Assembly: GCA_018433765.1 (NCBI GenBank) | Contig: JAHDQO010000006.1 | Location: 247,034-311,033, forward strand | Source of the DNA: Tissierellales bacterium | Lineage (GTDB): Bacteria; Bacillota; Clostridia; Tissierellales; Sedimentibacteraceae | Length of the DNA: 64,000 nt | Direction of reading: 5' to 3' | Shown: positions 1-64,000 of the stretch, one piece after another | How the letters are laid out: the number at the start of each line of letters is the position of its first letter | How positions within the stretch are numbered: position 1 is the stretch's first letter | Notes under the pieces: model-generated | The model's input: the letters and a program-made list of their open reading frames with translations, nothing else | Database searches by the model: none | What the model was told of the DNA's origin: nothing | Program-made: the position numbers and the translations under genes

Positions 1-993
1 AACCATGAGCAGGCTGAAATTATAAAGATGATTTTTGATTTATATGTCAATAAAGGTATGGGTGATACTAAAATATCTAAATACCTAGAAGAAAATAATA
101 TTCTTAATAAGAACGGTAAAGTTAAATGGGATAAAACGACTATAAGAAAAATAATTCAAAATCCTGTTTATATAGGTAAGGTTACTTGGGGAAAGAGAGA
201 ATATAAATATAATGAAAATGGTAAAAGATCATCTTCGTTTTTAGATAAAAGTGAGTGGAAAATATTCGAAGGTAAACATGAAGCTATTGTTGATGAAGAG
301 CTGTTTAAGAAAGCACAGTTATTAACTAAAGAAAGATATCAGCCTCATCTTAAAAAAGCTAGAGTTTTGAGAAATCCACTATCTTATTTTCTTAAATGCA
401 GCAGCTGCGGAGCAACTATGTCTATCAGGACATGTAAAGGTAAAAAAGATTCTATACGGTGTTATAAAGGGTGTGGAACTAAGAGCAGTTATTTGTATTT
501 AGTTGAAGATCGTTTGATAAAACTTTTATATAAAAGGCTAACAGAGTTAGAATACAATTTTACATATAATAAGTCTGAGTTTTCTAGTCATGAAATTAAT
601 GTTATTAATGATACTATAATTTGTAATGAAAAGGAACTGAAAAAAATCCTTAATCAAAAGGATAAATTATTTGATTTGCTTGAGCAGGGTATTTATGATA
701 ATTTGACTTTTCTTGAAAGGATGAATAAAATTTCTAACAGAATTGAAGCAGTAGAAAAAACTATATCGGAAGCTCGAAAGAAACAGGAACAGTTTTTTAT
801 TAATAAAGAGAATATTGAAAACAAAATACCTATGATTAAAAGTTTTAAAGATTATATTGATAATGTCTATTGGAACAATACTCCTGAAGAGAAAAATGTT
901 TTTCTTAGAGAAATAATTAAGTATGCAAATTATACTAAGTATCCTGATGCTGACATGGATGATTTTGAACTCCAGCTATTCCTTAAGATTTAG
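1..993 (+). CDS. Large serine recombinase, C-terminal portion (5' end lies outside the window)
   Basis: Reading frame is open from the window edge to the stop at 991-993. C-terminal recombinase/zinc-ribbon region with a Cys cluster (CSSCGATMSIRTCKGKKDSIRCYKGCG) followed by coiled-coil-like sequence, as in large serine recombinases (SpoIVCA/TnpX type). Confidence 0.7.
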   Translation, partial: NHEQAEIIKMIFDLYVNKGMGDTKISKYLEENNILNKNGKVKWDKTTIRKIIQNPVYIGKVTWGKREYKYNENGKRSSSFLDKSEWKIFEGKHEAIVDEELFKKAQLLTKERYQPHLKKARVLRNPLSYFLKCSSCGATMSIRTCKGKKDSIRCYKGCGTKSSYLYLVEDRLIKLLYKRLTELEYNFTYNKSEFSSHEINVINDTIICNEKELKKILNQKDKLFDLLEQGIYDNLTFLERMNKISNRIEAVEKTISEARKKQEQFFINKENIENKIPMIKSFKDYIDNVYWNNTPEEKNVFLREIIKYANYTKYPDADMDDFELQLFLKI

Positions 994-999
994 CGGTTT

Positions 1000-1404
1000 T
1001 TGTTATGGTGGTATGATGTAGCTGTCATTGGAATGAGAGCTGTTGCTACAGTTGTTATGAATAGAGTAAGAGTACCTAACGGTGAATATCATCGAGTTGG
1101 CCAAGGAGATATAAGAAAGGTAATTTATCAGCCGGGTCAATTTGACTGTGTTATGAGTGTAATTGGCGGACAGCCAAATTATCAAACAATTTGGAGCAAT
1201 CCTCCTGACCAAGTTCATTATGATATTGCTGATTGGGCTTTAGCAGGTAACAGGCTGTACAATATTGGAAACAGTTTATGGTATTTCAATCCCTTTAGAC
1301 CTGATTGTCCGCCCGAATTTCCACCTAATGGTTCAGGTTATTTCCTTGTGCGACTTAGAGAACACTGTTTTTACAATCCTACAGCATTATATCCTCAAAC
1401 ATAA
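1000..1404 (+). CDS. CwlJ/SleB-family spore cortex-lytic hydrolase domain (Hydrolase_2), apparently lacking its N-terminal ~25 aa; in frame with and immediately after the recombinase stop
   Basis: Motifs VVMNRV, IYQPGQF, LWYFNP and HCFYNPT match CwlJ/SleB catalytic domains. No ATG is present, and the conserved N-terminal ARxxxxEA(R/E)GE segment is missing. The ORF begins 7 nt after the recombinase stop. Confidence 0.6.
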   Translation: MLWWYDVAVIGMRAVATVVMNRVRVPNGEYHRVGQGDIRKVIYQPGQFDCVMSVIGGQPNYQTIWSNPPDQVHYDIADWALAGNRLYNIGNSLWYFNPFRPDCPPEFPPNGSGYFLVRLREHCFYNPTALYPQT

Positions 1405-1443
1405 AAAAGAAATTTAGCTAAATGTTAAATGGAAGGTGATTTT

Positions 1444-1818
1444 ATGAAAATATTTAAAATGTTAGATGATAATAATTTATACCCAATGTCTTATAACAAT
1501 GCTCTTTCTGATATTCCTATTAGTCGTCCTCCTTGTAATCAGCCAATTGTTACTGATGATCCAAATTATTTACAAGGATATTTGAACAGTCTTATTGATA
1601 AATTTATAAAAGTAGAATTTCTTATAGGAACAAATTTATTTATTGATAAGGAAGGTATACTTAAACAAGTAGGTGTTGACTATATTGTTTTAGAAGAAAC
1701 TCAAACTGGAAATAATATAATAGCTGATTTGTATTCAATAAAATTTGTAGATGTACCTGAATCACCAGATATGTTTACTTTTAATCCAAATAGTTATAGA
1801 AGTCTTTATGAGAGGTGA
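1444..1818 (+). CDS. Small sporulation-associated protein, possibly GerQ/YwdL-like (paralog 1)
   Basis: RBS GGAAGGTGA precedes the ATG. The gene sits downstream of the cwlJ-like gene, as gerQ does in Bacillus. Conserved C-terminal block VG(V/I)DY(I/V)(V/I)LEE..TGN.I(I/V).D(L/M)YSIKFVDV. Confidence 0.4.
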   Translation: MKIFKMLDDNNLYPMSYNNALSDIPISRPPCNQPIVTDDPNYLQGYLNSLIDKFIKVEFLIGTNLFIDKEGILKQVGVDYIVLEETQTGNNIIADLYSIKFVDVPESPDMFTFNPNSYRSLYER

Positions 1819-1823
1819 TTTTA

Positions 1824-2134
1824 TGAGAATTTTTGATATAAACCAAAATTATTATCCAGAATCAAATTACAATGCACTCTCAGATACTCCTAATAGTTAT
1901 CCTCCTTGCAATCAACCAATAGTTACTGATGATCCAAATTATTTACAAGGATATTTAAATACTATAATTGGCAGTTATATAAAAGTTTCATATCTTCTTG
2001 GAACAAACTTATTTCTAGATAAGCAAGGAATACTTAAGGAAGTTGGTATTGATTATGTTATTTTAGAAGAACCTCAAACTGGAAATCAAATAGTTAGCGA
2101 TATGTATTCAATAAAGTTTGTAGATGTATATTAA
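1824..2134 (+). CDS. Tandem paralog of the preceding small protein (paralog 2)
   Basis: About 65% identical to the 1444-1818 product with the same RBS context (GAGAGGTGA + ATG). The 5' part of the track ORF overlaps paralog 1, so the true start is taken as the ATG at 1824. Confidence 0.4.
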
Positions 2135-2140
2135 GAAAAC

Positions 2141-2176
2141 AGGGTAACCTCTTTTAGGATTACCCTGCTTTTTTAT
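2141..2176. terminator. Rho-independent terminator, probably bidirectional
   Basis: Hairpin cagggtaacctcttttaggattaccctg followed by TTTTTTAT, lying between convergent genes. Confidence 0.6.
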
Positions 2177-2185
2177 AATTTTTTA

Positions 2186-3352
2186 TTATTTTGAAATACC
2201 AGTTTCTTTAGCAGCTTTTTTTACTGCTTCAGCAACTCTTAAAGATACATCTTTATTTAGTGCTTTTGGTATAATACAATCTACTGAAAGTTCTTGTTCT
2301 GATACTGTATTTGCTATTGCGTATGCAGCTGCCATTTTCATTTCTTCGTTTATATCTGACGCTCTTACATCTAAAGCTCCTCTAAATATACCAGGAAATG
2401 CAAGAACATTATTTATTTGATTTGGAAAATCAGATCTTCCTGTACCTACTATATATGCTCCTCCTGCTTTTGCTTCTTCAGGCATTATTTCAGGTGTTGG
2501 ATTTGCCATTGGAAAAACTATCGGTTTCTCACTCATTGAAGCTATCATTTCTTTTGATACTATATTAGGTGCTGACACACCAATAAATATATCTTTGTTT
2601 TTTAATGCGTCTGTTAGTGCTCCAGTCTCATTATATATATTTGTTATTTGTGCCATTTCTTTTTTGCTATTATTTAGCTCTCGATTTTTATTGATTATTC
2701 CTTTTCTATCACAAATCACAATGTTTTTTATTCCCATTTTTAATAATAGTTTAGCTATTGCCATTCCTGCTGCACCTGCACCATTAATTACTGCTTCTAC
2801 TTCTTCTATTCTTTTACCTGCTACTTTTAGAGCATTTATTATTGCTGCTGCAGTTACTACTGCTGTCCCATGCTGATCATCATGAAATATTGGGATATTC
2901 ATTTCTTTTTTTAATCTTTCTTCTATTTCAAAGCATCTTGGTGCAGCAATGTCTTCAAGATTAATACCTCCAAAAACAGGTTCTAATATTTTAACTGTTC
3001 TTACTATTTCATCTACATCTTTTGAATCTATACATATTGGAAAAGCGTCAACATCTCCAAATGTTTTAAACAGCACAGCTTTTCCTTCCATAACAGGAAG
3101 AGCTGCATGTGCACCTATATCTCCTAAGCCTAATACAGCTGTTCCATCTGTTACTACAGCTACCATATTTGATTTTGAAGTATATTCATATACCTTATTT
3201 ATATCTTTATGAATTTCTCTACACGGCTGAGCAACACCTGGAGTGTAAGCTATTGATAAATCATCCTTAGTTTCTACTTTCACTTTACTTTTTACTTCTA
3301 TTTTTCCTTTATATTTTTTGTGCATTTCTAAAGCAAGTTTGTTGTAATCCAT
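2186..3352 (-). CDS. Malic enzyme family protein, probably a CitM-type soluble oxaloacetate decarboxylase
   Basis: Malic enzyme N-terminal and NAD-binding domains are present. Start is taken at MDYNKL, which has the RBS GGAGGAA. Last gene of the citrate lyase operon, as citM is in Lactococcus and Enterococcus. Confidence 0.8.
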   Translation of the reverse strand: MDYNKLALEMHKKYKGKIEVKSKVKVETKDDLSIAYTPGVAQPCREIHKDINKVYEYTSKSNMVAVVTDGTAVLGLGDIGAHAALPVMEGKAVLFKTFGDVDAFPICIDSKDVDEIVRTVKILEPVFGGINLEDIAAPRCFEIEERLKKEMNIPIFHDDQHGTAVVTAAAIINALKVAGKRIEEVEAVINGAGAAGMAIAKLLLKMGIKNIVICDRKGIINKNRELNNSKKEMAQITNIYNETGALTDALKNKDIFIGVSAPNIVSKEMIASMSEKPIVFPMANPTPEIMPEEAKAGGAYIVGTGRSDFPNQINNVLAFPGIFRGALDVRASDINEEMKMAAAYAIANTVSEQELSVDCIIPKALNKDVSLRVAEAVKKAAKETGISK

Positions 3353-4232
3353 AATAATTTCCTCCACTATTTAGTATTTTACTATTTTCTAAAAAATATA
3401 TCATAATAACTGCAGCAAGCATATCTGCGCAACCACCAGGACTTATATTTTTTTCATTAAATTCTTTATTCATCTTTAAAATAAAATTCATACCTTGTTG
3501 AGTTGTAACATTTCCTAACATCAGAGCTTTGTTAGCCATTTTTTTTAAATATTCTGAACCTTCTAATCCTCTGCGCCATAATACATTTGTATCATCTACT
3601 TCAGCCATAAGTTCAATCAAAACTCCTATTAAAGCATTGTTAAACCCTATACCATTTGATAGATATTCTTTAAATTTAACATACCCCAAATTACATATTG
3701 ATGGTATTCCTTCTTCTACTTCTCCTCTTATTCCTTTTTTACCGTATTTTTTATAAATAACCTCTCCATGAGAAAGTTTGTTACCCTTTATAGTTTTTAA
3801 TTCTTTATTGACTATATCCTTAGTAAATATCTTTATTTGTTTTGAAATTTTTTCACTGCTTATTGTTTCTCTTTGGGAAACAAGTATCCCTGCGGATGCA
3901 ACTATAAAACCTAATAAAAAAAGCTGTCCTTTATGTGTATTTATGCCCTTTGTTGCTTTAAACATTTTTTTTTCACCTTTTATACCAATATTTCTTAACT
4001 GGCTAAGTATTTCATGAGGCGGTTTTTCATTATTCAAATAACCAATTTCAAAGCATTTAACAAAAGTAGAATTTAGTGCTATAGAACTGTCTATAAATGT
4101 TTTTATGTTCATATCTTTGTGAGCTCCGCTATCGATTTTATCAACAAGACCAGGTTTTGGTGAAACATATACTTCAAGTATTTGAGAAATTAATGATATT
4201 TTTTTTATTTCTTCTTTATATAACTCTAGCAT
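3309..4232 (-). CDS. citG: Triphosphoribosyl-dephospho-CoA synthase
   Basis: CitG/MdcB family similarity, in the context of a citrate lyase operon. Confidence 0.8.
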   Translation of the reverse strand: MLELYKEEIKKISLISQILEVYVSPKPGLVDKIDSGAHKDMNIKTFIDSSIALNSTFVKCFEIGYLNNEKPPHEILSQLRNIGIKGEKKMFKATKGINTHKGQLFLLGFIVASAGILVSQRETISSEKISKQIKIFTKDIVNKELKTIKGNKLSHGEVIYKKYGKKGIRGEVEEGIPSICNLGYVKFKEYLSNGIGFNNALIGVLIELMAEVDDTNVLWRRGLEGSEYLKKMANKALMLGNVTTQQGMNFILKMNKEFNEKNISPGGCADMLAAVIMIYFLENSKILNSGGNYYGLQQTCFRNAQKI

Positions 4233-4746
4233 TTTTCACCTCAAAATATTCAGATATTATGCTGTATATTTTTTTTAGTATTTGTTCTTGTCTATGTGTT
4301 TTATTAACTGTGCAGTAATGAGCTGTGTTGTTGCACAAATAGCATTTTCTAGTTTTGAAACCAACTTCTTGTCTGCTAATATTTTTACAATCTATATTCA
4401 TAACATCTATATCAGCTATTCTTCCTAAGTCATTGTTTTCTTCAAATTTTACAGCTATTTGTTTTACAGATATTGGTGATATGTCTACTACCATATATGC
4501 TTCTGGTCCATCCCAAGTAACCTGTTTCTCATTGTACAAAATCTTAACATGCTTTGTTAATAGTATTTCTTTGAAGAGCTCATATATTTCTTTAAAAGTT
4601 CTTTCCAGTATTTTATCGTTCTTTTCTTTGCCTGGAATATTTAAAGTAATTGTTACTACTGGTTTATGGTACCTTTTAACTAAATTTATTCTTTTATTCC
4701 ATCTTTCTTCTCTAGCCCTCAATATTTTGCTTTGCATACTAATCAT
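4216..4746 (-). CDS. citX: Apo-citrate lyase phosphoribosyl-dephospho-CoA transferase (holo-ACP synthase)
   Basis: CitX family size and sequence, positioned between citF and citG. Confidence 0.75.
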   Translation of the reverse strand: MISMQSKILRAREERWNKRINLVKRYHKPVVTITLNIPGKEKNDKILERTFKEIYELFKEILLTKHVKILYNEKQVTWDGPEAYMVVDISPISVKQIAVKFEENNDLGRIADIDVMNIDCKNISRQEVGFKTRKCYLCNNTAHYCTVNKTHRQEQILKKIYSIISEYFEVKNARVI

Positions 4747-4762
4747 TCCTTATTGTTAGTAA

Positions 4763-6172
4763 CTAACGTTTATTTACTGCTTTTATTGTATCAATTATAT
4801 TTCCGTCTCTATAAATTACTTCACCTACTATTTTATGTGATAACCTTGCTCTTTTAGGTTTTCCTGTTATCTTTTGCGCTATGTTTTGCATTTCTTGTAT
4901 ATCTAATACTTTTAACCCTTCGTCTATAAGCTTGTTTTTTAATTCTTTTCTATTAGGATTTACTGCAATTCCTCTCTCTGTTACTAATACGTCTATTGTA
5001 TTACCCGGTGTTGATATAGTAGTTACTTTATCAACTATTATTGGTAATCTTGCTCTTATTAGTGGCGTTACAATTATACATAATTTTGATCCTGCTGCTG
5101 TGTCACTATGTCCTCCAGAACCTCCAATTATCATACCATTAGAATCTGTATGAACATTAACATTAAAATTAGTATCAATTTCTGTAGCTCCTAAAATTAC
5201 AATATCTAAATTATCTACTACACAACTTTTAGAGTTAGGATTTGCATAAAGTGAAGCTGATATTTCAATATGATTTGGATTTTCTTTTATAGATTTAACT
5301 GCATCAAGGTCAAAGCATTGTACATCCATTAATGTTTTAAAAAATCCTTCATTTAAAAAATCCACAAAGTATTTTGTTATGCCTCCCATTCCAAAGCTTC
5401 CTTGGATATTCTTTTCTAGCATAACTTTCTTCAAATAATAAGCTGCAGCTAATGAAGCTCCTCCTGCACCTGTTTGAAAAGAAAAGCCATTTTTTAATAA
5501 GCCTGACTTTTCTATTACACTTGCTGCATTCTTTGCTATTGTTAAACCTACAGGATCTCTAGTTATTTTTGTTGTACCTGATACTATTTTTGCTGAATCT
5601 CCAATTTTGCTAACTGGAACTACATAATCAACTTTAGTTTCATCTATTGAAATGTAAGGATTAGGATAATCAACTAGATAGTCTGTTACTGCTACTACAC
5701 TCTTAGCATGTTCAACATCTGAAAATGCATATCCTAATGAGCCGCAGGCTGATGAACCTAAAACTCCATTTATATTTCCCATTTTATCAGATGAAGGTGC
5801 TGCCACAAATGCAACATCAACTTTTATTTCTCCATCTTCCATAGCTTTTGGTCTGCCTCCATGGCTTCTAAACTTAACAGGTTGTTCCATCTCTCCAAGA
5901 CTTATAAATTCAGCAACAGAACCGCTCATATAATTTGTATCTATTGATGTAACTACACCTTTCTTGATGTATTCTATTAATGGTTCATGAATTGGAAATA
6001 CTGCACTTGGAGCAATTTTAATGTCTCTAAATCCGCATTCATCTAATTGAGAAATAACATTGTTAAGTACATAATCACCATTTCTCATATGATGATGAAA
6101 TGAAATAGTCATTCCATTTTTAAGTCCGCAAAGTTTAAATACTTCTTTAAACGTTTTTACTATCTTGCTCAT
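4763..6172 (-). CDS. citF: Citrate lyase alpha subunit (citrate CoA-transferase)
   Basis: CitF family similarity along the full length. Confidence 0.9.
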   Translation of the reverse strand: MSKIVKTFKEVFKLCGLKNGMTISFHHHMRNGDYVLNNVISQLDECGFRDIKIAPSAVFPIHEPLIEYIKKGVVTSIDTNYMSGSVAEFISLGEMEQPVKFRSHGGRPKAMEDGEIKVDVAFVAAPSSDKMGNINGVLGSSACGSLGYAFSDVEHAKSVVAVTDYLVDYPNPYISIDETKVDYVVPVSKIGDSAKIVSGTTKITRDPVGLTIAKNAASVIEKSGLLKNGFSFQTGAGGASLAAAYYLKKVMLEKNIQGSFGMGGITKYFVDFLNEGFFKTLMDVQCFDLDAVKSIKENPNHIEISASLYANPNSKSCVVDNLDIVILGATEIDTNFNVNVHTDSNGMIIGGSGGHSDTAAGSKLCIIVTPLIRARLPIIVDKVTTISTPGNTIDVLVTERGIAVNPNRKELKNKLIDEGLKVLDIQEMQNIAQKITGKPKRARLSHKIVGEVIYRDGNIIDTIKAVNKR

Positions 6173-7048
6173 TTACATTACTCCTCTGCTTTTATTCAAA
6201 ACCAATAATACTTTTCTTGCTCTATTTACTATTGGTGCATCAATCATTTTACCCTCTAATGAAACAACACCTTTTCCCTCTTCTTCAGCCTTTTCTATTG
6301 CATCTATAACTTTATGAGCGTAGATTATTTCTTCTTTGCTAGGCATAAAAATTTTATTTATAATATCTACATGACGAGGTGAAATAGATGCTTTTCCATC
6401 AAAACCAATTTCTTTTGCAAATATTGTATCTTTTACTAATCCTTCATCATCATCCACGTCTGTAAATGGCGTATCTATAGCTAATATTTTAGCAGCTTTT
6501 GCTGCAGTAACTACTCTTGACCTAGAATACAATATTTCTTTACCTTCCTTTGTTCTTTTTGCGCCTAAATCAGCTGTTAAATCTTCAGCACCTAAGAATA
6601 ATCCTTCTATTCTTTCACTTGATTTTGCAATCTGAAAAGCATTTTCTATTCCTAATGCAGTTTCTAATAAAGGCATTATTGTAATTTGCTTTTCAATATT
6701 GTACTTCTTTTCTAATTCTTCTATATATTTTTCAGCTTCTTTCACAGATTTAGGAGATTCAGTTTTTGGTAGTAATATCGAATTTATTTTACCTTTCATA
6801 ACTTCTTCTAGATCGTTTTTCCAATATTTTGTAGAAATATCGTTAATTCTAACAAACACTTCTGTATTTTCAAAATCTAATGTTTTTAATCCATTTCTCA
6901 CTAAAATTCTCGCTGCATCTTTTTGCTTTTCAGACACTGCATCTTCCAAATCAAAAATTACACAATCACTTCCAAATACAATACTATTCATTAACATACT
7001 GGGATTATTTCCTGGAATAAACAGCATTGTCCTCTTCAATGAAATCAT
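6173..7048 (-). CDS. citE: Citrate lyase beta subunit (citryl-CoA lyase)
   Basis: HpcH/CitE family; abuts citF and overlaps citD by 4 nt. Confidence 0.9.
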   Translation of the reverse strand: MISLKRTMLFIPGNNPSMLMNSIVFGSDCVIFDLEDAVSEKQKDAARILVRNGLKTLDFENTEVFVRINDISTKYWKNDLEEVMKGKINSILLPKTESPKSVKEAEKYIEELEKKYNIEKQITIMPLLETALGIENAFQIAKSSERIEGLFLGAEDLTADLGAKRTKEGKEILYSRSRVVTAAKAAKILAIDTPFTDVDDDEGLVKDTIFAKEIGFDGKASISPRHVDIINKIFMPSKEEIIYAHKVIDAIEKAEEEGKGVVSLEGKMIDAPIVNRARKVLLVLNKSRGVM

Positions 7049-7317
7049 AGTATTTCTCCTTTTCCTCTTATTATTGCAGCTTCCATTCTCGCTTTAATAG
7101 TACACTCTAGTGCACCTCTGTCATTAACTTTTATCTTTGCTTGTTTAACTTCTAATTCGTCACAAACATCTTGTACAGCTTTTTTTATTTCTTCATTAAA
7201 TTGATCATACACTATACTTTCTATAATTATTTCTAATTTGTTTTCAAGTGGTTCTATAGTAATCATTACATCATTAGATTCAAGAGAACCTACTATTGCA
7301 ATATTTTTTATTTTCAA
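7045..7317 (-). CDS. citD: Citrate lyase acyl carrier protein (gamma subunit)
   Basis: 90 aa with a CitD-like sequence. Confidence 0.85.
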   Translation of the reverse strand: MKIKNIAIVGSLESNDVMITIEPLENKLEIIIESIVYDQFNEEIKKAVQDVCDELEVKQAKIKVNDRGALECTIKARMEAAIIRGKGEIL

Positions 7318-7370
7318 AACTCATTCTCCTTTCAAAGAATTTATTTCACTCTTAACTTTTAATCTAGTTT

Positions 7371-8384
7371 CTAGTGTCTTGATTTATTTTTTCTAACTCT
7401 TTCAATTACATGATAAGCTTCTTCTGAAACTAGATACTCAAAAGTTTTTGATGGTACATATTTTTTCGTTTCTGCAATTTTATTATCTCTTATAAGCTGT
7501 CTAACTTTTGAAGCACTTACAGCTATTCCATCTATATTAAATCGTTCTACTTCTACTACATCTACTCCACCTTTAGGTAGTACTTTCTTCATAATCTTAT
7601 TGTATATAGATGTTACTTGACAATATGGTTCTTTGCCTACATAACGTTTCTTTATACTTAAAGCATTTGCTATATGATTTAAAAATATGTTTAAATCTAG
7701 CCTAGCATATAACTCAATATGTTCGCATTCTTTTGTAAAATAAGATGGAAATACTAAAGATGATATTACATATTTTCCTCCTTTAATTACATCTACATTG
7801 CTTAGATGTTTGGTATTCTCTTTAACTAAGTTATATCTTATTTCAAAAGGAAATGAAGATAAGTCTTCTTCAAGTATTATTACGAATACATGTTCATTTT
7901 CTTTTGCTGCCTTTTCTATTAAGTTCAAATGTCCAAGAGTAAATGGATTGCAATTCATTACTATGCATACATTGCTTTTATTGTTTACATATTTTTCTAG
8001 TAAATTGATTTTAAATTCTTCTATTCCATATTCTGCTTTTTCAAGTAAAGAAACTCTGTATTTTACTTGTGCTATTTCTTTGAAGCCAAGATGTACAAAG
8101 TTTTTCTTTTCACTGTATTTTGTATAAACAAAAATATTCTTTTTATTATCTTCACTGCATTTTATTAATAGATTAGATATGATTTTTGCCATTATTCCTA
8201 AGCCTTGATAATCTTCTCTTACTCCTATTCCTTTGAGTATGTCACCAGATATAGAGCCAGTTCCTATCATATTATTGCCATCAAAAATACCTACAGTATA
8301 GTCAACTCCTTTTGGTATTTTCAAATCTAGTTCTTTTAATAATTTTTCTGATTCTTTTATATTAATTTGTTTTTCGTAATACAT
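7371..8384 (-). CDS. citC: [Citrate (pro-3S)-lyase] ligase
   Basis: N-terminal GNAT-like domain plus a nucleotidyltransferase domain (CNPFTLGHLNLIE). The exact start is uncertain (8384 or 8417). Confidence 0.8.
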   Translation of the reverse strand: MYYEKQINIKESEKLLKELDLKIPKGVDYTVGIFDGNNMIGTGSISGDILKGIGVREDYQGLGIMAKIISNLLIKCSEDNKKNIFVYTKYSEKKNFVHLGFKEIAQVKYRVSLLEKAEYGIEEFKINLLEKYVNNKSNVCIVMNCNPFTLGHLNLIEKAAKENEHVFVIILEEDLSSFPFEIRYNLVKENTKHLSNVDVIKGGKYVISSLVFPSYFTKECEHIELYARLDLNIFLNHIANALSIKKRYVGKEPYCQVTSIYNKIMKKVLPKGGVDVVEVERFNIDGIAVSASKVRQLIRDNKIAETKKYVPSKTFEYLVSEEAYHVIERVRKNKSRH

Positions 8385-8531
8385 AATTTTTAACCACAAA
8401 ATTACACTGAATAACACTGAACTGTCAGTGGTTGTTCCTCCATTCTTATTAATATTTAGCAGTAATTTTAAATATCAATTAAGTTTAATTTAAGCAGGAG
8501 ATAGATAAACTATCTTCTGCTCAAATATTAT

Positions 8532-9815
8532 TTAAAGGAATAAATTTAACAATGCTGTAGCCAATAGAATCATGAATGCTCCACCAAGTCTAGATGAAAT
8601 TTGTGCGAAAGGCATAAGTTCCATTCTATTTGCTGCTGAAAGAACCGCTACGTCACCTGTTCCTCCCATATTAGCCATACATAATCCTCCGGTAATCGCT
8701 GACTCTATAGGATAAAAACCTAACAATTTACCTACAAATCCTGAACCAATTATTGAACCTATTACTGTTACAAATACAAGAATAATGTATTGAACAGTTA
8801 ACGCATCAGCAAGCTGTCCAAGATTTATATATACAATTCCTATTCCAACTAACAATGCTGGTGTAAAATTAGCTGCTACAAATCTATACCATTGATGACA
8901 TCCTTGCTCATATTTTTCAGGAATTAAATTCATACCTTTTGCTATTGCAACTGATATAATCATTAGAGCATATCTGTGTATTGGAATAAATTCAGATAAA
9001 ATGTTACCAAATATATAAAAAGTACAAGAAAATACAATTCCTATTCCCATAGTTTTATAATCAATACCAGATTTATTTTCTTTTATTTCAAAACTATCAT
9101 CTTTATTAATTAATAATTCTCCATTACCTGTTAAGCTAGGTCTTTTTTTACCCAATTTGTTAAGAAGTCCACCGCATACTATTGCAAATGCATTACCTAA
9201 AGCTAGTGCCGGCACTACTATTGTTAATATGTTCCCTGGGTCTTCACCTAACACTTGACCATATATGTCTGACAAAGGTAATGCGCCAGCTCCCATTCCG
9301 CCTCCCATGATTGGTATTCCTATATATAATATTGCTTCTTTAAAACCGTAACCAATGATTAATCCAACTACTCCTACTAATGCCAATGCCGTTATAACTC
9401 CACCTAGTATAATTGGAAGATATTTTACAAATGCTTTTATTAAAAGAGCTCTACTCATGCCTAATATACTACCGCATATTAAAGCTGCTATATAAAAGTT
9501 TAAGAATTGTCCACCTTTCATAAATTCTGTAATTCCCGATACTGTTCCTTCAGGAAGAATATTATAAAATGCTAATATTGCTGAACCAAATATTGCTACA
9601 ATTGCTCCTCCACCAAAATAATCTTTAATAATTGGTGTTTTGTTTCCAACTAAATCTAAAATTGCTCCTATTACCATCATTGTTGCTAACTCTATTAATC
9701 CAGCTGGCAGGGCATCCATATACATTGCTGTAAATATTACCAATGAAATAAAAAGAAAATACGGCCACGTAATACCCATAATTTTAAAAGTATCTTTTTC
9801 TGTTTTAGTAGTCAT
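8532..9815 (-). CDS. 2-hydroxycarboxylate transporter (2HCT) family citrate/malate carrier
   Basis: Polytopic membrane protein with CitS/CimH/MleP-like sequence, next to the citrate lyase genes. Confidence 0.8.
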   Translation of the reverse strand: MTTKTEKDTFKIMGITWPYFLFISLVIFTAMYMDALPAGLIELATMMVIGAILDLVGNKTPIIKDYFGGGAIVAIFGSAILAFYNILPEGTVSGITEFMKGGQFLNFYIAALICGSILGMSRALLIKAFVKYLPIILGGVITALALVGVVGLIIGYGFKEAILYIGIPIMGGGMGAGALPLSDIYGQVLGEDPGNILTIVVPALALGNAFAIVCGGLLNKLGKKRPSLTGNGELLINKDDSFEIKENKSGIDYKTMGIGIVFSCTFYIFGNILSEFIPIHRYALMIISVAIAKGMNLIPEKYEQGCHQWYRFVAANFTPALLVGIGIVYINLGQLADALTVQYIILVFVTVIGSIIGSGFVGKLLGFYPIESAITGGLCMANMGGTGDVAVLSAANRMELMPFAQISSRLGGAFMILLATALLNLFL

Positions 9816-9867
9816 GAAAATCCTCCTCTAATTTTAATTTCATGAATACGTTATCACATTTTTAGAT

Positions 9868-9906
9868 AAAAAAAATGTTTAGAAATTAACCTAAACATTT
9901 TTTAAA
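9868..9906. terminator. Hairpin with flanking A/T runs downstream of the response regulator gene
   Basis: aaatgtttag-n9-ctaaacattt with poly-T and poly-A on the two sides. Confidence 0.45.
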
Positions 9907-9960
9907 TATATTAAATAAAATAAATATTTCAAGAGTTTATTAAATAAAAAAATGAAATTC

Positions 9961-10638
9961 TTATGATTTTTTTATAACCTTATATATGAATTTTGGTCTG
10001 CCAACTGAACCATATTTTATTTCCGATTTAATTTTTGATATACTTTCTAAATATTCTAAGTATCTTCTTATAGTTACAGAACTGATACCTAATTCTTCAC
10101 TCAAATCCTCTGCACCAAATCCCTTTTTAACATATTTATTGTTTATTAGCTTAAGTATTGTTGCCAATGTTTTTTCCTGCATACCTTTTGGCAGTGCATT
10201 TTTTGTTCTAATTGTTTTTATAATTCTATCTATTTCTTGTTGTTCTACAGCTTGTTTATTAATTAAAGTGTAATATCTTTCTTTATAGTTTTCTAATGTT
10301 TGAACAAGTCTATTATATTTAAATGGTTTTACAAGATAATCTACTGCACCATATTTTAAAGCAGTACTAATATCTTCAGTATCATTTGATGCAGTAACAA
10401 GTATTATATCTGTTTTTATTTGAAGTTTTCTTAATTCTTTTATTAAAGAAATTCCATCTAATTTAGGCATATATATATCTACTACAGCAAGAGCTATTGC
10501 ATTTTTCTCAAGAAATTTTATAGCTTCTAACCCATCTCTACAAACTCCTACGACTATATAATCACTAACACTTTCAATGTACCCTTTGTTTATTTCAGCT
10601 ACCATTGGATCATCTTCAACTATTAGAACTTTTATCAT
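9961..10638 (-). CDS. CitB/DcuR-family response regulator
   Basis: REC domain (VLIVEDD ... D ... K) plus a DcuR-type C-terminal HTH. Start is taken at MIKVLIV, which has RBS AAGGGGGAAGA and overlaps the end of the kinase gene. Confidence 0.8.
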   Translation of the reverse strand: MIKVLIVEDDPMVAEINKGYIESVSDYIVVGVCRDGLEAIKFLEKNAIALAVVDIYMPKLDGISLIKELRKLQIKTDIILVTASNDTEDISTALKYGAVDYLVKPFKYNRLVQTLENYKERYYTLINKQAVEQQEIDRIIKTIRTKNALPKGMQEKTLATILKLINNKYVKKGFGAEDLSEELGISSVTIRRYLEYLESISKIKSEIKYGSVGRPKFIYKVIKKS

Positions 10639-12232
10639 CGTCTTCCCCCTTATATAATACAATTTTAAAGGTTGTTCCTTTGCCATGTTTAGAATAAACT
10701 TCAATTTTACCATTCATATTTTCAACACTTCTTTTAGTAAGGTCTAGTCCAACTCCTCCACTATTAGGTTTAGTTGTACAACCTCTTATAAATATTTTAT
10801 CTTTATCTTCATCTTTTATCCCTATTCCATTATCTTTAACTATTATATTAATATGTTCATCTTTATCTTCAATTTTTAATGACACAAATTTTTCATCTTT
10901 ATTAGATTTCAAATCTGCTTCAAATGCATTTTCTAATAGATTTCCTATTATAGTTACTAAATCATTATTATATTTGCTTGTTTCTTCAGAAAGATATGTT
11001 TTTTTATCTATATCAAAGTTTATTCCTAACTCTTTTGCTCTACTCGTTTTACCTATTAATAATGCTGCTATTGTTGTATTTTTAATTTTTCTAGTTACTA
11101 TATTACCAATTTGTTTTTGTAATTGAGCTGCATTCAATATATATTTTTCTGCTTTATCATACTTTTTTGTATGAATAAATCCTAAAATTACATGGAGTTT
11201 ATTCATAAATTCATGATTATTAGCCCTTAAGGCTTCAACAATTTGCTTAACTCCTGTTATTTCTTCTGCCATCCTTATTATTTGTGTTCTATCTCTAAAT
11301 GTAGCTATTGCTCCGATTATTTTTTCTTCATCTTTCACAACGACTCTATTTGCAACAACTACCGTACCATTAAAAACATCTTCATAATTATACTCATTAT
11401 TACCGCTTTCTAATACCCTAATAAGTTTAGTTGAAGGAACAACATCTACTACATTCATTCCCATAATTGCTTCTGGATTTGAATTAATATTTAGTATATT
11501 TATCGCAGATTGATTTATCATAGTAATTTTTTTATTGACATCAACGGCTAATATTCCCTCGTGGATAGCATTTATCATTCCTTTTTTTTCGTTATACAAT
11601 TGCACAATTTCATGAGGTTCGAGTCCTAATAGTGTATTTTTTATGTTTTTAGAAAGTAATACTGCTCCTATTATACCAACTATTAATCCTATTATTGCAG
11701 TAAATATTAAGGATTTTATGGAATTTATTCTAACTTCATTTATTATTTCCATTAAAGTTCCAACACACACAAAACCAATTTGATTATTCGTCGAATTAAA
11801 AATTGGGTAAAAAGCCCTAAGAGATTTGCCTAAAGTTCCTTCAGCTTCTGATATATAGCTCTCACCCGTCTCAATTACTCTTTTTTCATCTCCACCTTTG
11901 AACTTTTTACCAATATTATAAGGATACGGATGCGAATATCTAATACTGTTCATATCCGTAACTACAATAAATTGAATATTTTCTACAGACGTAAGGATAG
12001 TATTTACTTGTTTTTGAATAGTATCATCATCTTTATCTTCTAGAGCATCAATAATTACAGTATTCTTAGATATTGATACAGCAATATTCATTATATTCAT
12101 TTCTACATACTCACGTATGTTTACTATTTCATTTCTAATATTTATTATAGTAGAAATAAGAATAGAAATCATTATAACAAGTGCAGCGAGTATTGTTATT
12201 TTAACTGAAAGGCTTAAATGTTTCTTATTCAT
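10616..12232 (-). CDS. CitA/DcuS-family sensor histidine kinase
   Basis: Two transmembrane segments flanking an extracytoplasmic sensor domain, then PAS, a HisKA-like region and a HATPase domain (GGVGLDL ... NGKIEV). Confidence 0.8.
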   Translation of the reverse strand: MNKKHLSLSVKITILAALVIMISILISTIINIRNEIVNIREYVEMNIMNIAVSISKNTVIIDALEDKDDDTIQKQVNTILTSVENIQFIVVTDMNSIRYSHPYPYNIGKKFKGGDEKRVIETGESYISEAEGTLGKSLRAFYPIFNSTNNQIGFVCVGTLMEIINEVRINSIKSLIFTAIIGLIVGIIGAVLLSKNIKNTLLGLEPHEIVQLYNEKKGMINAIHEGILAVDVNKKITMINQSAINILNINSNPEAIMGMNVVDVVPSTKLIRVLESGNNEYNYEDVFNGTVVVANRVVVKDEEKIIGAIATFRDRTQIIRMAEEITGVKQIVEALRANNHEFMNKLHVILGFIHTKKYDKAEKYILNAAQLQKQIGNIVTRKIKNTTIAALLIGKTSRAKELGINFDIDKKTYLSEETSKYNNDLVTIIGNLLENAFEADLKSNKDEKFVSLKIEDKDEHINIIVKDNGIGIKDEDKDKIFIRGCTTKPNSGGVGLDLTKRSVENMNGKIEVYSKHGKGTTFKIVLYKGEDDDKSSNS

Positions 12233-12270
12233 TAAATCACCTTTTGTAATGATATATTATTGTTATTCTA

Positions 12271-13083
12271 CTAATTATATTTCAACTTTTTAACTGTTTT
12301 TATTTTTTTCATAACTTCATTACATTTTATTAATAGTATAGCTGCTACAAAAACCATTATTACCTGAAGATTTATTCCAGGTAAAATAAAAGATTCTGGA
12401 ATATTTACAGTTGGTGCAAGGCTTTGGATTAAAACAGAAAATGTATTGTTTAAAAAGTGAAGAAACATTGATGTATATATCGATCTTGTTTTATATACAG
12501 TATAAGAAAATACCACTCCTAATAAAAATGTTGGCACAAATTTTAATAAACTTAAGTGCAGTGCTGCAAACATTGCTGACGAAATTATTATAGCTTTAGC
12601 AGGAGACATATTTTCTATAAAAGACGAAAAAATAAATCCTCTAAACAAAAGTTCTTCTGTAATAGCTGGCATTAGTCCTATTAAAAGTAACTGCTCCAAA
12701 AGAACTGTATTGCTAAACAAATAATCAAAGGTTTTTACAAGTTCTTTTTCTTCCGGTAAAAACCTAACGGCAATCGCAGCATAAATTAAGCTAATTACAA
12801 GTGCACAAAACCATAAACCTATACCCTTAAATATGAAACTTGCATTTTTAGGTTTGTTTAGAAAGAAAACTCTTCTATAATCTTTTTTAAATACTCCTGT
12901 TAATATAATAACAGGTAAGAATATAATTAAAAAATGAGTTACCGGTATTCCTGGTATTCCAAAAACATTGTATATTGGCTGACTTAAAAACAAAAACCCA
13001 ATTACTATTAAAACATAAGTTATTATAACATCTCTTACTTTAAACGTCATTTTATCATCCCTTTCAACATAATTTATTTTCAA
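12271..13083 (-). CDS. CPBP-family intramembrane metalloprotease (CAAX protease-like)
   Basis: EELLFRG, FxxxH and HFLNN motifs in a polytopic membrane protein. Confidence 0.7.
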   Translation of the reverse strand: MKINYVERDDKMTFKVRDVIITYVLIVIGFLFLSQPIYNVFGIPGIPVTHFLIIFLPVIILTGVFKKDYRRVFFLNKPKNASFIFKGIGLWFCALVISLIYAAIAVRFLPEEKELVKTFDYLFSNTVLLEQLLLIGLMPAITEELLFRGFIFSSFIENMSPAKAIIISSAMFAALHLSLLKFVPTFLLGVVFSYTVYKTRSIYTSMFLHFLNNTFSVLIQSLAPTVNIPESFILPGINLQVIMVFVAAILLIKCNEVMKKIKTVKKLKYN

Positions 13084-14410
13084 TAAGTTCTGCTAATTCT
13101 TTTGCGTATTTTTCTATTTCTTCTTCATTTTGTCCTTCTATCATTACTCTAACTAAAGGTTCTGTCCCTGATGGTCTTATAAGTACTCTTCCCTTTCCAT
13201 GGAAGTATTCTTCAATTTCCTGTATCTTTATTTTTATAGTTTCATCTCTTAAATATTCCTTCTTCTTATTATTATCAACTTTTGCATTAATAAGTACTTG
13301 AGGCATTGTTTTCATAACGGAAGCAAGTTCTGATAATTTTTTACCTGTCTCTTTTACTACTGAAACCAACTGGACAGCAGTTAATAAACCATCTCCTGTT
13401 GTATTATGATCTAAAAATATGATGTGTCCTGATTGTTCCCCTCCAAGAGAATAACCGTTATCTTTCATTTTTCCCAAAACGTATCTGTCGCCTACTTTTG
13501 TTTTTAGTATTTCTATTTTTTCTTTTTTAAGACATAAATCAAGTCCCATGTTGCTCATTACAGTTCCTACTATTGTATTATTATTTAATTTATTATTCTT
13601 TTTAAGATTAATACCACAAACAGCCATTATATGGTCACCATCTACTATATTACCATTTTCATCAGATGCTATTAATCTATCTGCATCACCATCAAATGAA
13701 AGTCCTATATCTGCACCTGTTTCTATAACAAGTTTTTGTATTTCATCAGGCTTTGTAGAGCCACAGTTTACATTTATATTTATTCCATTTGGATCACTGT
13801 TTATCACATATACTTGTGCACCAAGTTCATGAAATAATTGCGGTGCTGCTTTATATACTGCTCCATTTCCACAGTCTAATGCTACTTTTATGCCTTCAAA
13901 GTTTATATTAATAGTGTCTTTAATATAATCCATATACTTTCTTGTAGGATTTTCAACTATGATTTTTCTTCCTACTTCTGCTTCTACAGGCATATAATCT
14001 ATATCTTTGCCATTCAATATGTATTCTTCAATTTCATCTTCAATTTCATCAGTAAGCTTAAAACCTTTTGAATTAAAAAACTTAATACCATTATATTCAA
14101 CAGGATTATGTGAAGCTGATATCATTACTCCTCCATCTGCTTCCAATATTTTAATCAAACAAGCTACTGCTGGTGTTGGTATTATACCTAAATATAGTAC
14201 ATCTATACCTGCTGAATTGATACCAGCCGATAAAGCTCCTTCAAGCATATCTCCCGATATTCTAGTGTCCATACCTACTATCATTTTAGGTCTTTTCTTT
14301 CCTTTAGTAAGAAGGTACCCTCCTATTCGTCCAAGTTTATATGCTAATTCTGATGTTAATTCTTTATTTGCAACGCCCCTTACTCCGTCTGTACCAAACA
14401 ATTTCCCCAT
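13064..14410 (-). CDS. glmM: Phosphoglucosamine mutase
   Basis: GlmM signature (GTDGVRG; active-site SASHNP). Start is taken at MGKLFGTDG, which has a GGAGG RBS. Confidence 0.9.
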   Translation of the reverse strand: MGKLFGTDGVRGVANKELTSELAYKLGRIGGYLLTKGKKRPKMIVGMDTRISGDMLEGALSAGINSAGIDVLYLGIIPTPAVACLIKILEADGGVMISASHNPVEYNGIKFFNSKGFKLTDEIEDEIEEYILNGKDIDYMPVEAEVGRKIIVENPTRKYMDYIKDTININFEGIKVALDCGNGAVYKAAPQLFHELGAQVYVINSDPNGININVNCGSTKPDEIQKLVIETGADIGLSFDGDADRLIASDENGNIVDGDHIMAVCGINLKKNNKLNNNTIVGTVMSNMGLDLCLKKEKIEILKTKVGDRYVLGKMKDNGYSLGGEQSGHIIFLDHNTTGDGLLTAVQLVSVVKETGKKLSELASVMKTMPQVLINAKVDNNKKKEYLRDETIKIKIQEIEEYFHGKGRVLIRPSGTEPLVRVMIEGQNEEEIEKYAKELAELIENKLC

Positions 14411-14483
14411 TTTAATAGACCTCCAAATTTTAATTGCTGTACTTATATTAACATATTTCTTATATTTCTTAAATATGCAAATT

Positions 14484-14510
14484 AAAAAGTCGTCAAATAG
14501 ACGACTTTTC
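14484..14510 (-). terminator. Rho-independent terminator after metA
   Basis: aaaagtcgtc-aaata-gacgactttt hairpin with flanking T/A runs; it overlaps the metA stop codon. Confidence 0.55.
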
Positions 14511-15426
14511 AATACTTAATTTCATTTATATCAAATGGTGTTTCTTGGTAAACAAGGTTTACCCAATTTTTAAAAAACATATTACCATGTGCTTTCCATT
14601 TAACGAACGGTTTCATTTTAGGATTATCATCAGGATAGTAATTATTTGGTACATTTATTTTTTTACCAAGTTTAATATCTCTGTCATATTCATTTTTTAA
14701 TGTGTCTCTATCGTATTCAGAGTGTCCCATTACAAATATTTTTCTATAGTTTTTTGTAGATGCTATATGAATTCCTGCATCTTTGGAACATGCAAGTATA
14801 TCAAGTTCGTCTACATTTTCTATATCCTGTCTTCTTACTGTAGTATGCCTTGAATGGGGAACATAAAATATATCATCAAAACCTCTAAGAAGCATGCAGT
14901 TTTCATCTTTTTTCTTATGTGCAAACACACCAAAAAGCTTTCTATCTAGTGAATATTTAGGTATACTATAAAAATAATAAAGTGCTGCTTGCGCTCCCCA
15001 ACATATATATACCGTTGATGTAACATTTGTTTGTGAATACTGCATTATCTTTTTCATTTCTTCCCAATAATCTACTTGTTCATAATCTAGATGCTCAACT
15101 GGCGCTCCTGTAATTATCATACCATCAAATTTTCTATGTTTTATTTCTTCATAAGTTTTATAGAATTCTCTCATATGACTTTCTGATGTATGTTTAGACT
15201 TGTGTGATTCAGGATGAATAAACTCAACATTAATTTGTATTGGTGAATTCGACAGCATTCTTAAAAATTGTGTCTCTGTTTGTATTTTTGTCGGCATTAA
15301 ATTTACTAATGCAATCTCTAGTGGTCTAATATCCTGCTTTTCTGCTATTTCTTTATCCATTATAAAAATATTTTCATTTCTCAATATTTTATTTGCAGGA
15401 AGTTTCTTAGGTATAATTACTGGCAT
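14509..15426 (-). CDS. metA: Homoserine O-acyltransferase
   Basis: MetA/HTS family similarity along the full length. Confidence 0.85.
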   Translation of the reverse strand: MPVIIPKKLPANKILRNENIFIMDKEIAEKQDIRPLEIALVNLMPTKIQTETQFLRMLSNSPIQINVEFIHPESHKSKHTSESHMREFYKTYEEIKHRKFDGMIITGAPVEHLDYEQVDYWEEMKKIMQYSQTNVTSTVYICWGAQAALYYFYSIPKYSLDRKLFGVFAHKKKDENCMLLRGFDDIFYVPHSRHTTVRRQDIENVDELDILACSKDAGIHIASTKNYRKIFVMGHSEYDRDTLKNEYDRDIKLGKKINVPNNYYPDDNPKMKPFVKWKAHGNMFFKNWVNLVYQETPFDINEIKY

Positions 15427-15617
15427 TCAACCAACTCCTTTTTTCTCTAATACTGTCTAGCTCTTTTGTCTAAGATAAAAATTAAAAATGAAAAGATAAA
15501 AGATTAGGAAAATTTGCTCATAACTTCACAAATCAAATTATACTTATATGTTTCTAGTTACTCATTTCTATTGTTTTACCCAACAAAAGCTTCCAGATCT
15601 CTTATCTTAATATTTAT

Positions 15618-15676
15618 CGTTTTACGTAGTAAAACTTCCTTAACTTTAAACTTTTAATTTTTAACTTTTAACTTTC
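15618..15676. repeat. Dispersed intergenic element: hairpin gttttacgtagtaaaac plus an (AACTTTT)n heptamer tract
   Basis: Member of the hairpin-plus-heptamer repeat family seen throughout the window; lies between metY and metA. Confidence 0.7.
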
Positions 15677-16940
15677 TTAGAGCTTGATCTAGGTCTTTTA
15701 TAATATCATTTGCATTTTCTATTCCAACATTTATTCTTATCGCTTCTGGTAGTACACCAGCTTTTATTTGATCTTCTTCACTTAACTGTCTGTGAGTTGT
15801 ACTTGCAGGGTGTAAAAGACATGTTCTTGCGTCTCCAAGATGAACAGCAAGTTTTATAAATTCTAGATTCCTTGTAAACTCTTTTCCTGCCTCAGCTCCG
15901 CCTTTTATACCAAAAAGAATCATTCCGCTTCCACCCTTTGGCAGATACTTTTTAGCCTGCTCATATGTTTCACTGCTTTCAAGAGAAGGATAATTTACCC
16001 ATGTAACATTTTCATGGTTTTCTAAAAATTTTGCAACCTTTAAAGCATTTTCGCTATGTCTCTGCATTCTTATATGAAGAGTTTCAAGACCTCTATTGTA
16101 TATAAATGCATTAAATGCACTCATTGTAGAACCATAATCTCTAAGTACATGTGTTCTAGCTTTTGCAATAAAAGCTGCTTCTTTGAAAGTATCTAAATAA
16201 CTTAATCCATGATAACTTGGATCAGGGTCTACTAAATCTGGAAATTTTCCATTGTCCCAATTAAAGTTTCCTCCATCTACTACTACTCCACCTACACAGG
16301 TTCCTTGTCCATCAATATACTTTGTAGTTGAATGTATAACTATATTTGCTCCGTATTCTATAGGTCTGCACAAGTATGGAGTTGCAATAGTATTATCTAC
16401 TACTAAAGGAACTTCCATTTCCTTAGCTATTGCAGCTACTTTTTCTATATCAAGCACGTTCATGCCAGGATTTCCAATAGTTTCTGTAAAAAACATCTTT
16501 GTATTATCTTTAAAACAAGCTTTTATTTCTTCAATACTTGAATCTGGTTTAACAAAAGTTGTATTTATACCTATTTTTTTAAAACTTGATGATAATAAGG
16601 AAAATGTTCCACCATATAATGTAGACAGTGCTACAATGTGATCGCCTGAATTGCATAGATTAAGTGCTACCATTGATGTTGCTGCCTGACCTGAAGAAAC
16701 AGCAACAGCACCTACTCCTCCTTCTAGTAACGCCATATTATTTTCAAAAACCGCTACAGTAGGATTACTTATTCTTGAATACATATGACCATCTTCTTCA
16801 AGATCAAATAACGCAGCTACATAATCAGGATCTTTATAATTATAAGTGGTACTTTGAACTATTGGATATACTCTTGATTCGCCTTCCTCAAAATTTTCTT
16901 GTGACTGTACGCATAAAGTTTCTAATTCATATTTTTTCAT
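15654..16940 (-). CDS. metY: O-acetylhomoserine sulfhydrylase (PLP-dependent)
   Basis: Cys/Met-metabolism PLP enzyme family. Start is taken at MKKYELE, which has RBS GGAGGTAAAAAT. Confidence 0.85.
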   Translation of the reverse strand: MKKYELETLCVQSQENFEEGESRVYPIVQSTTYNYKDPDYVAALFDLEEDGHMYSRISNPTVAVFENNMALLEGGVGAVAVSSGQAATSMVALNLCNSGDHIVALSTLYGGTFSLLSSSFKKIGINTTFVKPDSSIEEIKACFKDNTKMFFTETIGNPGMNVLDIEKVAAIAKEMEVPLVVDNTIATPYLCRPIEYGANIVIHSTTKYIDGQGTCVGGVVVDGGNFNWDNGKFPDLVDPDPSYHGLSYLDTFKEAAFIAKARTHVLRDYGSTMSAFNAFIYNRGLETLHIRMQRHSENALKVAKFLENHENVTWVNYPSLESSETYEQAKKYLPKGGSGMILFGIKGGAEAGKEFTRNLEFIKLAVHLGDARTCLLHPASTTHRQLSEEDQIKAGVLPEAIRINVGIENANDIIKDLDQALRKLKVKN

Positions 16941-16958
16941 ATTTTTACCTCCATAATA

Positions 16959-16992
16959 AAAAATCTTCTCAATCAAGAGAAGATCTAATGCT
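16959..16992 (-). terminator. SAM-riboswitch expression-platform terminator
   Basis: On the minus-strand RNA, aucuucuc-uugauu-gagaagau is followed by UUUUUU. Confidence 0.7.
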
Positions 16993-17009
16993 TATTATTC
17001 TTCTCCTCA

Positions 17010-17118
17010 TCTCTCAAAGTATTCTTTGCTGGAATTAGCACCTTGCAGAATTTCTGTAGGTTGCCGAAGTTTCATAGGGCCAGTCCCTCCACCTCTCTGG
17101 ATAAGAAGTACATTATTC
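17010..17118 (-). promoter_or_regulatory. SAM-I (S-box) riboswitch controlling metY-metA
   Basis: The minus strand reads cttcttatccagagaggtggagggactggccctatgaaacttcggcaacc...gtgctaattccagcaaaga, matching the S-box consensus. It sits in the metY leader. Confidence 0.85.
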
Positions 17119-17302
17119 ATTTTACTTTATTTATAATTTTGTTTCTATATACAATACATTATAATATAATTTTTGTCAACTGTTTTTTGTATTTTTTTAT
17201 TTTATTGTCTCTTAATTTCTATTAGTATATAATAGTATTAAAATTTAAGGATAATAATAAACATAAAAACTAAGAATAATGTAGTGTCAGGTAGGTGATT
17301 TC

Positions 17303-19216
17303 ATGATTATATTATCCTGTACAAACATAACTAAATCATATATTGTAGATACAATAATTGAAAATATATCATTTTCTATAAATGAAGGCGAAAAAATTGG
17401 ACTTGTAGGACTTAATGGAGCTGGTAAAACAACTTTATTTAATATTTTAACAAATACGCTTGAATATGATGAAGGAAATATTTATATAGCAAAAGGTAAA
17501 AAAGTAGGATATTTAAAGCAAAACACTAGAATAAAAAGCAATAATACCATAATTAATGAAATGATAAAAATTTTTAGTCCCTTAATAAAAATAGAACAAA
17601 ATATAAGAGAACTAGAAAATAAAATTAGCAATTTTACAGAAGATACTGATTCAGATATATTAAACAAATATATGAATGACTATTCAGAACTTAATGAAAA
17701 ATTTGAAGCTATGAATGGTTATGGTTACAAAAGTATTATTCGAGGAGTTTTAAAAGGATTAGGATTTAGTGAAAATGAATTTGACAAGCCTATAAACTTA
17801 TTAAGTGGAGGGCAAAAAAGTAGGGTTATGCTAGCTAAACTGCTTCTAGAAAAACCAGATATTTTACTTTTGGATGAACCTACAAATCACCTTGATATAG
17901 AAGCAATCTCATGGCTTGAAAAATTCATTAATGATTTTAAAGGATCAGCAATCATAATTTCACATGATAGATATTTCCTAGATAATACGATTAGCAGAGT
18001 ATTTCTATTACAAGATAAAATTCTTAAATCATATAACGGAAATTATTCAGAATTTATGAATAAACGTAAAGTAGAAATTGAATTATTAAAGAAAAAATAT
18101 GAAGAACAAGAAAAAGAAATTACTAGGCAAGAAGAATTAATTAAAAGGCTTCAATCTTATGGAAGTAAAAGAAATATACGACAAGCCTTCAGCAGACAAA
18201 AGGCCTTAGATAAAATAAAGAAAGTTGAACCTCCTCCATACGCGTCCAAGAAAGTTAAATTAAAATTTTCGCCTAAAATTAGAAGTGGTAGAGAAGTTCT
18301 TAAAGTATCGGATTTATCTAAAAGTTTTGGTAAGCATAAACTATTTAATAATATCAATTTTGATATATATCGTGGTGACAAAATAGGTGTTATTGGCCCT
18401 AATGGAATAGGGAAGACAACATTATTAAAGATATTATCTGATAAAATCTTGGATTTTTCTGGACAAATTATCAAAGGACATTATGTTAAAACAGGATATT
18501 ACGACCAAGAACAAATTAACTTAAACGATGAAAATACAGTTATTGATGAGATTTGGGATGAGAATCCTAAGCTTGATTATTACCAAATACGAACAATGCT
18601 AGCTAGATTTTTATTTATGGGAGATGAGCTATTTAAAATAATAGGTGATTTAAGTGGTGGTGAAAAAGGAAGATTATCTCTATTAAAGCTTATGCTTTCA
18701 AACTCAAACTTTTTATTGATGGACGAACCTACTAATCATCTTGATATAGACTCAAAAGAAGTTTTAGAAGAAGCCTTAATAAATTATGATGGAACTATAT
18801 TAGTTGTTTCTCATGATAGGTATTTTTTAAATAAAGTAACTACAAAGATATTTGATATGTCTTCCACTGGACTTTATGAATATCTAGGTAATTATGACTA
18901 TTATGTTGAAAAAAAAGCAGAATTAGAAGAAGAAGATGAAAAAATAACTGATGTTAAAACTAAAACACAATTAAAACATGAAAGAAAAAAAGAGCGTGAG
19001 AATTTACGTGAGATAAAGATTAAAAATAAACAAATAAAAGATATAGAAAAATTAATCAGTGAAAATGAAAGTTTACTTTCAGAATTAGAAAATGTAATGT
19101 GTCAGCAGGAAACATACAATGATAAGACACGTGTTATGGAAGTTCAAGAAAAAATTAGCAGCACTAAAAGTAATCTTGATAATTTATATGAAAAATGGGC
19201 TGAGTTAAATGATTAA
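17303..19216 (+). CDS. ABC-F family ATPase (Uup/YdiF-like translation factor), two ABC domains plus a C-terminal coiled coil
   Basis: Two Walker A motifs (GLNGAGKTT, GPNGIGKTT), two LSGG signatures and no transmembrane domain. Confidence 0.85.
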   Translation: MIILSCTNITKSYIVDTIIENISFSINEGEKIGLVGLNGAGKTTLFNILTNTLEYDEGNIYIAKGKKVGYLKQNTRIKSNNTIINEMIKIFSPLIKIEQNIRELENKISNFTEDTDSDILNKYMNDYSELNEKFEAMNGYGYKSIIRGVLKGLGFSENEFDKPINLLSGGQKSRVMLAKLLLEKPDILLLDEPTNHLDIEAISWLEKFINDFKGSAIIISHDRYFLDNTISRVFLLQDKILKSYNGNYSEFMNKRKVEIELLKKKYEEQEKEITRQEELIKRLQSYGSKRNIRQAFSRQKALDKIKKVEPPPYASKKVKLKFSPKIRSGREVLKVSDLSKSFGKHKLFNNINFDIYRGDKIGVIGPNGIGKTTLLKILSDKILDFSGQIIKGHYVKTGYYDQEQINLNDENTVIDEIWDENPKLDYYQIRTMLARFLFMGDELFKIIGDLSGGEKGRLSLLKLMLSNSNFLLMDEPTNHLDIDSKEVLEEALINYDGTILVVSHDRYFLNKVTTKIFDMSSTGLYEYLGNYDYYVEKKAELEEEDEKITDVKTKTQLKHERKKERENLREIKIKNKQIKDIEKLISENESLLSELENVMCQQETYNDKTRVMEVQEKISSTKSNLDNLYEKWAELND

Positions 19217-19326
19217 TAAAAAGTTATCAACAAACTGGTTATAAATTGTTGATAACTTCCTTAACTTTTCTAATGCCTCATTTTTTATCCACAATAAAAA
19301 TATTTTTATCAACATCAATCTGTGGA

Positions 19327-20358
19327 TTATTTTACAAGTTCTAAATTAGGAACAGCATTAAGCTCATAATTTGCATATTCGCATTTTATGTATTTATAAT
19401 ATGCTGCACATCCAATCATAGCAGCATTATCTGTGCATAAGATTTTAGACGGATAAGTATACTCAATTTGATTATTCAAACAATTTTCCGCCATGTACTC
19501 TCTTAATCTGCTGTTAGATGCTACTCCTCCTGCCAAAGCTATAGTTTTACATTTTTTATATTTTGCAGCACTAACAGCTTTATTGACCAATACTTCTACA
19601 ACTGCTTCTTGAAAACTTGCTGCAACATCTTCTATTATTATATCTTGATTTTTCTGTTTTAAAGAATTTAAATAATTAAGTACAGATGATTTTAATCCGC
19701 TAAAACTAAAATCAAAACTTTCGTTTTCAAGATATATTCTAGGAAATTCTACTGCATTTCTGTCTCCTTTTTTAGCTTCCTGATCTATTAAAGGGCCTCC
19801 TGGATATCCAAGCCCAAGAGCTCTAGCAATTTTGTCATAAGCTTCTCCTGCTGCATCATCTCTAGTTCGTCCTAAAACTTCATATTCACCATAATTTTTT
19901 ACATATACAAGATGACTGTGCCCTCCTGATACTACTAAGCAGATAAAAGGAGGTTCAAGATTTTGATTTTCTATAAAATTAGCATGTATATGTCCTTCTA
20001 TATGATTAACAGCAATTAATGGTTTTTGCCACGCATAAGAAAGTGCTTTTGCTGAATTTATTCCAACTAACAGTGCACCTACTAAACCCGGTCCATATGT
20101 TACTGCTACAGCATCTATATCATCTGATGTAACTTTTGCTTGATCTAAAGCTTGCTGTATAACTAAATTAATTGACTCTATATGCTTCCTTGAAGCTACT
20201 TCAGGAACTACTCCCCCAAATTTTTTATGTATTTCTATTTGTGATGATATTACATTTGATAATACTTGTCTGCCATTCATTACAACTGCTGCTGATGTTT
20301 CATCACAAGACGACTCTACAGCTAGAATTGTAACATTCGATGTTTGTTTATTTTGCAT
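19327..20358 (-). CDS. tsaD: tRNA N6-adenosine threonylcarbamoyltransferase
   Basis: Kae1/TsaD family similarity ([19 protein letters not shown]). Confidence 0.9.
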
Positions 20359-20384
20359 TTCTTTCTCCTTATTTCTATTAGTCT

Positions 20385-20591
20385 CTATTCCTTAATAATT
20401 TCTGCTGCTAATATATTTTCTTTTTTAAATATACGCTGTCCTTTTCTCAGATAGCAGTATGCTTCTACTTTATCTTTTTTTATTTTATTAACTTTTATTA
20501 TCCGTTCTGTCAACTTGCTTCCTTTTTGATATATTATTTTTATTTTTTTATTCTCTAGCAATGATATTTTCAAGTAATGTTCAATCATCAT
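20385..20591 (-). CDS. Hypothetical small basic protein (68 aa)
   Basis: ORF 26 nt upstream of tsaD; no recognisable family. Confidence 0.35.
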
Positions 20592-20696
20592 ATCACCCCA
20601 ATATAAACGAGTATTAAGTAACGAATAACAAGTAACTGATTTAAAATTTCTCTAGAAAAATTATTTTATGATTAATAAGTAAAACTTCATTAATTA

Positions 20697-21419
20697 TTAT
20701 TTCAAAAAAATATTATCTAATTCAACTTCTAACCCCTTAAATATAAAAGACTTAGCTTTTTCATTTAACTTAGATGTTGAATTATTTATAATGTCTTTTT
20801 CTTCAAATTGAAAAATTGACACTTCTTGATTTAAAGGATTTATTATCCAGTATTCTTCTATCCCGCAACACATATATATATCTAGTTTTTTTATATAATC
20901 TTTATTCCTCGTAGATTCAGATATTATTTCAACTACTAGAGAAGGTGCACCCATATAATATCCTCTTTTATCTATTTTTTCCTTTAAATCACTAATTATC
21001 ATAACATCTGGCTGTACTATATTAATATTTTCTTCATCTCTTTTTAACGTAATATCACATGGTGATGTTAACGGTATATAATCTTTATCATCAAAAAACT
21101 TAAAGAAATTTTGTAACAATTTAGTTACTGCATATTGATGTACTATTTTCGGTGGTGATAACAAATATATCTCGCCATCTATATATTCATATCGTTCTTC
21201 TGAATTCTCAATTAGTTTTATGAATTCATCATACGATATTTTATTATCAACATTAGAACATTCTTTTATTTCAGCATTTTGTTTGTTTATATCTTTGTTT
21301 GCATTGTCTATAAGCTTAGCAATTATTTTTGCATTTTTAGTAATTACTATATCTTGCTTGCTGCATAATCTCAGGTATTTTCCAAAATTATTCTGTATTT
21401 CAGTAGAGCTTACCTTCAT
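20697..21419 (-). CDS. Fusion protein: N-terminal Phd/YefM-like antitoxin domain plus C-terminal Uma2-family (DUF820, PD-(D/E)xK) putative endonuclease
   Basis: N-terminus MKVSSTEIQNNFGKYLRLCSKQDIVITKNAKIIAKLI matches the Phd/YefM pattern. From about aa 60 onward (ERYEYIDGEIYLLSPP..H...D...E.K) the sequence is Uma2-like. Confidence 0.55.
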   Translation of the reverse strand: MKVSSTEIQNNFGKYLRLCSKQDIVITKNAKIIAKLIDNANKDINKQNAEIKECSNVDNKISYDEFIKLIENSEERYEYIDGEIYLLSPPKIVHQYAVTKLLQNFFKFFDDKDYIPLTSPCDITLKRDEENINIVQPDVMIISDLKEKIDKRGYYMGAPSLVVEIISESTRNKDYIKKLDIYMCCGIEEYWIINPLNQEVSIFQFEEKDIINNSTSKLNEKAKSFIFKGLEVELDNIFLK

Positions 21420-21436
21420 GTCACCACAACTCCCTT

Positions 21437-21577
21437 TTATGATTTATTAGTTAAAAGTTTTGTAAAGAAGTTAATTATCTTTGAAAATTTAAAGATTTCT
21501 GAACCTATATATCTTGCTAATCTAAAAACAATTATTCCAACTATAATAAATAATAAAAAACTTATTGTAATTTTCAT
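21437..21577 (-). CDS. Possible 46-aa hydrophobic membrane peptide (absent from the ORF track)
   Basis: ATG preceded by GGGGTGA. Sequence MKITISFLLFIIVGIIVFRLARYIGSEIFKFSKIINFFTKLLTNKS. Lies directly upstream of the Phd-Uma2 gene. Confidence 0.25.
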   Translation of the reverse strand: MKITISFLLFIIVGIIVFRLARYIGSEIFKFSKIINFFTKLLTNKS

Positions 21578-21814
21578 ATAATATTCACCCCATAATTATC
21601 TATAAAAATTATTTTTTTGTAGTTTATTTTTACTATTATCTCATCATTCTATATTTTAGCTATTTTAGCTATTTTAGTCAAGAAACTGGAATAAAAAAAT
21701 TGAATAAATATGTGAAAATTATAAAATAACCAATGGTTAATGGAACATGTACTCGAATACCATCATATTATATACTAATATATCAAATATAATTTTAAGG
21801 AGGAAAAAAAATCA

Positions 21815-22351
21815 ATGTCAAATATTATTATAAATCCTGGTACAGATGTTAATCAATGGACATTAACTGGCGCTCCTGTTGATTATGCAATACTTGGAGC
21901 TGTTGAAGTAAAAGAAGAAAAAAACTTTATCTCAACAACATCTGCTCCAATTAGTTTTTCTGCACCTCCAGGTGAAACAATAACAGCTATATTAAATTGT
22001 ACAGCAACAATATGGCCTGGTTCTATTCAAATTGTAGATATTAGTGGAACTTTTTATGTTGAATTCAATACCACTATTTCTATCACTGTTCAATATGCTA
22101 GCGGTTTAGTTGCTTTACTGCAGCAAACTTTGGTTGCTCAAGGATTATTAGGTCCAGTTGGAACTGTAATTCCTTCAACTTCACCAATTACACCTCCTAC
22201 TGTTACTTGTGTAGGAGCAGCAATTACTGGCGGAGGAACAGGAGTACAAGGATCAATTCAAATAGGAGCATTCTTTGTTGATGTATTAGAACTTAAGAGT
22301 GTTAAAGTAGCTCTTGACCCAACTAGTCCTATAGGCCCACCATTAATTTAG
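21815..22351 (+). CDS. Hypothetical T/S/G/P/I-rich protein (178 aa)
   Basis: Strong RBS AAGGAGGAAAAAAAATCA + ATG and its own terminator at 22358-22405. Compositionally biased, with no signal peptide. Confidence 0.5.
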   Translation: MSNIIINPGTDVNQWTLTGAPVDYAILGAVEVKEEKNFISTTSAPISFSAPPGETITAILNCTATIWPGSIQIVDISGTFYVEFNTTISITVQYASGLVALLQQTLVAQGLLGPVGTVIPSTSPITPPTVTCVGAAITGGGTGVQGSIQIGAFFVDVLELKSVKVALDPTSPIGPPLI

Positions 22352-22433
22352 TGCAGATAAGGAAGTAAAATAATATAAAAGTTGTATAGGATTTATTCCT
22401 ATACAACTTTAATTTGGAAAGATGTGATTTTTA

Positions 22434-22712
22434 ATGATAAAATTATTTAAGACAATTATAAAAAAAATTTATTTAGCTGCTAAAATAATTTTCACTCAAA
22501 ACATCATAGAAACTAAGAATATCCAAGGGAATAATATTATACTTATGATACCAAGAAAAGCTGATAAACCTAATTTTATAAAATTAATATTAGATGAAAG
22601 AAAATTATTGCATGCTTCTCAATATTATATTAGAAAACCTGAGAAAAAACCTGAACCGAAAAAGTTAATAATAAAGCCTCTCAATAATGCACATCAAAAT
22701 AATCTGAGATAG
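22434..22712 (+). CDS. Hypothetical basic low-complexity protein (92 aa)
   Basis: ORF with a weak RBS; the bidirectional terminator lies at its 3' end. Confidence 0.3.
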   Translation: MIKLFKTIIKKIYLAAKIIFTQNIIETKNIQGNNIILMIPRKADKPNFIKLILDERKLLHASQYYIRKPEKKPEPKKLIIKPLNNAHQNNLR

Positions 22713-22741
22713 AGCCTTTAGGCTCTATCTTTGTTTTTCCA
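22712..22741. terminator. Bidirectional rho-independent terminator
   Basis: agatagagcc-ttt-aggctctatct flanked by T-runs, between convergent genes. Confidence 0.6.
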
Positions 22742-24629
22742 TTCTTTCTTTTAATTCTTCAAGATTTTTAAATCTTCCTTTTATCATATCCTTTTCAAGT
22801 TTTCTCTTTCCGAATGATTCAAACAATTGGTTTTTATCATATCCTTCTGGATATAAATCTTTTGCTTTCATTAACAATTTTAATCTTCTTCTATGAATTT
22901 TAAAATATTCATAATCTTTAGATACCGTAACATTTCCTAATTCATCTGCATCTTCATAAACAACTGCTTTCTCATTATTGTCTAAGCATAATACAAGGTC
23001 ACCTTGATAAAGCTTTGAATATTTCTTCTGCTCTTTTTCAGATTTCTGCTTTTTCTTCTTATAATCAATATTTTCTACTTTATAATTCCCGTTTGTTTTT
23101 TCATATCCTAAAAGCTCTTCTGTTCTTTTTAAAACAGTTTTCTTTAAGCCCAGCTTTTCAGATATCCATAAAGCATTGCTCTCCCCAGCATCACCAATTT
23201 TAAGAATATAATATGGTTCCAATGTTTCAGAGTTAAAAAGCATTTTTGCGTTTTCAAAGCCATCAACATTTTCTGCAAATTCTTTAAGTTTACCGTAGTG
23301 AGTAGTTACAACAGTAATTGAACCTGATTTATATAAGTCTTCCAAGATAGATGCTCCTAAAGCAGCTCCTTCTTTAGGATCAGTACCTGTTCCTATTTCA
23401 TCTAGTAATATAAGTGAACCCGGTTTTGCTTTGTTTGTTATATAAACTAAATTCTTCATATGTGCAGAAAAAGTACTTAAAGAATTTTTAAGATTTTGTT
23501 CATCACCTATGTCGACAAATAAATCATTAAATACAGAAAATTCAGTACCCTTAGAAGCAGGTATATGAAGTCCTGATTGAATCATGAGCATAAACAGCCC
23601 TATAGTTTTTAGTACAACAGTTTTTCCACCCGTATTAGGTCCTGTTATTAGTAAGGTTCTATATTTTTCTCCTATAGAAAACTCCAAAGGAACTGCTTTT
23701 TCACCTAACAAAGGATGTCTGCCTTTTTTTATAACAATCTTATCCTGCTGAATCAATTTAGGTTCTATCCCCCCAATTTCTAAGCTGTACTTACCTTTTG
23801 CAAATGCAAAATCGTATTCTGACATCACTTCTACATTTCTAATTAAGCCTTCTTCATACATTTGAACAAATCCAGTTAAGCTTGATAGAATTTGATAAAT
23901 TTCCTCATCAATTTCATTATTTATCCTATCTAACTCTATAGTCAATTTTTCTATGCTTTTAGGTTCTATAAATACTGTTACTCCTGTAGAACTTTTCTCT
24001 ATTACTTTACCTTCTATCTTATTTTTATATGCAGATTTTACAGGAACAACAAATCTATTATTTCTTTTACTTACAAAGCTTTCTTGTAGGTAATTTTTAT
24101 AAGCTGGGCTCCTTACTAAATTATTCAGTCTTTTTTCAATATTTTCTTCTGCAATAATTTTTTGCTTATATAATTTATTAAGCTTACTTGTTGCATCCTT
24201 TCTTACTCCACTGCCAACAATCATATCGTTAATTTCATTTTCAAGATCTTTAAAATCTTCTATAACTAATGAATAAGAATATAACACTGGTGCTGAAAAT
24301 TCAAACTTACTCATATGTGTTTTAACAGCTCTACATCCTCTTAAAAAATCTGCTATCTGCAGTAGTTCAGCAGGTTTCAAAACTATTCCTTTATTGCATT
24401 TCTCGATATATTCATCAATAGAGGCTAATCCATACATAGGTACTCCTGAACCTTGTTTTAATATATTAACAGCTTCAGTTGTTTTTTCTAGCCTTTGCTT
24501 GACCACTTTATATTGAGTTTCTGGATAGAGTTTTTCTATCATTTTTTTACCTAATTCACTTAATGCGTATGATTTTAATTCATTTTTTATTTCAAAATAA
24601 TTTAATTTCTCCAAAGTCTTATTGTCCAT
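22725..24629 (-). CDS. MutS2-family ATPase lacking a C-terminal Smr domain
   Basis: MutS2-like N-terminal region. ABC ATPase motifs LLITGPNTGGKTVVLKTIG and LILLDEIGTGTDPKEGAAL. The C-terminus after the ATPase is about 130 aa and has no recognisable Smr motif. Confidence 0.75.
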   Translation of the reverse strand: MDNKTLEKLNYFEIKNELKSYALSELGKKMIEKLYPETQYKVVKQRLEKTTEAVNILKQGSGVPMYGLASIDEYIEKCNKGIVLKPAELLQIADFLRGCRAVKTHMSKFEFSAPVLYSYSLVIEDFKDLENEINDMIVGSGVRKDATSKLNKLYKQKIIAEENIEKRLNNLVRSPAYKNYLQESFVSKRNNRFVVPVKSAYKNKIEGKVIEKSSTGVTVFIEPKSIEKLTIELDRINNEIDEEIYQILSSLTGFVQMYEEGLIRNVEVMSEYDFAFAKGKYSLEIGGIEPKLIQQDKIVIKKGRHPLLGEKAVPLEFSIGEKYRTLLITGPNTGGKTVVLKTIGLFMLMIQSGLHIPASKGTEFSVFNDLFVDIGDEQNLKNSLSTFSAHMKNLVYITNKAKPGSLILLDEIGTGTDPKEGAALGASILEDLYKSGSITVVTTHYGKLKEFAENVDGFENAKMLFNSETLEPYYILKIGDAGESNALWISEKLGLKKTVLKRTEELLGYEKTNGNYKVENIDYKKKKQKSEKEQKKYSKLYQGDLVLCLDNNEKAVVYEDADELGNVTVSKDYEYFKIHRRRLKLLMKAKDLYPEGYDKNQLFESFGKRKLEKDMIKGRFKNLEELKERMEKQR

Positions 24630-25053
24630 TTTGCCCTCCCAATTTATATAGTTGATATTTGATATTTAATAATTGAAAATTAATTGAAGCTTTACAATAG
24701 TAAAACAACCATATTACTCATTTCTTGTTACTAGTTTCTCTTTTACAGAGGTAAGAAGACGTCCATAATGAACGTTTTTGGACAATATAAAAGCTGCAGA
24801 AGTCTGCAGCAAAATATAACTAAATTTATAAATATATAAATTACGTATTTATGAACGACTTCTTCAATTGCACACTAAAATAGTTTTTTATATCTTAAAA
24901 AAACTAAACATGCTAAATTTTAATTTTATTATTGAAGAGTAACTTCGCTCACAAACACACCTCGTTTTCTTATTAATTTATTAATATAATAATAAAATAA
25001 AACATTATATTTGTCAATAGCTTCCTGTTTTTATATAACAGAAAGCTATTTTT

Positions 25054-25254
25054 TTACCGTACATTATTTTTTATTTCGTCTATTAAGTCTAATTCGCATT
25101 TGTTATTTTTAGTGAAGTGAGTACACGTTGAACAGCTCCTGTTAGCTGATGTTATACTTGACTGAAAAGTTCCTCCGTCATATCTGTTTTCATAACTGCT
25201 ACATCTATTAGCTATCTTTCTCAATTTCTTTTCTTTCAAAAAAACACCTCCCAT
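25054..25254 (-). CDS. Small Cys-containing protein (66 aa), possibly DUF1540-like
   Basis: Cys pattern C-x22-CxxC-x8-C. Last gene after rimI, followed by a hairpin and T-run at 25022-25060. Confidence 0.35.
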   Translation of the reverse strand: MGGVFLKEKKLRKIANRCSSYENRYDGGTFQSSITSANRSCSTCTHFTKNNKCELDLIDEIKNNVR

Positions 25255-25327
25255 AAAATATTGCGTTTGTATTAGTATTTCACGAGAAGATATTTTTATA
25301 CAAAATTTCCAATTCTTTTCTATAATG

Positions 25328-25768
25328 CTAAATCTCTATCCACATAATCTCTGCATTTTCGGTAGGTTTTGTGTAATAACTTTTTCTTATTCCAGCAGTC
25401 TCAAACCCGATTTTCTTATATAATTCTTTGGCAGCAATATTTGATTCTCTAACTTCAAGAGTTATTTTATCAATATTGTTATTTTTACAATATTTAAGTA
25501 AGTTTTTTATAAGTTTTTCTCCAAATCCTTTTTTCCTATACTGCGGTATAACTGCAATATTAGTTATATGCCCTTCATCAAGTATTTTCCATAAACCAGC
25601 ATAACCTATAACTTTTTTATTAATTTCTATACAGTTGTAATGAGTACTTTGATGTCTAATTTCTGCTTTAAATGATTCTTTTGACCAAGGAACAGAAAAA
25701 CATGCCTCTTCTATTTCAATTATATCATTTAAATCATCAATAAGCAGTTCCCTAATAGTAATATCCAT
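25328..25768 (-). CDS. rimI: Ribosomal-protein-alanine N-acetyltransferase (GNAT)
   Basis: GNAT fold motifs, in the tsaE-tsaB-rimI gene order. Confidence 0.8.
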   Translation of the reverse strand: MDITIRELLIDDLNDIIEIEEACFSVPWSKESFKAEIRHQSTHYNCIEINKKVIGYAGLWKILDEGHITNIAVIPQYRKKGFGEKLIKNLLKYCKNNNIDKITLEVRESNIAAKELYKKIGFETAGIRKSYYTKPTENAEIMWIEI

Positions 25769-25866
25769 TATTCAAATAATCCCTTTCACTCTCAAGCTAT
25801 AAATTTTTTATTTTTTATTTTTTTCAATTTTGCATTTTGAATTTCGCATCTTAAATTTATTTAAAT

Positions 25867-26556
25867 TTATGTAAGGTTTCTTTCAGCTTGAGACTTTCTC
25901 AAATATTCTGGAGCAAAATCAAAGGCTGTTTGAGTTTTTCCTTCATTAGCTAAAATATATCCTAACTGTGCAGTTGAAGCAGCCCTTGGCATATTATTAT
26001 ATGGAAGTACAAATGAAACTCTATCACCTAAATGCTCTTCTAATATATTTTTATGAACCTCAGCACCATCACCACTTAGAATTATATTTTTATCTAATTT
26101 TTTTAGTCTTTCTATTAATTTATCTATATCAGATGCAAATTGATCCTCAACAGTTATAAATTTCCTACCTTGCCACTTATATATACCAGAATAAATCCTT
26201 CCACCTCTTGCATCAAGTATTGGTACAATATAATCATTTGTCATAGTTATATTAAAGGCAAGTGCATCAATAGTTGGAACTCCTACAACAGGAATTTTGC
26301 AAGCATGTGCAAGGCTTTTACCTATTGCTGCTCCAATTCTAAGACCTGTATATGACCCAGGACCTTTAGATATAGCTATAATGTCTACATCTTCAATTTT
26401 AATTTCCGTATCATTTAATAACCTTTCTATAAGAGGCATCAATTTTTCAGAGTGTGTTTTTTTATGACTTTGAGAATATTCTCCAATTAATTTTTTATCA
26501 TCAACTAACGCACATGAAGCTGTTATAGTTGCTGATTCAATCCCTAATACTATCAT
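25867..26556 (-). CDS. tsaB: tRNA threonylcarbamoyladenosine biosynthesis protein TsaB
   Basis: YeaZ/TsaB family similarity; overlaps tsaE. Confidence 0.85.
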   Translation of the reverse strand: MIVLGIESATITASCALVDDKKLIGEYSQSHKKTHSEKLMPLIERLLNDTEIKIEDVDIIAISKGPGSYTGLRIGAAIGKSLAHACKIPVVGVPTIDALAFNITMTNDYIVPILDARGGRIYSGIYKWQGRKFITVEDQFASDIDKLIERLKKLDKNIILSGDGAEVHKNILEEHLGDRVSFVLPYNNMPRAASTAQLGYILANEGKTQTAFDFAPEYLRKSQAERNLT

Positions 26557-27037
26557 ATTTTTTAAGCTCCTTTATCACTTTTTCATATAATCTGCCTACT
26601 CCATCTATATATAATATACGTTTATTTTCTTCACCATTATCTCTCAACATTTTAATATCAATTCTGTTTTGTGGAAGAATATCTTTTATATTTGCGGACC
26701 ATTCGATAACGCATACTCCATCAGAATAAATATATTCTTCATATCCCAAATCTATCATTTCTTCTATATCATTTATTCTATATACATCCATATGAAATAA
26801 TTTCAGTTTTCCTTCATATTCCTTTATAATATTAAAAGTAGGACTTGTTACATAACCATTTATTTCAAGGCCTTTAGCTATTGATTGAGTTATAGTAGTT
26901 TTTCCTGCTCCCAAATCTCCATCTAAGCATATCACAGCACCCTTTTCTATATTCCTTCCTATTATACACCCAATATCATTTGTGTCTTTTAAATTACGTG
27001 CAGTTATTTTTAACATTTCAGCATACATTCCCTTCAA
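26537..27037 (-). CDS. tsaE: tRNA threonylcarbamoyladenosine biosynthesis ATPase TsaE
   Basis: YjeE family P-loop motif GDLGAGKTT. Confidence 0.85.
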   Translation of the reverse strand: MKGMYAEMLKITARNLKDTNDIGCIIGRNIEKGAVICLDGDLGAGKTTITQSIAKGLEINGYVTSPTFNIIKEYEGKLKLFHMDVYRINDIEEMIDLGYEEYIYSDGVCVIEWSANIKDILPQNRIDIKMLRDNGEENKRILYIDGVGRLYEKVIKELKKYDSIRD

Positions 27038-27320
27038 TTAGCTTTACTTTATGTAAGTAAAGAATACATTACTATTATTTGTTTGAAATTAGCTATATTA
27101 TAACTTTATTTAAATGAAAATATCAAGTATTTTGATAATAAAACTTGAAATACTGTATTTACTGTAATAATAGGATATGTTAAAATGTTGTAATAATTAT
27201 AACGACTAAGGAATAAGTAGAAACATGGTAAATTTACGAATAAAATGAGTAAATCAACATTGTTACTCGTTATTCGTTACTAATTACTCACATAAAGAGT
27301 GGAGGTAAAAATACTAATAA

Positions 27321-28454
27321 ATGAATACTGACAGAAAATCATATATAAATAATACTAAAAAAATTGTTGTAAAAATCGGAACTTCTTCAATAACTCATGC
27401 ATCAGGTTTATTGGATTTAAATAGAATGGAAAATATAGTAAGGCAGCTTTCAAATCTTCATAACAAAGGCTATGACGTAGTTTTAGTTTCTTCTGGAGCA
27501 ATCGGAGCAGGTATGGGGAAATTAGGACTTAATCAAAAACCAAATACAATACCTGAAAAACAAGCTGCTGCTGCTGTAGGTCAGGGTATTCTAGTTCATA
27601 TGTACGAAAAACTTTTTTCAGAATACGGTAAAACAGTAGCTCAAATACTACTAACAAAAGAAGATACAGCAAATCGTTCAAGATTTTTGAATGCAAGAAA
27701 CACTTTTTTCACTCTTTTTAATCAGAACGTAATACCTATAATAAATGAAAATGATGCAATAGTTATAGATGAAATTAAATTTGGTGATAATGATACATTA
27801 TCAGCATTAGTAACAAATTTAATTGATGCAGACTTGTTAATTCTTCTTTCTGATATTGATGGATTATACAGCAGTAATCCAAGAACTAATATAGATGCTA
27901 AATTAATTAGTACTGTAGATAAAATAACTAATGATATTAAAAATATTGCAGGTGATGCAGGAACAAAATTTGGAACAGGCGGCATGTCAACAAAGATTGA
28001 AGCAGCAGAAATTGCAATGTCTTCCGGAGCTTCTATGATTATAGTAAATGGTTCTACACCAAATATTATAAATAGAATAATAGAAGGGGAAAACCTCGGT
28101 ACATTTTTTAAAGCAAATAATAATCTTCAACACGCTAGAAAAAGATGGATAGCATATAATACCAGCCTAAAAGGTAATATAATAATTGACGATGGAGCAA
28201 AAGATGCAGTGACTAATCACCATAAAAGCCTGCTTCCAGCAGGTATAAAATCTATAAGCGGTTCTTTTAACAAAGGAGATGTTGTTAGTATTATAGATAT
28301 AGATAACAACGAAATTGCTAGAGGAATAACAAACTATAACTGTAAAGATTTAGACTTGATTAAAGGTATAAACTCTTCAGAAATAGTTAACAAATTAGGA
28401 TACAAAAACTACGATGTTGTAATACATATAAACAATTTAGTAATACTAAAATAA
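27321..28454 (+). CDS. proB: Glutamate 5-kinase (with C-terminal PUA domain)
   Basis: Amino-acid kinase family plus a PUA domain, along the full length. Confidence 0.9.
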
Positions 28455-28750
28455 CATTAGAACAATTGATAGTTGACATTTAATAGTTGATAGTTAATGG
28501 AAACTTTACTAACGTAAAGTATAAAAAACGAGAAACTAATAAGTAGAAACTATAAACATATTTTACCAATGTAATACAGAATATATTTATATGGAGAATG
28601 AAAAATGAATGAGAGTTTAATTTTGTAAAACAAAAGGAATAAATTTTAGTAATGAAATTTATAACATTAATTATTAACTATACACTATTAACTATTAACT
28701 GTATTTTAGTTACTCCTTACTCGTTATTCATTACTCGTTTATTAAGAAAG
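28455..28750. repeat. Repeat-family modules filling the proB-proA spacer
   Basis: Contains a (TTGATAG)n tract, the ctttactaacgtaaag hairpin, and (TTACTCG)n-like heptamers at 28690-28745. Confidence 0.6.
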
Positions 28751-28761
28751 GAATGTTTTTT

Positions 28762-30018
28762 ATGGATATAAAACAGTATGTAATTGATAAGGCTAGTTTA
28801 GCAAGAGCTGCTGCGCGTAAGATGTCTATTATAGATACAAATACAAAAAATAGAGCATTAAATGCTATGGCAGAAGCACTAATTAAAAATCAAGATATTA
28901 TTATATCTGCTAACTCAAAAGATATGGAAAATGGAAAGAAAAACGGCACATCAGAAGCAATGCTTGATAGATTGCTGCTTAATGAAAAAAGAATAAAAGA
29001 AATTTCCAATTCATTAAAAGATGTAGCACTTTTAAAAGATCCTATTGGTAAAGTAGATAGAATGTGGAAAATTGAGAATGGTCTTCAAATTGGTCAAATC
29101 AAAGTACCTCTTGGTGTAATAGGTATGATTTACGAATCAAGACCAAATGTAACAGTTGATGCTGCTGCTCTTTGTATAAAATCAGGAAACTGTGTAATTC
29201 TTAGAGGAGGTTCTGATGCTATCAACTCCAATATAGCTTTATCTAATATTATAACAGAAGCAGCCATTAGTTCTGGTCTTCCTAAAGGTTGTATTCAATT
29301 ACTAGAAGTTACTGATAGAGAAGCTGTAAATGTAATGATGAAACTTAATAGGTATATTGATGTACTAATACCAAGAGGTGGAGCAAGTCTCATAAACAAT
29401 GTTGTTAAAAATGCATCTGTACCTGTTATACAAACAGGCGTAGGTAATTGTCATATATTCGTTGATGAAAGTGCTGATTTTAAAATAGCTAAAGATATAA
29501 TAATAAACGCTAAAGTACAAAGGCCAGGAGTCTGCAATGCTCTTGAAACTTTACTCATACATGAATCTATATCTGAAAAATTTTTACCAGAACTAAAAAA
29601 AGTTCTTGATGATAACAAAGTTAAAATCAAAGGCTGTATTAAAACTAAAAATATCTTACCAAATATAGAATTAGCAAGTGAAGATGATTGGAAAAACGAA
29701 TATCTTGACTTAATACTAGCAGTTAAAATAGTTAGTTCAATAGATGAAAGCATTGATCACATATATAAATACGGAACTAAACATTCAGAAGCTATAATAA
29801 CTAACGATTACAATAACTCGCAAAAATTTCTAAATGAAGTTGATGCAGCAGCAGTATATGTAAATGCTTCTACAAGATTTACTGATGGAAGTCAATTTGG
29901 ATTTGGTGCAGAAATAGGAATTAGCACTCAAAAACTGCATGCAAGAGGTCCTATGGCACTTGAAAACTTAACAACAATAAAGTCAATCATCTATGGTCAA
30001 GGACAAATTAGAAAATAA
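28762..30018 (+). CDS. proA: Gamma-glutamyl phosphate reductase
   Basis: Aldehyde dehydrogenase superfamily with a ProA-like sequence. Start is taken at MDIKQY; an alternative ATG lies at 28753. Confidence 0.9.
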   Translation: MDIKQYVIDKASLARAAARKMSIIDTNTKNRALNAMAEALIKNQDIIISANSKDMENGKKNGTSEAMLDRLLLNEKRIKEISNSLKDVALLKDPIGKVDRMWKIENGLQIGQIKVPLGVIGMIYESRPNVTVDAAALCIKSGNCVILRGGSDAINSNIALSNIITEAAISSGLPKGCIQLLEVTDREAVNVMMKLNRYIDVLIPRGGASLINNVVKNASVPVIQTGVGNCHIFVDESADFKIAKDIIINAKVQRPGVCNALETLLIHESISEKFLPELKKVLDDNKVKIKGCIKTKNILPNIELASEDDWKNEYLDLILAVKIVSSIDESIDHIYKYGTKHSEAIITNDYNNSQKFLNEVDAAAVYVNASTRFTDGSQFGFGAEIGISTQKLHARGPMALENLTTIKSIIYGQGQIRK

Positions 30019-30039
30019 TTCTATTGACAAATGTTTTTT

Positions 30040-30390
30040 ATTGCTTTATAATATGTTTCATAAAATCATTGATGGAAAGTAGTAGGAATAAATTAATGTT
30101 ATAGAGAGTTAGGTGTGATGGAAACCTGATACAATAATCGTTCCGAATGGATTCCTAAGATGCAAGGTGAAATGCAAAGAGTAGCTGGTGCCGTATTTCT
30201 CACGTTATAGAGATAGGATATCAAACTAAAAGTTTCGTATCTGAAAAAGATAAACATTAAGGTGGCATAACGATAACTTCGTCCTTATTTTAGGAAGAAG
30301 TTTTTTTATATACTAAAATGTTTGAAATTGGGTGGCACCACGAAAGTATAGCTTCTCGTCCCATATGGATGAGAAGTTTTTTTGATTTTT
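30040..30390 (+). promoter_or_regulatory. T-box riboswitch leader with two successive T-box-like/terminator modules
   Basis: Stem I region with AGAGA (30103) and a UGG-A candidate specifier (30148-30151). T-box-like AAGGTGGCATAACG plus hairpin and U7 at 30257-30310. Consensus T-box AATTGGGTGGCACCACG at 30326-30343 plus a strong terminator and U7 at 30351-30387. Confidence 0.7.
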
Positions 30391-30527
30391 TGGAAAGGGA
30401 GTGTTTATTGAATTGAGAATAGTTAAATAATAATAGAGAAACTAAAAAGAAGATAAAAATATCAAAAAAGTTAGAAAGTTGGCTAGTTGGTAAAAAATAA
30501 AGATGAAAAAACAAAGGAGTTAGAGAA

Positions 30528-31697
30528 ATGAAAAAACATGAATTTGGAAAATTTGGCGGACAATATGTACCACAAAAAGTTATAGATGCATTAAAAGAAT
30601 TAGAATTAGCTTTTAAAGAAGCTGTTAATGACCCGGAATTTAGAAAAGAATATATATATTATCTTAAAGAATATGTTGGAAGACCAAGTCCTTTATATTT
30701 TGCAGAAAATATGACTAAAAATCTTGGTGGTGCTAAAATATATCTCAAACGAGAAGACCTAAATCATACAGGAGCTCATAAAATAAATAATGCAATTGGT
30801 CAAATACTATTAGCAAAAAAAATGGGTAAAAAGAAAATCATAGCTGAAACAGGAGCTGGTCAGCATGGTGTTGCTACAGCTACAGCTGCTGCAATGTTTG
30901 ATATGGAATGTGATGTATACATGGGAAAAGAAGATACCGAGAGACAAAAGCTAAATGTATTTAGAATGGAATTATTAGGAACAAAAGTACATCCTGTTAC
31001 AAGAGGAACTCAAACACTATCAGATGCAGTTGACGAAGCTATAGAAAAATGGATTGAAAATATTGATGATACTTTTTACTTACTTGGTTCAGTTGTAGGA
31101 CCGCACCCTTATCCAACTATGGTAAGAGAATTTCAAAAAATAATAGGTGAAGAAGCATTAAAACAAATTGAAGAAAAAGAAGGAAAATTACCTGACTACT
31201 GCATAGCATGCGTTGGAGGTGGAAGTAATGCCATGGGTCTTTTCCACGCATTTATTCCTCATGAGGATGTAAGATTAATTGGTGTAGAAGCTGCTGGAAA
31301 AGGAATAGATACTAATTTACACGCTGCTACTTTAACTTTAGGCAGTGAAGGTGTTTTGCACGGTATGAATACTATTTATATTAAAAATGATGATGGTACT
31401 CCTAAACCTGTTTATTCTATATCTGCCGGTCTTGATTATCCGGGTGTTGGGCCAGAACATGCACACTTAAAAGAAACTGGACGTGCTGATTATTACGCTG
31501 TCACTGATGATGAAGCTGTTAGTGCTTTTAAATATCTAACTAAAGCAGAAGGAATTATACCTGCAATTGAAAGCTCTCATGCTGTAGCATATGCTTTAAA
31601 ATTAGTTCCTAAATTATCTAAGGATAATATAGTTATTATAAATGTTTCTGGTCGTGGAGATAAAGATGTAGAAACAATTCAGAAATTAAATATGTAA
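30528..31697 (+). CDS. trpB: Tryptophan synthase beta chain (stand-alone; no other trp genes adjacent)
   Basis: PLP fold type II with a TrpB1-like sequence ([17 protein letters not shown]). Confidence 0.9.
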
Positions 31698-31723
31698 GAT
31701 TAAAATTCAAAATTTATAATTAA

Positions 31724-31756
31724 GGAAGCTTTACAATACAAAGCTTCCTTAATTTA
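31724..31756. terminator. Bidirectional terminator
   Basis: aaggaagcttt-acaatac-aaagcttcctt flanked by A/T runs. Confidence 0.6.
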
Positions 31757-31777
31757 TTAAATCATTAATTGTACAAT

Positions 31778-32389
31778 TTATTTATGAAGTATAGGTGATA
31801 GTTTTTTATATAATAATACGGTAATAGTTGATACTACAATTCCTTTAAATAAATTAAAAGGTACTACTGCAAATAATATAAGTGTTTTTAAGTCTACAAC
31901 AGCTTTATTTAAAACATTACCTGCATCAATAAATACTTGTAATGGAGCACCGTAAACCTTTGCATATAATGGAATTAAAACATAGTAATTAGCTATTGCT
32001 CCTACTATTGCCATTAGTATAGTACCTACTATTAAACCTATTACAGCACTTTTAAACGTCTTATTCTTATGATATATAACTGCTGCTGGAAATACAAAAG
32101 AACATCCTATAATAAAGTTTGCTGCTTCACCTACTCCCCCTGTTATAGTTCCGTTTAATGCTAGATTTAATAATATTTTTACAAATTCTATAGCTATACT
32201 AGCCACAGGACCTATTGCAAAACCTCCTAATAGTACAGCAACTTCACTAAAGTCCAATTCATAAAAATGAGGTGCAAACCACAGCGGGAACTCTAGCAAC
32301 ATTAAAACTCCTGCTGCACCTGCTAAAACTCCAATTTTTGTTAATTGTTTTGTTGTTCCTCTACTTAATTTGTTTGTTTTTTGTGACAA
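31778..32389 (-). CDS. ribU: ECF transporter S component, probably the riboflavin transporter RibU
   Basis: About 200-aa, 5-6 transmembrane ECF-S-like protein lying immediately downstream of an FMN riboswitch. Confidence 0.65.
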   Translation of the reverse strand: MSQKTNKLSRGTTKQLTKIGVLAGAAGVLMLLEFPLWFAPHFYELDFSEVAVLLGGFAIGPVASIAIEFVKILLNLALNGTITGGVGEAANFIIGCSFVFPAAVIYHKNKTFKSAVIGLIVGTILMAIVGAIANYYVLIPLYAKVYGAPLQVFIDAGNVLNKAVVDLKTLILFAVVPFNLFKGIVVSTITVLLYKKLSPILHK

Positions 32390-32508
32390 CTTGAAACCTC
32401 CCTTTAATGTGACAACACAAATTAATTAATTCAGTTGATTTTTTATAAAATAAAAAACCCCTGAATTCTCCAGAGGCTGTATTACGAATGGAATAATATA
32501 TTTTATTA

Positions 32509-32620
32509 TCATCCTCTCCCATCCAGACTTTACTGTCGGTACCGGAATTTCACCGGTTCAGCCATTAAGGCTCGCGGACTTTACCGCCGGTAGGGAATTT
32601 CACCCTGCCCTGAAGATATT
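32509..32620 (-). promoter_or_regulatory. FMN riboswitch (RFN element) with terminator hairpin at about 32452-32480
   Basis: The minus strand reads cttcagggcagggtgaaattccctaccggcggtaaagtccgcgagcc...ggtgaaattccggtaccgacagtaaagtctggatgggagagg, which matches the RFN consensus. Confidence 0.85.
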
Positions 32621-32683
32621 TTATAACATTATAACATCTCTATTTAGTTTGTCAAGGTTAAAAATTTAACAAAACTATAAAGA

Positions 32684-33580
32684 TTATACTACACATTCTA
32701 CTGCTTTCTTCTTTATTAGTACATTTTCTGCTATTTCTCTTATTTGCCTAAAAATTTCTATATTCTCTTTTAAGCTAAGGCCATCAACAGTCATTACTCT
32801 CTGTTTCGTACACCCATCAACTGCTCCTGCCTCCACTATTTTTTGAAGAACTTCTGCTTCAGTTACCGAGTCATACATTACCATTTTATTATTCATTATT
32901 GATAATATAGCTCCTAACGCATGTCCACCCCAATTAGATACGCCAGCTATAATTAAATTGTCAGTATCTACCTCTGCACAAATTTGTTCTCCTTTAAATA
33001 CATTTTCTTTAACGTAAGCAGATATTTTTCCCATTCCTACTTCATTTCCTCCATCTCCGATAGCTGATGTTTTTATACCTGCTTCTTTAGCTCTCTTAAA
33101 AAGCATATCAGTATTAGGACAAAAATCAGTTATGTCTTCTCCTCTCATAGAATAACTTTTTCCGTCTTTACTTCGCCCAGGTCTCTCTACTGCAATTATA
33201 TGGCACGGCTTATATTTTCTAATTATAGCATTGCTTAATTCCAGTGAATTTTCATGTGTTATAATATGAACTTCTGATTGTAACTTTATTGCTTCAATAC
33301 TTGTTTTTAAAAGTTTTTCTGTATATGAATCAGAAACTATAATTACTTTCTTACCAAGATTTTCAAGAACATATGCAAGCGATAATGTACCTATTGGACC
33401 ATCCGTCTCCCCTATCTTACAATCCTTAACACAGAATCCTGTAACTATTACGACTGTATCACTTAGATTTAATTCTTCAGCTGTATTTAAAAGATCACAA
33501 TCAAGTTTTATTTTATCCATTCCTCTTGTATCTAAATTCTTAGAAATAATCTTTTTTATTTCTTTGATGTAATTTTCCAT
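32684..33580 (-). CDS. DUF4392-family protein (partner of DUF1445, D-glutamate cyclase-like)
   Basis: Conserved hypothetical protein encoded together with LamB/YcsF and DUF1445 genes. Confidence 0.5.
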   Translation of the reverse strand: MENYIKEIKKIISKNLDTRGMDKIKLDCDLLNTAEELNLSDTVVIVTGFCVKDCKIGETDGPIGTLSLAYVLENLGKKVIIVSDSYTEKLLKTSIEAIKLQSEVHIITHENSLELSNAIIRKYKPCHIIAVERPGRSKDGKSYSMRGEDITDFCPNTDMLFKRAKEAGIKTSAIGDGGNEVGMGKISAYVKENVFKGEQICAEVDTDNLIIAGVSNWGGHALGAILSIMNNKMVMYDSVTEAEVLQKIVEAGAVDGCTKQRVMTVDGLSLKENIEIFRQIREIAENVLIKKKAVECVV

Positions 33581-33619
33581 ATAAACCTATTCCTTTCGAC
33601 TTAATAATCCTTTATAATA

Positions 33620-34330
33620 TTAAAAGAACTTTGAGTAAATAGATTTAGCTAACTGTAATGCTTCCTCATTATCGCCATGAAGACAAACAGTATCTGCCTT
33701 TATGTTAATCTCATTGCCATCTATTGATATTACTTTATTTTCTTTTATCATCTTAGTTACTCTGTCAGTACAATGATTTACATCATGCAGTACTGCACCT
33801 TTTAGAGTTCTCGATACCAATGTACCATCATTATTATAAGCTCTATCTGCAAAAACCTCATTTAAAACTGCTAAACCAGTATCTCTAGCTGCTTCTACCA
33901 TTAATGAATTTGATAATCCAACAAAGATGAGTTCAGGGTCCACATCATATACTGCTTCAGCCAAAATTTTAGAAAATTTATAATCTTTTGCTGCCATATT
34001 GTATAAAGCACCATGCGGCTTAACATGGTTTAACTTTCCACCTAATGCTTTAACAAATCCATATAAAGCACCAATTTGATAAATCATAAAACTTCTTGCT
34101 TCTTTATCTGATATTTTCATTATTTTTCTTCCAAAATTTTCCAAGTCAGGAAGTCCGGGATGTACACCTATTTTTACCCCTTTATCTAATGCTATCTTTA
34201 CTGTTCTTTCCATAGTTACTGAATCTCCAGCATGGAAACCACATGCAATATTAGCTGAAGTTATGTAATTCAATATTTCTTCATCTCTACCACAGTTTTC
34301 ACCTAAATCACAATTCAAGTCTACTTTCAT
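33620..34330 (-). CDS. pxpA: LamB/YcsF family protein (5-oxoprolinase subunit A-like)
   Basis: N-terminal motif LNCDLGE...ANIACGFHAGD typical of LamB/YcsF. Confidence 0.8.
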   Translation of the reverse strand: MKVDLNCDLGENCGRDEEILNYITSANIACGFHAGDSVTMERTVKIALDKGVKIGVHPGLPDLENFGRKIMKISDKEARSFMIYQIGALYGFVKALGGKLNHVKPHGALYNMAAKDYKFSKILAEAVYDVDPELIFVGLSNSLMVEAARDTGLAVLNEVFADRAYNNDGTLVSRTLKGAVLHDVNHCTDRVTKMIKENKVISIDGNEINIKADTVCLHGDNEEALQLAKSIYSKFF

Positions 34331-34349
34331 TTTTCTTACCTCCTTATTT

Positions 34350-34492
34350 AAAACGAGTAACTAGTAATGAGTAACTTAGTAACAATGAAGATTTACTCAT
34401 ACTTCGTAAATCTATTTAATTATTTATTTATTGTTTTACGTAAGTAAAACTTCAATTAACTATCAATTTTCAATTATCAACTATCAATTATT
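34350..34492. repeat. Dispersed element in which (GAGTAAC)n, the hairpin gttttacgtaagtaaaac and (ATCAACT)n follow one another
   Basis: Same modular family as elsewhere; lies between the pxpA and DUF1445 genes. Confidence 0.7.
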
Positions 34493-35276
34493 TTAGTAAG
34501 TCTTCATTTTTAATATCAGCAATAAACATATGTCCGGGAGCATGAGTTATCATTATTTCTGGTTTTGCCTGTTCTGCAGCTGCTTGAGGTGTTACTCCAC
34601 ATGCCCAAAACACAGGTACTTCACCTTCTTTAATTTCTACTGCATCTCCATAGTGAGGATTAAATATATCATTAATTCCTATTTCCTTTGGATTTCCTAT
34701 ATGAATAGGAGCTCCATGAACCATAGGATATCGTCCAGTAATTTCAACAGCATGTTCTACTTGATGTTTTGGTATAGGTCTCATACTAACTACCATTGGT
34801 CCTTTAAAGGCTCCAGATTCCTTACACATAATATTAGTCTTATACATAGGAACATTCTTTCCCATAGTTATGTGTCTTATTTCTATACCTGCTTTTATTA
34901 ATGCTGATTCAAATGTAAAACTGCATCCAAGTAAAAAACCTATGAAATTATCATTCCAGTATTTTTCAATATTCAAGCACTCTTCAATTAGCTGTCCTTT
35001 CTTATATATTCTATACTTAGGTATGTCTGAAGCTATATTTGCATTATTTGCAATTGTTTTTGTATATTTACTGCCTTTTTCTGTTATTTCTAATACAGGA
35101 CACGGCTTAGGATTATTTATAGTAAAAGATTTAAATTCATCAGAATATTTCTTAGGTAATATAACAAGATTTGCTTGAGCATACCCACCGCACATTCCTG
35201 CTGTTGGCTTAGTTATTATTTCTCTTCTTATTAGCTGTCTTACCTCTTTTGGCATCATATTATAGTACTTATTCAT
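34488..35276 (-). CDS. DUF1445 (UPF0317) putative hydro-lyase
   Basis: UPF0317 family similarity. Start is taken at MNKYYN, which has RBS AAAGGAGGA. Confidence 0.55.
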   Translation of the reverse strand: MNKYYNMMPKEVRQLIRREIITKPTAGMCGGYAQANLVILPKKYSDEFKSFTINNPKPCPVLEITEKGSKYTKTIANNANIASDIPKYRIYKKGQLIEECLNIEKYWNDNFIGFLLGCSFTFESALIKAGIEIRHITMGKNVPMYKTNIMCKESGAFKGPMVVSMRPIPKHQVEHAVEITGRYPMVHGAPIHIGNPKEIGINDIFNPHYGDAVEIKEGEVPVFWACGVTPQAAAEQAKPEIMITHAPGHMFIADIKNEDLLK

Positions 35277-35437
35277 ATAAATCCTCCTTTTCATAAAAAA
35301 ACCCGCACTACCTCTCATAAAGTAATACGGGTCTTATTTACAGTTATAAACGAAGGCCTACTTCGAATACTGAGTAAACAAAACTTATTCTTTTTTATTA
35401 TTATATGCTCTTTTTTTATTTTCGTCAATAAAACATA

Positions 35438-36949
35438 TTAATTTTTACCAATTTTATTATCTTTCAATATTTCTTCTACAGCTAATTTACTTGAAAGCAA
35501 TACTATAGAAACACCAGTACCCGGATGAACTGAGCTTCCAACAAAAAATAAATTTTCTACAGTAGGTGACTTTACTTGAGGTCTAAAATAATTAGTTTGA
35601 GTTAAAGTATGGCTTAATCCATAAGCAGTACCACCATATGAATTAAATAATTTTTCAAAATCTTTTGGTGTAAGATATTTTTCTAATATAATATTCTTTT
35701 CTATATCTTCTAAACCTTTTATTTTTTTTATGGTTTGAATAATCTTATTTCTAAATAAATTTATAGTATTTACGTCCCATTTTATATTATTAAACAGAAG
35801 ATTAGGTACACGAACAACAGCATTTAAACACTCTTTACTTCTATCAGCCATACTTTTATCTATTCTACTCGGGCAGTAGATATATAAAGACGGCTTTTCA
35901 GGTAAGAATCCTTTAAATATCGCTTCAATATTTTTCTTAAACTCATCTCCAAAGTAAAAGTTATGAACTAAAAGTTGATCATATTTTTTCTTTAGACCTA
36001 GATATAATATAAAATTTGAACATGTGTATTTCATGCTAGATATTTTTTCATCAGTATATATTCCTTTTGGTTTCTCATCTTTTATTAATTCTTTTACTGC
36101 ATATGGAAAATCTGCATTGCATATAATTATATCTCCTAATTTTGTTTCAGATGAAGTTCTTATACCCATAGCTTTTTCTTGAGATATTAAAATTTCTTCT
36201 ACATTTACATTTGTATTTATACTTCCACCTAATTCAATAATAATTTTTTCAAGAGCTTCAATATAGGAATACATACCACCTTTTAAATGCCACAATCCAT
36301 ATATATGTGAAACAGCAGGTATAAGAGTATATATATTAGGACTGTCATAAGGAGAACTGCCTACATACATTGATTGGAAGCATAAATACTGCCTTAATTT
36401 TTCACTCTTAACATATCTTGAAATAAAATCATATGTATTAGATAAAGTTTTGATTTTTAAAGCTTGCGATACAGTAACAGGATTTATAAATTCAGTAACA
36501 TTATCAAATGTTTTTTGTAAAAAAAACTCATCTGCTATCAAATATTTCTCGTAAACATCAGATAACAATTTAAGATATCCTATAGAATCTTCCTTTGATA
36601 TTGATTCAAGTGTTTTTGTTAATTTAACTAAATCACTTGAAAAATCATATTGACTACCGTCTGCATAATAAGCTCTATATATAGGGTCTAGTTTCTCGAG
36701 CTTTAAATAATTCTTATAATCTTTGCCTACATATTTAAAGACATCTTTATAAATATCGGGTGTCATAAAGATAGACGCAGTTAAATCAAACCTAAAACCA
36801 TTTTCTTCAATGAAATTAACTTTACCACCCACACTTTTTTCTTTATCATATATTTCAACTTTATATCCTTTACCTAACAATCTTACAGCTGCTGCTAGTC
36901 CTCCTACTCCTGCTCCAATAATTAAAACTTTTTTATCCAACCAAACCAC
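35438..36949 (-). CDS. Phytoene desaturase (CrtI)-family FAD-dependent oxidoreductase
   Basis: N-terminal Rossmann motif IIGAGVGGLAAAVRL and a length of about 500 aa. Confidence 0.7.
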   Translation of the reverse strand: MVWLDKKVLIIGAGVGGLAAAVRLLGKGYKVEIYDKEKSVGGKVNFIEENGFRFDLTASIFMTPDIYKDVFKYVGKDYKNYLKLEKLDPIYRAYYADGSQYDFSSDLVKLTKTLESISKEDSIGYLKLLSDVYEKYLIADEFFLQKTFDNVTEFINPVTVSQALKIKTLSNTYDFISRYVKSEKLRQYLCFQSMYVGSSPYDSPNIYTLIPAVSHIYGLWHLKGGMYSYIEALEKIIIELGGSINTNVNVEEILISQEKAMGIRTSSETKLGDIIICNADFPYAVKELIKDEKPKGIYTDEKISSMKYTCSNFILYLGLKKKYDQLLVHNFYFGDEFKKNIEAIFKGFLPEKPSLYIYCPSRIDKSMADRSKECLNAVVRVPNLLFNNIKWDVNTINLFRNKIIQTIKKIKGLEDIEKNIILEKYLTPKDFEKLFNSYGGTAYGLSHTLTQTNYFRPQVKSPTVENLFFVGSSVHPGTGVSIVLLSSKLAVEEILKDNKIGKN

Positions 36950-36990
36950 TACTTCCTTAAATTTTTTTAAAAATTAATTTATAACAACTG

Positions 36991-37229
36991 CTTTAATTTA
37001 GTAAAGCTACCAGGTTACTCATTCCTCATCTATCGTTTTTTTAGTTCCCGCTTTGCTCTCTCAGAACTACAATAATTTTGTCATCCTGAGCGAACATCGT
37101 GAGTCGAAGGATCTTAATTTAAAATATCAAAAATTATTTTGAAATAAAATGCTTTACATCAGTAAAGCTACCATGTTACTCGTTACTAGTTACTCATCTC
37201 TCGTTCACTAATTCCTCATCTCTCGTTCC
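36991..37229. repeat. Two direct copies of hairpin (ctttaNNNNagtaaag) plus (TTACTCN)n modules flanking a ~110-bp GC-richer segment
   Basis: Copies at 36991-37043 and 37152-37229. The inner segment contains gtcatcctgagcgaacatcgtgagtcgaaggatc. Confidence 0.7.
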
Positions 37230-37369
37230 ATCAAGTACTACTAGTTTTTCGTTTTAAACTAACTATATACAAATTATTAAATAAATTTAGTAAATTTTAT
37301 TACATAATTTAATTAAATTAAGAAAAAATAATGTTGTATAAATATAACTAACATAAGGAGGTATATCAT

Positions 37370-37567
37370 ATGAATATGAACACTAGAGATACAATTATGA
37401 AAAAACTTCTTGATGCTCAAGAAAATGTTCGTGATTATGAAAAATTTTCAAAAAAAGTAGAAGATGAAGAAGTTAGAAGTGCATTCAAACAATTCGCTGA
37501 AGAATCAGGTATGCAAGCTAGTAAATTACAAGAACTAATAGACAAATATGATAATAGTCATAGATAA
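37370..37567 (+). CDS. Small helical protein (65 aa) of a sporeformer-type family
   Basis: RBS AAGGAGGT + ATG, followed by the terminator at 37583-37612. Confidence 0.4.
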   Translation: MNMNTRDTIMKKLLDAQENVRDYEKFSKKVEDEEVRSAFKQFAEESGMQASKLQELIDKYDNSHR

Positions 37568-37582
37568 ATATTAAAATACATA

Positions 37583-37612
37583 AGAGAATCCTAAAAAAAG
37601 GATTCTCTTTTT
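37583..37612. terminator. Bidirectional terminator
   Basis: agagaatcc-taaaaaaa-ggattctct followed by TTTTT. Confidence 0.65.
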
Positions 37613-37616
37613 ATAA

Positions 37617-38078
37617 TCATATCTCATTTATTAAATTAGCCATTTCAATAAATGATAGTGCAGCATCATATCCTTTATTTCCAGATTTTGTACCTGCTCT
37701 TTCAATAGCTTGCTCTAATGTATCTGATGTAATAACTCCAAAAATAACTGGTTTTAACTTTTCCATTGCTATTTGAGCAACTCCTTTTGAAACTTCACTG
37801 CAAACATAATCAAAATGTGGTGTTGATCCTCTAATAACTGCACCTAAACAAATTACTCCATCATATTTAACATTTGAAGCTAATTTCTTTGAAATTACAG
37901 GTATTTCAAATGCACCGGGTACCCAAACCACATCTATATTTTCATCTTCTACACCATGTCTTAATAGTCCATCTACTGCACCTGATAAAAGCTTTGAAGT
38001 AATAAATTCGTTAAATCTTGCAACAACAATAGCTACTTTTTGATTTTTACCTATTAGATTTCCTTGCTTAATATTCAT
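37617..38078 (-). CDS. ribH: 6,7-dimethyl-8-ribityllumazine synthase
   Basis: RibH family similarity along the full length. Confidence 0.9.
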
Positions 38079-38185
38079 TATAAAATTCTCCTCATTATAT
38101 ATTTGATATTTAACAGTTGATTAACCACGGAAGAACACGGAAAGACTCTGAAAAGTGCTCCGCATCTACTAAAACTATCATTATC

Positions 38186-38233
38186 GTTTTACGTAGTAAA
38201 ACTTACATTAATTATCAATTATCAACTATCAAC
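38186..38233. repeat. Hairpin gttttacgtagtaaaac plus an (ATCAACT)n tract inside the ribH-ribBA spacer
   Basis: Repeat family member within the rib operon. Confidence 0.7.
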
Positions 38234-39425
38234 TGCTTTGTATTGCCATCATATGACTCATCTTATTGATTTTTGTTTCTATATAGTTCCTATTATCTTT
38301 ATTAATTTTGGGCTCAATTGGAATTCGCTCAACAATTTCAATACCGTATTCAGTTAATCCATCAATTTTCAAAGGGTTATTTGTCAGTAATGTTATTTTA
38401 TTAACTCCTAAGTCTTTTAGTATTTGGGCTGCAGCTGAATATTCTCTATAATCCTTGTCAAAACCAAGTTCAAGATTTGCTTCAACTGTGTCCCTTCCTT
38501 TGTCCTGAAGATTGTAAGCATTGATTTTATTAAAAATCCCAATTCCTCTGCCCTCTTGTCTTAGATAAATAATTATTCCGCTACCATTATTATTAATCAT
38601 TTTCATTGATTCTCTTAATTGACTTCCACAATCACATTTTCTAGAACCAAAAACATCACCTGTAAGGCACTCAGAATGAATTCTGGTAAGTGCATTATCT
38701 TTCAATGTTCCCTTAATAAGAACAAGATGTTCTAGACCCGTTATTTCATCTTTATATGAAACTACTTTAAAATTACCAAAATCAGTAGGCAAGTTTGCGT
38801 AATTAGATTTAATTAAATAACTTATATTTCTTTTTTTATATTTTATTAATGCTTCAACAGTAATTATTTTTAAATTAAATTTTTCAGCTATTTTAAATAA
38901 ATCATCTTTTCTTGCCATTTTACCATTATCTTTAACTACTTCACATATTACACCTGAAGGATGAAGTCCAGCAAGTTTAGACATATCTACAGCTGCTTCT
39001 GTATGACCTTGTCTTTCTAAAACTCCATATTTTCTTGATTTTAAAGGAAACACATGTCCAGGTCTTCTAAAGCTATCTGGAGTTACATCTTCATTTATAA
39101 CTTTTTGTATTGTTAAGGCTCTTTCATATGCAGAAATACCTGTTCGCGTATTATAATAATCTATAGAAACAGTAAATGCTGTATTATGATTGTCCGTATT
39201 AGTAGTTACCATATCAGAAAGTTGTAGTTTTTTTGCCAACTTTTCTTCTATAGGCATACATAAAATACCTCTTGCCTCCTTTATCATAAAATTAATTTTT
39301 TCAGGTGTTGCATATTGAGCAGGTACAAAAAAATCTCCTTCATTTTCTCTTTTTTCATCATCAACTATAATTATGATTTTTCCTTTCTTTACATCTTTCA
39401 AAGCTTCTTCAATAGTACTGAACAT
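38229..39425 (-). CDS. ribBA: Bifunctional 3,4-dihydroxy-2-butanone-4-phosphate synthase / GTP cyclohydrolase II
   Basis: RibB N-terminal domain and RibA C-terminal domain with its zinc-binding Cys residues (CxC...C). Confidence 0.9.
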   Translation of the reverse strand: MFSTIEEALKDVKKGKIIIIVDDEKRENEGDFFVPAQYATPEKINFMIKEARGILCMPIEEKLAKKLQLSDMVTTNTDNHNTAFTVSIDYYNTRTGISAYERALTIQKVINEDVTPDSFRRPGHVFPLKSRKYGVLERQGHTEAAVDMSKLAGLHPSGVICEVVKDNGKMARKDDLFKIAEKFNLKIITVEALIKYKKRNISYLIKSNYANLPTDFGNFKVVSYKDEITGLEHLVLIKGTLKDNALTRIHSECLTGDVFGSRKCDCGSQLRESMKMINNNGSGIIIYLRQEGRGIGIFNKINAYNLQDKGRDTVEANLELGFDKDYREYSAAAQILKDLGVNKITLLTNNPLKIDGLTEYGIEIVERIPIEPKINKDNRNYIETKINKMSHMMAIQSS

Positions 39426-39457
39426 AAATTTTACCTCCTTTAATCTATTTATCTTAT

Positions 39458-40159
39458 TTATATAAAGTTATGCTTTGACAAAAAGTCTATATTAATATTA
39501 CTTTCTTTATTAACTTCCTTGCTTTGATCTAAAAATCTTGAAATATATTTTCCTACAATATCAAACTCTAAATTTATTTTTTCACCTTCCTTAAACATTC
39601 TAATATTAGTATTGTTTTGACTATGAGGAATTACTGAAACTTCAAAAAAACCTTTTCTTAAATTACTTATTGTTAAGCTAATACCATTTAATGCTATACT
39701 TCCTTTGTGTATCAGATATTTTGAAAAACATTTATTATAAGAAATTTCTATTTTTTTTGAATATCCATCATTACCTATATTTTTTATTGTACCAATTGTA
39801 TCTATGTGTCCAGTTACTAAATGTCCACCTAATGGTTTATTTAAAGTTAAAGCTCTTTCTAAATTAACTAATGCTCCAATTTTTATGTCTTTTAAAATTG
39901 TTGTAAACAAAGTTTCATTCATAACATTTACCGAAAAAGTATCTTTAACAATTTTTGTTACTGTTAAACAAACACCATCAACAGCAATACTGTCGCCAAT
40001 TTTGGTTTTTTCTAAAACTTTATTACCTCTTATTTCAAAATCATATCCTCGGGTTAATCTATTAACTGCTTTAATTTGTCCAACTTCTTCAATAATTCCT
40101 GTAAAAATAAAAATCACCTCCACGCTTTTATTAGTATATCTTTTCCAACTGGAACACAC
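39458..40159 (-). CDS. ribE: Riboflavin synthase alpha subunit (start uncertain; probably near 40095 with a non-ATG initiator)
   Basis: Lumazine-binding repeats with FTGIIEEVG near the N-terminus. The track ORF start overlaps the ribD 3' end. Confidence 0.8.
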   Translation of the reverse strand: MCSSWKRYTNKSVEVIFIFTGIIEEVGQIKAVNRLTRGYDFEIRGNKVLEKTKIGDSIAVDGVCLTVTKIVKDTFSVNVMNETLFTTILKDIKIGALVNLERALTLNKPLGGHLVTGHIDTIGTIKNIGNDGYSKKIEISYNKCFSKYLIHKGSIALNGISLTISNLRKGFFEVSVIPHSQNNTNIRMFKEGEKINLEFDIVGKYISRFLDQSKEVNKESNINIDFLSKHNFI

Positions 40160-41205
40160 TCCATATTTTTAAACTCAAAGCTGTCACTTAATGAATTAAA
40201 TCCACTCCCTTCTATTACAGTAGGACTATTTCTACCACCTATTATTTTGGGTGCAATATATAAGTTTATTTCATTAATTAATTCTTTTTTAACCAATGAC
40301 CATCCTAATTCTCCACCTGATTCAACCATTATTGAATCAAAACCAATTTGTCCTAATTCATTAATTACTTCATTTAAATCTAATCCATTACCAACTTCGT
40401 TAACTTTAATAATCTTAGTATTATTAGGATATTTATTTGATGATATGTTATTTCTATTTGAAACAAAAACAATAATTTTTTTATGTAGAGAAAATATTCT
40501 TAAGTCTTTTGAAAGTATCATCTTCTTGTCAAGTATAATAGGTATTGGATCACTAATCTTTTTAACATGTCGTACATTTAATGAAGGATTATCCTTTATT
40601 ATTGTAGATGAAGTAGTAAGTATACCCATAACACTGTTTCTCATTTCATGTACTTTTATTCTTGATTCTAAAGATGAAATCCATCGTGACTCACCAGAAT
40701 TAAGAGCTATCTTTCCATCAAGACTTGACGCACTTTTATATATCACATAAGGTTTTTTATGTTTTATGTAATGCATAAAAAACTTATTTTGCAATTTTGC
40801 TTCTTTTTCAAGTAATCCTACTTCAACATTAATACCATTACATATTAGTTTCTTTATACTCTTGCCCGCTACTAAAGCATTTGGATCTTCAATAGAGATA
40901 AAAACTTTTTTTATACCATGTTTTATTATTAAATCAACACAAGGTGGTGTTTTTCCGTAATGAAAACAAGGCTCTAAAGTAACATACATAGTTGATTTAT
41001 TAAGTAAGCCTATATTACCTCTTTTGTAAACATCATTTACAGCTTCAACTTCTGCGTGATTTCCTCCATAATATTTATGGTATCCCTCACCTATAATCTG
41101 ATTATTATATACAATTACACATCCAACTAATGGATTAGGATTTACTAACCCTATACCTTTCTCAGCTAATTCTAATGCTCTTTTCATAAAAATTTCTGGT
41201 TTCAT
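40114..41205 (-). CDS. ribD: Bifunctional riboflavin biosynthesis deaminase/reductase
   Basis: CMP/dCMP-type deaminase zinc motif (HAE...PCxxC) plus a RibD C-terminal reductase domain. Confidence 0.9.
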   Translation of the reverse strand: MKPEIFMKRALELAEKGIGLVNPNPLVGCVIVYNNQIIGEGYHKYYGGNHAEVEAVNDVYKRGNIGLLNKSTMYVTLEPCFHYGKTPPCVDLIIKHGIKKVFISIEDPNALVAGKSIKKLICNGINVEVGLLEKEAKLQNKFFMHYIKHKKPYVIYKSASSLDGKIALNSGESRWISSLESRIKVHEMRNSVMGILTTSSTIIKDNPSLNVRHVKKISDPIPIILDKKMILSKDLRIFSLHKKIIVFVSNRNNISSNKYPNNTKIIKVNEVGNGLDLNEVINELGQIGFDSIMVESGGELGWSLVKKELINEINLYIAPKIIGGRNSPTVIEGSGFNSLSDSFEFKNMECVPVGKDILIKAWR

Positions 41206-41420
41206 AAATTAATACTCCCTTGCTATATACAAAATTAGTCGATACCTTTACTTTAGTAAAGTTTTTAGGCTATTGACAAACCCAAATTTCATCGTTGTTG
41301 CCTCAATCGAGAATGCTCACGTATTTCTATATACGCTCCGCTTACTCGCTTTCGGCACGCCTCGAACTTCAAGTTTCTCAAAAACCTATCATCTTGTTGA
41401 CTTTGTCAACAATCTGATAA

Positions 41421-41475
41421 CTTTACTTTAGTAAAGTTATCATGTTACTAGTTACTTATTACTAATCTCTCGTTT
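41421..41475. repeat. Hairpin ctttactttagtaaag plus (TTACTAG)n heptamers within the rib leader
   Basis: Repeat family member lying between the FMN riboswitch and ribD. Confidence 0.7.
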
Positions 41476-41624
41476 AATTATAATTAAAAAGAGACCACTT
41501 TTTCAGGGTCTCTATAAAAAAATCAAAATTTAAAATTTATAATAATGAATTGTTAATTAAAAAGCCTGAAGAATAATTCTTCAGGCAATATAACAAAATC
41601 ACAAAAAAATCTTTGATTTTAAAC

Positions 41625-41725
41625 TTCTTTCATCCAGACTCTACTGTCGGCTCTGGAATTACACCAGATCAACCTTTCGGCTAGCGGGCTTTACCGCCGG
41701 TCGGGAATTACACCCTGCCCTGAAG
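41625..41725 (-). promoter_or_regulatory. FMN riboswitch (RFN element) of the rib operon; terminator at 41562-41588
   Basis: The minus strand reads cttcagggcagggtgtaattcccgaccggcggtaaagcccgctagcc...ggtgtaattccagagccgacagtagagtctggatgaaag, followed by the hairpin gcctgaagaattattcttcaggc and a U-run. Confidence 0.85.
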
Positions 41726-41825
41726 TTATACAATATTCATTTTTCATCACTTTATCATATTACAATAAACCTGTCAAGTATATTAGAATTTATTTTCTCA
41801 TAAAAATAAAAGTAAAAACTAGAAA

Positions 41826-42155
41826 TTAACTTTTTATCATCAAATATTTATTTCTAGCATCTTTTACTGCCGCAATTATTGCTTTTTGAGCCATTCCATG
41901 ATATCTTTCTTTTACTTCCAATTCTAATTCTTCTATTTCAGATTCAATATTGTATCCAACTACTATAGTATTAATAAAATCTGATGTTTTTTCTTTTACC
42001 ATATTTGAAGTTGAATCTACTATGATATTTGTTTGTTTGTCTATTATTAAGCCAATAAAAAATATCTCATGAGTTGAAAGTATTGGATCAGTTTTTCCTA
42101 ATCTTGATGTTCCTAAAACATAAACTGTATTTTTAGAGTATTGCATTTTTATCAC
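41826..42155 (-). CDS. Hypothetical conserved small protein (109 aa), last gene of the putative RiPP operon
   Basis: ORF 113 nt downstream of the B12-binding radical SAM gene on the same strand. Confidence 0.4.
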   Translation of the reverse strand: MIKMQYSKNTVYVLGTSRLGKTDPILSTHEIFFIGLIIDKQTNIIVDSTSNMVKEKTSDFINTIVVGYNIESEIEELELEVKERYHGMAQKAIIAAVKDARNKYLMIKS

Positions 42156-42268
42156 CTATTTGTATTTAATTCTACATATTATGATAGTTTATAGCTATTT
42201 TTAAGTCAATAGAATTAATTCAATTTCTACGAAATAAAAGCATACTAGAATAGAAAACAAATAATTTT

Positions 42269-44080
42269 TTATACATAATTTTCCAAAGAATCTACCTTAA
42301 GTATTATTACATCAGTATCTTTTCTTATAAATTTTATTATAGTTTCCTCATATTTTTCAATGATGTTATCTTTTTTCACATCATAAACATTATATTTATA
42401 ATTATTTATATTTTGAGGTTTATTTGAATTATATAAAAAATTCATAGTATCATATTCAAATTTACACATTTCTTTTATAAAATTATTTTTATCACCAAAA
42501 TAACTTTTATTAACAAAATTATAAAAACTCTTATATGCATTTATTAACTTATTGGCTCCTATGGTAGTATCTTGGTAAGATGATATTTTCAATGTTTTTT
42601 CTTCAACTTCTTTATAACTATAGAACAATTGAAGTATATTATCATCATAGAATTCCATTAAAAACTTGTACGTACATCTAAAAGGGTGAAGCGTTCTTAA
42701 ATAAATGTAAGAAACAAATTTATCTAGAAAATTAACTTTATCAAGTAATTCAGATTTGTATTCAAAGAAATGTGTAAAAATTTCTTTATTGTTTTTAACC
42801 ATGTCTATAATATCATGTGGTAAATTATTCGTATAAGTAGCAGTTTCATTATTATACTCAGAATATGATAGTTTATCATAATACACATTTGTTAATTCTG
42901 TTCCTGCATAGAAGCATAATTTATGTAAATAAACTCTACTAATTAATATACTATGTTTTTTTGCCAGTATGTTAATCATAGAAATGGTTTGAAGTATATC
43001 ATTTTCTGTTTCTTGAGGAAACCCATAAATAAATGATAATCTTGGGTATACCTTATATTTGAATAATATATCAATTACATTATAAATATCTGCAATATCT
43101 AGATTCTTATTTATTATTTTCTGCATTCTTGGAGAACCTGTTTCAACACCTAAAAATATGCTTCTGCATCCTGTCTCTGACATTTTTTTTATTAATTTTT
43201 CATCTAGTGAATCTATTCTTGCACTGCATGTCCATTTGATGTTTAGGTTGTTTTTTTGCAAATTATTGCACATATCCATAATATATTGTCTGTTTGCTGT
43301 AAACATATCGTGTATAAAGTTAAAATTATTTACTCCATAATCATTTTTTAATCTCTTTATTTCTTCTACTGTTCTCTCTATAGATTTCATTCTGAAATTT
43401 CTTTTCCAAAAAGTCTTAGTTGAACAAAATGTACAGCTGTAGGGGCAGCCTCTACCTGTTTCTAATACAGCTTCTTTAACTTGTGACATATCTACTAAAG
43501 AATAGTCAATTTGAGGTAATTTATCTAAATCATTTATTAATTTTGGAAGACCATTATTAATAACTTGATTATCTTTTCTATAAGCTAATCCTTCTGTAGT
43601 ATCAAAATTATTATTATTTATAATATTGTGTAAAATAGTTTTTACTGTATCTTCTCCCTCACCTAACCCAACATAATCTATCCATGGAAATGTTCTTAAT
43701 GTATCCGTTGCTGTAAGGGTTGCATGAGGACCTCCAAAAACGATTTTCATGTTTGGACATTTTTCTTTTAATTTCTTAGCCAATATAACTGCAATATGAT
43801 AGATATTACACATGGTATAAAAAATAGCCACATCAACGTGTTTTTTTAAAATGAATTTACTCATATTGTCAATGTTTATATTAAAATTATTATAATATTT
43901 AAAATTACCTTTTTTACATTCATATCCAAAATCTATTATCTTTGTATCATATTCTTTGTGTTTATTTAATAAACTTACTAAAGACAATATTCCAAGAGGA
44001 GTACGATCATAACTAATTTCATGATCTATTATATTTATAAAAAATATAGATTTCATATTAGTTTTTCTCCTTAATATCAT
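42269..44080 (-). CDS. B12-binding domain radical SAM protein (class B) with a ~250-aa C-terminal extension
   Basis: N-terminal B12-binding-like region followed by the CxxxCxxC motif (CPYSCTFCS). The start may be the internal MKSIFF. Confidence 0.8.
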   Translation of the reverse strand: MILRRKTNMKSIFFINIIDHEISYDRTPLGILSLVSLLNKHKEYDTKIIDFGYECKKGNFKYYNNFNINIDNMSKFILKKHVDVAIFYTMCNIYHIAVILAKKLKEKCPNMKIVFGGPHATLTATDTLRTFPWIDYVGLGEGEDTVKTILHNIINNNNFDTTEGLAYRKDNQVINNGLPKLINDLDKLPQIDYSLVDMSQVKEAVLETGRGCPYSCTFCSTKTFWKRNFRMKSIERTVEEIKRLKNDYGVNNFNFIHDMFTANRQYIMDMCNNLQKNNLNIKWTCSARIDSLDEKLIKKMSETGCRSIFLGVETGSPRMQKIINKNLDIADIYNVIDILFKYKVYPRLSFIYGFPQETENDILQTISMINILAKKHSILISRVYLHKLCFYAGTELTNVYYDKLSYSEYNNETATYTNNLPHDIIDMVKNNKEIFTHFFEYKSELLDKVNFLDKFVSYIYLRTLHPFRCTYKFLMEFYDDNILQLFYSYKEVEEKTLKISSYQDTTIGANKLINAYKSFYNFVNKSYFGDKNNFIKEMCKFEYDTMNFLYNSNKPQNINNYKYNVYDVKKDNIIEKYEETIIKFIRKDTDVIILKVDSLENYV

Positions 44081-44228
44081 TTGTAAAATTATAATACATA
44101 CAATAATTTTATTTATTTTATATAGAAATAATATTTATATTAAGGGTAGTGCTTTTTTAATTATTTTAGTAAATACTGATTGCTTTACGTTATTTATTTT
44201 TATATTATGTAATAAATATTTATATTTA

Positions 44229-44378
44229 TTACATACCACCTCTCATGCAAGGATCACATACCCAATATGAATTTACATCTTGCATAGTTTCTGTTTGATT
44301 TAAATGTTCAACTATGCCTTTAATATTTTCTAAAGAAACTTCTGAAGTTAATGTGTTATTTACTTTTTCTATACTCAA
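44229..44378 (-). CDS. Putative RiPP precursor peptide A1 (49 aa; not in the ORF track; TTG start)
   Basis: AGGAGGTG RBS 6 nt before the TTG. Sequence MSIEKVNNTLTSEVSLENIKGIVEHLNQTETMQDVNSYWVCDPCMRGGM. A paralog lies at 46063-46212. The gene sits between the two radical SAM genes. Confidence 0.6.
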   Translation of the reverse strand: MSIEKVNNTLTSEVSLENIKGIVEHLNQTETMQDVNSYWVCDPCMRGGM

Positions 44379-44423
44379 AATTAACACCTCCTTTATCTAA
44401 TTCACTACCCTTAATTTACTAAT

Positions 44424-45815
44424 TTATAAATTATATAGTGGTAGATATCTGAGTGTATTTTTATCATAAAGAGATTCTCCTATTATATTTCTAAGCTTAT
44501 CCGGAGCATTTTTACATAAACTTCCATAAATAGCTACTGTAAGTTCTATACTTGATTTTCTCAATTTACATAAAGCATCATTTGATTTAACAATATTACC
44601 TGAATATATGTAATTTTCATGTATACATCCTCCTAGGCAAATTCTTTTAGCCCAGCATTCATTGCAGTAAGATAAATCTTTATTGTAATGTATAGGATTT
44701 AAAGATTTTATATCATTTATATTTCCTACTATAAAATTATCATCTCCACAAAACCTATGACATGCATACATATCACCGTTTGTATCAATTGTAAACTTAT
44801 CATTTATAGGACAAAAATTATCTGAACGTATGTCAGGATACAAAGACGCGAAACTCCTCAAGAATGGCGGAAGTTGTATAGATTCATTTTGTTTAACTGA
44901 ATTTATGTAATATGTACAAATGTCTTTATAAACATTTATTAATTCATCTACATCATTCTCATTATTAAAGCCTACTTCCTCATCTGCTACAATAGCTGTA
45001 GTAAGATCTAAGTCATTATTATTGCAGTATTTATAAAAATCAAAATAATCTTTTACAGTTTCTTTGGTAATAGTATTCTTAAATGTTGAAATTGATTTGA
45101 GATCACTGTACATTTTTACCTTGTCCATTATTAAATCAAAGGTAGGTTTATTATCCATAGTTACTCTGTTTTTATCATGAATTTCTTTATTACCATCTAC
45201 ACTTGTCATGATATATATATTGTTTTGCTTTATAATTTCCATTATCCTATCATTGTATAAAGAACCGTTAGTTGTAATTGAAAATACAGCCAAATTATTC
45301 CAGTTATTTTGTTTAATGTAATTTATTGCATATTCAATTAAATCTACTTTTAATAGAGGTTCTCCTCCAAAAAAACTTATTGTTTTTTTATCATTATCAT
45401 TATCTAAAAATAATAAATCTATTGCCTTTTTTATAATTTCTTTACTCATGTCTTTTTTCTTTTTATTTTTTTCAAAACAATAATTACAGTTAAAATTACA
45501 TCTATTTGTTAACATCAACGTTAGTGCTTCACAATTTTTATCTGTAACTACATTGAAATTTTCATTACTTTCTTTATTATGAGAACTAATTATCTTATTA
45601 TCTATTAGTATATTTAATGCTTCAATTGCTTTGTCTATTGATGTCTTGTCATATTTATTAGTTAACAATACTTTTATTTCTTTAATGCTGTTTCCCTCAT
45701 TATATTTATTCAAAACATCATATGTAAGAATATTTAAACTAAATACAAAAGAAGTTTTAAAATCATATGCAAAAACATCTCCGCAAAAATTAAAAAAAAC
45801 CATAAATTTGTCCAT
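44424..45815 (-). CDS. Radical SAM/SPASM-domain peptide maturase with an N-terminal RRE-like region
   Basis: CNFNCNYC radical SAM motif. C-terminal SPASM cysteines CxxCxxxxxCxxxC (CNECWAKRICLGGC) plus auxiliary Cys residues. About 100 aa precede the rSAM core. Confidence 0.85.
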   Translation of the reverse strand: MDKFMVFFNFCGDVFAYDFKTSFVFSLNILTYDVLNKYNEGNSIKEIKVLLTNKYDKTSIDKAIEALNILIDNKIISSHNKESNENFNVVTDKNCEALTLMLTNRCNFNCNYCFEKNKKKKDMSKEIIKKAIDLLFLDNDNDKKTISFFGGEPLLKVDLIEYAINYIKQNNWNNLAVFSITTNGSLYNDRIMEIIKQNNIYIMTSVDGNKEIHDKNRVTMDNKPTFDLIMDKVKMYSDLKSISTFKNTITKETVKDYFDFYKYCNNNDLDLTTAIVADEEVGFNNENDVDELINVYKDICTYYINSVKQNESIQLPPFLRSFASLYPDIRSDNFCPINDKFTIDTNGDMYACHRFCGDDNFIVGNINDIKSLNPIHYNKDLSYCNECWAKRICLGGCIHENYIYSGNIVKSNDALCKLRKSSIELTVAIYGSLCKNAPDKLRNIIGESLYDKNTLRYLPLYNL

Positions 45816-45879
45816 TTATTATCCTCTTTTCCTATCCACTTTTTGTTATATATTATTATATTATATGTACATCATAGTT

Positions 45880-45965
45880 TTTATTATATTTTAATAAGCT
45901 TACTAAAGACAATTTTCCAAAGGGAGTGTGTTATATATTACATAATTTTGTTTATTTCACATTTA
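45880..45965 (-). pseudogene. Remnant of the 5' end of a B12-binding radical SAM gene (duplicate of about 43965-44025)
   Basis: Nucleotide similarity: gcttactaaagacaattttccaaagggagtgtg here against cttactaaagacaatattccaagaggagtacg in the intact gene. Confidence 0.4.
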
Positions 45966-46062
45966 AATAGTTATATATTAAGGGTAGTGTTTTTTATTAT
46001 TTTAAAAAATGTTTATTCCTTTAAATAAATTATTTATATTTGTAATAAAATACTTATATCTT

Positions 46063-46212
46063 TTAGTGTGGTGCTACACCACAAGGATCACATATATAAT
46101 ATGAATTTACATCTTGCATAGTTTCAGATTGATTTAAATGTTCAGCTAGTCCTTTAATTTCGTTTAAAGAAGCTTTAGAAGTTAATGTATTGTTAACTTT
46201 TTCTATACTCAA
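46063..46212 (-). CDS. Putative RiPP precursor peptide A2 (49 aa; not in the ORF track; TTG start)
   Basis: AGGAGGTG RBS. Sequence MSIEKVNNTLTSKASLNEIKGLAEHLNQSETMQDVNSYYICDPCGVAPH. Leader about 80% identical to A1, with a divergent core. Confidence 0.55.
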   Translation of the reverse strand: MSIEKVNNTLTSKASLNEIKGLAEHLNQSETMQDVNSYYICDPCGVAPH

Positions 46213-46214
46213 AT

Positions 46215-46470
46215 TTAGCACCTCCTTTGTCTAATATCACTACCCCTAATTTCCTAATTTATAGATTATGTAGCGGTAGATATCTAAGCGTATTCTTATC
46301 AAATTTATATATATGTATCCTCCAAGACAAATTCTTTTAGATAAGTATTCATTTAAATAATATAAATCTTTAATACAACGTATTGTGTTTAAAAATTGTA
46401 TATTATTTATACTATTTACTTTAAATTAAGATTGTTTAAGCTAATACAAAATAAGTTTTCAAAATCATAT
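46215..46470 (-). pseudogene. Degenerate remnant of a second radical SAM/SPASM maturase gene (3' and 5' ends retained, interior deleted)
   Basis: 46215-46330 aligns to the 3' end of the maturase gene (44395-44700) with a deletion. 46400-46470 aligns to its 5' end (45740-45815). Confidence 0.5.
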
Positions 46471-46750
46471 GCAAAAATATCTCCACAATTGTAATAAAAT
46501 ATAGTTTATACATTATTATACTATTTTATATGAATATTTTGTAATAATATGTTTTATTTTGTAATATTTTATTATTTATTACATTATAGTGTATTATTAT
46601 ATCAATGTCAAATTTTTGTTTATATTAATTTAAATGTAATTTTATTGAATTTTATTGTAAAACAAAAAAATAATGACATTCAAGGATAAATACTCTTAAA
46701 TGTCATTATTGATATAACTTTAATTTAAGTAATTTTAAAGAATAATTTTT

Positions 46751-47392
46751 TTAATTTGAATTATTTATAATATCTATTATTTCATTCATATCATTAATTA
46801 TATGTTTAGGTTTATAATCTTTCTTTAATTGTTCTAAATTATTATGCCATCCAACTAGTACAGATGCAGCACCTGCATTTTTAGCACATTCAATATCAAA
46901 TCTTGAATCTCCTATAAATAATGTTTCCTCAGGTCTGCTATCTAATATTTTTAATGCTTTTAATAATGGTTCAGGATGTGGTTTATGATTTTCAACCTCA
47001 TCTGCCGGTACAATAACTTTAAAATATTTATCTATATTAAATAATTTTAATGCATGATCTGTAGTATTTCTGAGTCTAGACGTTACTATACCCATTTTAA
47101 TTCCTCTATTCATCAATTCTTCTAATGTTTCTTTAGAATTACTAAACAGTTTTACTTCTAAATCAAATCGTCCAAATTGATAATCTCTATAATCTTTAAC
47201 TACTTCCTCAAATGGTTCATTAAACTCTCTTTCTATTGTTGTTCTCAATGGTTCACCAAAGCTTTGTGAAATATATTCAACAGTCTTTTCTTCACCATAA
47301 TATTTTTTATATATGCAGTTGAAAGAGTTTACTATCAATTGACTTGTATCAGCTAACGTCCCATCAAAGTCAAAAATTACAGTTGTTATCAT
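46751..47392 (-). CDS. HAD-IA family hydrolase (PpaX/phosphoglycolate phosphatase-like)
   Basis: Motif I FDFDGTLADT, motif IV GDS.FD. Confidence 0.8.
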   Translation of the reverse strand: MITTVIFDFDGTLADTSQLIVNSFNCIYKKYYGEEKTVEYISQSFGEPLRTTIEREFNEPFEEVVKDYRDYQFGRFDLEVKLFSNSKETLEELMNRGIKMGIVTSRLRNTTDHALKLFNIDKYFKVIVPADEVENHKPHPEPLLKALKILDSRPEETLFIGDSRFDIECAKNAGAASVLVGWHNNLEQLKKDYKPKHIINDMNEIIDIINNSN

Positions 47393-47544
47393 TGTCCCAT
47401 CCTCCTAGTAAATTAAGATAAAAACTAAAAGTTAATAGTTAAAAATTATGGATAATTTACTCATAAAATTTCGTAAATATTCATTTTTATATTTCAATAC
47501 TACTGCTACTACAAAACTACCATAACTTTATACTTTAAATCTTT

Positions 47545-47657
47545 GACTTTTATCTTATTTTGCATTACACTTTTATCTTTTTATCTTTTATAATTTTACT
47601 TTACATCAGTAAAGTTACCACAACTTTACACTTTTCACTTTTATCTTTTATCTTTTA
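47545..47657. repeat. (CTTTTAT)n tracts flanking the hairpin ctttacatcagtaaag
   Basis: Repeat family member between the HAD hydrolase gene and tex. Confidence 0.65.
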
Positions 47658-49937
47658 TTAGCATCCTTTCATACTTAAAGCTATTCTTTGTCTTTGTGAA
47701 TCTACTTCCATTATTCTTACATTGACTATATCTCCAACTTGTACTACTTCCATAGGCTTTTTAATAAATTTGTCACTCATCTCAGAGATATGTACAAGTC
47801 CGTCTTGTTTTACGCCTATATCAATAAAAGCGCCAAAATCAACAACATTTCTTACTGTTCCAGTAAGAGTCATGCCTTCTTTCAAATCTTCCATTTTTAA
47901 TACATCATTTCTAAATATAGGTTTAGGCATTTCGTCCCTTGGATCTCTGCCCGGCTTTTTAAGTTCTTCAATAATATCCATTAATGTAGGTACACCTACT
48001 TCTAATTCATCAGATAATACCTTAACTCTATCATTAAATTTTTCTTTATTAGTCTTTTTCTTTTCAACAACCTTTAATTGTGACAAAGCTTGTAAACTCT
48101 TTAATCTTTTGTTTTTTCCACCTAAATTAACTTTTGCTTTTTCTTCTTTTACTTTAACAGCCATAATTCTACTGTTTATATCTCTTAAATTATTATTACT
48201 AATATCAGCTAAAGTATATTCTAGTTTTGAAAGTAATTTTTCTGCTATTTCATATGATTCAGGGTGTACACCAGTTTTGTCAAGTGGATTATTTCCGTCT
48301 GTTATTCTCATAAAACCTGCACACTGTTCAAAAGCCTTATCTCCAAGTTTTTTTACTTTTTTAATTTGTTTTCTATCAGTAAACTTGCCATTCTCTTCTC
48401 TATATGTAACTATATTTTTTGCTACAGCTTTTGATATCCCAGAAACATATCCAAGTAATGATGGTGAAGCAGTATTTAAATCAACACCAACATTATTAAC
48501 ACAATCCTCAACTGTACCATCAAGCGCAAGTCCTAGCTTTGTTTGATTTACATCATGCTGATACTGTCCAACTCCAATACTCTTTGGATCTATTTTTACA
48601 AGTTCTGCAAGTGGATCTTGTAATCTTCTTCCAATAGAAATTGCTCCTCTAATTGAAACATTTATGTCTGGATATTCTTCGTTTGCTAGTTTAGATGCTG
48701 AATAAACAGAAGCACCAGCTTCACTAACTATTGTATATGATACTTGCTTATCAACGTCACTAAGCATTTCTGCAACGATTTTTTCTGTTTCCCTTGAAGC
48801 CGTCCCATTTCCTATTGAAATAACGTCTATATCATATTTCTTAATCCATTTAGTCATAAATTCTTTAGATTCTTTAACTTTATTTTGAGGTTCATTAGGA
48901 TATATTGTATCATAATCAAGTAGTTTTCCTGTTCCATCAAGAACTGAAAGTTTGCATCCTGTTCTAAAACTTGGATCAATAGCAAGAACTTTTACATCTT
49001 TTACTGGAGGTACCATTAATAGATTCTTTGTATTTTGTCCGAAAACTTTTATAGCTTCTTCTTCAGCTCGTTCAGTTAATATGTTTCTTATTTCTCTTTC
49101 AATTGAAGGTGATATCAGTCTCTTATAACTGTCTTCAACTGCTTCTATTAAGTTTTTTGTAGTAATGGCAGCATCATTAGTAATCATTTGAGATTTTAAA
49201 TAATCTACTATTTTAACATCAGGAGTTACAAACTTTACTTTTAGTTTCTTCTCTTTTTCACCTCTATTTATTGCTAAAATTCTATGATTAGCTATTTTCT
49301 TAGCTTCTTCTTCAAATTTATAATACATTTCATATACAGTTTTTTCTTCTGGATCAACTGCTTCTGTATTTATTATGCCTTCGTGCATAAACAAATCCCT
49401 AATTTTTTTTCTAAATTCTGCATTATCTGAAACAATTTCAGCAATAATATCTGATGCTCCTTTATATGCCTCTTTTACATTCTTAACTCCCTTTTCTTCG
49501 TTTACGAAAGGTGCTGCAATTTTATCAAGATTACCATCTGTTAGTTCTTGTGCAAGTATTATATTAGCAAGAGGTTCAAGACCTTTTTCTTTAGCTTTTG
49601 ATGCTCTTGTTTTTCTTTTTTGCTTATAAGGTCTATATAGGTCTTCTACTCTTTGAAGTACTTCTGCTTTTATAATTTCAGCTTTTAGTTCTTCTGTTAA
49701 TTTTCCCTGTTCGTCAATAAGCCTAATTACCTCTTCTTTTCTTTTTTCTAAGTTTCTAATATAGGTAAGTCTCTCGTTCATTTCTCTTAATACAACATCA
49801 CTCAAAGAACCTGTCTGCTCTTTCCTATATCTTGCTATAAAAGGAATTGTATTTCCTTCATCAATTAATTTAATAGTGTTTTCCACCTGAAATGATTTTA
49901 ATTTAAATTCGTTACATAATTTTTTTATAATATCCAA
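47658..49937 (-). CDS. tex: Tex-like transcription accessory protein (YqgF/RNase H-like, HhH and S1 domains)
   Basis: About 760 aa with a C-terminal S1 domain and Tex family similarity along the full length. Confidence 0.85.
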   Translation of the reverse strand: MDIIKKLCNEFKLKSFQVENTIKLIDEGNTIPFIARYRKEQTGSLSDVVLREMNERLTYIRNLEKRKEEVIRLIDEQGKLTEELKAEIIKAEVLQRVEDLYRPYKQKRKTRASKAKEKGLEPLANIILAQELTDGNLDKIAAPFVNEEKGVKNVKEAYKGASDIIAEIVSDNAEFRKKIRDLFMHEGIINTEAVDPEEKTVYEMYYKFEEEAKKIANHRILAINRGEKEKKLKVKFVTPDVKIVDYLKSQMITNDAAITTKNLIEAVEDSYKRLISPSIEREIRNILTERAEEEAIKVFGQNTKNLLMVPPVKDVKVLAIDPSFRTGCKLSVLDGTGKLLDYDTIYPNEPQNKVKESKEFMTKWIKKYDIDVISIGNGTASRETEKIVAEMLSDVDKQVSYTIVSEAGASVYSASKLANEEYPDINVSIRGAISIGRRLQDPLAELVKIDPKSIGVGQYQHDVNQTKLGLALDGTVEDCVNNVGVDLNTASPSLLGYVSGISKAVAKNIVTYREENGKFTDRKQIKKVKKLGDKAFEQCAGFMRITDGNNPLDKTGVHPESYEIAEKLLSKLEYTLADISNNNLRDINSRIMAVKVKEEKAKVNLGGKNKRLKSLQALSQLKVVEKKKTNKEKFNDRVKVLSDELEVGVPTLMDIIEELKKPGRDPRDEMPKPIFRNDVLKMEDLKEGMTLTGTVRNVVDFGAFIDIGVKQDGLVHISEMSDKFIKKPMEVVQVGDIVNVRIMEVDSQRQRIALSMKGC

Positions 49938-50029
49938 TTAATAATCCTCCATTTTAAAGATAAAAATCCAAAGATAAAAGATAAGTCTTAATATTCTTAA
50001 ATTTTAATAATAATTTGAATTTTGCATTC

Positions 50030-51134
50030 TTAATTTTTAATTTGCTTTAAGTATTCGTTTATAAACATGTCAATATTTCCATCCATTACTGATTGTGTAT
50101 TTCCTATTTCAGCATTTGTTCTATGATCTTTTACAAGACTATATGGATGGAACACATATGATCGTATTTGGCTTCCCCAAGCTATTTGATTATATTTACC
50201 TTGAATGTCTTCAATTTTTTCTTTATGCTCAGCTTCTTTTATTTCAATTAGCTTAGATTTCAGCATTTTCATAGCTGTCGCTTTATTCTTATGCTGTGAA
50301 CGTTCATTCTGACAAGAAACTACAACACCTGTAGGAACATGAGTTATCCTCACGGCAGAATCTGTTGTATTTACATGCTGCCCTCCTGCCCCGCTTGATC
50401 GATAAGTATCAATTTTAAGCTCTGCTTCGTTTATGTCAATGTCATCATCATCATTTAGCTCTGGCATAACATCAACTGAAGCAAATGATGTATGCCTTCT
50501 ATTTGAAGCATCAAATGGAGATATTCTAACTAACCTGTGTACACCTTTTTCTGCTTTTAAATATCCATAGGCATTTTCCCCCTGTATTGACAGAGTTACA
50601 CTTTTTATACCTGCTTCAGTATCTGGCAAGATATCTAATATATTATGCTTATACCCATGTCTCTCTACCCACCTAGAATACATTCTAAAAAGCATATCTG
50701 CCCAATCTTGAGCTTCTGTTCCTCCTGCTCCAGCATGTATAGAAAGTATAGCATTGTTACTATCATATTCTCCATCTAGCAAAGTTTTCAACTTTAATTC
50801 TTCAAGTTGTTTCTCTGTAATTTTTATGGTTTGCTTTATTTCTGCTATTTGACTTTCATCATTTTCTTCTTTTGTTAATTCAATAAGTATTTCAATATCT
50901 TCAATTTGTGATAATATACTATTGAATTCTTTAATCTTATCATTATTAACTTTAAGTTTTTGTGTTATTTTCTGAGCTTCTTCTTGATTATTCCAGAAAT
51001 CTGGATTCTGCATTTTTTGTTCTAAATTTTCGTTTTCTCTTTTTAAACCTGAAAGGTCAAAGAGAAACACCTACCTCATCTAATGTAATTTTAAAATTTT
51101 TTAATTTTTCCGTATATTCATACAGATCAATCAT
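50030..51134 (-). CDS. prfB: Peptide chain release factor 2, with a programmed +1 frameshift at CTT TGA C (about 51057-51063)
   Basis: ORF1 MIDLYEYTEKLKNFKITLDEVGVSL ends at an in-frame TGA preceded by the SD-like sequence GAGGTAGGTG. The +1 frame continues DLSGLKRENE... to the end. The GGQ motif is present. Confidence 0.9.
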
Positions 51135-51196
51135 TTTTAACCCTCCTTAATATTTTTGTGGTCTAGCACTCTTGCAAGTTAAAAGTTAAAAGTGTT

Positions 51197-53941
51197 TTAT
51201 TTGTCTTTTCCACAGCATTTTTTGTATTTTTTTCCACTTCCGCATGGGCATGGATCATTTCTTCCTATTTTTTTACCTTTTACTACTGTTTTTTGTTTAG
51301 AAGTAATTCTTCCAGCATTAGTCCCTGTTATTTTTGCAACTCTTTTTCTCTGCATTTTTTCTTGAGATTGTACTCTGAATAAGTATTTAACTGTATCTTC
51401 TTGTATAGAATTTATAAGCTCTTCAAACATATCAAAACCTTCAATTTGATATGCTCTTACAGGATCTTCATTTCCTAATGCTCTTAATCCAATTCCTTGT
51501 CTCAATTGATCCATTGCATCTATATGATCCATCCATTTTGTATCTACTGTTCTTAATAATATAATTCTTTCTACTTCTCTAAATCTTTCTTCACCAAACT
51601 CTTTTTCTTTTAATTCATATAGCTTATTGCCTACTTCTAAAGCCATATCCTTTAATTTTTCTCTTGTTAAGCTTTCAATATCTTCTATATTAAATTTAAC
51701 TGACACTCCATATATTTCACCAGCATAATCTTCAAAACCTTTTATGTTCCATTCTTCTGGATATTTTAAAGCAGTATGCATTTGAATACCAGCATCTAAC
51801 AAATCAGATAGCATACTTTGGATATTTTCTTTTAGATTTTCTCCTAAAAGAACTTTTCTTCTTTCTGAATAAATTACTTCTCTCTGCTTATTCATTACAT
51901 TATCATATTGAAGAACATGTTTCCTAATATTAAAGTTTCTTCCTTCTACCCTACCTTGAGCAGTTTCTATTGATTTTGACAAAATATTATGCTCTAAAGG
52001 TTCATTGTCAGGTAGTTTTAATGTATCTACTATCGTTTTAACTTTATCACCAGCAAATAATCGCATTAAGTCATCTCCAAGTGAAATATAAAACTTAGAA
52101 GATCCGGGATCACCTTGTCTTCCTGAACGACCACGAAGCTGGTTATCTATACGTCTAGATTCATGTCTTTCTGTTCCAATAATATGAAGTCCGCCAGCTT
52201 TAATAACTTTTTCTTGTTCATCTTTCAAATCTTCTTTTGCTTTTTCATGAAACTGCTTATAAGATTCTCTTGCTTTTAATACATCTGCATCTTTACTGTC
52301 ATCAAATCCATCTGCAACAGAAATTAACTCATCTGAAAATCCTTTTGCTCTCATTTTATTTTTTGCAATATATTCAGGATTACCACCTAAAACTATGTCA
52401 GTACCTCTACCTGCCATATTTGTTGCTATAGTAACTGCACCAAATCTTCCAGCTTGTGCAACAATTTCTGCTTCCTTATCGTGATGTTTAGCATTTAAAA
52501 TTTCATGTTTAATTCCTTTTCTCTTTAGCAATTTACTAATAATTTCTGATCTCTCAATAGATATAGTACCTACAAGTATTGGCTGACCTTTCGTATGTCT
52601 TTCACCAATTTCATCTGTAACTGCTAAAAACTTAGCTTCTTCTGTTTTGTATATTACATCTGGTCTGTCTTGTCTTACAACTGGTTTATTTGTTGGTATT
52701 TCAATAACATCTACTCCATAAATTTCTCTAAATTCTTCTTCTTCTGTTTTAGCAGTACCTGTCATACCAGATAATTTCTCATACATTCTAAAATAGTTTT
52801 GGAATGTTATAGTTGCAAGTGTTTTTGATTCTCTTCTTACATCTAATCCTTCTTTAGCTTCTATAGCTTGATGTAATCCATTAGAATATCGTCTTCCATA
52901 CATAAGACGTCCAGTAAATTCATCAACAATTATAACTTCCCCATCTTTTACTATATAATCAATATCTCTTTTCATTATGTTGTAAGCTTTTAATGCCTGA
53001 TTAATATGATGTGTCAATTCCATATTCTCTTGGTCTGCAAGGTTTTCAACACCAAAGTGACTTTCAGCTTTATTTACTCCTTTTTCTGTCAATGTAACAT
53101 TTTTAGCTTTTTCATCTACAACGAAATCAACTGTTTCTTCTTTATACTCTCCCATAATGAAATCCATTTTGCTTTTCTTTTCATTTGGATCAATTTTTCT
53201 TCCCTTAATCGTTTGTACAAAAGTATTAGCTTGAAAATACAAAGAAGTAGTTTTATCTCCTTGTCCTGATATTATAAGAGGAGTTCTAGCTTCGTCAATA
53301 AGTATACTATCAACCTCATCAATTATGCAAAAATTCAAATCCCTTTGAACCATCTCAGACCTGTGAATAACCATATTATCTCTTAAATAATCAAAACCAA
53401 ATTCATTGTTAGTTCCATAAGTAATATCAAAATTATATGCTTCTCTTCTTTTTTCATTGCTTATACCATGAACTATACAACCTACTGTTAAACCTAAGAA
53501 ATGATAAAGCTTACCCATCCAATCTTTATCTCTATTAGCAAGATAATCATTAACAGTAATTACATGAACCCCTTTTCCTTCAAGTGCATTTAAATAAACA
53601 GGCAATGTTGCTACTAATGTTTTACCTTCTCCTGTTTTCATTTCAGCTATTCGTCCTTGATGTAATATAATACCACCTATAAGCTGAACTTTATAATGCT
53701 TCATTCCTAATACTCTTACCGATGCTTCCCTAACTACCGCAAATGCTTCAGGTAATATGTCATCTGTTGTCTCACCATTTTTTAGGCGTTCCTTAAATTC
53801 TTCAGTTTTTAACTTTAACTGTTCGTCAGTTAACTTCTGTATTTCAGGTTCTAAAGCTTCAATTTTTTCAACTATAGGTTCTATTCTCTTTATTTCTCTA
53901 TCACTATATGAACCAAATACTTTTTCAAAAAATTTCTTCAT
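51197..53941 (-). CDS. secA: Preprotein translocase ATPase SecA
   Basis: Full-length SecA with a C-terminal zinc-binding tail [14 protein letters not shown]. Confidence 0.95.
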
Positions 53942-54166
53942 TTTTTACTCCTTAAATATATTAATTTTATACATGATTTCAGCTACTATTTTGCGAATTT
54001 TCTAATTTATTAATAAAACAAACTTTACTCTAATTGTTTATTTTATCATTATTATCTTATTAAAACAAGTAAACTGTTAAAGCAAATTGCATATTTATTA
54101 ATCTTATTTCTATCCATAATCATAAGTATGGAAAGTATTCAAAGTAGTTTTTAGTTTATGTAGATA

Positions 54167-55426
54167 TCACCTATTTTGTAAAGATGCATAATATCCAGCA
54201 GTATATCCAGAACTCCATGCCCACTGAAGATTAAATCCTCCACAGTCTCCATCAATATCTAAAACTTCTCCTGCTGCATAAAGATTTTTAACTTTCTTAG
54301 ATTCTAGTGTATTTCTGTCAAAATCTTTTGTCTCTATACCTCCAGCAGTTACCTGAGCTTGCTGCCAAGAATAATATCCTATTACCTCAAAAGTCCAATT
54401 TTTTAATACTTCAATAATCTTATATACTTGTTTTCTATTTAATTTTGTACATTTAATTTTTGTATCCATTATTTCAGCTTCTTTTAATATAACAGGTATC
54501 AGTCTCTTGTTTATAAGTCCATTGAAGCTTTCTTCAATATTTTTATATTTCATTTTATTAAATCTATTAGTGAGTAACTCGTATAATTGATTTCTTTCAA
54601 ATTCAGGAAACATATCTATCTGAATAAATACTTTTTTATTTCTATTTAAATTTTCTAATGTCATACGGCTTATTTGAAGTACAGGTGGACCGGAAACACC
54701 ATAATCTGTGAAAAGTATTTCACCTGAATCCTGCCTAATAAGTTTACTATTTTGTAAAGCTTTAATATTGCCTTGTATTTTTACACCTTTTATTCGCTTT
54801 AAATTATCTGCATTAAGTTTTAATTGAACTAAAGCTGGAAAAGGTTCTATCAATTTATGACCGAATTTTTCAAACAATTTATATCCGCTCCCATCCGAGC
54901 CCAATTGAGAGCTAGCCTTTCCACCACAGCAAACTATAACTGCATCTGTTATATGTTTTTTACCGTCTGCATCTATCATAACAAAAGTTTCTTTATTTTT
55001 TATTAAATCCATTATTTTAAAATTAGTAAATTCTTTAACACCTAATCTATTAGCTTCATATCTTAGCGCATCTAAAACACTTGAAGCCTGTAGTGAATAT
55101 GGATATACCTTTCCTTCTTCATCTATATATGGATATATTCCTATATCGTCAAAAAAAGAAAGAGTTTTCTGAACTCCAAAAAACTCAAAAATCTTTTCAA
55201 TATAATTAGATTCTTTCCCATGATAGTTAATAATTTGAGTATTTATATTTGAAAGATTACATCTTCCATTACCAGTTGCAAGTATTTTTTTTCCGACTCT
55301 ATCCAGTCTTTCATATATAGTTACTTCTGCATTATTTTTAGCAGCAGCTATAGCAGCTGTCAAACCCGCCGCTCCGCCGCCAATAATAGCAATCTTCTTT
55401 TTCTTCATAATAATTTTCCTTTTCAA
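54167..55426 (-). CDS. HI0933/BaiN-family NAD(P)/FAD-dependent flavoprotein
   Basis: GGGAAGL dinucleotide-binding motif and TIGR00275-like sequence. Confidence 0.75.
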   Translation of the reverse strand: MKRKIIMKKKKIAIIGGGAAGLTAAIAAAKNNAEVTIYERLDRVGKKILATGNGRCNLSNINTQIINYHGKESNYIEKIFEFFGVQKTLSFFDDIGIYPYIDEEGKVYPYSLQASSVLDALRYEANRLGVKEFTNFKIMDLIKNKETFVMIDADGKKHITDAVIVCCGGKASSQLGSDGSGYKLFEKFGHKLIEPFPALVQLKLNADNLKRIKGVKIQGNIKALQNSKLIRQDSGEILFTDYGVSGPPVLQISRMTLENLNRNKKVFIQIDMFPEFERNQLYELLTNRFNKMKYKNIEESFNGLINKRLIPVILKEAEIMDTKIKCTKLNRKQVYKIIEVLKNWTFEVIGYYSWQQAQVTAGGIETKDFDRNTLESKKVKNLYAAGEVLDIDGDCGGFNLQWAWSSGYTAGYYASLQNR

Positions 55427-55538
55427 ACTGCTTTAAGTTTAATAGTTAATAACAACTAGATATAGTTGATAGTTTATAATTTATAGTTGATGGTTGAAAT
55501 TTTCATTTGAAAATTTCTTATATTCATTATTATTCTCA

Positions 55539-55780
55539 ATGTTTTACATAAGTAAAACTTCCATGTTTCTCGTTTCTCATTCCTCATCCCTCGTTCTTAT
55601 GTTTTACATAAGTAAAACTTCCATGTTTCTCGTTTCTCGTCCCTCATCCCTCGTTCTCAATGTTTTACATAAGTAAAACTACCACGTTTCTCGTTTCTCA
55701 TTCCTCATCCCTCGTTCTTATGTTTTACATAAGTAAAACTACCATGTTTCTCGTTTCTCATTCCTCATCTCTCGTTCTAT
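55539..55780. repeat. Tandem array of four ~60-bp units, each containing the palindrome gttttacataagtaaaac plus a (TTCTCGT)-like heptamer tract
   Basis: The units start at 55541, 55601, 55662 and 55722 and are more than 90% identical over their whole length, so there are no unique spacers. Confidence 0.9.
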
Positions 55781-57388
55781 TTATACAAGTGGTTCATATT
55801 CTTTCATTATAGCTTCTGCTGCTTTTAGACCATCAATAGCAGATGACATTATACCTCCTGCATAGCCCGCACCTTCTCCACAAGGATATAATCCTTTAAT
55901 ACTACTCTCCATATCCTCATTTCTCACTATCCTTAACGGTGATGAACTTCTTGTTTCAACTCCTGTTAATACTGCATCCTTTCTATTAAAACCATTTATT
56001 TTATTACTAAAAGCATTAACACCTTCAATAATACCTTCAATTACATATTTAGGTAAGCATTTTCTTAAATCACCAAAAGTTGTTCCTGGTCTATATGTAG
56101 GATATATATCACCATAAGTTGTTGAAACTCTATTATTTACTAAATCCTCAAAAAGCTGTACAGGTGCTTTAAAATCTCCTCCACCGATATCAAAAGCTTT
56201 TCTTTCCCATTTTCTCTGATATTGGATTCCAGCTAAAGGATGTCTTGTAGGAAAATCTTCAGGTCTTACAGCCACTAAAATCGCACTATTAGCATTTTCT
56301 AAATCTCTTGCATAAAAACTCATCCCATTAGTCGTTATACCCCCCTGTTCAGAAGAAGATGCAGTAACCATTCCACCGGGACACATGCAAAATGTGTAAA
56401 CTGGTCTGCCATTTTTAGCTTTATATGTAAGTTTATAGTCAGCAGCTTTTAATTTATAATTTCCTGCCATACTTCCATACTGTACTTCATCAATCATTTT
56501 TTGATGGTGTTCTATTCTAACACCTATTGCAAATGGCTTTTGCTGCATATATACATAATTACATAGCATTGCAAATGTATCTCTAGAACTATGACCTATT
56601 GCAAAAACAGCTACATCAGTATCCAAGAAATCCTTTTCAGTAATCAACCTAACAAGTTTACTGTCTTTCACTCCTAAATCAGTTACTTTTTCTTGAAATC
56701 TAAAAGTACCATTTAAACTTATAATCTTTTTTCTAATATTAATAATTACATTTCTTAAAACATCTGTTCCAACGTGAGGTTTATTCAAATACAAAATTTC
56801 ATCTGGAGCACCTGCTTCCACAAACTCTTCTAAAATTTTTCTACCTCTTCTATTTTTATCTTTTATAAGCGTATTAAGTTTTCCGTCGGAGAAAGTTCCT
56901 GCCCCTCCTTCACCAAATTGAACATTTGATTCTTCATCTAAAACACCTTCTAACCAGAACTTATCAATATCTTTGATTCTATCTTCTACTCTTTTTCCTC
57001 GTTCAATTATGATAGGATTATAACCATTTTCAGCAAGTATCAACGCACAAAAAAGACCTGTAGGACCACTTCCTACTATAACTGGTCTATTTTTTAGTGT
57101 TTTTGTTCCTGTAGCTTTTACTTGATACTTATATGGTTTTACAAAGAAAATTTGATTATTTCTGCTAATACATTTTTGATTTCTAGATATCCATTTTTCC
57201 TTTTGAGTAAGTACATCTACTGTGTAAACATACATAATACTATCTTTTTTTCTAGCATCAATAGATCTTCTATGAATTATAATCTCATCTACCTGTTCCT
57301 CGTTTAATTTAAGTATAGATAACACTTTTTGTTTTAAATCTTTTTCTTTATGATCTATAGGTAGTTTTATTTGCTGTATTCTTATCAT
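55781..57388 (-). CDS. FAD-dependent oxidoreductase (COG2509-type NAD(FAD)-utilizing dehydrogenase)
   Basis: GSGPTGLFCAL dinucleotide-binding motif in a ~535-aa conserved family. Confidence 0.7.
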   Translation of the reverse strand: MIRIQQIKLPIDHKEKDLKQKVLSILKLNEEQVDEIIIHRRSIDARKKDSIMYVYTVDVLTQKEKWISRNQKCISRNNQIFFVKPYKYQVKATGTKTLKNRPVIVGSGPTGLFCALILAENGYNPIIIERGKRVEDRIKDIDKFWLEGVLDEESNVQFGEGGAGTFSDGKLNTLIKDKNRRGRKILEEFVEAGAPDEILYLNKPHVGTDVLRNVIINIRKKIISLNGTFRFQEKVTDLGVKDSKLVRLITEKDFLDTDVAVFAIGHSSRDTFAMLCNYVYMQQKPFAIGVRIEHHQKMIDEVQYGSMAGNYKLKAADYKLTYKAKNGRPVYTFCMCPGGMVTASSSEQGGITTNGMSFYARDLENANSAILVAVRPEDFPTRHPLAGIQYQRKWERKAFDIGGGDFKAPVQLFEDLVNNRVSTTYGDIYPTYRPGTTFGDLRKCLPKYVIEGIIEGVNAFSNKINGFNRKDAVLTGVETRSSSPLRIVRNEDMESSIKGLYPCGEGAGYAGGIMSSAIDGLKAAEAIMKEYEPLV

Positions 57389-57591
57389 TTTAGCACCTCT
57401 TGTAATTAGTTATTTAACAAAAAAACTCTATTAATAATTATCTTATATATTAATCCATTATTATTATATAAATTAATGATAGTTTTAACAAGAAGAGTTT
57501 TAATTAATAAACTGTATTATTATAGTACCACAGCTATTTTTTAGTGTCAAAGTAATACATAACGCAAGAATATAAGCAAATTCATATATTT

Positions 57592-58782
57592 TTATATTTT
57601 AATAAAAATAACCTTTAAGTAATTACCTTTTTCATATTCATTTATAGTTTTAAAATCAGATGGAAGAGTATATTCTTCAATAATATTATATTTACTATTC
57701 ATTTCACTGAAAGCATCTTTAATATAACCTTTAAATTTTTTCATATTAAATGAGCTACTATTTGTAGATGCAACAATAATACCATTCTCTTCAGTTATAG
57801 CAATAGCTTCTTTCAATAGATTTTTATAATCTTTCTCGACACTAAAGATATATTTTTTAGATTTAGCAAAACTTGGTGGGTCTAAAATAACCATGTCATA
57901 TTTCAAGCCTTTCTTTTGTGCATACTTAAAATAACTAAAAACATCTTCAACAATAATGTCATGAGCTTCATAATCTATATTATTAATAGAGAACTGTTCT
58001 ATAGTTTTACTCAAACTCCTATTAGCTAAATCTACGCTTGTTGTTTTTGCAGCTCCTCCTAAAGCTGAAAAAACTGAAAAAGCACCTGTATAAGAAAAAG
58101 TATTTAGTACAGTTCTACCCTTAGCATATTTATCTCTTATAGTTCTTCTAACTTCTCTTTGATCTAAAAAAACACCTACCATAGCACCTTCATCAAAATA
58201 TACTGCAAAGTTAACATCATTTTCTTTCACTATAACAGGAAATTGTCCTCTAGTACCAAGAATAAAGCCATCTTCTTCTACATATTTTCCATCAATATTA
58301 AATCTTTTTTTCTGATAAATAGCTTTAAAGCCTACAAGTTTTTTTAAGGAATTAATAATTTCATCTCTAAACTTATATATACCTTTACTGTACCAATTAA
58401 TTAAATAATATCCGTCAAAATTATCTATCGTTAATCCACCTATTCCATCACCTTCGCCATTGAAAATTCTGAATGCTGTTGTACTTGGATTGTTATAAAA
58501 TGGAGTTCTTTTATTTAAAGCTTCAATTATTTTCTTTTCAAAAAATTTTATATCAATAATTTCATTTTCTTTTCTACTTAATACCCATCCGTATCCTTTA
58601 TTTTGTCTTCCATAATATCCTTTAGCTACAAATCTATTCTTATCATCTACTAATTTTACTATAATACCTTCTCTTTCAAGGTCTTGAAGATTTACTATTG
58701 ATTCTTTAGTTAATAAAGGATATCCTTCTTTATATTTATTAATATATTTCTGCTTAATTTTTATAGTAATTTCTTTTTTCAT
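57592..58782 (-). CDS. rlmI: Class I SAM-dependent rRNA methyltransferase (RlmI/YwbD-like; PUA plus methyltransferase)
   Basis: N-terminal PUA-like region, followed by a Rossmann methyltransferase domain with the DPPSF motif. Confidence 0.75.
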   Translation of the reverse strand: MKKEITIKIKQKYINKYKEGYPLLTKESIVNLQDLEREGIIVKLVDDKNRFVAKGYYGRQNKGYGWVLSRKENEIIDIKFFEKKIIEALNKRTPFYNNPSTTAFRIFNGEGDGIGGLTIDNFDGYYLINWYSKGIYKFRDEIINSLKKLVGFKAIYQKKRFNIDGKYVEEDGFILGTRGQFPVIVKENDVNFAVYFDEGAMVGVFLDQREVRRTIRDKYAKGRTVLNTFSYTGAFSVFSALGGAAKTTSVDLANRSLSKTIEQFSINNIDYEAHDIIVEDVFSYFKYAQKKGLKYDMVILDPPSFAKSKKYIFSVEKDYKNLLKEAIAITEENGIIVASTNSSSFNMKKFKGYIKDAFSEMNSKYNIIEEYTLPSDFKTINEYEKGNYLKVIFIKI

Positions 58783-58804
58783 ATTTCTTCCTTACATTTT
58801 TTTA

Positions 58805-59707
58805 TTATGAATTTTTCTTCAAAAACTCATATGCTTTTTCATAATTTCCTATTTTTGAATAGCAGTCAGCTATATATTTATTTAAACTTATCAAAGGTTT
58901 CTCTGTATCTTTCCACTTCTCACTGCATTTTAAAAAGGAATTAATTGCATCATCAATTTTATCTAGTTCATAAAAAACACGACCTAATAAATAATAATAA
59001 TCACCTGAATATTTTATATCACTATAACATGTATTGTCAGATAACTCTATTATTTGTTCATACATTTTTTTCTGAAATAGTATTTCACTTTTGACAAAAA
59101 AATCTTTTACTCCTATTTCCTTAAATAAATGAATAGTTTCTTCATATAATCCGTTATATTTTTCTGCTTGATTTAATTTTCCTAATTTCAAAGATACTTG
59201 TGTCAAATACATCAAAATTTTTGTTTCTAAGTATTTATTATTATATGGAATTTTTTTTTGGTACATTAATGATTTTCTTAATATTTCCTCTGTTTCTATA
59301 AATTTATTTTCACTAAACAATTCAAAACCTTTATTTGCTAAGCAATGATACATTAATAAACAGAACTCTCGATAGTTACTAAAATTATTTTCGTCATCAA
59401 TTTTTTCTAAACCTTTAATACACTTATCCCAATCATTAACTAAATAGAGTTCTATTAACTTGTCTAGTTCATAAACTTTATTATCAGAAGTCAAATCTTC
59501 CTCTACCATTGCATCCATAAAATATGTAATAGGCTTATCTAGTTTCTTAGCTAAATATTCAATGGTTTTTATTGATGGATAAGCTAATCCATTCTCTATT
59601 TGACTGAGCATATTTCGTGTAATAAAATCACCTGATACTTCTTTTTGTGTTAGTTTCTTTTCTAACCTTGCTTCCTTAATTCTTTCACCTAAAGTATTAT
59701 TTCTCAT
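58805..59707 (-). CDS. XRE-family HTH transcriptional regulator with C-terminal TPR-like repeats (RNPP/PlcR-like architecture)
   Basis: N-terminal HTH (LTQKEVSGDFITRNMLSQIENG) followed by about 230 aa of helical repeats. Confidence 0.65.
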   Translation of the reverse strand: MRNNTLGERIKEARLEKKLTQKEVSGDFITRNMLSQIENGLAYPSIKTIEYLAKKLDKPITYFMDAMVEEDLTSDNKVYELDKLIELYLVNDWDKCIKGLEKIDDENNFSNYREFCLLMYHCLANKGFELFSENKFIETEEILRKSLMYQKKIPYNNKYLETKILMYLTQVSLKLGKLNQAEKYNGLYEETIHLFKEIGVKDFFVKSEILFQKKMYEQIIELSDNTCYSDIKYSGDYYYLLGRVFYELDKIDDAINSFLKCSEKWKDTEKPLISLNKYIADCYSKIGNYEKAYEFLKKNS

Positions 59708-59842
59708 GATTTATTAATCATTCCTTATAATAATTAATTTAATTATTTCTCAATAATATATATTTTCCTATTTTATACAAGTAAATTTTTTTTACGTTTT
59801 CATATTGTATCATGTCCAGTTTTTTCAGTCAAATATTTTTTC

Positions 59843-59871
59843 TTGACACGATGAAAAATTTAGCGTATTAT
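59843..59871 (+). promoter_or_regulatory. Sigma-A type promoter for nfeD-floT
   Basis: TTGACA, 17 bp, then TATTAT (tgTAgg), about 85 nt upstream of the start. Confidence 0.5.
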
Positions 59872-59954
59872 GTAGGTAAATATTATTTACCTTTTCAATT
59901 TTCTGTCATCTAGTGTATAATAATGTATGTATATTTATAACAGGAGGTAATTTT

Positions 59955-60581
59955 ATGACTCAATGGTGGAATGAATTAAGCAACTTGCAGCAATTATTTT
60001 ATTATTGTGCTATACCATCAACTATAGTACTATTTATTCAAACATTATTATCTATTATAGGACTTGGAAATGATACTGATATAGATGCTGACATAGACGT
60101 AGAAGTCGACTATGATTCAGGTTTTGATGGTGACACTGACGTTGCCGAATTAGACCAAATTGAAAGTACAGCATCATTGAAATTCTTCTCTATAAGAGGA
60201 ATTGTAGCTTTTTTCACTTTATTCGGTTGGGTAGGAGTTGTTTTAAGCAAAACTAATTTACCTGTTTCTATTATCTTCTTAATTTCAATTTTTAGCGGAC
60301 TTTTAGGAATGTTTGTAATTGCTCTTATGTTCTATGGTATTAGCAAACTACAATCCAATGGAAATATAAGTCTTAAAAATGCTATAGGAGCAACTGCGCA
60401 AGTTTATATACCTATTCCTCCAAATCTTTCAGGTAAAGGTAAAATACAAGTTACAATTCAAGAACGTCTATCGGAAGTAAATGCTATGACAGAAAATAGA
60501 AAAACATTATCAACAGGATGCAATGTTCGTGTTGTTGATGTTATAGATATTAATACATTACTTGTTGAAAAAACAAAGTAA
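59955..60581 (+). CDS. NfeD-like membrane protein (flotillin-associated, OB-fold C-terminus)
   Basis: Start at MTQWW, with RBS CAGGAGGT. Transmembrane segments and an acidic linker, then a C-terminal beta-rich domain, immediately upstream of the flotillin gene. Confidence 0.7.
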   Translation: MTQWWNELSNLQQLFYYCAIPSTIVLFIQTLLSIIGLGNDTDIDADIDVEVDYDSGFDGDTDVAELDQIESTASLKFFSIRGIVAFFTLFGWVGVVLSKTNLPVSIIFLISIFSGLLGMFVIALMFYGISKLQSNGNISLKNAIGATAQVYIPIPPNLSGKGKIQVTIQERLSEVNAMTENRKTLSTGCNVRVVDVIDINTLLVEKTK

Positions 60582-60596
60582 AAGGAGGACTTAATT

Positions 60597-62045
60597 TTGG
60601 AAAATTTAATTTTAATCGTCGTAATTGTACTATTAGTTTTTGGTACACTTATTGCTTTACTATCTCGCTATAAAAAATGTCCATCTGACAAAATCTTAGT
60701 AATTTTCGGTAAAGTTGGTAAAAGTAACAAAGGTGGTGCAAGAAGTGCTAAATGTATTCATGGTGGAGCATCTTTCATATGGCCAGTTATACAATCGTAT
60801 GAATTTCTTGACCTAACACCAATTTCAATCGAAGTTAACTTAACAAACGCTTTAAGCAGGCAGAATATTCGTATTGATGTTCCTTCAAGATTTACAGTAG
60901 GTATTTCAACCGAGCAAGGCATAATGCAAAACGCAGCTGAAAGACTATTAGGTCTTGGTCTAACTGAAATTCAAGAACTTGCAAAAGATATTATCTTCGG
61001 ACAGCTTCGTTTAGTAGTAGCTACTATGGATATAGAAGAAATAAATACTGATAGAGACAAATTCCTTGATGCTGTATCTTCAAATGTTGAAACTGAACTT
61101 AAGAAAATTGGTTTAAGACTTATAAACGTTAATGTAACTGATATAAATGATGAATCAGGTTATATTGATGCTTTAGGTAAAGAAGCTGCTGCAAAAGCAA
61201 TCAATGATGCAAGAAAAAGTGTTGCTGAAAAGAACAGAGATGGTGCTATTGGCGAAGCTAATGCACAAAAAGATGAGCGTGTCTCTGTTGCAGGAGCAAA
61301 TGCTACTGCAGTAGAAGGTGAAAATGAGGCTAAAGTTACAGTAGCTAACTCAGAAGCTTTAAGAAGAGAAAAAGAAGCTGAAGCATTAAGAATAGCTACA
61401 GCAGCAGAAAAAGTACAAGCTGCTAATGCTTTGGCAGAAGCATATCAAGCAGAAGAAGAAGCTGAAAAAACTAGAGCAGCAAAAGAAAGAGCTACTAAAG
61501 AAGCAGATATCATTGTAGCAGCTGAAATATCAAAACAGAAAGCTGAAATTGAGGCTGAAGCTCAAGCTGAGCAAATTCGTAGAAAAGCAAAAGGTGAAGC
61601 TGATGCTATATTTGCTAAAATGGAAGCTCAAGCAAGAGGTATTGAAGAAATGCTTGGCAAACAAGCAAAAGGTTTTAAAGATATTATTGATGCTTCTGGC
61701 GGAGATGCAAAAGATGCTGTTCGTATGATGATTGCAGATAAAATGGAAGAATTGGTTAAAACTCAAGTTGATGCAGTTAAGAATCTTAAAATTGATAAAG
61801 TTACAGTTTGGGACAGTATGGGTAACGATGGAAAATCTCCTTCTACAGCTAAGTTCCTATCTGGAATGATGAAATCTATACCACCTATGCAGGATATGTT
61901 TGATATGGCAGGTATGGAATTACCAAAATATCTTGGAAAAGATAAAACTGAAATAAAAGAAACAGTTAAAGAAAATGCAGTTGAAGAAAATGTAGTTGAA
62001 AAAGATATAGTTGAAAAAGATAAAGATATAGTTGATAATGAATAA
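60597..62045 (+). CDS. floT: Flotillin (SPFH/band-7 domain, FloT/YuaG-like)
   Basis: N-terminal transmembrane segment, SPFH domain, and a long Ala/Glu-rich coiled coil. Confidence 0.85.
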   Translation: MENLILIVVIVLLVFGTLIALLSRYKKCPSDKILVIFGKVGKSNKGGARSAKCIHGGASFIWPVIQSYEFLDLTPISIEVNLTNALSRQNIRIDVPSRFTVGISTEQGIMQNAAERLLGLGLTEIQELAKDIIFGQLRLVVATMDIEEINTDRDKFLDAVSSNVETELKKIGLRLINVNVTDINDESGYIDALGKEAAAKAINDARKSVAEKNRDGAIGEANAQKDERVSVAGANATAVEGENEAKVTVANSEALRREKEAEALRIATAAEKVQAANALAEAYQAEEEAEKTRAAKERATKEADIIVAAEISKQKAEIEAEAQAEQIRRKAKGEADAIFAKMEAQARGIEEMLGKQAKGFKDIIDASGGDAKDAVRMMIADKMEELVKTQVDAVKNLKIDKVTVWDSMGNDGKSPSTAKFLSGMMKSIPPMQDMFDMAGMELPKYLGKDKTEIKETVKENAVEENVVEKDIVEKDKDIVDNE

Positions 62046-62049
62046 AATA

Positions 62050-62086
62050 AAAAAAGTTGTGCTGTAAAACTCAGCACAACTTTTTT
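62050..62086. terminator. Bidirectional terminator
   Basis: aagttgtgctg-taaaactc-cagcacaactt flanked by A/T runs. Confidence 0.65.
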
Positions 62087-62094
62087 ATATTAAA

Positions 62095-63411
62095 TTAATT
62101 TTGATTTGTAGGATTTTGGACTATACCCATGAATAAATTAGTTTCTGTCTTATTTTCTTTTATAACATACATAAATGGTTTGTTACAATTAAACTCAATT
62201 TTTTCCGCTGGTGCCTCTACTGAAGTGCCTCTGCATAAAACAACTGTAACTGCAGCAGCTTCTGTTCCCTTTTCATCTACTTCAATACTTGTATTTTGAA
62301 ATATACTGCTTACAAATACATTCTCTGGACTTAAGTCAGCGATTTTTTTAAGTTCTGCATTTTCATTGTTAAAAATCTTAGTTACTCCAATGTTTTTTAT
62401 TATTTCTTTTAAATCAATAGAATTTTTATATTTAAATTTAGGTAAATATATATTTATATTACTATTGTATTCTGCTTCTTTTATCATATCTTCAATCTTT
62501 GAATATTCTTCTGATGAAACAAATGTTTTTAGATCACCTTTAGGTAATATAACATACATTGTTACATCATAATAATCTAACCCTAAGATTTGACATGTAT
62601 CATCTTCATAATATTTTTTTCTAAAAATACCAAACATCATATCTGCTTCTACTTCACTACCATCCGCCAAATAGAAAGGAGTTTTTTTAGTTAATTCCTC
62701 ATTAAAATCGTCTCTCCAAGTTCCTTTAAAATAAAGTGTATTAATTAAGTAAGCTATATCAATAGGATATGTTTCTTCAATTGTATCTTTAATAATATTA
62801 TTAGTTTTTTCCTCAATCCATTCATTTATTAAATCTTTTGTATTTTCATCACTAAAATCTACATTCATCGTATCAGCATCATAGTATTTTTTTAAAGTAT
62901 CAACAAAATCTTTTTCTACATTAACATTTTTATTAAACCATGCTGAATTTGCAGTAATTATCTCCGTAGTTTTAACCTTTTCTTCACTTCCCAAATCTTT
63001 TTCTTTAGAATAGCTGTTTAATAAATTTATAAGTTGATTATAAGTTGTATTTAATGTTTCATCATTTACTCCCATGGCTTCAATAATTTGATTCTTTGTA
63101 TCTCCTTCAGCACCATTTACAAGCATTGATAAAGCACAAGATAAACTCAAAGGTGAAAATAATATGTTTTCACTAGAGTCAGAATAAATATCTTGCGTAA
63201 CACTATAACCAATATTGTTTAATCCTTTAATATTGTTATTATCAACATCTATAACTTGTTGAATATTCTCGTTAATTTTTGTCTTAAACATTTCATTTGA
63301 TAAAGCTGCTGCAACATTATTTTTAGGTTGAATTATTTCATTACTGCATCCTGAAAAAGAAAAGCTAAATAGCAAAATTCCTACTAAAAAAATAGATATT
63401 CTTTTCTTCAT
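62095..63411 (-). CDS. Serpin-family serine protease inhibitor, predicted lipoprotein
   Basis: Lipobox LFSFSFSG|C at the N-terminus. Serpin fold length, and a hinge/reactive-centre-loop-like region (GTEAAAVT) near the C-terminus. Confidence 0.8.
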   Translation of the reverse strand: MKKRISIFLVGILLFSFSFSGCSNEIIQPKNNVAAALSNEMFKTKINENIQQVIDVDNNNIKGLNNIGYSVTQDIYSDSSENILFSPLSLSCALSMLVNGAEGDTKNQIIEAMGVNDETLNTTYNQLINLLNSYSKEKDLGSEEKVKTTEIITANSAWFNKNVNVEKDFVDTLKKYYDADTMNVDFSDENTKDLINEWIEEKTNNIIKDTIEETYPIDIAYLINTLYFKGTWRDDFNEELTKKTPFYLADGSEVEADMMFGIFRKKYYEDDTCQILGLDYYDVTMYVILPKGDLKTFVSSEEYSKIEDMIKEAEYNSNINIYLPKFKYKNSIDLKEIIKNIGVTKIFNNENAELKKIADLSPENVFVSSIFQNTSIEVDEKGTEAAAVTVVLCRGTSVEAPAEKIEFNCNKPFMYVIKENKTETNLFMGIVQNPTNQN

Positions 63412-63545
63412 TTTATACCTCCATTTATTTGTATTTATTGCTTTATTTTTATTTGCATCTTATTAGACGAACTTGTTAATCAAAAGTTTCATTATATGTT
63501 TAATTTTAACAATTAATATATAAATTTTTTCTGGTTATACTAATT

Positions 63546-63665
63546 TAAGATAAAAATTAAAAGTTAAGAGTTAAGAGTTGTGGTTACTTTCCTCATAACT
63601 TCGGAAACTTTTAAAAAAAATTTAAGATAAAAATTAAAAGTTAAAAGTTAAAAAGTTGTAGTTAA
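63546..63665. repeat. Direct repeats tttaagataaaaattaaaagttaa(g/a)agtt, (AAAAGTT)n family
   Basis: Two ~30-bp direct repeats at 63546 and 63618 flanking a unique ~40-bp segment. Confidence 0.6.
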
Positions 63666-63836
63666 AAGTTTAAGTTAATTTGCTCATATCTCTGCAAAGT
63701 TATTAATAATAAACATAAAAAATTTTCAAATGAAAATTGTTCGTTTAAATAAAATGCGGAGCACTAATTCAATGTTTTTCAGTGTTTTTCTATGGTTAGT
63801 AAAAAAAGAACATTATAGAGGGAGGGCTTTTTTTAT

Positions 63837-64000
63837 TGCAAAATTGTAAAGTAGGCCTCGATATAGGATCAACTACTGTTAAAATAGCAGTGCTTGATAA
63901 TAAAAATAATATAATTCATAAGGAATATAAAAGACATTATTCTGATATAAAAAATACAGTTATAGAAATTATAAAGAATGCTTCATATATATTAAATGAC
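63837..64000 (+). CDS. BadF/BadG/BcrA/BcrD-type ATPase (CoA-substrate-specific enzyme activase), 3' end outside the window
   Basis: TTG start with RBS AGAGGGAGGG. N-terminal GLDIGSTTVK actin-like ATPase motif. Confidence 0.6.

Follow-up and report, generated by a model that had tools for sequence, protein, structure and literature searches.

A large serine recombinase gene next to a truncated cwlJ gene in a Tissierellales bacterium: probable right end of an intervening element

Main finding

The stretch of DNA analysed here (64,000 nucleotides, hereafter the window) opens with the end of a gene for a large serine recombinase (LSR), which is followed almost immediately by a cwlJ-type gene lacking its first 23 codons. 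The boundary between them is an LSR attR site, in the order P arm, GG, gene, and its reading as the junction of an intervening element is well supported. On balance we favour, at a probability of roughly 55%, the view that positions 1 to 1029 are the right end of a prophage- or ICE-like element that sits in codon 24 of cwlJ and excises developmentally. We found no literature report of cwlJ with an intervening element, prophage, recombinase or attB, and a listing in Table 2 of PMC7192596 is possible. If correct, cwlJ would be a new target that joins sigK, spsM, spoVFB, spoVR, gerE and yabG, and it would place a germination enzyme gene among the split sporulation genes, presumably reassembled in the mother cell.

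The features at the left end of the window are as follows.

1 to 993, + strand: large serine recombinase, 3' two-thirds (residues ~175-504 of 504 aa), with stop codon TAG at 991-993
994 to 1029, + strand: P arm of attR on the element side, with GGTGGTATGA at 1007-1016 and then a 13-nt variable spacer at 1017-1029
1030 to 1031, + strand: putative crossover (central) dinucleotide GG, with which Gly codon 24 of cwlJ begins
1030 to 1404, + strand: cwlJ 3' segment, codons 24-147 and stop, with a Hydrolase_2 match
1444 to 1818, + strand: first cwlJ-associated small gene, remotely GerQ-like, 124 aa (exact protein P0121), no Pfam match
1823 to 2134, + strand: tandem paralogue of the preceding gene (69% identity), 103 aa, with a sub-threshold Spore_GerQ match (E 0.034)
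2132 to 2180, + strand: intrinsic terminator closing the cwlJ operon, between convergent genes

The recombinase gene

The original prediction placed a recombinase gene across the 5' edge of the window with its stop at 993, and this is borne out. Positions 1-990 are an open frame encoding the C-terminal 330 residues of an LSR, with a match to Pfam Recombinase (PF07508, E 9e-27), while Zn_ribbon_recom (PF13408) reaches 21.8 bits, just below its cutoff of 25.3 bits. The N-terminal domain lies beyond the window edge and was read on Logan contig L084, which has 0 mismatches to the window over 1578 nt and carries the identical recombinase gene at 491-2005. The full-length protein (P0130) is 504 aa long and has both the Resolvase (PF00239) and Recombinase domains; together with the zinc-ribbon region this is the make-up of the LSR family, for which ~450-550 aa are expected. 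An independent sequencing run (SRR13787005) shows the identical locus. No further gene of the inserted element follows the recombinase, whose stop codon is 36 nt from the crossover. On L084 there is a G+C-rich leader 5' of the gene, for which an Rfam search and folding gave nothing.

The closest phage integrases are ~41% identical to the recombinase. Searching IMG/VR with the single protein gave no match, and an alignment of the recombinases recovered 76 loci at 23-48% identity, all 76 of which lack the cwlJ 5' fragment. At the 12 of these loci that were inspected the sequences after the stop codon differ, so other att sites are used there. A search of genome contigs with the same kind of alignment produced 261 pattern matches, none of them confirmed.

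The truncated cwlJ gene and its operon

Positions 994-1401 match Pfam Hydrolase_2 (PF07486, E 4e-19) over profile positions 5-100 of 100. A homolog search found 1280 proteins; among the best 120 of these PF07486 is present in all, and nearly all are 147 aa long with the N-terminus MAYSDRELLARIIKCEAGGEGxNGM. Homology in the window begins only at the G-M of this sequence, at nt 1030, so that 23 codons are missing, close to the ~25 conserved residues that had been predicted to be absent. What is left is well preserved: the segment shares 74-80% identity with intact clostridial homologs of 147 aa, is free of frameshifts and internal stops, and agrees with each of the 54 invariant alignment columns. 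The homologs have a single-domain architecture of 147 aa and conserved small genes downstream, which would fit a CwlJ type.

The segment has no promoter, ribosome-binding site or start codon of its own, and it also lacks the codon for Glu16, the predicted catalytic residue. The missing codons hold the conserved RELLARIIKCEAGGEG block. A weak profile match to SleB 4F55 pairs Glu16 with the Glu that comes first in the GESRGE motif of that protein; a phmmer search of the PDB with an intact cwlJ homolog gave no match, and the profile alone yielded this one. The catalytic Glu of B. cereus SleB is Glu157 (PMC11533991), and Glu16 is predicted from the alignment to be its counterpart, with the numbering inferred. 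Since this conserved Glu, in an (A/G)E(A/S)xGE motif, is missing from the window ORF and present in the rejoined ORFs of relatives (see below), the window ORF is a gene fragment that is non-functional as a member of the family. A tblastn search within the 64-kb window for the missing N-terminus found nothing.

Two small genes follow, and the original description of them as tandem and gerQ-like stands only in part. They are tandem, and they belong to a family that follows clostridial cwlJ at all loci examined; their similarity to GerQ stays below threshold. Pfam Spore_GerQ appears at E<=1 in four of eight family members (the best E, 0.034, being below threshold), and an NCBIfam search gave no GerQ match, so the label 'gerQ-like' is weakly supported and is used here for a possible, remote resemblance in sequence. 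Both genes have a Shine-Dalgarno sequence. The terminator that had been proposed downstream was confirmed by direct folding, the consensus terminator scanner having overlooked it: the hairpin at 2132-2175 has a predicted stability of -18.1 kcal/mol (z -5.1, with 0 of 200 shuffles as stable) and is followed by the U run CUUUUUU.

Geometry of the right junction

The junction consists of the recombinase stop codon, GGTGGTATGA, 13 nt, GG and codon 24 of cwlJ, which is a typical LSR att-site geometry. GGTGGTATGA occurs once in the 64-kb window, and together with its 13-nt spacing to GG it is common to six right junctions: those of the window and L084 (one locus), the contigs L001, L002 and L087, the complete genome of Crassaminicella profunda (L088), and Maledivibacter halophilus (L095). 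The reverse complement of GGTGGTATGA, TCATACCACC, is found 13 nt past GG where the left junction could be read in M. halophilus and Wukongibacter. The attP that can be reconstructed for M. halophilus reads GGTGGTATGA-N13-GG-N13-TCATACCACC, and that for a second element with both ends visible, on metagenome contig L085, reads GGGGTATGA-N13-GG-N13-TCATACCCC; in both, the arms on either side of the 2-bp crossover form an imperfect inverted repeat. GG is the symmetry centre in both, and it coincides with the start of homology to intact cwlJ and with the end of a 350-bp duplicate in Wukongibacter. From this symmetry we infer that the crossover takes place at GG.

The cwlJ part had at first been taken to begin 7 nt after the recombinase stop, in the same frame and with no ATG. 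An ORF does start there, at TTG 1000, but positions 994-1029 are the P arm of the element and not part of the gene. The claim about the start codon was mistaken, as position 1033 begins an ATG in frame; neither it nor TTG 1000 is preceded by a Shine-Dalgarno sequence. The common frame is real here and incidental: the offsets between recombinase and cwlJ are 0, 0, 1, 2, 1 and 0 at the six junctions, and the agreement in frame is therefore coincidental.

Both ends of the element in related genomes

The cwlJ GG dinucleotide is taken by a group of related recombinases, 42-100% identical to that of the window, in at least 10 other genomes or contigs, which speaks against a recombinase tied to some unrelated site. 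The occupied sites come from many genera in several clostridial families and show three element architectures. From the right junction a left-junction pattern was predicted (cwlJ 5' fragment, GG, N13, TCATACC) and 185,579 species genomes were scanned for it. In each of the six matches a cwlJ 5' fragment runs into the mirrored arm, and four of the six share a contig with a recombinase homolog; the scan returned no match from the source genome or from C. profunda.

In M. halophilus, attL and attR lie 53,105 bp apart on one contig, and on L085 they lie 5,958 bp apart. In both cases joining the two cwlJ halves at GG restores an intact ORF of 147 aa. The 5' segment was correctly expected at the element's far end, at least in the relatives that show both ends. 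The 53-kb element of M. halophilus has a holin gene, an XhlA-like gene and a methylase gene at its far end, and has the appearance of a complete prophage that includes a lysis module. Comparison with PHROG and Pfam revealed no phage genes in the element on L085; it nevertheless retains an intact recombinase along with the two att sites and the two halves of the gene, which argues that the ability to excise is under maintenance. This element is inserted in the opposite orientation with the same arm geometry, and in the reading direction of the recombinase gene its central dinucleotide is CC. The polarity rules of LSRs, under which a non-palindromic central dinucleotide sets the direction, predict this. 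The element on L087 carries defence or toxin-antitoxin cargo and no recognisable phage genes. Wukongibacter lacks the recombinase and has, beside an intact cwlJ, a decayed copy of attL in which the start codon has become ATA, and so such elements can also simply decay.

Two further observations bear on how excision might be controlled. Three of the cwlJ-targeting elements share a conserved ORF of 39-46 aa, a candidate directionality factor that is unrelated to SprB, of which no homolog was identified; the equivalent region of the present element falls beyond the window edge. A sigma-K-like sequence (AC-N15-17-CATAnnnTA) precedes the 5' fragment or the intact gene at five of eight loci, where 0.02 would be expected per 260 nt. 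A scan for the attP pattern gave five matches in IMG/VR and 19 in JGI metagenomes; with no recombinase or cwlJ relative nearby these are chance matches, and no free attP or circular form of the element was found in either collection.

Alternative explanations

The most serious competitor, which we regard as possible though rather doubtful, is that the element is an ordinary temperate phage or ICE with cwlJ as its attB, which knocks out a dispensable gene and excises on induction of the element only. LSR phages often integrate within ORFs, which counts in favour of this explanation, and Bacillus CwlJ is partly redundant with SleB, so that a cwlJ knock-out could be tolerated. An ImmA-type protease gene lies directly upstream of the recombinase in the window's element, and an ordinary, perfect TATAAT -10 box precedes every recombinase gene examined; both would fit ordinary prophage or ICE control, as would the lysis module of M. 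halophilus and the cargo on L087 fit an ordinary mobile element. However, wherever the two halves of the gene could be seen they are intact, although the recombinases are only 42-100% identical, and the 6-kb element, which has no recognisable phage genes, retains its recombinase, att sites and gene halves. Elements of the LSR type in sporulation genes that have been studied experimentally also behave otherwise, as they excise during sporulation (PMC5595907 among the sources) or, for yin in yabG, in a growth-phase-dependent manner (PMC10747680).

It is improbable that the locus is a dead relic, in which the element can no longer be excised, through loss of attL or of the directionality factor or through an inactive recombinase, and the cwlJ 3' segment is a decaying pseudogene. 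The far end of the element would lie outside the window and the relic junction of Wukongibacter shows that such an outcome exists, but the recombinase ORF of the window's element is full length with its Resolvase domain, the cwlJ segment shows the conservation described above, and the locus is the same in the independent run. Hardly credible, and in effect refuted, is the explanation that nothing is interrupted and that the gene encodes a genuine short CwlJ isoform (124-134 aa) or a read-through fusion with the recombinase. The in-frame TTG 1000 and ATG 1033 would allow the former, and the frame shared by recombinase and cwlJ in the window and in L001 the latter; against them stand the lack of a ribosome-binding site, the frame relation that varies among junctions, the loss of the RELLARIIKCEAGGEG block with the predicted catalytic Glu, and the length of the intact homologs. 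The original prediction had named a short cwlJ ORF with a normal start in relatives as a finding that would speak against an insertion. Close homologs instead have 147 aa and their own start, and the short ones (clusters of 120-124 aa) stand directly behind a related recombinase wherever their context is visible.

Proposed mechanism and significance

Developmental excision of an intervening element, the reading that we prefer, has intact gene halves (the 5' half from relatives) and a serine recombinase of the element's own at its edge, two traits of the sporulation-gene intervening elements (skin, SPbeta in spsM, vfbin, vrin, gin and yin). The element would have integrated by means of this LSR into codon 24 of the gene for a cwlJ-type spore cortex-lytic enzyme. 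In this genome the left, distal end should then hold the promoter and first 23 codons, after which GG, 13 nt and TCATACC would come, and the expected + strand form of that end is GARGCNGGNGGNGARGG-N7-GG-N13-TCATACC. While the element is integrated, cwlJ and the co-transcribed gerQ-like genes would be silent. The recombinase and a directionality factor encoded by the element would recombine attL with attR at GG, the element would be lost as a circle, and the cwlJ-gerQ operon would be restored behind its mother-cell-type promoter, with a predicted attB of …GGNGAYAAT-GG-AATGA…. On the model of skin, SPbeta, vfbin and gin, excision would most likely occur in the mother cell as it differentiates terminally, and the spore chromosome would keep the element.

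A wider proposal, which we consider unlikely, is that cwlJ-intervening elements are a widespread and domesticated developmental switch in clostridia that sets germination competence spore by spore. CwlJ is placed on the spore by the mother cell. Were the switch real, CwlJ and its GerQ-like partners would reach the spore only where the mother-cell element had excised, which would amount to bet-hedging or superdormancy with a germ line that keeps the element. The conserved ORF of 39-46 aa would then be a new directionality factor, and with the GG and CC elements nature would have run an orientation-swap experiment on serine integrases. The series from a 53-kb prophage to a 6-kb minimal element at one codon offers comparative material on the domestication of elements, and provides a set of integrases with their natural att sites, in which the 2-bp core is defined. 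The cultivable hosts Maledivibacter halophilus M1 and Crassaminicella profunda make the predictions directly testable.

Comparison with known systems

A close parallel in layout is skin, in which the LSR gene lies at the very edge of the element, directly upstream of the 3' gene fragment (bioRxiv 10.1101/2022.02.25.481979). As with skin in sigK (recombinase SpoIVCA; Bacillus subtilis and Clostridioides difficile), a sporulation gene is split with an LSR gene at the edge, and the elements, which measure anything from a few kb to ~50 kb, have no cargo in common. The target differs, being a cortex-lytic germination enzyme gene rather than a sigma factor gene, with the insertion at codon 24 of 147. 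SPbeta in spsM (SprA, SprB) is matched by the full-size 53-kb prophage of M. halophilus, likewise inside a mother-cell spore-envelope gene, but the att site in cwlJ is a different one and the elements have no recognised counterpart of SprB. The promoter of the LSR gene looks constitutive, so by comparison with SPbeta directionality would need a separate small factor.

The gin element in gerE of Bacillus cereus ATCC 10987 has no recognisable phage genes (PMC5595907), and in this it resembles the elements on L085 and L087; these two elements are much smaller, have one recombinase where gin has three, and use another target. A clostridial host and a serine-recombinase element inside a sporulation-associated gene are shared with yin, a prophage-like element in yabG of Clostridium botulinum V73 whose attB is conserved across strains (PMC10747680). 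The published description of yin limits it to a single strain, whereas occupied cwlJ sites are spread over many genera. The interrupted operon itself resembles the Bacillus cwlJ1-gerQ operon (PMC12331253), in which the gene for a single-domain Hydrolase_2 protein of ~140-147 aa likewise precedes a small gene, whose product has a GerQ-like C-terminus, and then a terminator. It differs in that the clostridial downstream proteins fall below the Pfam and NCBIfam thresholds for GerQ, and in that the gene is duplicated in the window.

Truncation of cwlJ beside a serine recombinase

The left edge of the window cuts a recombinase gene:

1-990, stop TAG at 991-993, forward strand: large serine recombinase, 3' part; ORF open at the left edge

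The ORF matches PF07508, the Recombinase domain of large serine recombinases (Pfam, E 9e-27), with a sub-threshold zinc-ribbon match. The full-length protein, P0130 (504 aa, Resolvase and Recombinase domains), comes from Logan contig L084, which has 1578 bases in common with the window, all identical, and extends 1012 nt upstream of it. There, an ImmA/IrrE-type metalloprotease gene (Peptidase_M78 E 2e-12; phrog_87) directly precedes the recombinase and is read the same way, an arrangement typical for the regulatory end of a prophage or ICE. A leader of ~200 nt between the two genes (L084 281-490) is unusually G+C-rich in this Clostridium-like host (28.6% G+C); it has no match in Rfam and its folding energy is ordinary (z -1.4).

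Window 994-1401 matches Hydrolase_2, the CwlJ/SleB domain, over profile positions 5-100 of 100 (E 4e-19). A search of 5.8 billion proteins gave 1280 homologs; nearly all of the best 120 are 147 aa long and begin MAYSDRELLARIIKCEAGGEGxNGMKAVATVVMNRV, and the closest intact homologs are 74-80% identical to the window segment. Family similarity begins only at Gly-Met, nt 1030, and the 12 preceding codons (RFLLWWYDVAVI) have no counterpart anywhere in the CwlJ family; therefore 23 codons are gone, close to the ~25 residues of the original prediction. The start codon, ribosome-binding site and promoter have gone with them. No Shine-Dalgarno sequence precedes either in-frame start (TTG 1000 or ATG 1033), and one is present before both downstream genes. 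The gene had been described as starting seven nucleotides after the recombinase stop with no ATG; a TTG does stand there, but ATG 1033 exists and the family similarity starts later. Among the missing residues is Glu16 (KCE16AGGE). The family profile places it opposite the first Glu of GESRGE in 4F55, a structure of the SleB catalytic domain; we take this Glu to be Glu157 from its spacing to Phe196 and Tyr231-Tyr232-Phe233 in the SleB sequence. Glu157 is the catalytic residue of B. cereus SleB (PMC11533991), and the same glutamate is found at the same position in CwlJ models (PMC12331253). Because the predicted catalytic Glu16 falls in the absent codons, the window product, even if made, would be inactive. 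An empty cwlJ site was looked for in the same species and none was found.

Attachment sites, and both ends of the element in relatives

Short CwlJ homologs (120-124 aa, few in the match list) led not to genes with a normal start and no element, but to three contigs arranged like the window, L001 (recombinase 81% identical), L002 and L087 (59%). Through recombinase homologs two isolate genomes could be added, Crassaminicella profunda CP082326.1 (L088, 54%) and Maledivibacter halophilus M1 (L095, 50%). All six right junctions, the window's included, share one order: the stop codon of the recombinase, a gap of 16-37 nt, GGTGGTATGA, 13 nt of variable sequence, GG, and cwlJ from codon 24. The recombinase thus belongs with this site. 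The window junction is best read as a serine-integrase attachment site, the attR end of an element. The frame shared by recombinase and cwlJ is a coincidence, as the frame relation varies across the junctions (0, 0, 1, 2, 1, 0). Recombinases of IMG/VR prophages (23-48% identical) were followed by unrelated sequence in 12/12 inspected, and therefore the cwlJ site is not common to those prophages.

Both halves of a cwlJ ortholog, with a recombinase 54% identical to the window's, are found on the 687-kb metagenome contig L085 (also L086). The 5' fragment MSFSSRELLARIIKCEAGGEGDTGMK runs into element sequence, and the 3' part begins ...GDNGMKAVATV. The arms of this element, GGGGTATGA and TCATACCCC, form an inverted repeat with 28 nt between them and the GG of codon Gly24 at its centre; the window has this geometry too, with GG at 1030-1031. 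The left-junction pattern predicted from this geometry (CEAGGEG codons, 7 nt, GG, 13 nt, TCATACC) was scanned in 185,579 species genomes. It gave six matches, in every one of which a cwlJ 5' fragment runs into the mirrored arm TCATACC(A/C/G/T)(A/C)C; four of them are on contigs already listed for their recombinase homologs. In M. halophilus the GG positions are 83,004 and 29,899 (contig FUZT01000004.1), so the element is 53,105 bp; the L085 element is 5,958 bp. Joined at GG, the halves give a 147-aa ORF in both, fitting the CwlJ family consensus in M. halophilus, which bears out the proposed intervening-element junction in cwlJ.

The M. halophilus element looks like a prophage, because an XhlA-like gene, holin and DNA methylase lie at its far end. 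Apart from its recombinase, nothing in the 6-kb L085 element gave a match in PHROG or an informative one in Pfam. On the host side of the M. halophilus left junction, just 5' of the cwlJ promoter, a 64-aa fragment (L090 3327-3521, reverse strand) resembles the N-terminus of the recombinase clade and may be the leftover of an earlier element at this locus. In place of phage structural genes, the L087 element (2385-7294) encodes an AAA_15/AAA_21 ATPase together with an RnlA/RnlB toxin-antitoxin pair, and hence its cargo is defence-like.

Three architectures and accessory genes

In the window type, the recombinase adjoins attR in the direction of cwlJ, while in L085 it adjoins attL, antiparallel to cwlJ. 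Read along its recombinase gene, the L085 site is GGGGTATGA-N13-CC, with a core complementary to the GG of the window. In serine integrases such as those of Bxb1 and phiC31 a non-palindromic central dinucleotide sets integration orientation, so the mechanism predicts that complementary cores go with opposite orientations at one host site, as seen here. A third type is found in MAGs L089, L091 and L092, of Oscillospiraceae and Anaerovoracaceae. Its recombinases, 42-48% identical to the window's, are oriented like cwlJ and begin 0.3-0.7 kb into the element from attL. Between the left junction and this recombinase is a conserved, divergently transcribed ORF (VWSGPI.DLP...PEGC.NV.IY.DGSR.YD), possibly another accessory factor:

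L089 2121-2369, reverse strand: ~70-83-aa ORF
L091 6822-7025, reverse strand: ~70-83-aa ORF
L092 6080-6280, forward strand: ~70-83-aa ORF

A smaller ORF (VIYTxKxxEE.KKE.NKLLNxFLRE) is common to three cwlJ-targeting elements that differ greatly in size (the 53-kb prophage, the 6-kb element and a Wukongibacter relic), and is our candidate for a recombination directionality factor. The M. halophilus copy is preceded by a strong ribosome-binding site and stops ~40 nt from the P' arm.

L085 9131-9271, reverse strand: 39-46-aa ORF
L090 2842-2976, forward strand: 39-46-aa ORF
L093 about 3991-4110, reverse strand: 39-46-aa ORF

The relic, in Wukongibacter sp. M2B1 (CP138200.1), is a fossil left junction (L093 3584-3949, L120 9128-9846). 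Here the cwlJ promoter and first 69 nt are present as a 350-bp copy (97.4% identical) in which the start codon has become ATA; the copy ends precisely at the GG crossover, and element arm TCATACCACC comes next. An intact 147-aa cwlJ and a gerQ-like gene lie ~14 kb downstream; the interval holds an IS256-type transposase, a group II intron reverse transcriptase and other genes, and no serine recombinase.

The cwlJ operon and its surroundings

In all relatives a small gene is next after cwlJ, its product conserved at the C-terminus (NYLQGYL...GTN.F.D.EG....VG.D..........D.YSIKFV). Most relatives have one copy; the Wukongibacter-related contig L121 has two, as does the window (1444-2134; 124 and 103 aa, 69% identical). 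The tandem pair and the strong terminator ending the operon are as described in the original prediction, but likeness to GerQ is weak. Pfam Spore_GerQ gave sub-threshold matches in 4/8 family members (best E 0.034), NCBIfam gave no GerQ match, and two UniRef entries are named 'Spore coat protein GerQ'. The analogy with cwlJ-gerQ is plausible, though its support from sequence is weak.

Upstream of 5' fragments or intact genes, AC-N15-17-CATAnnnTA, which we take to be a sigma-K-type consensus, occurs at 5/8 loci vs 0.02 expected per 260 nt, an expectation drawn from these same loci, which form two related groups and are not all independent. With the promoter predicted to lie beyond the element, neither the cwlJ 3' segment nor the gerQ-like genes would be expressed before excision.

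Directly past the operon (2186-7048, reverse strand) are a malic-enzyme-like ORF and several more, guessed from their translations to be citrate-lyase genes; this is ordinary host chromosome without further element genes. The host part of the window also holds two FMN riboswitches (32507-32621 and 41618-41731) and one SAM riboswitch (17004-17107), all on the reverse strand and over Rfam gathering scores.

Developmental excision or prophage insertion

On the best-supported reading, the window carries the attR end of an element whose splitting of cwlJ is reversible. Recombination of attL with attR at GG by the recombinase would restore the operon. That this would take place in the mother cell is suggested by analogy with skin, SPbeta, vfbin, gin and yin (PMC4191935, PMC5595907, PMC10747680), and also by the stripped-down 6-kb element, which keeps recombinase, att sites and both gene halves. 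A plain prophage knock-out of cwlJ is a serious rival, with a substantial if minority chance of being correct. Ordinary TATAAT boxes precede the recombinase genes, the window element has an ImmA-type regulator, and no excised forms were found among the public viral and metagenome contigs searched, all of which argue against a developmental role. So does the partial redundancy of CwlJ with SleB in Bacillus. That the element of this genome is a dead relic is less probable, since its 504-aa recombinase is intact and the cwlJ segment undamaged.

Comparison with known intervening elements

In the literature searched (Table 2 of PMC7192596 and subscription journals being outside its scope), cwlJ or sleB was not found as an interrupted gene. 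The interrupted sporulation genes described are sigK, spsM, spoVFB, spoVR, gerE and yabG, with spoVK as an SPbeta-like integration site. The splitting of sporulation genes is already established; to it are added here the target gene cwlJ, the breadth of hosts and a pair of elements with swapped orientation.

Follow-up and report, generated by a model that had tools for sequence, protein, structure and literature searches.

We found that a gene in the 64-kb stretch of DNA analysed here (the window) encodes a real fusion of a Phd/YefM-type antitoxin module to a Uma2 nuclease domain. Our preferred interpretation, to which we give a probability of about 0.6, is that this gene is a self-contained, transcriptionally autorepressed Uma2 nuclease built on the operator-binding half of a Phd/YefM-type (VapB-like) antitoxin. 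Autoregulation is supported by a conserved putative TTAGCTAA operator in our comparative data, and it is probably through this repeat that the fusion family represses its own gene. The Phd–Uma2 fusion is a large, widespread and already annotated family of which the window gene is one ordinary member, and it is distributed across Bacillota as a solo gene, with no partner gene conserved beside it.

A Uma2 nuclease domain preceded by a Phd/YefM-type module

The fusion protein is encoded by one uninterrupted ORF that is found in two independent assemblies. A protein in public assemblies (P0001) is 100% identical to it, and its full-length homologues share 50–71% identity. We assigned the following features to the gene:

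20697..21419, minus strand: fusion gene, 240 aa plus stop, with a Phd/YefM-type N-terminal module, a linker and a Uma2 nuclease domain (ORF list)
21306..21419, minus strand: truncated Phd/YefM core, aa 1–38 (family alignment, AF2, PF02604, hhalign)
21249..21305, minus strand: linker, aa 39–57 (pLDDT and gapped alignment columns)
20700..21248, minus strand: Uma2 (PD-(D/E)xK superfamily) domain, aa 58–240 (PF05685, PADLOC PDC-S03, Foldseek, profile alignment)
21430..21436, minus strand: Shine-Dalgarno AAGGGAG, 10 nt upstream of the fusion ATG (read from the sequence)

Uma2, also known as DUF820 or COG4636, is a very large PD-(D/E)xK family for which several crystal structures are available. The Uma2 domain that a sequence-only reading of this DNA had placed after the N-terminal part was recovered by PF05685 over aa 64–215 (106 bits against a cutoff of 27; E = 2e-30), a profile matched by 40 of 40 relatives, and by the PADLOC PDC-S03 model PDLC04832 over aa 58–238 (E = 1.2e-51), which covers the Uma2 part only. 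A Foldseek search with the AlphaFold2 (AF2) model returned 6OKH (E = 2e-15; TM 0.85 on the target) as well as 9Y1L, 1WDJ and 3OT2, and the pLDDT of the model was 81–97 per 10-residue block over most of the domain, with one block at 74. Across the family, residues E78, D81, E83, D122, Q136-P137-D138, S167, K178 and E189-Y190-W191 do not vary and E164 is conserved to at least 90%. When profiles were aligned to 9Y1L and 6OKH, the motifs yE.idGE, PD, vEilSe, K..lY and EYWiv.P were preserved. As aligned, the set of Uma2 signature residues is intact, and we infer from the sequence that these residues have catalytic roles.

In fold and in signature residues, aa 58–240 resemble the stand-alone Uma2 proteins (the four structures above and PDC-S03), which, unlike the fusion, are without an N-terminal DNA-binding module. 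Stand-alone and fused forms alike are uncharacterised and tend to be solo genes or paralogues; in the view of Makarova et al. (PMC2701414), Uma2 is probably a solo toxin. Our search of the literature found no functional study of Uma2, no mention of a Phd–Uma2 fusion and no paper describing the ~245-aa Phd–Uma2 family.

It could be argued that there is no real fusion and that the first 40 residues simply lengthen a Uma2 variant or come from a merged gene call. The window protein's own Phd/YefM scores, which fall below curated cutoffs, lend some support to this argument: PF02604 gives 20.2 bits against a cutoff of 29.8 (E = 5e-4; aa 2–37 on profile positions 3–40 of 74), and TIGR01552 gives 19.2 bits against 20.8. 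We nevertheless consider such an explanation extremely improbable and rejected it, given that the ORF is single in both assemblies, that PF02604 is matched at E ≤ 0.01 by 40 of 40 aligned family members (best E = 3e-10), and that the N-terminal family profile aligns to genuine 71-aa Phd/YefM antitoxins with an hhalign probability of 99.8% (E = 9e-29; 59% identity). Residue ~58 is where stand-alone Uma2 relatives and the PDC-S03 model start, and the TTAGCTAA operator described below goes with the N-terminal module, not with Uma2. The protein is thus longer than a stand-alone Uma2 because it is a true domain fusion. The sequence-only reading, which had quoted the N-terminal sequence correctly and likened it to Phd/YefM antitoxins, is upheld by this Pfam assignment, in which Phd/YefM similarity is present at the family level.

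The N-terminal module is related to the DNA-binding half of PIN-toxin antitoxins

In the AF2 model, residues 2–36 form a strand (2–4), a helix (5–18) and two further strands (24–28 and 31–36). Within the module, S5, T6, N10, N11, G13, K14, L16, I26, N29, A34 and L36 are invariant in the family; position 30 is A in the window protein and G in at least 90% of the family. Mean column identity is 78% in the module, compared with 68% over the whole protein. PF02604 profile positions 41–74, which follow strand 3 in canonical Phd/YefM proteins, are unmatched by the module. Because these regions are missing, dimerisation of the module is assumed, and aa 1–38 would then be a dimeric operator-binding domain. 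A PDB sequence search with the 40-aa profile alone gave weak, non-significant matches only, the best solved match being M. tuberculosis VapB5 (3DBO; E = 0.16), with 3G5O at E = 1.3.

Beyond this core, residues 41–58 have a pLDDT below 50 in the AF2 model and are predicted to be disordered, and the linker columns of the family alignment are gapped and non-conserved, with variable length and sequence. The linker occupies the place of the toxin-binding tail of canonical antitoxins: the C-terminal toxin-binding region of Phd/YefM is absent from the fusion, and the linker and Uma2 stand there instead. Judged by its sequence, the fusion retains only the operator-binding half of an antitoxin, and for this reason the term "single-chain toxin–antitoxin", which the sequence-only reading had suggested, describes a possibility only.

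A profile search of 1.84 billion representatives returned, besides fusions, proteins of ~71 aa in which the same 39 residues are followed by a conserved tail ("..SLVGIIP.D.D..ERLARQ") where the fusion has its linker. Five of six tested stand-alone antitoxins pass the PF02604 cutoff, and in ~60 of 79 loci the antitoxin stop overlaps (ATGA) a 135–146-aa PIN_3 gene. No separate Uma2 gene was found beside the stand-alone antitoxins, there being just three fusions among 80 metagenome loci. The closest stand-alone antitoxin operons have the same TTAGCTAA box flanking the −35 and the −10. By sequence comparison, aa 1–38 are closely homologous to the N-terminal half of genuine 71-aa PIN-toxin antitoxins. 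These Phd/YefM-type antitoxins of PIN (VapC) toxins (71–77 aa; for example, L083 and L126) share with the fusion 59% identity over the N-terminal 39 residues, the predicted strand–helix–strand–strand core and a TTAGCTAA box at the promoter, whereas the fusion is without their conserved tail and without an adjacent PIN gene, and carries the linker and Uma2 instead. The spacing of the boxes also differs, with a 9-bp tandem in the fusions and ~24–27 bp, flanking the −10, in the PIN-antitoxin operons.

A conserved putative operator overlaps the promoter

Upstream of the fusion gene, a promoter scan and the motif itself point to the following elements:

21653..21681, minus strand: promoter-like TTGACT-17-TAAAAT with the putative operator inside (promoter scan, conservation in a syntenic relative, L002)
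21657–21662 and 21666–21671, minus strand: exact TAGCTA boxes, 9 bp apart (sequence motif)
21675–21680, minus strand: degenerate third box, in register (sequence motif)

One of the two exact boxes overlaps the −10 and the other lies within the spacer. The box variant in the window is ATAGCTAAA, the consensus being TTAGCTAAT, and the exact TAGCTA tandem is the only one in the 64-kb window. In the syntenic relative, this promoter–operator segment is kept, whereas the rest of the leader up to the fusion gene is not.

The same motif recurs across the family. Of 39 other fusion genes, 35 have TAGCTA in their upstream region, whereas shuffled sequences reached 18 at most; the remaining four loci are without an exact box. 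Its density is 7.6 per kb upstream of fusions compared with 0.15 per kb elsewhere in the same loci, and that of the 9-bp tandem is 3.2 per kb compared with 0. In contrast, none of 34 stand-alone Uma2 genes, which are without the N-terminal module, has a TAGCTA box upstream. Module and TTAGCTAA boxes strictly occur together, in the fusions as in the canonical TA operons. Fusion genes carry 2–3 boxes, with 23 of 39 consecutive box pairs 9 bp apart, and across fusion loci the median distance from the end of the last box to the ATG is ~25 nt. For the window gene, the assignment of the promoter is less secure because the operator ends 237 nt, not ~25 nt, upstream of the ATG; the promoter scan also found weaker promoter-like sites closer to the gene. 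Against Rfam, the 237-nt leader gave no match to a known RNA at E ≤ 1.

At the level of sequence, then, a palindromic putative operator lies at the gene's own promoter, as in autoregulated Phd/YefM systems. In E. coli, YefM represses through paired TGTACA hexamers that overlap the −10 and lie no more than 80 bp from the start codon (PMC1802561). The TAGCTA boxes of the fusion are likewise paired hexamer palindromes that overlap the −10, lie near the start codon and are conserved across genomes, and the proteins belong to the same antitoxin family. The two systems differ in the centre-to-centre spacing of the hexamers, which is 12 bp for YefM–YoeB and 9 bp for the fusion, and in the nature of the second component: YoeB is a separate co-repressor, whereas the "toxin-like" domain of the fusion is covalently attached. 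The operator of the fusion is a predicted one.

In the model that we favour, the N-terminal module would dimerise and bind the tandem TTAGCTAA boxes over the −10 and the spacer of its own promoter, and this binding would keep expression of the fusion low, in parallel to YefM on its paired TGTACA. The Uma2 domain, predicted to be an active metal-dependent nuclease that may be harmful at high dose, would be tethered covalently to the repressor, in place of an antitoxin tail and a non-covalently bound toxin. Boxes phased at 9 bp could nucleate a higher-order repressor complex, since self-association is conceivable for Uma2 domains as well as for Phd cores.

The TTAGCTAA motif could equally be a nuclease target instead of an operator. 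One proposal of this kind is that the N-terminal module is a targeting domain that steers the Uma2 nuclease to DNA bearing TTAGCTAA arrays, whether promoters of related VapBC-type modules or invading elements. The higher column identity of the module relative to the whole protein is consistent with this proposal, as is the occurrence of the box in distant genomes and in PIN-type toxin–antitoxin (TA) operons, as a result of which one protein could recognise sites beyond its own promoter. We nonetheless think it quite unlikely. In ~300 kb of flanking DNA together with the 64-kb window, the tandem was found only at the fusion gene's own promoter, which it would be self-destructive to cut, and overlap with the −10, just 5′ of the RBS, is classical repressor geometry (PMC1802561).

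The fusion is a widespread solo gene

Both Pfam domains are present in 112 of the best 120 homologue clusters, ~40 species genomes carry the fusion, and hundreds of ~245-aa proteins in Bacillota have the same architecture, annotated either as "Phd/YefM antitoxin" or as "Uma2 endonuclease". The sequence-only reading, which took Uma2 proteins to be normally stand-alone, had called for the architecture to be sought in other genomes; the architecture was found in many of them, and the fusion is not a rarity.

No partner gene accompanies the fusion consistently. All-against-all clustering of the ORFs within 2.5 kb of 40 fusion genes yielded nothing recurrent but antisense shadows, and these loci do not show the canonical type II TA layout of two adjacent co-transcribed genes, the fusion being a single gene with no recurring neighbour. 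When an HMM of the N-terminal module was used to look for a separate Phd-like gene beside stand-alone Uma2, it found only fusions, frameshifted fusions and one second paralogue, although this profile is narrow and divergent antitoxins would therefore be missed. At the window locus, no intrinsic terminator was found between the fusion gene and the downstream ORF, whose 68-aa product had no significant match in the PDB. A test for a foreign island was uninformative because the GC content of the fusion gene (0.24–0.26) is only slightly below that of its neighbours (0.25–0.34).

By Pfam and AF2, an antitoxin-derived domain and a putative effector share one chain, and a different view of the protein is that it is a true single-chain TA or an abortive-infection sensor similar to CapRel(SJ46) or EzeT, which we regard as a minority possibility. 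The N-terminal module or the linker would occlude or restrain the Uma2 active site in cis, and a trigger such as a phage protein, proteolysis of the disordered linker by Lon or Clp, or detachment from DNA would release the nuclease, with death or arrest of the cell as the outcome. There is established precedent for fused TAs whose antitoxin domain acts in cis; known fused TAs include CapRel(SJ46), EzeT and the class 11 fused HicAB proteins, which have an RHH or HTH DNA-binding domain (PMC9712102; PMC10865869). Like the fusion, these proteins combine a TA-derived regulatory domain and a potentially toxic enzymatic domain in one monocistronic chain, and class 11 HicAB also has its DNA-binding domain within that chain. 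The match of the Uma2 part to a candidate-defence model (PDC-S03) and the solo-toxin view of Makarova et al. (PMC2701414) are in line with such a role, and the linker, as modelled, would be open to proteases. Several representatives of the family are in-frame deletions or frameshifts in which the nuclease core is lost and the N-terminus kept, as would be expected if the nuclease were costly. A cis-restrained nuclease would be compatible with autoregulation, not exclusive of it.

However, CapRel(SJ46), EzeT and class 11 HicAB have a recognisable toxin-neutralising antitoxin domain, whereas the fusion keeps the DNA-binding half only: the toxin-neutralising C-terminal tail is exactly the part that is missing, and the linker that replaces it is conserved in neither length nor sequence. 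Its effector, unlike theirs, is a putative PD-(D/E)xK nuclease whose toxicity is predicted only. Genomic context argues in the same direction. The window locus is flanked by the housekeeping genes tsaD, mutS2 and ABC-F and is not in a defence island, with contexts differing between fusion loci. The fusion is absent from the phage collection, which gave one Uma2-only match, and from the plasmid collection, in which none of the matches listed starts before query residue 24 and none therefore shows an intact N-terminal module. PDC-S03 is itself a candidate only, and we found no paper on it.

A short hydrophobic ORF upstream of the fusion gene

The leader of the window gene contains two further features:

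21437..21577, minus strand: 46-aa ORF (MKITISFLLFIIVGIIVFRLARYIGSEIFKFSKIINFFTKLLTNKS), in the 237-nt leader between the operator and the fusion gene (ORF list)
21586–21591, minus strand: SD-like GGGGTG, 8 nt before the ATG of the 46-aa ORF (read from the sequence)

The sequence-only reading had drawn attention to a short hydrophobic ORF with an RBS immediately upstream of the fusion. Such an ORF does exist on the same strand, preceded by the SD-like GGGGTG, with a hydrophobic N-terminal stretch and with its stop codon lying 17 nt short of the fusion ATG; as part of a conserved module it did not hold up. These signals, together with a hydrophobic helix at the N-terminus, are in line with a two-gene operon in which a 46-aa membrane peptide (type-I-toxin-like or holin-like) would act with the fusion protein, and the ORF lies downstream of the operator–promoter and would therefore be co-transcribed. 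When the intergenic region was shuffled with its dinucleotides preserved, 2.8% of the shuffles gave a same-strand ATG ORF of this length (p about 0.03), which places the ORF only marginally beyond chance on that strand.

Comparative evidence makes a two-gene operon very unlikely. In a tblastn search the peptide was found only in an identical contig (L001) and was absent from the syntenic relative L002, despite flanking genes in the latter that are 71–85% identical to those of the window. There was no recurrent upstream small ORF in 39 other fusion loci and no homologue among 5.8 billion proteins, and neither the protein collection nor the public assemblies of this organism list the ORF among their genes. 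Codons for F, I and L come naturally to a T-rich strand such as this one, and of the 41 ATG ORFs of 46–89 aa in the window, many overlap with longer ORFs and seem spurious. With no homologue, no recurrence and no Rfam RNA in the region, the ORF does not have the marks of a type I toxin or of a small membrane peptide. It is probably an unconserved orphan, not a functional partner, and may have arisen by accident in this one lineage, the leader of this organism being unusually long and quick to evolve.

Implications for Uma2 and for TA diversification

Uma2 has previously been guessed to be a "solo toxin" and has been listed as a phage-defence candidate. Our analysis provides no new biochemical principle. 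What is new is the link between the N-terminal module of the fusions and the DNA-binding half of antitoxins encoded with PIN (VapC) toxins, together with the palindrome TTAGCTAA that both groups have at their promoters.

A more far-reaching model, which is speculative and in our judgement unlikely, is that Phd–Uma2 is a widespread single-gene immune or addiction module in which the repressor half keeps the nuclease on the gene's own TTAGCTAA operator array as an inactive oligomer and the nuclease, when released, becomes a DNA-degrading abortive-infection effector. Release could be triggered by proteolysis of the linker, by titration by phage or plasmid DNA that bears the box, or by cross-talk with VapBC-type modules that share the operator. 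If true, this model would give the large Uma2 family its first function and would represent a new wiring of a TA-derived DNA-binding domain to an effector.

In summary, under the interpretation that we prefer, in which the gene is an autorepressed solo nuclease, the fusion family offers a concrete handle on Uma2 in the form of an antitoxin-derived DNA-binding module and a conserved putative operator (TTAGCTAA in a 9-bp tandem). The wiring of Uma2 to such a module with a defined operator implies that the nuclease needs tight autorepression. The family would also exemplify a route of TA diversification, in which the operator-binding half of a VapB-like antitoxin and its operator are re-used with a different, covalently attached effector.

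Results

A widespread two-domain family

The analysis concerns four features on the minus strand:

20697..21419, minus strand: fusion ORF of 240 aa (ORF list)
10 nt 5' of the fusion ATG, minus strand: Shine-Dalgarno AAGGGAG (read from the sequence)
21437..21577, minus strand: 46-aa ORF; GGGGTG stands 8 nt 5' of its ATG, and 17 nt separate its stop from the fusion ATG
21681..21653, minus strand: predicted promoter TTGACT-17-TAAAAT (promoter scan)

Both ORFs named in the sequence-only reading are present on this strand, and the N-terminal peptide quoted there is correct. In Pfam, residues 64–215 of the fusion protein match Uma2 (PF05685; E=2e-30). Residues 2–37 match positions 3–40 of the 74-position PhdYeFM_antitox profile (PF02604) with E=5e-4 and 20.2 bits, under the 29.8-bit gathering score, and the NCBIfam phd_fam score is also slightly sub-threshold. 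From the window protein by itself, the Phd assignment would be only suggestive.

The exact protein is found in public assemblies, and 995 matches were obtained among 5.8 billion proteins. The best 120 of these are all 239–268 aa long, cover the entire query and share 50–71% identity with it. Relatives carry database names such as 'type II toxin-antitoxin system Phd/YefM family antitoxin', 'prevent-host-death family protein' and 'Uma2 family endonuclease'. A scan of species-representative genomes placed full-length fusions mostly in Bacillota, including Syntrophomonas, Paenibacillus, Bacillus, Ruminiclostridium and Dehalobacter, and also returned many stand-alone Uma2 relatives whose alignment begins near query residue ~58. 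The fusion itself is thus confirmed, but the premise that its architecture is unusual was mistaken as to rarity: the scan found about 40 loci, and 112 of the best 120 matches have precomputed assignments to both PF05685 and PF02604. The window gene is a typical representative of this family, which is widespread and annotated in databases yet unstudied. We found no description of the Phd/YefM-Uma2 architecture in the literature and no functional study of Uma2 in the literature that mentions it; Steczkiewicz et al. (PMC3424549) list Uma2 as a 'predicted endonuclease'.

An AlphaFold2 model built from a 40-sequence alignment (mean pLDDT 82, pTM 0.77) predicts an N-terminal fold of strand 2–4, helix 5–18, strand 24–28 and strand 31–36, a disordered stretch at residues 41–58 (pLDDT <50) and, C-terminal to it, a confidently modelled alpha/beta domain. 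This domain resembles the solved, uncharacterised Uma2 structures 6OKH, 9Y1L, 1WDJ and 3OT2. The signature motifs yE.idGE, PD, vEilSe, K..lY and EYWiv.P are kept in the profile alignment to 9Y1L and 6OKH; E78, D81, E83, D122, Q136-P137-D138, S167 and K178 are invariant in the family, and E164 is conserved in at least 90% of it. Because these motifs and residues are preserved, the nuclease site looks intact, and the catalytic roles of the residues would follow the pattern of the PD-(D/E)xK superfamily. The Uma2 part also matches the PADLOC phage-defence candidate PDC-S03 (E=1e-51), of which we found no mention in the literature.

The N-terminal module is homologous to VapB-like antitoxins

A profile of the 40 N-terminal residues of the family, searched against 1.84 billion cluster representatives, gave 1059 matches at E<=1e-3 and 227 at E<=1e-10. 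These comprise full fusions, many fragments and a class of genuine ~71-aa proteins, in which the same 39 residues are followed by a conserved tail, '..SLVGIIP.D.D..ERLARQ'. Five of six tested ~71-aa proteins pass the Pfam PhdYeFM gathering score (31–40 bits). We fetched 80 metagenome loci encoding them and analysed 79; in about 60 of the 79, the antitoxin stop overlaps by ATGA a 135–146-aa gene whose product starts 'MKxLxDTNxxxD' and matches PIN_3 (Pfam, E=4e-25). By sequence, these pairs are canonical Phd-type VapB/VapC modules. In a profile-profile comparison the fusion N-termini match the ~71-aa antitoxins with 99.8% probability (E=9e-29, 59% identity over 39 columns), so the fusion carries the N-terminal half of an antitoxin of this kind. 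That there is no real fusion is hardly credible given this match and the fact that 40 of 40 aligned members individually match PF02604 (best E=3e-10).

The N-terminal half of Phd/YefM proteins is their dimeric DNA-binding part. Data on this part are available for YefM (PMC1802561). The fusion lacks the C-terminal toxin-binding tail, in place of which stand a linker, variable in length and sequence across the family, and the Uma2 domain. This bears on the main competing explanation, a true fused toxin-antitoxin or abortive-infection sensor of the CapRel(SJ46) or EzeT type (PMC9712102; PMC10865869), which would be compatible with autorepression. The disordered linker of the model fits it, as do copies that have suffered a frameshift or an internal deletion yet retain the N-terminus. 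On the other side, the fusion is missing precisely the portion of the antitoxin that neutralises the toxin, and the linker is unconserved; we consider this explanation rather unlikely.

In several cluster representatives (P0121, P0124, P0140, P0144, P0218, P0255 and P0268) an in-frame internal deletion has removed the nuclease core but spared the DNA-binding module and the extreme C-terminus; three genomic copies (L025, L044 and L045) are frameshifted. Selection against an active nuclease may explain such copies, or they may be artefacts of assembly. Separately, the N-terminus (INATEIRNNFSYYIDTVVR) of PDB 3K6Q, a 139-aa 'putative ligand binding protein', resembles the start of the module, which hints that the same segment may be fused to yet other domains.

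A conserved putative operator tracks the module

When the intergenic region was aligned with that of the syntenic locus L002, a single conserved block remained on the fusion-gene side, TTGACTAAAATAGCTAAAATAGCTAAAATA, with which the predicted promoter coincides; the remainder of the leader is unalignable. When k-mers were counted in the 200 nt preceding each of 39 other fusion genes, the box TAGCTA occurred in 35 (shuffle maximum 18) and its longer palindromic form, TTAGCTAA, in 25 (shuffle maximum 7). Within 250 nt upstream of the fusion genes there are 7.6 boxes per kb, versus 0.15 per kb in the rest of the same loci. Most fusion loci have 2–3 boxes, with exact 9-bp spacing in 23 of 39 consecutive pairs; their flanks complete the palindrome (T/A)TAGCTA(A/T), and the last box lies a median of ~25 nt from the ATG, immediately 5' of the RBS. 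The closest stand-alone antitoxin operons have the same box, usually in two copies flanking the -35 and -10 (for example L126, TTTAGCTAAAATAACATATAATATTTTTAGCTAAAAGGAGG), whereas all of 34 stand-alone Uma2 genes lack it upstream. The distribution of the box therefore follows the N-terminal module rather than the Uma2 domain. Operator specificity has diverged within the antitoxin subfamily, since one subgroup (L101–L124; PIN-associated, partner toxin starting MRILIDTNVILD, from human-gut metagenomes) has no TAGCTA upstream.

The boxes are positioned where repressors sit. YefM binds paired TGTACA hexamers over its own -10, an arrangement conserved across genomes (PMC1802561), and the fusion-gene boxes follow the same logic. 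From these comparisons we infer that the module is a functional operator-binding autorepressor. The tandem TAGCTAN3TAGCTA, with one mismatch allowed, has a density of 3.2 per kb upstream and is not seen at all elsewhere in the same loci, and 21657–21671 is the sole exact tandem within the 64-kb window. Because the tandem is confined to the gene's own promoter, we regard a targeting role of the module as improbable.

The long leader and the 46-aa ORF

From operator end to fusion ATG the leader measures 237 nt in the window and 166 nt in L002, versus 11–49 nt in 32 of 35 other fusion loci; it matches no Rfam family. The 46-aa ORF, read earlier as an upstream membrane peptide, lies within this leader. 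Its product is missing from the protein collection, so it is uncalled as a gene. It could be translated, since a Shine-Dalgarno sequence is present and co-transcription is expected. A functional operon of peptide and fusion is nonetheless very improbable: the ORF has no counterpart in L002, despite flanking genes 71–85% identical, and no homologue among 5.8 billion proteins, and no small upstream ORF recurs in any fusion locus. ATG ORFs of at least 46 codons arise in 2.8% of dinucleotide shuffles on that strand (6% on either), the window holds 41 ATG ORFs of 46–89 aa, many of them overlapping longer ORFs and apparently spurious, and the peptide's hydrophobicity is what a T-rich strand would encode. 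The ORF is no conserved component of the system.

Inside its 3' end (21440..21470, minus strand) is a one-mismatch box, TTAACTAA, ending 27 nt before the fusion ATG and so matching the usual last-box position. An ancestral proximal operator that has since degenerated could explain it, as could coincidence in AT-rich sequence.

Genomic context

The closest relative, P0002 (71% identity), lies at L002, which shares with the window the order divergent 178-aa gene, fusion, 68–70-aa ORF, tsaD and ABC-F gene. No neighbour ORF recurs over 40 fusion loci, so the fusion gene stands alone, and the genes around it vary and often have housekeeping roles. The local GC content does not stand out. The phage collection and the plasmid matches listed contain no fusion; Uma2 domains alone match in both. 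Some genomes have two copies, in tandem or nearby: a tandem copy in L003 (5189..5941, plus strand), a second copy in L036 (7697..8443, minus strand), and L014 and L030, two contigs of one MAG. Because paralogues have the operator box in common, cross-regulation among them, and with VapBC-type modules bearing TTAGCTAA, is possible.

The 68-aa ORF (20385..20591, minus strand) lies 105 nt 3' of the fusion stop, and no terminator is predicted in the gap. Its similarity to the WYL domain is weak (Pfam E=0.028; PADLOC RTasWYL-YodC E=1.3e-6), and it may be a minimal WYL-only protein. It is uncalled in this genome, 85% identical in L002, where it is called as a 70-aa gene, and absent from the other 38 fusion loci. 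On the divergent side, a 178-aa protein rich in G, P, T, S and I (21815..22351, plus strand; 82% identical in L002) is followed by a 92-aa basic protein (22434..22712, plus strand); neither has a match in Pfam or PADLOC. Within the shared intergenic region, conservation is highest in the promoter-proximal part of the 178-aa gene, and because the TTAGCTAA operator lies 134 nt 5' of its ATG, co-regulation is conceivable.

Discussion

The architecture, the homology to antitoxins, the co-occurrence and position of the operator and the preserved signature residues are best explained, with a probability of roughly 60%, if the fusion is a solo Uma2 nuclease that represses its own gene. The Phd-type module would, as a dimer, bind the phased TTAGCTAA boxes at its own promoter, so that little is made of a PD-(D/E)xK nuclease that is probably harmful. 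In evolution, the operator-binding half of a VapB-like antitoxin would have been re-used together with its operator, a covalently tethered effector being substituted for the toxin-binding tail and separate toxin. The interpretation given in the sequence-only reading is supported in part. The family itself is already annotated in databases; what is new is the antitoxin ancestry of its module and the conserved TTAGCTAA operator, which together suggest that the fusion is a toxin-antitoxin-derived, autoregulated single-chain module.

Follow-up and report, generated by a model that had tools for sequence, protein, structure and literature searches.

In the thermocellin system CteA/CteB (SCIFF family, Clostridium thermocellum), a short Cys-bearing precursor is encoded beside its maturase, which consists of an RRE, a radical SAM (rSAM) core and a SPASM domain with two auxiliary clusters, and no dedicated exporter or protease accompanies them. 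SCIFF precursors contain six Cys (six-Cys-in-45), the acceptor used by CteB is Thr C-gamma, and SCIFF loci carry no B12-rSAM. PapB (freyrasin, PapA/PapB, Paenibacillus polymyxa) and QhpD, which acts on QhpC, form a bond between the sulfur of Cys and the C-beta or C-gamma atom of Asp or Glu. The precursor PapA has six CX3D/E motifs, and PapB accepts Cys-Xn-Asp with n = 0-6 (PMC9413430). Among RiPP-tailoring class-B rSAMs, ApyD (aminopyruvatide, Burkholderia thailandensis) is a Tyr beta-C-methyltransferase that makes beta-methyl-Tyr beside an Asp, as described in PMC11117315, where B12-rSAMs are also described as performing non-methyl chemistry. Clostridia and Tissierellia further contain clusters of the form [2-4 peptides]-MFS-B12 rSAM-M16 peptidase-190 aa protein (Caloranaerobacter azorensis CP048617, L008), for which we found no reported function. 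Their precursors are Cys-free, with ..[DE]G[SK]N and a beta-strand-like core, and an MFS exporter and M16 protease are present without a CteB-like SPASM enzyme.

In the window (the whole stretch of 64,000 nucleotides that was analysed), a minus-strand cluster holds two 49-aa precursor ORFs, a 463-aa rSAM/SPASM gene and a 595-aa B12-binding rSAM gene. It is very probably a genuine RiPP cluster. We moderately favour a fuller reading that includes the thioether and B12-rSAM mechanism, in which a Sedimentibacter-like (Tissierellia) anaerobe inherits the cluster chromosomally and the cluster is functional. We classify the locus as a genuine RiPP cluster of the ranthipeptide-like sort, an orphan that includes a B12-rSAM for tailoring, and we infer its chemistry.

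Comparison with described systems

The locus shares with CteA/CteB the maturase architecture, the short Cys-bearing precursor and the missing exporter and protease. However, its maturase is 26% identical to CteB and scored 177.7 bits against the SCIFF-maturase cutoff of 425 (TIGR03974), and its precursors carry two Cys, bear no similarity to SCIFF peptides and lack Thr in their invariant block. PapB and QhpD were the first and second curated HMM matches of the maturase, and the peptides place an invariant Asp between two Cys. Unlike these systems, the scores fell below the family cutoffs (PapB, NF047865, 221.5 bits against 340; QhpD, TIGR03906, 179 against 453), each peptide has a single C-D-P-C (CX3[DE] occurs in none of five), no Qhp dehydrogenase genes lie nearby, and a ring here would match neither system in size or direction. 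Sactipeptides, by comparison, carry a thioether from Cys S to C-alpha and are made by sactisynthases of the AlbA/ThnB/RumMC type; with the maturase here, the RumMC profile reached 114.7 bits (cutoff 720), and the SkfB match was weak.

The nearest curated family of the B12 enzyme was ApyD (NF050148; 294 bits against 750, residues 29-505 aligned), and the peptides likewise have an invariant Tyr near an Asp. However, the two proteins do not align in their C-terminal regions, the locus lacks the apy partners MNIO, P450 and SAM methyltransferase, and phylum and precursor differ. Because every curated family cutoff was missed, no function is transferable by equivalog rules. The closest relatives of the B12 enzyme over its full length (40-48% identity) come from the Caloranaerobacter-type clusters, which also place it beside multiple short precursor genes; the nearest have Cys-free peptides as partners with MFS and M16 genes alongside, both of which are absent here. 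Since all relatives at 46-48% identity adjoin short peptide genes, the lineage appears to be peptide-modifying.

Gene content and genomic setting

The two small ORFs lie exactly where the sequence-only reading had placed them on the minus strand, with AGGAGGTG located 6-7 nt 5' of the TTG in each (Table 1). The same 49-aa genes were independently called in public assemblies, A1 in L001, L002 and L095. The cluster reaches upstream to a predicted promoter, the sole 12/12 consensus match in the region, and thus beyond the limits given earlier. The block is flanked by a HAD gene and the rib-operon FMN riboswitch, in agreement with the placement previously claimed, and its neighbours (prfB, secA, tex, HAD and rib) form housekeeping surroundings. 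Neighbourhood annotation revealed no gene for a protease, an exporter or immunity, either within the cluster or around it. A RiPP-type cluster had been proposed, and this proposal held: the precursor genes are real and under selection, and short genes with a conserved leader and variable core adjoin modifying enzymes. The term "canonical architecture" was an overstatement, as protease and exporter are missing and each enzyme belongs to a lineage usually found with other partners.

Table 1. Positions of cluster features and adjoining elements in the window
Feature	Positions	Strand	Basis or remarks
Precursor peptide A1, 49 aa, MSIEKVNNTLTSKASLNEIKGLAEHLNQSETMQDVNSYYICDPCGVAPH	46063..46212	-	TTG start, AGGAGGTG RBS
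Precursor peptide A2, 49 aa, MSIEKVNNTLTSEVSLENIKGIVEHLNQTETMQDVNSYWVCDPCMRGGM	44229..44378	-	TTG start, AGGAGGTG RBS
Radical SAM/SPASM peptide maturase, 463 aa	44424..45815	-	PF04055, PF13353; CteB-like
B12-binding (class B) radical SAM enzyme, 595 aa	42269..44056	-	PF02310, PF04055
DUF3870 protein, 106 aa	41826..42146	-	PF12986, E 1.6e-27
Scar of second SPASM copy	46262..46502	-	Direct repeats D2, D3, D5; blastn self-matches; tblastn
Scar of second B12-rSAM copy, codons 19-41 remnant	45859..45927	-	Direct repeat D4, 78%; tblastn
Inverted repeat around A1, 5' arm UUAGGGGUAGUG	46238..46249	-	I11
Inverted repeat around A1, 3' arm CACUACCCUUAA	45978..45989	-	I11
Inverted repeat around A2, 5' arm UUAAGGGUAGUG	44403..44414	-	I10
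Inverted repeat around A2, 3' arm CACUACCCUUAA	44140..44151	-	I10
Sigma-70-type promoter, TTGACA-17 nt-TATAAT (12/12)	46583..46611	-	Consensus scan; predicted, upstream of whole cluster

Two pseudogene scars show that a tandem [SPASM-peptide-B12] duplication took place. The SPASM scar retains remnants of codons 6-30, 361-403 and 450-463, with internal deletions, three SPASM cysteines gone and no ORF, and was matched by the SPASM protein in tblastn at E 2e-11, 1e-7 and 4e-6. The B12 scar was matched at 65% identity over 23 aa (E 4e-6). Each peptide cistron is enclosed by a conserved 13-bp inverted repeat. The scars, the inverted repeats and the perfect sigma-70 promoter were absent from the sequence-only reading.

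The DUF3870 gene had been regarded as the end of the operon; it is probably a backbone neighbour and not a cluster member. It has its own promoter-like site (42209-42181) and evolves like the backbone. In a related locus (L003), three unrelated genes separate it from the B12 gene, and amino acid identities to that locus are 91% for DUF3870 and 90% for HAD, against 80-84% for SPASM and B12. The proposal of an acquired island was not supported. Of all 4.35-kb stretches in the window the block is indeed the richest in AT (GC 23.3% vs 28.6%, 0.5 percentile), but acquisition is weakly founded because GC3 does not differ between cluster and flanking genes and because the locus has been inherited together with the backbone: lineages separated by dS ~0.5 carry it at the same chromosomal position, and its dS is no higher than that of the backbone.

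Precursor peptides and modifying enzymes

The peptides were compared using five intact copies from four related, diverged loci. All five have an RBS and TTG start, with no stops or frameshifts. Leader dN/dS was 0.10-0.39, revealing purifying selection, and the synonymous-biased substitutions establish the coding conservation whose lack had been named as grounds to reject the small ORFs. The described similarity of the leaders was likewise reproduced (residues 1-38 ~80% identical, CDPC invariant). The block NSY[YW]xCDPC is invariant in five of five copies, and the 5-residue tail after CDPC is hypervariable. Relative to the orthologues in L002, dN/dS was 0.19 for A1 and 0.36 for the leader of A2, and residues 39-49 of A2 accumulated 9.8 non-synonymous vs 1.2 synonymous changes. 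The peptides matched no Pfam or NCBIfam model, and no relatives were detected among 5.8 billion proteins, in a set of 1.84 billion representative ones or in scans of JGI metagenomes, in keeping with the suggestion of a new precursor family. The family, limited to one narrow clade, is real and previously undescribed, yet of a well-known general kind.

The maturase comprises a predicted RRE (~residues 1-75), an rSAM core whose CX3CX2C spans residues 106-113, and a SPASM domain bearing seven auxiliary Cys. C106/C110/C113 and C335, 352, 384, 387, 393, 397 and 416, including CX2CX5CX3C, are invariant in a 33-sequence alignment, which bears out the CxxxCxxC motif and auxiliary cysteines noted earlier; the Pfam SPASM model PF13186 gave no match at E<0.1, though the motif is present. 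An N-terminal RRE had also been suspected, and the AF2 model (mean pLDDT 85.8) predicts a beta3-alpha3 RRE-type domain in the ~75 first residues, in which three strands followed by three helices span residues 5-72 (pLDDT 85-96); these residues align to the CteB N-terminal domain. CteB (5wgg) was the best PDB match by sequence (residues 8-427, E 6e-44, all Fe-S cysteines kept) and by fold (Foldseek TM 0.78-0.86). Sequence and model together indicate a homologue of CteB/PapB-type ranthisynthases and a predicted ranthipeptide maturase, consistent with the expected RRE-bearing rSAM/SPASM enzyme of the thioether (CteB/PapB/QhpD) clade beside a class-B rSAM. Its nearest relatives (33-35% identity) adjoin genes for Cys-rich peptides, no relatives above 35% were found outside its own clade, and dN/dS was 0.15-0.17 (purifying selection).

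The B12 enzyme contains a Rossmann B12 domain, an rSAM core and a helical C-terminal domain (~residues 400-595). Its assignment to class B agrees with PF02310 (40.2 bits, cutoff 32.1) and PF04055 (86.4 bits), by which cobalamin binding is predicted. A start at 44080 was set aside, and 44056 is most likely (595 aa, good RBS). The AF2 model (pLDDT 91.3) matched the folds of AprD4, MgmA, OxsB, CysS, TokK and TsrM in Foldseek. AprD4, the top fold match, is an atypical class-B member. The gene is under purifying selection (dN/dS 0.10-0.21).

Proposed chemistry and competing explanations

Besides the genes, their selection, domain architecture, fold, cofactor motifs and rarity of the family, all of which the analysis shows, we infer leader-RRE recognition, thioether formation, methylation, the residues involved, the step order, leader removal, export and biological role. 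The strong promoter would drive two paralogous 49-aa precursors, whose conserved N-terminal ~30-37 residues would act as a leader docking on the RRE of the CteB-like SPASM enzyme. This enzyme would take H from a side-chain carbon within the invariant Y-[Y/W]-x-C-D-P-C block, and the carbon would then bond to the sulfur of a Cys bound by an auxiliary Fe-S cluster, closing a small thioether ring of the non-alpha type. If PapB and QhpD are a guide, the likeliest link would connect C-beta of Asp42 with Cys41 or Cys44; the tolerance of PapB for Cys-Xn-Asp (n = 0-6) provides a chemical precedent for a C-D ring. The B12-rSAM would methylate an unactivated carbon after or before ring closure, which by analogy with ApyD could be C-beta of the invariant Tyr38. 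The 5-residue tail would be free to vary and could diversify among strains.

This thioether-plus-methyl chemistry specifically is a tentative assignment that falls slightly short of an even chance. We counted in favour of a thioether that the three best curated matches of the maturase (PapB, QhpD and the SCIFF maturase) all make Cys-to-side-chain thioethers, and against it that SPASM enzymes of similar fold also yield C-C or cyclopropyl products (TigE, 8vpo, ranks 12th). The CxxC, with one Asp and two Cys on offer, could merely be a disulfide or metal site. A bolder form, on the doubtful side of possible, is that the CDPC peptides are a new RiPP family in which an enzyme of the CteB/PapB clade closes an exceptionally tight thioether (Cys-Asp adjacent or Asp-Pro-Cys) or forms another, unprecedented linkage, a B12-rSAM of the Cys-free-peptide lineage has been recruited to the adjacent aromatic, and the 13-bp repeat is a possible mRNA device. 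If true, a methylated, thioether-bridged Y-[Y/W]-x-C-D-P-C with a variable tail would be a scaffold new among characterised RiPPs, and the repeat could act in mRNA processing or stability, setting the precursor:enzyme ratio.

A RiPP with other chemistry is an improbable but substantial competitor. The SPASM enzyme would form a C-C or C-O cross-link on Tyr38 or Tyr/Trp39 (cyclophane- or streptide-like), or the B12-rSAM would be non-methylating (cyclisation, cyclopropanation or C-S bond), with CDPC as a disulfide or metal ligand. The invariant Y-[Y/W] directly ahead of CDPC and the chemical diversity of B12-rSAMs suit such a product, as does a same-lineage B12-rSAM in L093, which is fused to a SPASM domain of another type and adjoins a peptide with a Cys-free core (..GKAVYIAFKWP). 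TigE, ChlB and SuiB occur among the maturase fold matches, and the cyclophane-forming YhhB and GrrM among its weaker NCBIfam matches, but the latter are confined to the rSAM core, whereas the thioether formers PapB, QhpD, SCIFF maturase and CteB are far ahead of the rest in both sequence and structure. All five copies retain both Cys, and the Cys-rich partners of the closest SPASM relatives also speak against this alternative. Somewhat less probable still is a modified peptide that is not exported, either staying intracellular (SCIFF-like) or, in the manner of QhpC or mycofactocin precursors, giving rise to a cofactor or a protein subunit. The absence of a transporter, leader protease and immunity gene nearby, the housekeeping neighbourhood, the vertical inheritance at a fixed chromosomal site and the rank of QhpD and the SCIFF maturase are in line with it. 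However, the locus encodes neither a partner dehydrogenase nor another client protein, the family is restricted to one narrow clade, and a hypervariable tail, a non-synonymous excess and a duplicated, diversified precursor are usual for secreted peptides with bioactive or signalling roles and unusual for cofactors.

Signs of decay were counted against the functional thioether-forming cluster: one SPASM and one B12 copy are scarred, that is, two of the four original enzyme genes, and in L003 the SPASM gene lacks its first 74 codons, which are the RRE-coding part, and the peptide RBS is weakened. Together with the missing accessory genes and the extremely narrow distribution, they could point to a decaying relic whose product is no longer made. 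We consider this quite unlikely: the remaining enzymes and five peptide genes stayed intact across dS ~0.5 at dN/dS 0.10-0.39, the consensus promoter and strong RBSs were kept, and losing one redundant enzyme pair is expected after tandem duplication and is no sign of lost function. Hardly probable at all is that the small ORFs are untranslated and owe their conservation to an RNA structure or a regulatory element lying between the enzyme genes. The conserved 13-bp long-range stem around each ORF and ~300-nt segments that fold better than shuffles (z -3.8 and -3.0) fit this idea, but no Rfam family matched, the interior helices are little conserved and the bracket stem shows no compensatory change, whereas the synonymous-biased leaders, the five uninterrupted copies and a canonical RBS at correct spacing argue for translated peptides.

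Precursor peptides and their genetic setting

The best-supported reading of the locus is a functional, narrow-range RiPP cluster, in which two 49-aa precursor peptides (A1 and A2) accompany a radical SAM/SPASM enzyme and a B12-binding radical SAM enzyme. Both peptide starts lie 6-7 nt downstream of AGGAGGTG. The small-ORF coordinates, ribosome-binding sites, start codons, leader identity and CDPC motif described in the sequence-only reading were all correct when the sequence was re-read. For the B12 enzyme, the start codon with the better ribosome-binding site is the ATG at 44056, and 595 aa is also the length in public gene calls.

Features of the cluster and its borders in the window
Feature	Position	Strand	Remark
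Predicted sigma-70 promoter	46611-46583	minus	TTGACA-17-TATAAT, perfect consensus match
ORF-free stretch, ~240 nt			between promoter and A1 in minus-strand order
Scar of second SPASM gene	46262-46502		codons 6-30, 361-403, 450-463; self-comparison
Inverted-repeat arms around A1	46238-46249 / 45978-45989
A1, 49-aa ORF	46063-46212	minus	TTG start
Scar of second B12 radical SAM gene	45859-45927		codons 19-41; self-comparison
SPASM enzyme, 463-aa radical SAM gene	44424-45815	minus
Inverted-repeat arms around A2	44403-44414 / 44140-44151
A2, 49-aa ORF	44229-44378	minus	TTG start
B12-binding radical SAM gene, 595 aa	42269-44056	minus
DUF3870 gene, 106 aa	41826-42146	minus
FMN riboswitch heading rib operon	41618-41731	minus	116 bits

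Four further assemblies were reached via the exact SPASM protein, peptide homologues and a B12 radical SAM cluster member. Locus L001 is identical to the window and L095 is 99.7% identical, both with the peptides of the window, and L002 (94% versus the window) encodes peptides ending in ..YYICDPCGVAPH and ..YYECDPCHEACM, and L003 (85%) a single peptide ending in ..YYICDPCSLGPH. All five distinct peptide copies (5/5) are intact, and the leader (residues 1-38) has a pairwise dN/dS of 0.10-0.39, which bears out the conservation of the small ORFs as coding sequence. The stretch T31-MQDVNSY-[Y/W]-x-CDPC is unchanged across the copies and the last five residues are hypervariable; the C-terminal block of the A2 orthologues (residues 39-49) accumulated 9.8 non-synonymous versus 1.2 synonymous changes. 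Such a pattern marks a RiPP precursor that is translated, in which the region for recognition and modification is constrained and the tail diversifies. The L002, L003 and L095 loci come from runs with adjacent accession numbers (ERR14940450, ERR14940446 and ERR14940451, respectively), and three diverged versions in such runs suggest that similar samples contain co-existing strains or species that are related but differ in their peptide tails.

No peptide relatives beyond the same clade were found by a word-indexed search of 5.8 billion proteins, no credible ones by an HMM profile against 1.84 billion representatives, and none in JGI metagenomes using leader patterns and a degenerate core DNA pattern, in agreement with the earlier suggestion that the CDPC peptides form a new family. 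Four extra profile matches, to long repetitive proteins in many short stretches, were judged spurious.

A 12-13-nt inverted repeat, UUAAGGGUAGUG ... CACUACCCUUAA (= TTAAGGGTAGTG / CACTACCCTTAA), brackets each peptide cistron, its two arms being separated by 238-251 nt. Four copies of the motif are at the bracket sites and a fifth match, with one mismatch, is at 55925-55936, against a chance expectation of 0.37 in the 64-kb window. L002 and L003 both keep the motif unchanged amid variable flanks. For both cassettes the repeat closes the predicted fold, minimum-energy as well as centroid (z -3.8 and -3.0), and its stem is kept in a five-sequence consensus fold, in which the sole change (A to G) preserves a G-U pair and no compensatory change was found. 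The repeat could plausibly act in processing or stabilising the mRNA of the precursor cistron; alternatively, it may be a paired protein-binding site.

The two radical SAM enzymes and their relatives

Pfam domains Radical_SAM and Fer4_12 were detected in the SPASM enzyme, and its NCBIfam matches were ranked as PapB (221.5 bits, cutoff 340), QhpD (179), SCIFF maturase (177.7) and nif11 maturase (173), each below its own cutoff. The best solved-structure match was CteB (5wgg, E 6e-44), over residues 8-427 with the N-terminal domain included. The AlphaFold model (pLDDT 85.8) matched CteB with a TM of 0.78-0.86 over ~450 columns, followed by anSME, TigE, ChlB and SuiB. Residues 5-72 of this model form three strands and then three helices, the topology of a RiPP recognition element (RRE), and together with the span of the CteB alignment this supports the proposed N-terminal RRE. 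The CxxxCxxC motif and auxiliary cysteines were likewise confirmed, as C106, C110, C113 and seven more cysteines, including CX2CX5CX3C, are invariant in a 33-sequence alignment.

Among 5.8 billion proteins, the closest ones outside the clade of the SPASM enzyme are 33-35% identical; the clusters that hold them, one type with YcaO and the other with S41 peptidase and ABC genes, encode other Cys-rich peptides beside them. No relatives were found in 185,579 species genomes. On these searches, the precursor family and the SPASM lineage are new and extremely rare. The nearest SPASM relatives are carried by two other orphan clusters (L004-L006 / L007): the first encodes YcaO, a second radical SAM enzyme and a 74-aa peptide (..GGGGACYILKCFWPKCAPKPEVCPL..), and the second two S41 peptidases, an ABC transporter and a 65-aa peptide (..INCEEYFECSHPNCPRIYPG..).

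Both the B12-binding and the Radical_SAM domains of the B12 enzyme scored above Pfam cutoffs, consistent with its original assignment. Its best curated match was ApyD (294 bits, cutoff 750), and BchE, PhpK, HpnJ and the RiPP C-methyltransferase subfamily scored far lower. The model (pLDDT 91.3) matched the cobalamin radical SAM folds of AprD4, MgmA, OxsB, CysS, TokK and TsrM; the last ~200 residues of the model are largely helical, and no clear beta3-alpha3 unit of an RRE was found there.

In contrast to the SPASM enzyme, the B12 enzyme belongs to a large lineage (>1,600 matches at E<1e-20). Relatives at 40-48% identity occur in Caloranaerobacter azorensis, a Haloimpatiens plasmid and metagenomes, and their clusters encode 2-4 Cys-free peptides (..DDGSLVMDEGSNLKIVISVET and similar), an MFS transporter, an M16 peptidase and a 190-aa protein. 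The location of relatives beside short peptides, and the SPASM domain of the fused B12-SPASM protein P0170, only 22% identical to the SPASM enzyme of the window, point to a peptide-modifying lineage and to an independent recruitment of the SPASM and B12 pairing in the window; a co-evolved pair was rejected on the same 22% identity.

The closest B12 relatives are in L008 (Caloranaerobacter azorensis CP048617, 2417025-2432800), L009, L011, L012 and L094. The precursors of the L008 type are Cys-free and end in ..[DE]G[SK]N plus ~9 alternating hydrophobic residues; the clusters have one or two B12 radical SAM enzymes, and the 190-aa protein has a helix-turn-helix-like stretch. These loci are apparently an uncharacterised RiPP-like cluster type. 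Locus L093 (2071-5088) encodes a 1005-aa natural fusion of a B12 radical SAM and a SPASM radical SAM enzyme, adjoining a 36-aa peptide (..SEGKAVYIAFKWP) and an MFS transporter.

Proposed chemistry and alternative readings

Leader peptide, RRE, radical SAM/SPASM cross-linker and radical SAM tailoring enzyme constitute textbook general logic. All chemistry of the product is inferred. No match reached its curated cutoff, members of both enzyme superfamilies catalyse varied chemistry, and alternative cross-link chemistry was considered. The SPASM enzyme, of the CteB/PapB clade, would bind the leader through its RRE and install a non-alpha thioether inside Y-[Y/W]-x-C-D-P-C. Asp42 would be the most precedented acceptor in view of the residues used by QhpD, which targets Asp/Glu, and by PapB. 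The latter accepts Cys-Xn-Asp with n = 0-6 (PMC9413430). The B12 enzyme may C-methylate the peptide, possibly at Tyr38, by analogy with ApyD, whose product is (2S,3R)-beta-methyltyrosine within a GYLYD motif (PMC11117315).

Three further, less likely readings were weighed. The cassettes as a non-coding element would accommodate the folded repeats, and the constrained leader argues for translation. The cluster as a decaying relic was considered beside L003, a single unit whose SPASM gene (2082-3257) has lost its RRE-encoding first 74 codons and whose peptide has a weakened ribosome-binding site (GGAAGGTG); this gene could represent either a leader-independent enzyme or recent decay. The truncated gene still has a dN/dS of 0.15, and both cluster enzymes have 0.10-0.21. 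An intracellular or cofactor-like role was also considered; no protease or exporter gene is encoded near the cluster, and the tails of the peptides diversify.

No characterised thioether RiPP pairing a CteB-like maturase with a B12 radical SAM enzyme was found in the literature that was searched. If the product of the cluster is made, it would represent a new precursor family among radical SAM thioether peptides, probably with a new ring topology, and the first functional handle on the large uncharacterised B12 radical SAM lineage of Clostridia. Two enzymes and two substrates are a minimal design that is easily reconstituted and convenient for enzymology and peptide engineering, the more so as natural variants exist: peptides with three different tails and, in one lineage, an enzyme that lacks the RRE. 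The cluster opens no long-standing question. Orphan radical SAM RiPP clusters are common and found by the thousand; one survey counted 3,421 sacti/ranthipeptide BGCs (PMC10288494).

Locus history and surroundings

Pseudogene scars of both enzymes, with three SPASM cysteines mutated in codons 361-403 of the SPASM scar, show that an ancestor carried a tandem duplication of the SPASM-peptide-B12 unit. One enzyme pair was then deleted, leaving two diverged precursors and one enzyme pair for both. The dS to L003 is 0.49-0.51 for the cluster enzymes and 0.70-0.76 for the backbone HAD and DUF3870 genes; since the former does not exceed the latter, the cluster has been inherited together with its chromosome site since the split from L003-type lineages.

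The sequence-only reading had proposed an AT-rich acquired island. The AT-richness stood, as the cluster block (GC 23.3% versus 28.6%) is the most AT-rich 4.35 kb in the window, but composition gave no support for acquisition, GC3 of the cluster genes (0.16-0.17) being equal to that of the flanking genes (0.12-0.20). Foreign origin from low GC was rejected, as amino-acid composition and AT-rich spacers, not GC3, explain the low GC. An empty-site comparison used the closest species genomes, those of Sedimentibacter saalensis and of a Tissierellia MAG (Tex 73-75% identical); both keep Tex-HAD followed by a crotonase/bcd/etf operon, and synteny is already broken there.

Upstream of the cluster are genes for a PpaX-like HAD hydrolase, Tex, SecA and RF-2. 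The DUF3870 gene, previously taken as the end of the operon, is probably a neighbour rather than a cluster member, as it has a promoter-like site of its own and shows backbone-like conservation (91% amino-acid identity, versus 80-84% for the cluster enzymes); in L003, moreover, three unrelated genes intervene between it and the B12 gene, and an extra gene comes after it. No PDB relative of DUF3870 was found, it was not seen adjoining Tex in 80 other genomes, and a literature search gave nothing informative on its function. A second FMN riboswitch (32507-32621, minus strand) precedes an ECF-transporter S component gene (31778-32389), probably for riboflavin uptake, and a SAM riboswitch is located at 17004-17107 on the minus strand of the same window.

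What the first reader, a model, noticed from the sequence alone, without database searches (positions are those of the whole stretch)
45816..46480. Decayed tandem duplicate of the precursor/maturase module upstream of the intact RiPP genes
Nucleotide comparison shows that 45880-45965 matches the 5' end of the B12-binding rSAM gene (about 43965-44025). 46063-46212 is an intact second precursor gene. 46215-46330 and 46400-46470 match the 3' and 5' ends of the SPASM maturase gene (44395-44700 and 45740-45815) with a large internal deletion. The locus was therefore once a tandem duplication of [SPASM maturase - precursor - B12 rSAM]. The upstream enzyme copies have decayed, but the second precursor remains intact with a diverged core. 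This is the pattern expected when one maturase services several precursors, and it is direct evidence that the small ORFs are under selection.
Basis: seen in the sequence. Interest (0 to 1): 0.6.

Follow-up and report, generated by a model that had tools for sequence, protein, structure and literature searches.

The report
Decayed duplicate keeping a second peptide gene
A small peptide-antibiotic-type gene cluster was once partly duplicated in tandem; the extra enzyme copy has rotted to fragments, but the extra 49-codon peptide gene, its ribosome site and the operon promoter survive. It is an ordinary piece of gene-cluster evolution in an otherwise very rare peptide family.

Summary
On the minus strand, 45859-46488 is a colinear, same-orientation, degraded copy of 43934-45786. 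There are four blocks at 76-87% identity (317, 90, 72 and 58 bits; the best of 100 dinucleotide shuffles scored 36.5).

The extra SPASM radical-SAM gene keeps about 17% of its length. It has two out-of-frame deletions (145 and 989 bp) and has lost three SPASM cysteines.

The B12-radical-SAM piece is only codons 19-41 and has no start codon. Nothing shows that it was ever complete.

The second precursor gene (46063-46212) is intact, with its Shine-Dalgarno sequence and TTG start. It lies downstream of a perfect TTGACA-17-TATAAT promoter (46611-46583).

The same decayed layout occurs in a strain 94.5% identical to the window. A contig 85% identical has a single module.

Comparative tests give modest support for selection on precursor B. 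Its dN/dS is about 0.2, against 0.62 for the neighbouring enzyme remnant. Its core is identical between strains.

Two extras emerged. The core of precursor A, next to the intact enzymes, is hypervariable (11 of 42 nt differ between the 94.5%-identical strains). Every precursor cistron is bracketed by an invariant 12-13-nt inverted repeat, which folds as a closing RNA stem.

This is a new member of a known kind, of moderate-to-low interest.

The parts
46583..46611 (-). Candidate operon promoter P1, TTGACA-17 nt-TATAAT (12/12 matches). It lies upstream of the decayed copy, so the debris and precursor B are promoter-proximal.
   Evidence: It is one of only three perfect matches in the 64-kb window, and another of the three sits directly upstream of an FMN riboswitch. 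This is a consensus match only; no transcript data exist.
46427..46488 (-). 5' remnant of the duplicated SPASM radical-SAM gene (about codons 10-30). It reads NCGDIFAYDFENLFCISLNNL, against NFCGDVFAYDFKTSFVFSLNIL in the intact gene.
   Evidence: 87% nt identity to 45725-45786. Possible degenerate RBS/ATG at ~46500-46545, supported only weakly.
46302..46425 (-). Internal remnant of the duplicated SPASM gene (the SPASM cysteine region). Three of four cysteines are replaced. It is flanked by a 989-bp deletion on its 5' side and a 145-bp deletion on its 3' side.
   Evidence: 76% identity to 44612-44735; dN/dS 0.62.
46258..46301 (-). 3' remnant of the duplicated SPASM gene (FDKNTLRYLPLHNL*).
46238..46249 (-). 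5' arm of the inverted repeat bracketing precursor B (UUAGGGGUAGUG on the sense RNA). Its A->G change keeps pairing as G.U.
46063..46212 (-). Precursor B, an intact 49-codon gene: MSIEKVNNTLTSKASLNEIKGLAEHLNQSETMQDVNSYYICDPCGVAPH. It has a TTG start with GGAGG upstream.
45978..45989 (-). 3' arm of the inverted repeat bracketing precursor B (CACUACCCUUAA on the sense RNA).
45942..46062 (-). Duplicated spacer downstream of precursor B, homologous to 44103-44228.
45928..45941 (-). Deletion scar. These 14 nt stand in place of the ~100 nt (44003-44102) that carry the RBS, start codon and first ~18 codons of the B12-rSAM gene.
   Evidence: alignment.
45859..45927 (-). B12-radical-SAM gene fragment (codons ~19-41; HTPFGKLSLVSLLKYNKNYDVHII followed by stops). 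It also contains a 10/12 promoter-like site, TTGTCT-18-TATAAT, at 45912-45883, just upstream of the intact SPASM gene.
   Evidence: 78% identity to 43934-44002; 87% to the L003 orthologue in the per-segment alignment.
44424..45815 (-). Intact SPASM radical-SAM maturase (463 aa; CX3CX2C at residues 106-113). It is the copy the remnants are compared with.
44229..44378 (-). Precursor A: MSIEKVNNTLTSEVSLENIKGIVEHLNQTETMQDVNSYWVCDPCMRGGM. Its core is hypervariable between strains.
44140..44414 (-). Span bracketed by the inverted-repeat arms of precursor A (arms at 44403-44414 and 44140-44151).
   Evidence: (I21).
42269..44056 (-). Intact B12-binding radical-SAM gene (595 aa).

Best explanation
A segment of about 1.9 kb of a minimal RiPP operon (promoter -> SPASM radical-SAM maturase -> 49-aa precursor -> B12 radical-SAM enzyme, all on the minus strand) was duplicated in tandem. 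The segment carried the SPASM gene, the precursor cistron and at least the first ~40 codons of the B12 gene.

Shown:
- The promoter-proximal copy of the SPASM gene was then destroyed by two internal deletions and by point decay.
- The B12 piece lost its start codon.
- The promoter-proximal precursor cistron (precursor B) was kept whole, with its Shine-Dalgarno sequence, TTG start and flanking repeat arms.

Inferred working model:
- Transcription starts at the consensus promoter at 46611-46583 and runs through ~330 nt of enzyme debris, which now serves as a 5' leader.
- It then passes through precursor B, the single surviving SPASM gene, precursor A and the B12 gene.
- The one surviving enzyme pair therefore receives two substrates. 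These share a near-identical leader (29 of 36 residues) and the invariant motif TMQDVNSY-x-x-CDPC, but have different C-terminal tails.
- Each precursor cistron is closed by a conserved 12-13-bp long-range RNA stem (UUAAGGGUAGUG / CACUACCCUUAA). Most likely this stem marks the precursor message for processing or stabilisation, so that peptide is made in excess over enzyme.
For: Colinear duplicate well above chance.

Decay of the SPASM copy:
- Deletions of 145 and 989 bp and loss of cysteine ligands.
- dN/dS 0.62, against 0.05 for the intact copy.

Age and stability:
- The same decayed layout is present in L002 (94.5% identical, a different sample) and in L001/L009, so the state is old and stable.
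- dS between copies A and B (~0.45) is about the dS between the window and L003 (~0.49).

Constraint on precursor B:
- The ORF, RBS and start codon are intact in every double-module contig recovered: the window, L001 and L009 (the same strain, 99.7-100% identical) and L002.
- 0 of 45 differences in the upstream spacer between strains.
- dN/dS 0.19 (window vs L002) and 0.22 (vs L003).
- The core is identical between strains; against L003 it shows 3 amino-acid but 9 nucleotide differences.
- On the B branch the leader diverged 8.8%, against 19.5% for the SPASM remnant.

Promoter: a perfect consensus match, one of three in 64 kb.

Repeat arms:
- They occur exactly four times in the window, always bracketing a precursor (0.39 expected by chance).
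- They are present in 5 of 5 cistrons.
- 23 of 24 arm columns are invariant, against 76 of 143 other non-coding columns (P = 2e-5).
- The only change is A-U to G.U on the sense RNA.
- The stem appears in both the MFE and the centroid folds.
Against: - There are no expression or chemistry data.
- All selection statistics rest on few substitutions (7 nt differences between strains in precursor B). Between the two strains the precursor-B ORF is no more conserved at nucleotide level than the debris (4.7% vs ~5%).
- The stem has no compensatory double change, so RNA pairing is supported only by conservation and one wobble.
- Homology of the two SPASM upstream regions beyond the ORF is weak (global alignment p ~ 0.04). 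The exact duplication endpoints, and whether the B12 copy was ever complete, are therefore unresolved.
- The cluster has no obvious protease or exporter.
- The only single-module relative (L003) has a 5'-truncated maturase and no visible promoter, so it cannot show the ancestral state.
Confidence: 0.7

Rival explanations
1. One reading: a complete [SPASM - precursor - B12 rSAM] module was duplicated. Both upstream enzyme genes later decayed, and the B12 copy lost everything after codon ~41.
For: A B12-derived piece is present at the expected position. It has demonstrably suffered at least one deletion, which removed its RBS and start codon, so further loss is conceivable.
Against: No B12 sequence beyond codon ~41 survives, whereas the SPASM copy left pieces from three separate regions. 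The B12 homology ends ~43 nt upstream of the intact SPASM start codon. That short tail, which carries the SPASM RBS, weakly resembles the region upstream of the decayed copy. This is what a duplication endpoint inside the B12 gene would produce, with no extra event needed.
Confidence: 0.25
2. Precursor B is a neutral relic that has simply not yet been hit. It is not translated or not modified, and the cluster effectively has one precursor.
For: Nucleotide divergence of the precursor-B ORF between strains (4.7%) equals that of the flanking debris. A 41-codon stretch of the dead SPASM copy is also free of stops. All counts are small.
Against: dN/dS is 0.19-0.22, against 0.62 for the debris. The core is unchanged between strains and nearly unchanged against L003 despite saturated synonymous sites. 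The RBS, TTG start and both repeat arms are intact, while the adjacent genes lost >80% of their length. The ORF sits first behind the best promoter of the locus.
Confidence: 0.12
3. Copy B did not arise in situ. It is a piece of a homologous cluster from a related lineage, inserted next to the resident cluster by recombination (a xenologous tandem copy).
For: A-B divergence (dS ~0.45) is as large as the divergence from the L003 lineage. The B core and the B12 fragment are closer to L003 than to copy A: core 21% vs 40% nt differences, B12 fragment 13% vs 22%.
Against: The leader and both spacers are about equidistant among A, B and L003. The excess A-specific change is concentrated in the core, which is independently hypervariable between strains. 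The B12-fragment difference is 9 vs 15 of 69 sites, which is not significant. Same orientation, direct adjacency and matching order fit an ordinary tandem duplication.
Confidence: 0.1
4. The inverted repeats around each precursor act at the DNA level, either as recombination sites of an invertible or mobile cassette or as operator half-sites, rather than as an RNA stem.
For: Inverted repeats ~250 bp apart flanking a small functional unit resemble invertible switches. The arms are more conserved than the ORF.
Against: All four independent contigs show the same orientation. No recombinase or regulator gene is in the locus. Homology between the copies runs straight through and well beyond the arms, so the cassette did not move as a unit. 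The single arm change is a wobble pair on the sense transcript but a C/A mismatch on the other strand. A pattern search for the two arms in JGI metagenome contigs found only chance matches.
Confidence: 0.08

Closest known systems
Multi-precursor RiPP clusters in which one maturase modifies several precursors with conserved leaders and variable cores (for example prochlorosin-type lanthipeptides and two-peptide lantibiotics such as roseocin; general knowledge, PMC10027976)
   Same: Two adjacent precursor genes share a near-identical leader (29 of 36 residues) and have divergent C-terminal cores. There is a single intact copy of each modifying enzyme. The precursors arose by local duplication.
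   Different: The duplication took the enzyme gene along, and its wreck is still visible. The precursor family has no relatives outside this lineage: searches of 5.8 billion and 1.84 billion proteins found only itself. No chemistry is known.
PapB / CteB-type radical SAM-SPASM thioether (ranthipeptide, SCIFF) maturases
   Same: The best NCBIfam hit is the PapB family (E 1.6e-65), followed by QhpD and the SCIFF maturase. The closest solved structure is 5WGG/5WHY (CteB, from memory), E 6e-44 over residues 8-427. The enzyme has the CX3CX2C motif and a C-terminal cysteine cluster. The precursors carry an invariant Cys-Asp-Pro-Cys, i.e. Cys and Asp as in PapB substrates (PapB substrate motif recalled from memory).
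   Different: The score of 221.5 bits is below the PapB family cut-off of 340. The nearest non-orthologous proteins are only 33-35% identical and sit in other cluster types, with YcaO or with S41 peptidase and ABC transporter. The precursors have two Cys, not six, and no CX3D repeats.
ApyD, the B12-dependent radical SAM Tyr C-beta methyltransferase of aminopyruvatide biosynthesis (PMC10635010)
   Same: It is the best NCBIfam hit of the B12-rSAM gene (E 2.2e-87). The gene has B12-binding plus radical SAM domains. The precursors have an invariant Tyr followed by Tyr or Trp just before the CDPC motif.
   Different: The score of 294 bits is far below the cut-off of 750. The closest relatives (46-48% identity) lie in clostridial clusters with an MFS transporter, an M16 peptidase and 3-4 tandem precursors of unrelated, Cys-free sequence. 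The substrate and reaction here are unknown.
Precursor-mRNA processing or stabilisation by stem-loops in bacteriocin and lantibiotic operons (general knowledge)
   Same: A conserved RNA structure is associated specifically with the precursor cistron inside a polycistronic operon.
   Different: Here it is a long-range stem that encloses the whole cistron including its RBS (~250-nt loop), not a local hairpin downstream of the precursor. No Rfam family matches. The function is untested.

Membership tests
Tandem segmental duplication with pseudogenised copy | Two adjacent copies in the same orientation and the same internal order, with similarity beyond chance | tested here: met
   Four colinear plus/plus blocks at 58-317 bits, against a shuffle maximum of 36.5 bits.
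Tandem segmental duplication with pseudogenised copy | One copy carries disabling lesions and shows relaxed constraint | tested here: met
   Deletions of 145 and 989 bp, both out of frame; three SPASM cysteines lost; dN/dS 0.62 vs 0.05.
Tandem segmental duplication with pseudogenised copy | A defined junction (end of unit 1 abutting start of unit 2) | tested here: inconclusive
   B12 homology ends at 45859, ~43 nt upstream of the SPASM start codon. Homology of 45787-45893 to 46489-46602 is only weakly supported (local z = 4.2; global p ~ 0.04).
Multi-precursor RiPP cluster | At least two precursor genes with conserved leader and variable core next to the maturase genes | tested here: met
   Alignment A1: 33 invariant columns, with variation concentrated in the last 5 residues and at positions 39-40. 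The genes are adjacent to the SPASM and B12 rSAM genes.
Multi-precursor RiPP cluster | Both precursors are expressed and modified by the same enzymes | not testable with these tools
   Requires transcriptomics and mass spectrometry.
PapB-family ranthipeptide maturase (NF047865) | Whole-protein score at or above the curated cut-off (340 bits) | tested here: not met
   221.5 bits.
PapB-family ranthipeptide maturase (NF047865) | Radical SAM CX3CX2C motif and C-terminal SPASM cysteine cluster | tested here: met
   CNFNCNYC at residues 106-113 and CNECWAKRICLGGC near the C-terminus (translation). Pfam hits Radical_SAM and Fer4_12; Pfam's own SPASM model was not hit at E <= 0.01.
PapB-family ranthipeptide maturase (NF047865) | Forms Cys-S to non-alpha carbon thioethers | not testable with these tools
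   Biochemistry needed.
ApyD-family B12 radical SAM (NF050148) | Whole-protein score at or above the curated cut-off (750 bits) | tested here: not met
   294 bits.
ApyD-family B12 radical SAM (NF050148) | N-terminal B12-binding domain plus radical SAM domain | tested here: met
   PF02310 at residues 10-141 and PF04055 at residues 199-360.

The most novel reading that the evidence does not exclude
The locus may encode a deliberately asymmetric two-peptide system. Precursor B would be a conserved 'public' peptide: its core is identical between strains and near-identical in a relative at 85% nucleotide identity. Precursor A would be a rapidly diversifying 'private' peptide: 6 of 13 core residues differ between strains 94.5% identical, and dN/dS in the core is about 1.9. 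Both would be made by one enzyme pair. Each would be expressed from a self-contained cistron that a conserved long-range RNA stem excises or stabilises. On this reading the stem-bracketed precursor cassette would be a new kind of expression module for RiPP precursors, and the decayed duplicate would be how the system acquired its second channel.
Probability: 0.15. Interest if true: 0.6.

Novelty: new member of a known kind. Interest (0 to 1): 0.33.

Why it matters
Precursor duplication with one shared maturase is a standard way for RiPP clusters to diversify. This locus catches the intermediate debris. It shows that the enzyme gene was co-duplicated and then discarded while the 150-nt peptide gene was kept. 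That is useful independent evidence that an unannotated 49-codon ORF is a real gene.

It also flags a very rare peptide family, seen in only two strains and one related contig among billions of proteins. The family has an uncharacterised pairing of a PapB/CteB-like thioether-type enzyme with an ApyD-like B12 methyltransferase-type enzyme, a strain-variable core, and a conserved RNA stem around each precursor. These points make the cluster a reasonable small target for heterologous expression. They do not change any general picture.

Tried and rejected
1. Looked for strains with an intact second module.
- Scans of one genome per GTDB species with the SPASM protein and with the precursor alignment found nothing.
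- A scan of JGI metagenome contigs with the precursor alignment found nothing.
- A profile search of 1.84 billion representative proteins found only the family's own cluster plus repetitive false positives.
- Only Logan contigs carry the locus (L001 and L009 the same strain, L002, L003).

2. L003 as the ancestral single-module state: rejected as uninformative. A deletion there joins the HAD terminator directly to SPASM codon ~71. That deletion would also have removed any copy B and the promoter.

3. Rooting the duplication relative to L003 by branch lengths: A, B and L003 form a near-trichotomy with mosaic shared states, so this is unresolved.

4. A third, more degraded repeat unit upstream of 46489: the local similarity to the B12 fragment (z = 4.2) is not robust in a global test (p ~ 0.04). 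It is treated as possible junction microhomology only.

5. The inverted repeat as a widespread element: the two-arm pattern in metagenome contigs gave 7 hits, all unrelated sequences of other composition. There is no Rfam match.

6. Intrinsic terminators in 43900-46800: none found.

7. The source organism could not be named. The proteins are in an unnamed NCBI contig of 311 kb. The composition is 28.6% G+C and the neighbours are clostridial-type genes.

Full report
**Layout**

All genes of the locus are on the minus strand. In order of transcription they are:
- a HAD/PpaX-like hydrolase (46751-47392) with a hairpin terminator
- a 262-nt spacer
- the region in question (45816-46488)
- a 463-aa radical SAM/SPASM enzyme (44424-45815)
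- a 49-codon ORF, precursor A (44229-44378)
- a 595-aa B12-binding radical SAM enzyme (42269-44056)
- a DUF3870 protein (41826-42155)
- an FMN riboswitch with the rib operon

**Observation**

blastn of the region against the intact genes gives four colinear, same-strand blocks:
- 45859-45927 ~ 43934-44002 (78%)
- 45942-46301 ~ 44103-44466 (80%, E 7e-90)
- 46302-46425 ~ 44612-44735 (76%)
- 46427-46488 ~ 45725-45786 (87%)

The repeat finder recovers the same families. One hundred dinucleotide-preserving shuffles never exceeded 36.5 bits, against 317, 90, 72 and 58 bits for the real blocks.

**Anatomy of the decayed copy**

The SPASM copy retains three pieces:
- Codons ~10-30: NCGDIFAYDFENLFCISLNNL.
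- A 41-codon piece of the SPASM cysteine region, in which SYCNECWAKRICLGGC has become YYLNEYLSKRICLGGY.
- The last 14 codons with the stop codon.

Between these pieces, 989 bp and 145 bp are missing. Neither length is a multiple of three.

The B12 piece is codons ~19-41 only (HTPFGKLSLVSLLKYNKNYDVHII, then stops). The ~100 nt that carry the RBS, start codon and first ~18 codons are replaced by 14 nt (45928-45941).

Everything belonging to the precursor cistron is whole: the spacer with GGAGG, the TTG start, 49 codons and the stop codon.

**Relatives**

The SPASM protein has only two close relatives among 5.8 billion proteins, and the next are 33-35% identical in unrelated cluster types.
- L001 and L009 are the same strain as the window (100% and 99.7% identical).
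- L002, from another sample, is 94.5% identical. It has the same decayed layout with the same deletions, so the decay predates the split of these strains.
- L003 is about 85% identical and has a single module. In it a deletion joins the hydrolase terminator to SPASM codon ~71, so any copy B and the promoter would have gone with it. L003 cannot show the ancestral state.

No relative with an intact second module was found.

**Is the small ORF under selection?**

Survival alone proves little. The 41-codon SPASM remnant is also stop-free. Window and L002 differ at 4.7% of sites in precursor B, against about 5% in the debris.

The pattern of change is informative:
- Precursor B has dN/dS 0.19 between strains and 0.22 against L003.
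- Its 13-residue core is identical between strains.
- Against L003 the core differs at 9 of 39 nucleotides but only 3 residues.
- The SPASM remnant gives dN/dS 0.62, where the intact copy gives 0.05 over the same codons.
- On the B branch the leader accumulated 8.8% change, against 19.5% in the SPASM remnant.
- The 45-nt spacer with the RBS shows no differences between strains.

The numbers are small but all point the same way, so I accept purifying selection on precursor B as likely.

**Age and extent of the duplication**

Synonymous divergence between A and B (~0.45) equals that between the window and L003 (~0.49). A, B and L003 are roughly equidistant in the leader and spacers. The duplication is therefore about as old as that species-level split.

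Whether a whole B12 gene was ever duplicated cannot be shown. Nothing beyond codon ~41 survives, and the homology ends ~43 nt upstream of the intact SPASM start codon. The short stretch in between, together with the SPASM RBS and ATG, loosely resembles the sequence upstream of the decayed SPASM copy. Its mismatches there are largely G-to-T, but a global test gives only p ~ 0.04.

A duplication endpoint inside the B12 gene is the more economical reading.

**Expression anatomy**

A perfect TTGACA-17-TATAAT lies at 46611-46583. It is one of three perfect matches in 64 kb, and another of the three precedes an FMN riboswitch. It sits upstream of the debris, so the decayed copy is promoter-proximal and precursor B is the first intact cistron behind it. 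A weaker 10/12 site (45912-45883) lies inside the B12 fragment, just upstream of the intact SPASM gene, and is conserved in L002. No intrinsic terminator was found.

Each precursor cistron is bracketed by an inverted repeat, TTA[A/G]GGGTAGTG ... CACTACCCTTAA, about 250 nt apart.
- The motif occurs exactly four times in the window, all at these positions (0.39 expected).
- It is present around all five cistrons in the window, L002 and L003.
- 23 of 24 arm columns are invariant, against 76 of 143 other non-coding columns (P = 2e-5) and 105 of 150 ORF columns.
- The single change, in both B copies, turns A-U into G.U on the sense RNA.
- MFE and centroid folds of both cistrons close with this stem (z = -3.95 and -2.81).

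I infer a long-range RNA stem that marks the precursor message for processing or stabilisation. There is no compensatory double change, and no Rfam family matches, so this remains an inference.

**A second extra**

The core of precursor A is a divergence hot spot. Eleven of 42 nt and 6 of 13 residues differ between strains that are 94.5% identical overall (binomial P = 1e-5, about 1e-3 after correction for windows). It ties for the most divergent 42-nt window of the 4.8-kb alignment.

| Source | Core |
|---|---|
| Window, precursor A | SYWVCDPCMRGGM |
| L002, precursor A | SYYECDPCHEACM |
| Window and L002, precursor B | SYYICDPCGVAPH |
| L003 (single precursor) | SYYICDPCSLGPH |

The B-type core therefore looks ancestral and conserved. 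The copy next to the intact enzymes is the one that diversifies.

**What the enzymes resemble**

- SPASM enzyme: the best family is PapB ranthipeptide maturases (221.5 bits, below the cut-off of 340), followed by QhpD and the SCIFF maturase. The closest solved structure is 5WGG/5WHY, E 6e-44 over residues 8-427. This includes the N-terminal ~100 residues that L003 has partly lost.
- B12 enzyme: the best family is ApyD (294 bits, below the cut-off of 750). ApyD is a Tyr C-beta methyltransferase (PMC10635010). The nearest outside relatives (46-48% identity) sit in clostridial clusters with an MFS transporter, an M16 peptidase and 3-4 tandem precursors of unrelated sequence.

Neither enzyme meets the membership cut-off of its closest family. 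A thioether link plus a C-methylation on the invariant Y-x-x-C-D-P-C region is a guess by analogy only.

**Verdict**

The stretch is a genuine decayed tandem duplicate that has kept a second, probably functional precursor gene at the promoter-proximal end of a minimal RiPP operon. It is unproven about a full second B12 gene, and too strong in calling ORF survival direct evidence of selection.

This mechanism of cluster evolution is well known. The particular peptide family is orphan and uncharacterised. Interest is moderate to low.

Noticed in passing
window 44229-44270 (core of precursor A) vs L002 2220-2261: The last 13 codons of precursor A differ at 11 of 42 nt and 6 of 13 residues between strains that are 94.5% identical overall. 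The paralogous B core is identical. This may reflect diversifying selection or a cassette swap.
   Followed up: partly
window 44140-44151/44403-44414 and 45978-45989/46238-46249: An invariant 12-13-nt inverted repeat brackets each precursor cistron. It is predicted to form a long-range closing stem on the sense RNA. No Rfam family matches, and it was not found elsewhere.
   Followed up: partly
L003 1937-2170: In the relative at 85% identity, a deletion joins the hydrolase terminator to codon ~71 of the SPASM gene. The promoter and the N-terminal (presumably peptide-binding) domain are lost. Yet the rest of the gene still shows dN/dS 0.15, and the precursor and B12 genes are intact.
   Followed up: partly
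L003 5566-7059: L003 carries an insertion between the B12-rSAM gene and the DUF3870 gene that is absent from the window. It contains an 84-aa ORF, a Crp-type HTH regulator and a POR_N fragment.
   Followed up: no
window 41794-41835: This is the second divergence hot spot between the window and L002 (11 of 42 nt). It lies at the 3' end of the DUF3870 gene and the adjacent spacer.
   Followed up: no
window 32507-32621, 41618-41731, 17004-17107: Two FMN riboswitches lie on the minus strand, one preceded by a perfect consensus promoter at 32655-32628. There is also one SAM riboswitch.
   Followed up: no
L018 3997-4576 and L017 3038-3193: The closest outside relatives of the B12-rSAM enzyme lie in clusters with an MFS transporter, an M16 peptidase and three near-identical tandem 53-aa precursors (MNKKDISIKDGKVVIDS...SNLKIVISVET). 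This is another apparently uncharacterised RiPP type that expanded by precursor duplication.
   Followed up: no
window 45883-45912: The surviving B12 gene fragment contains TTGTCT-18-TATAAT just upstream of the intact SPASM gene. The -10 hexamer is created by changes relative to the functional B12 gene and is conserved in L002. This may be co-option of the debris as an internal promoter.
   Followed up: no
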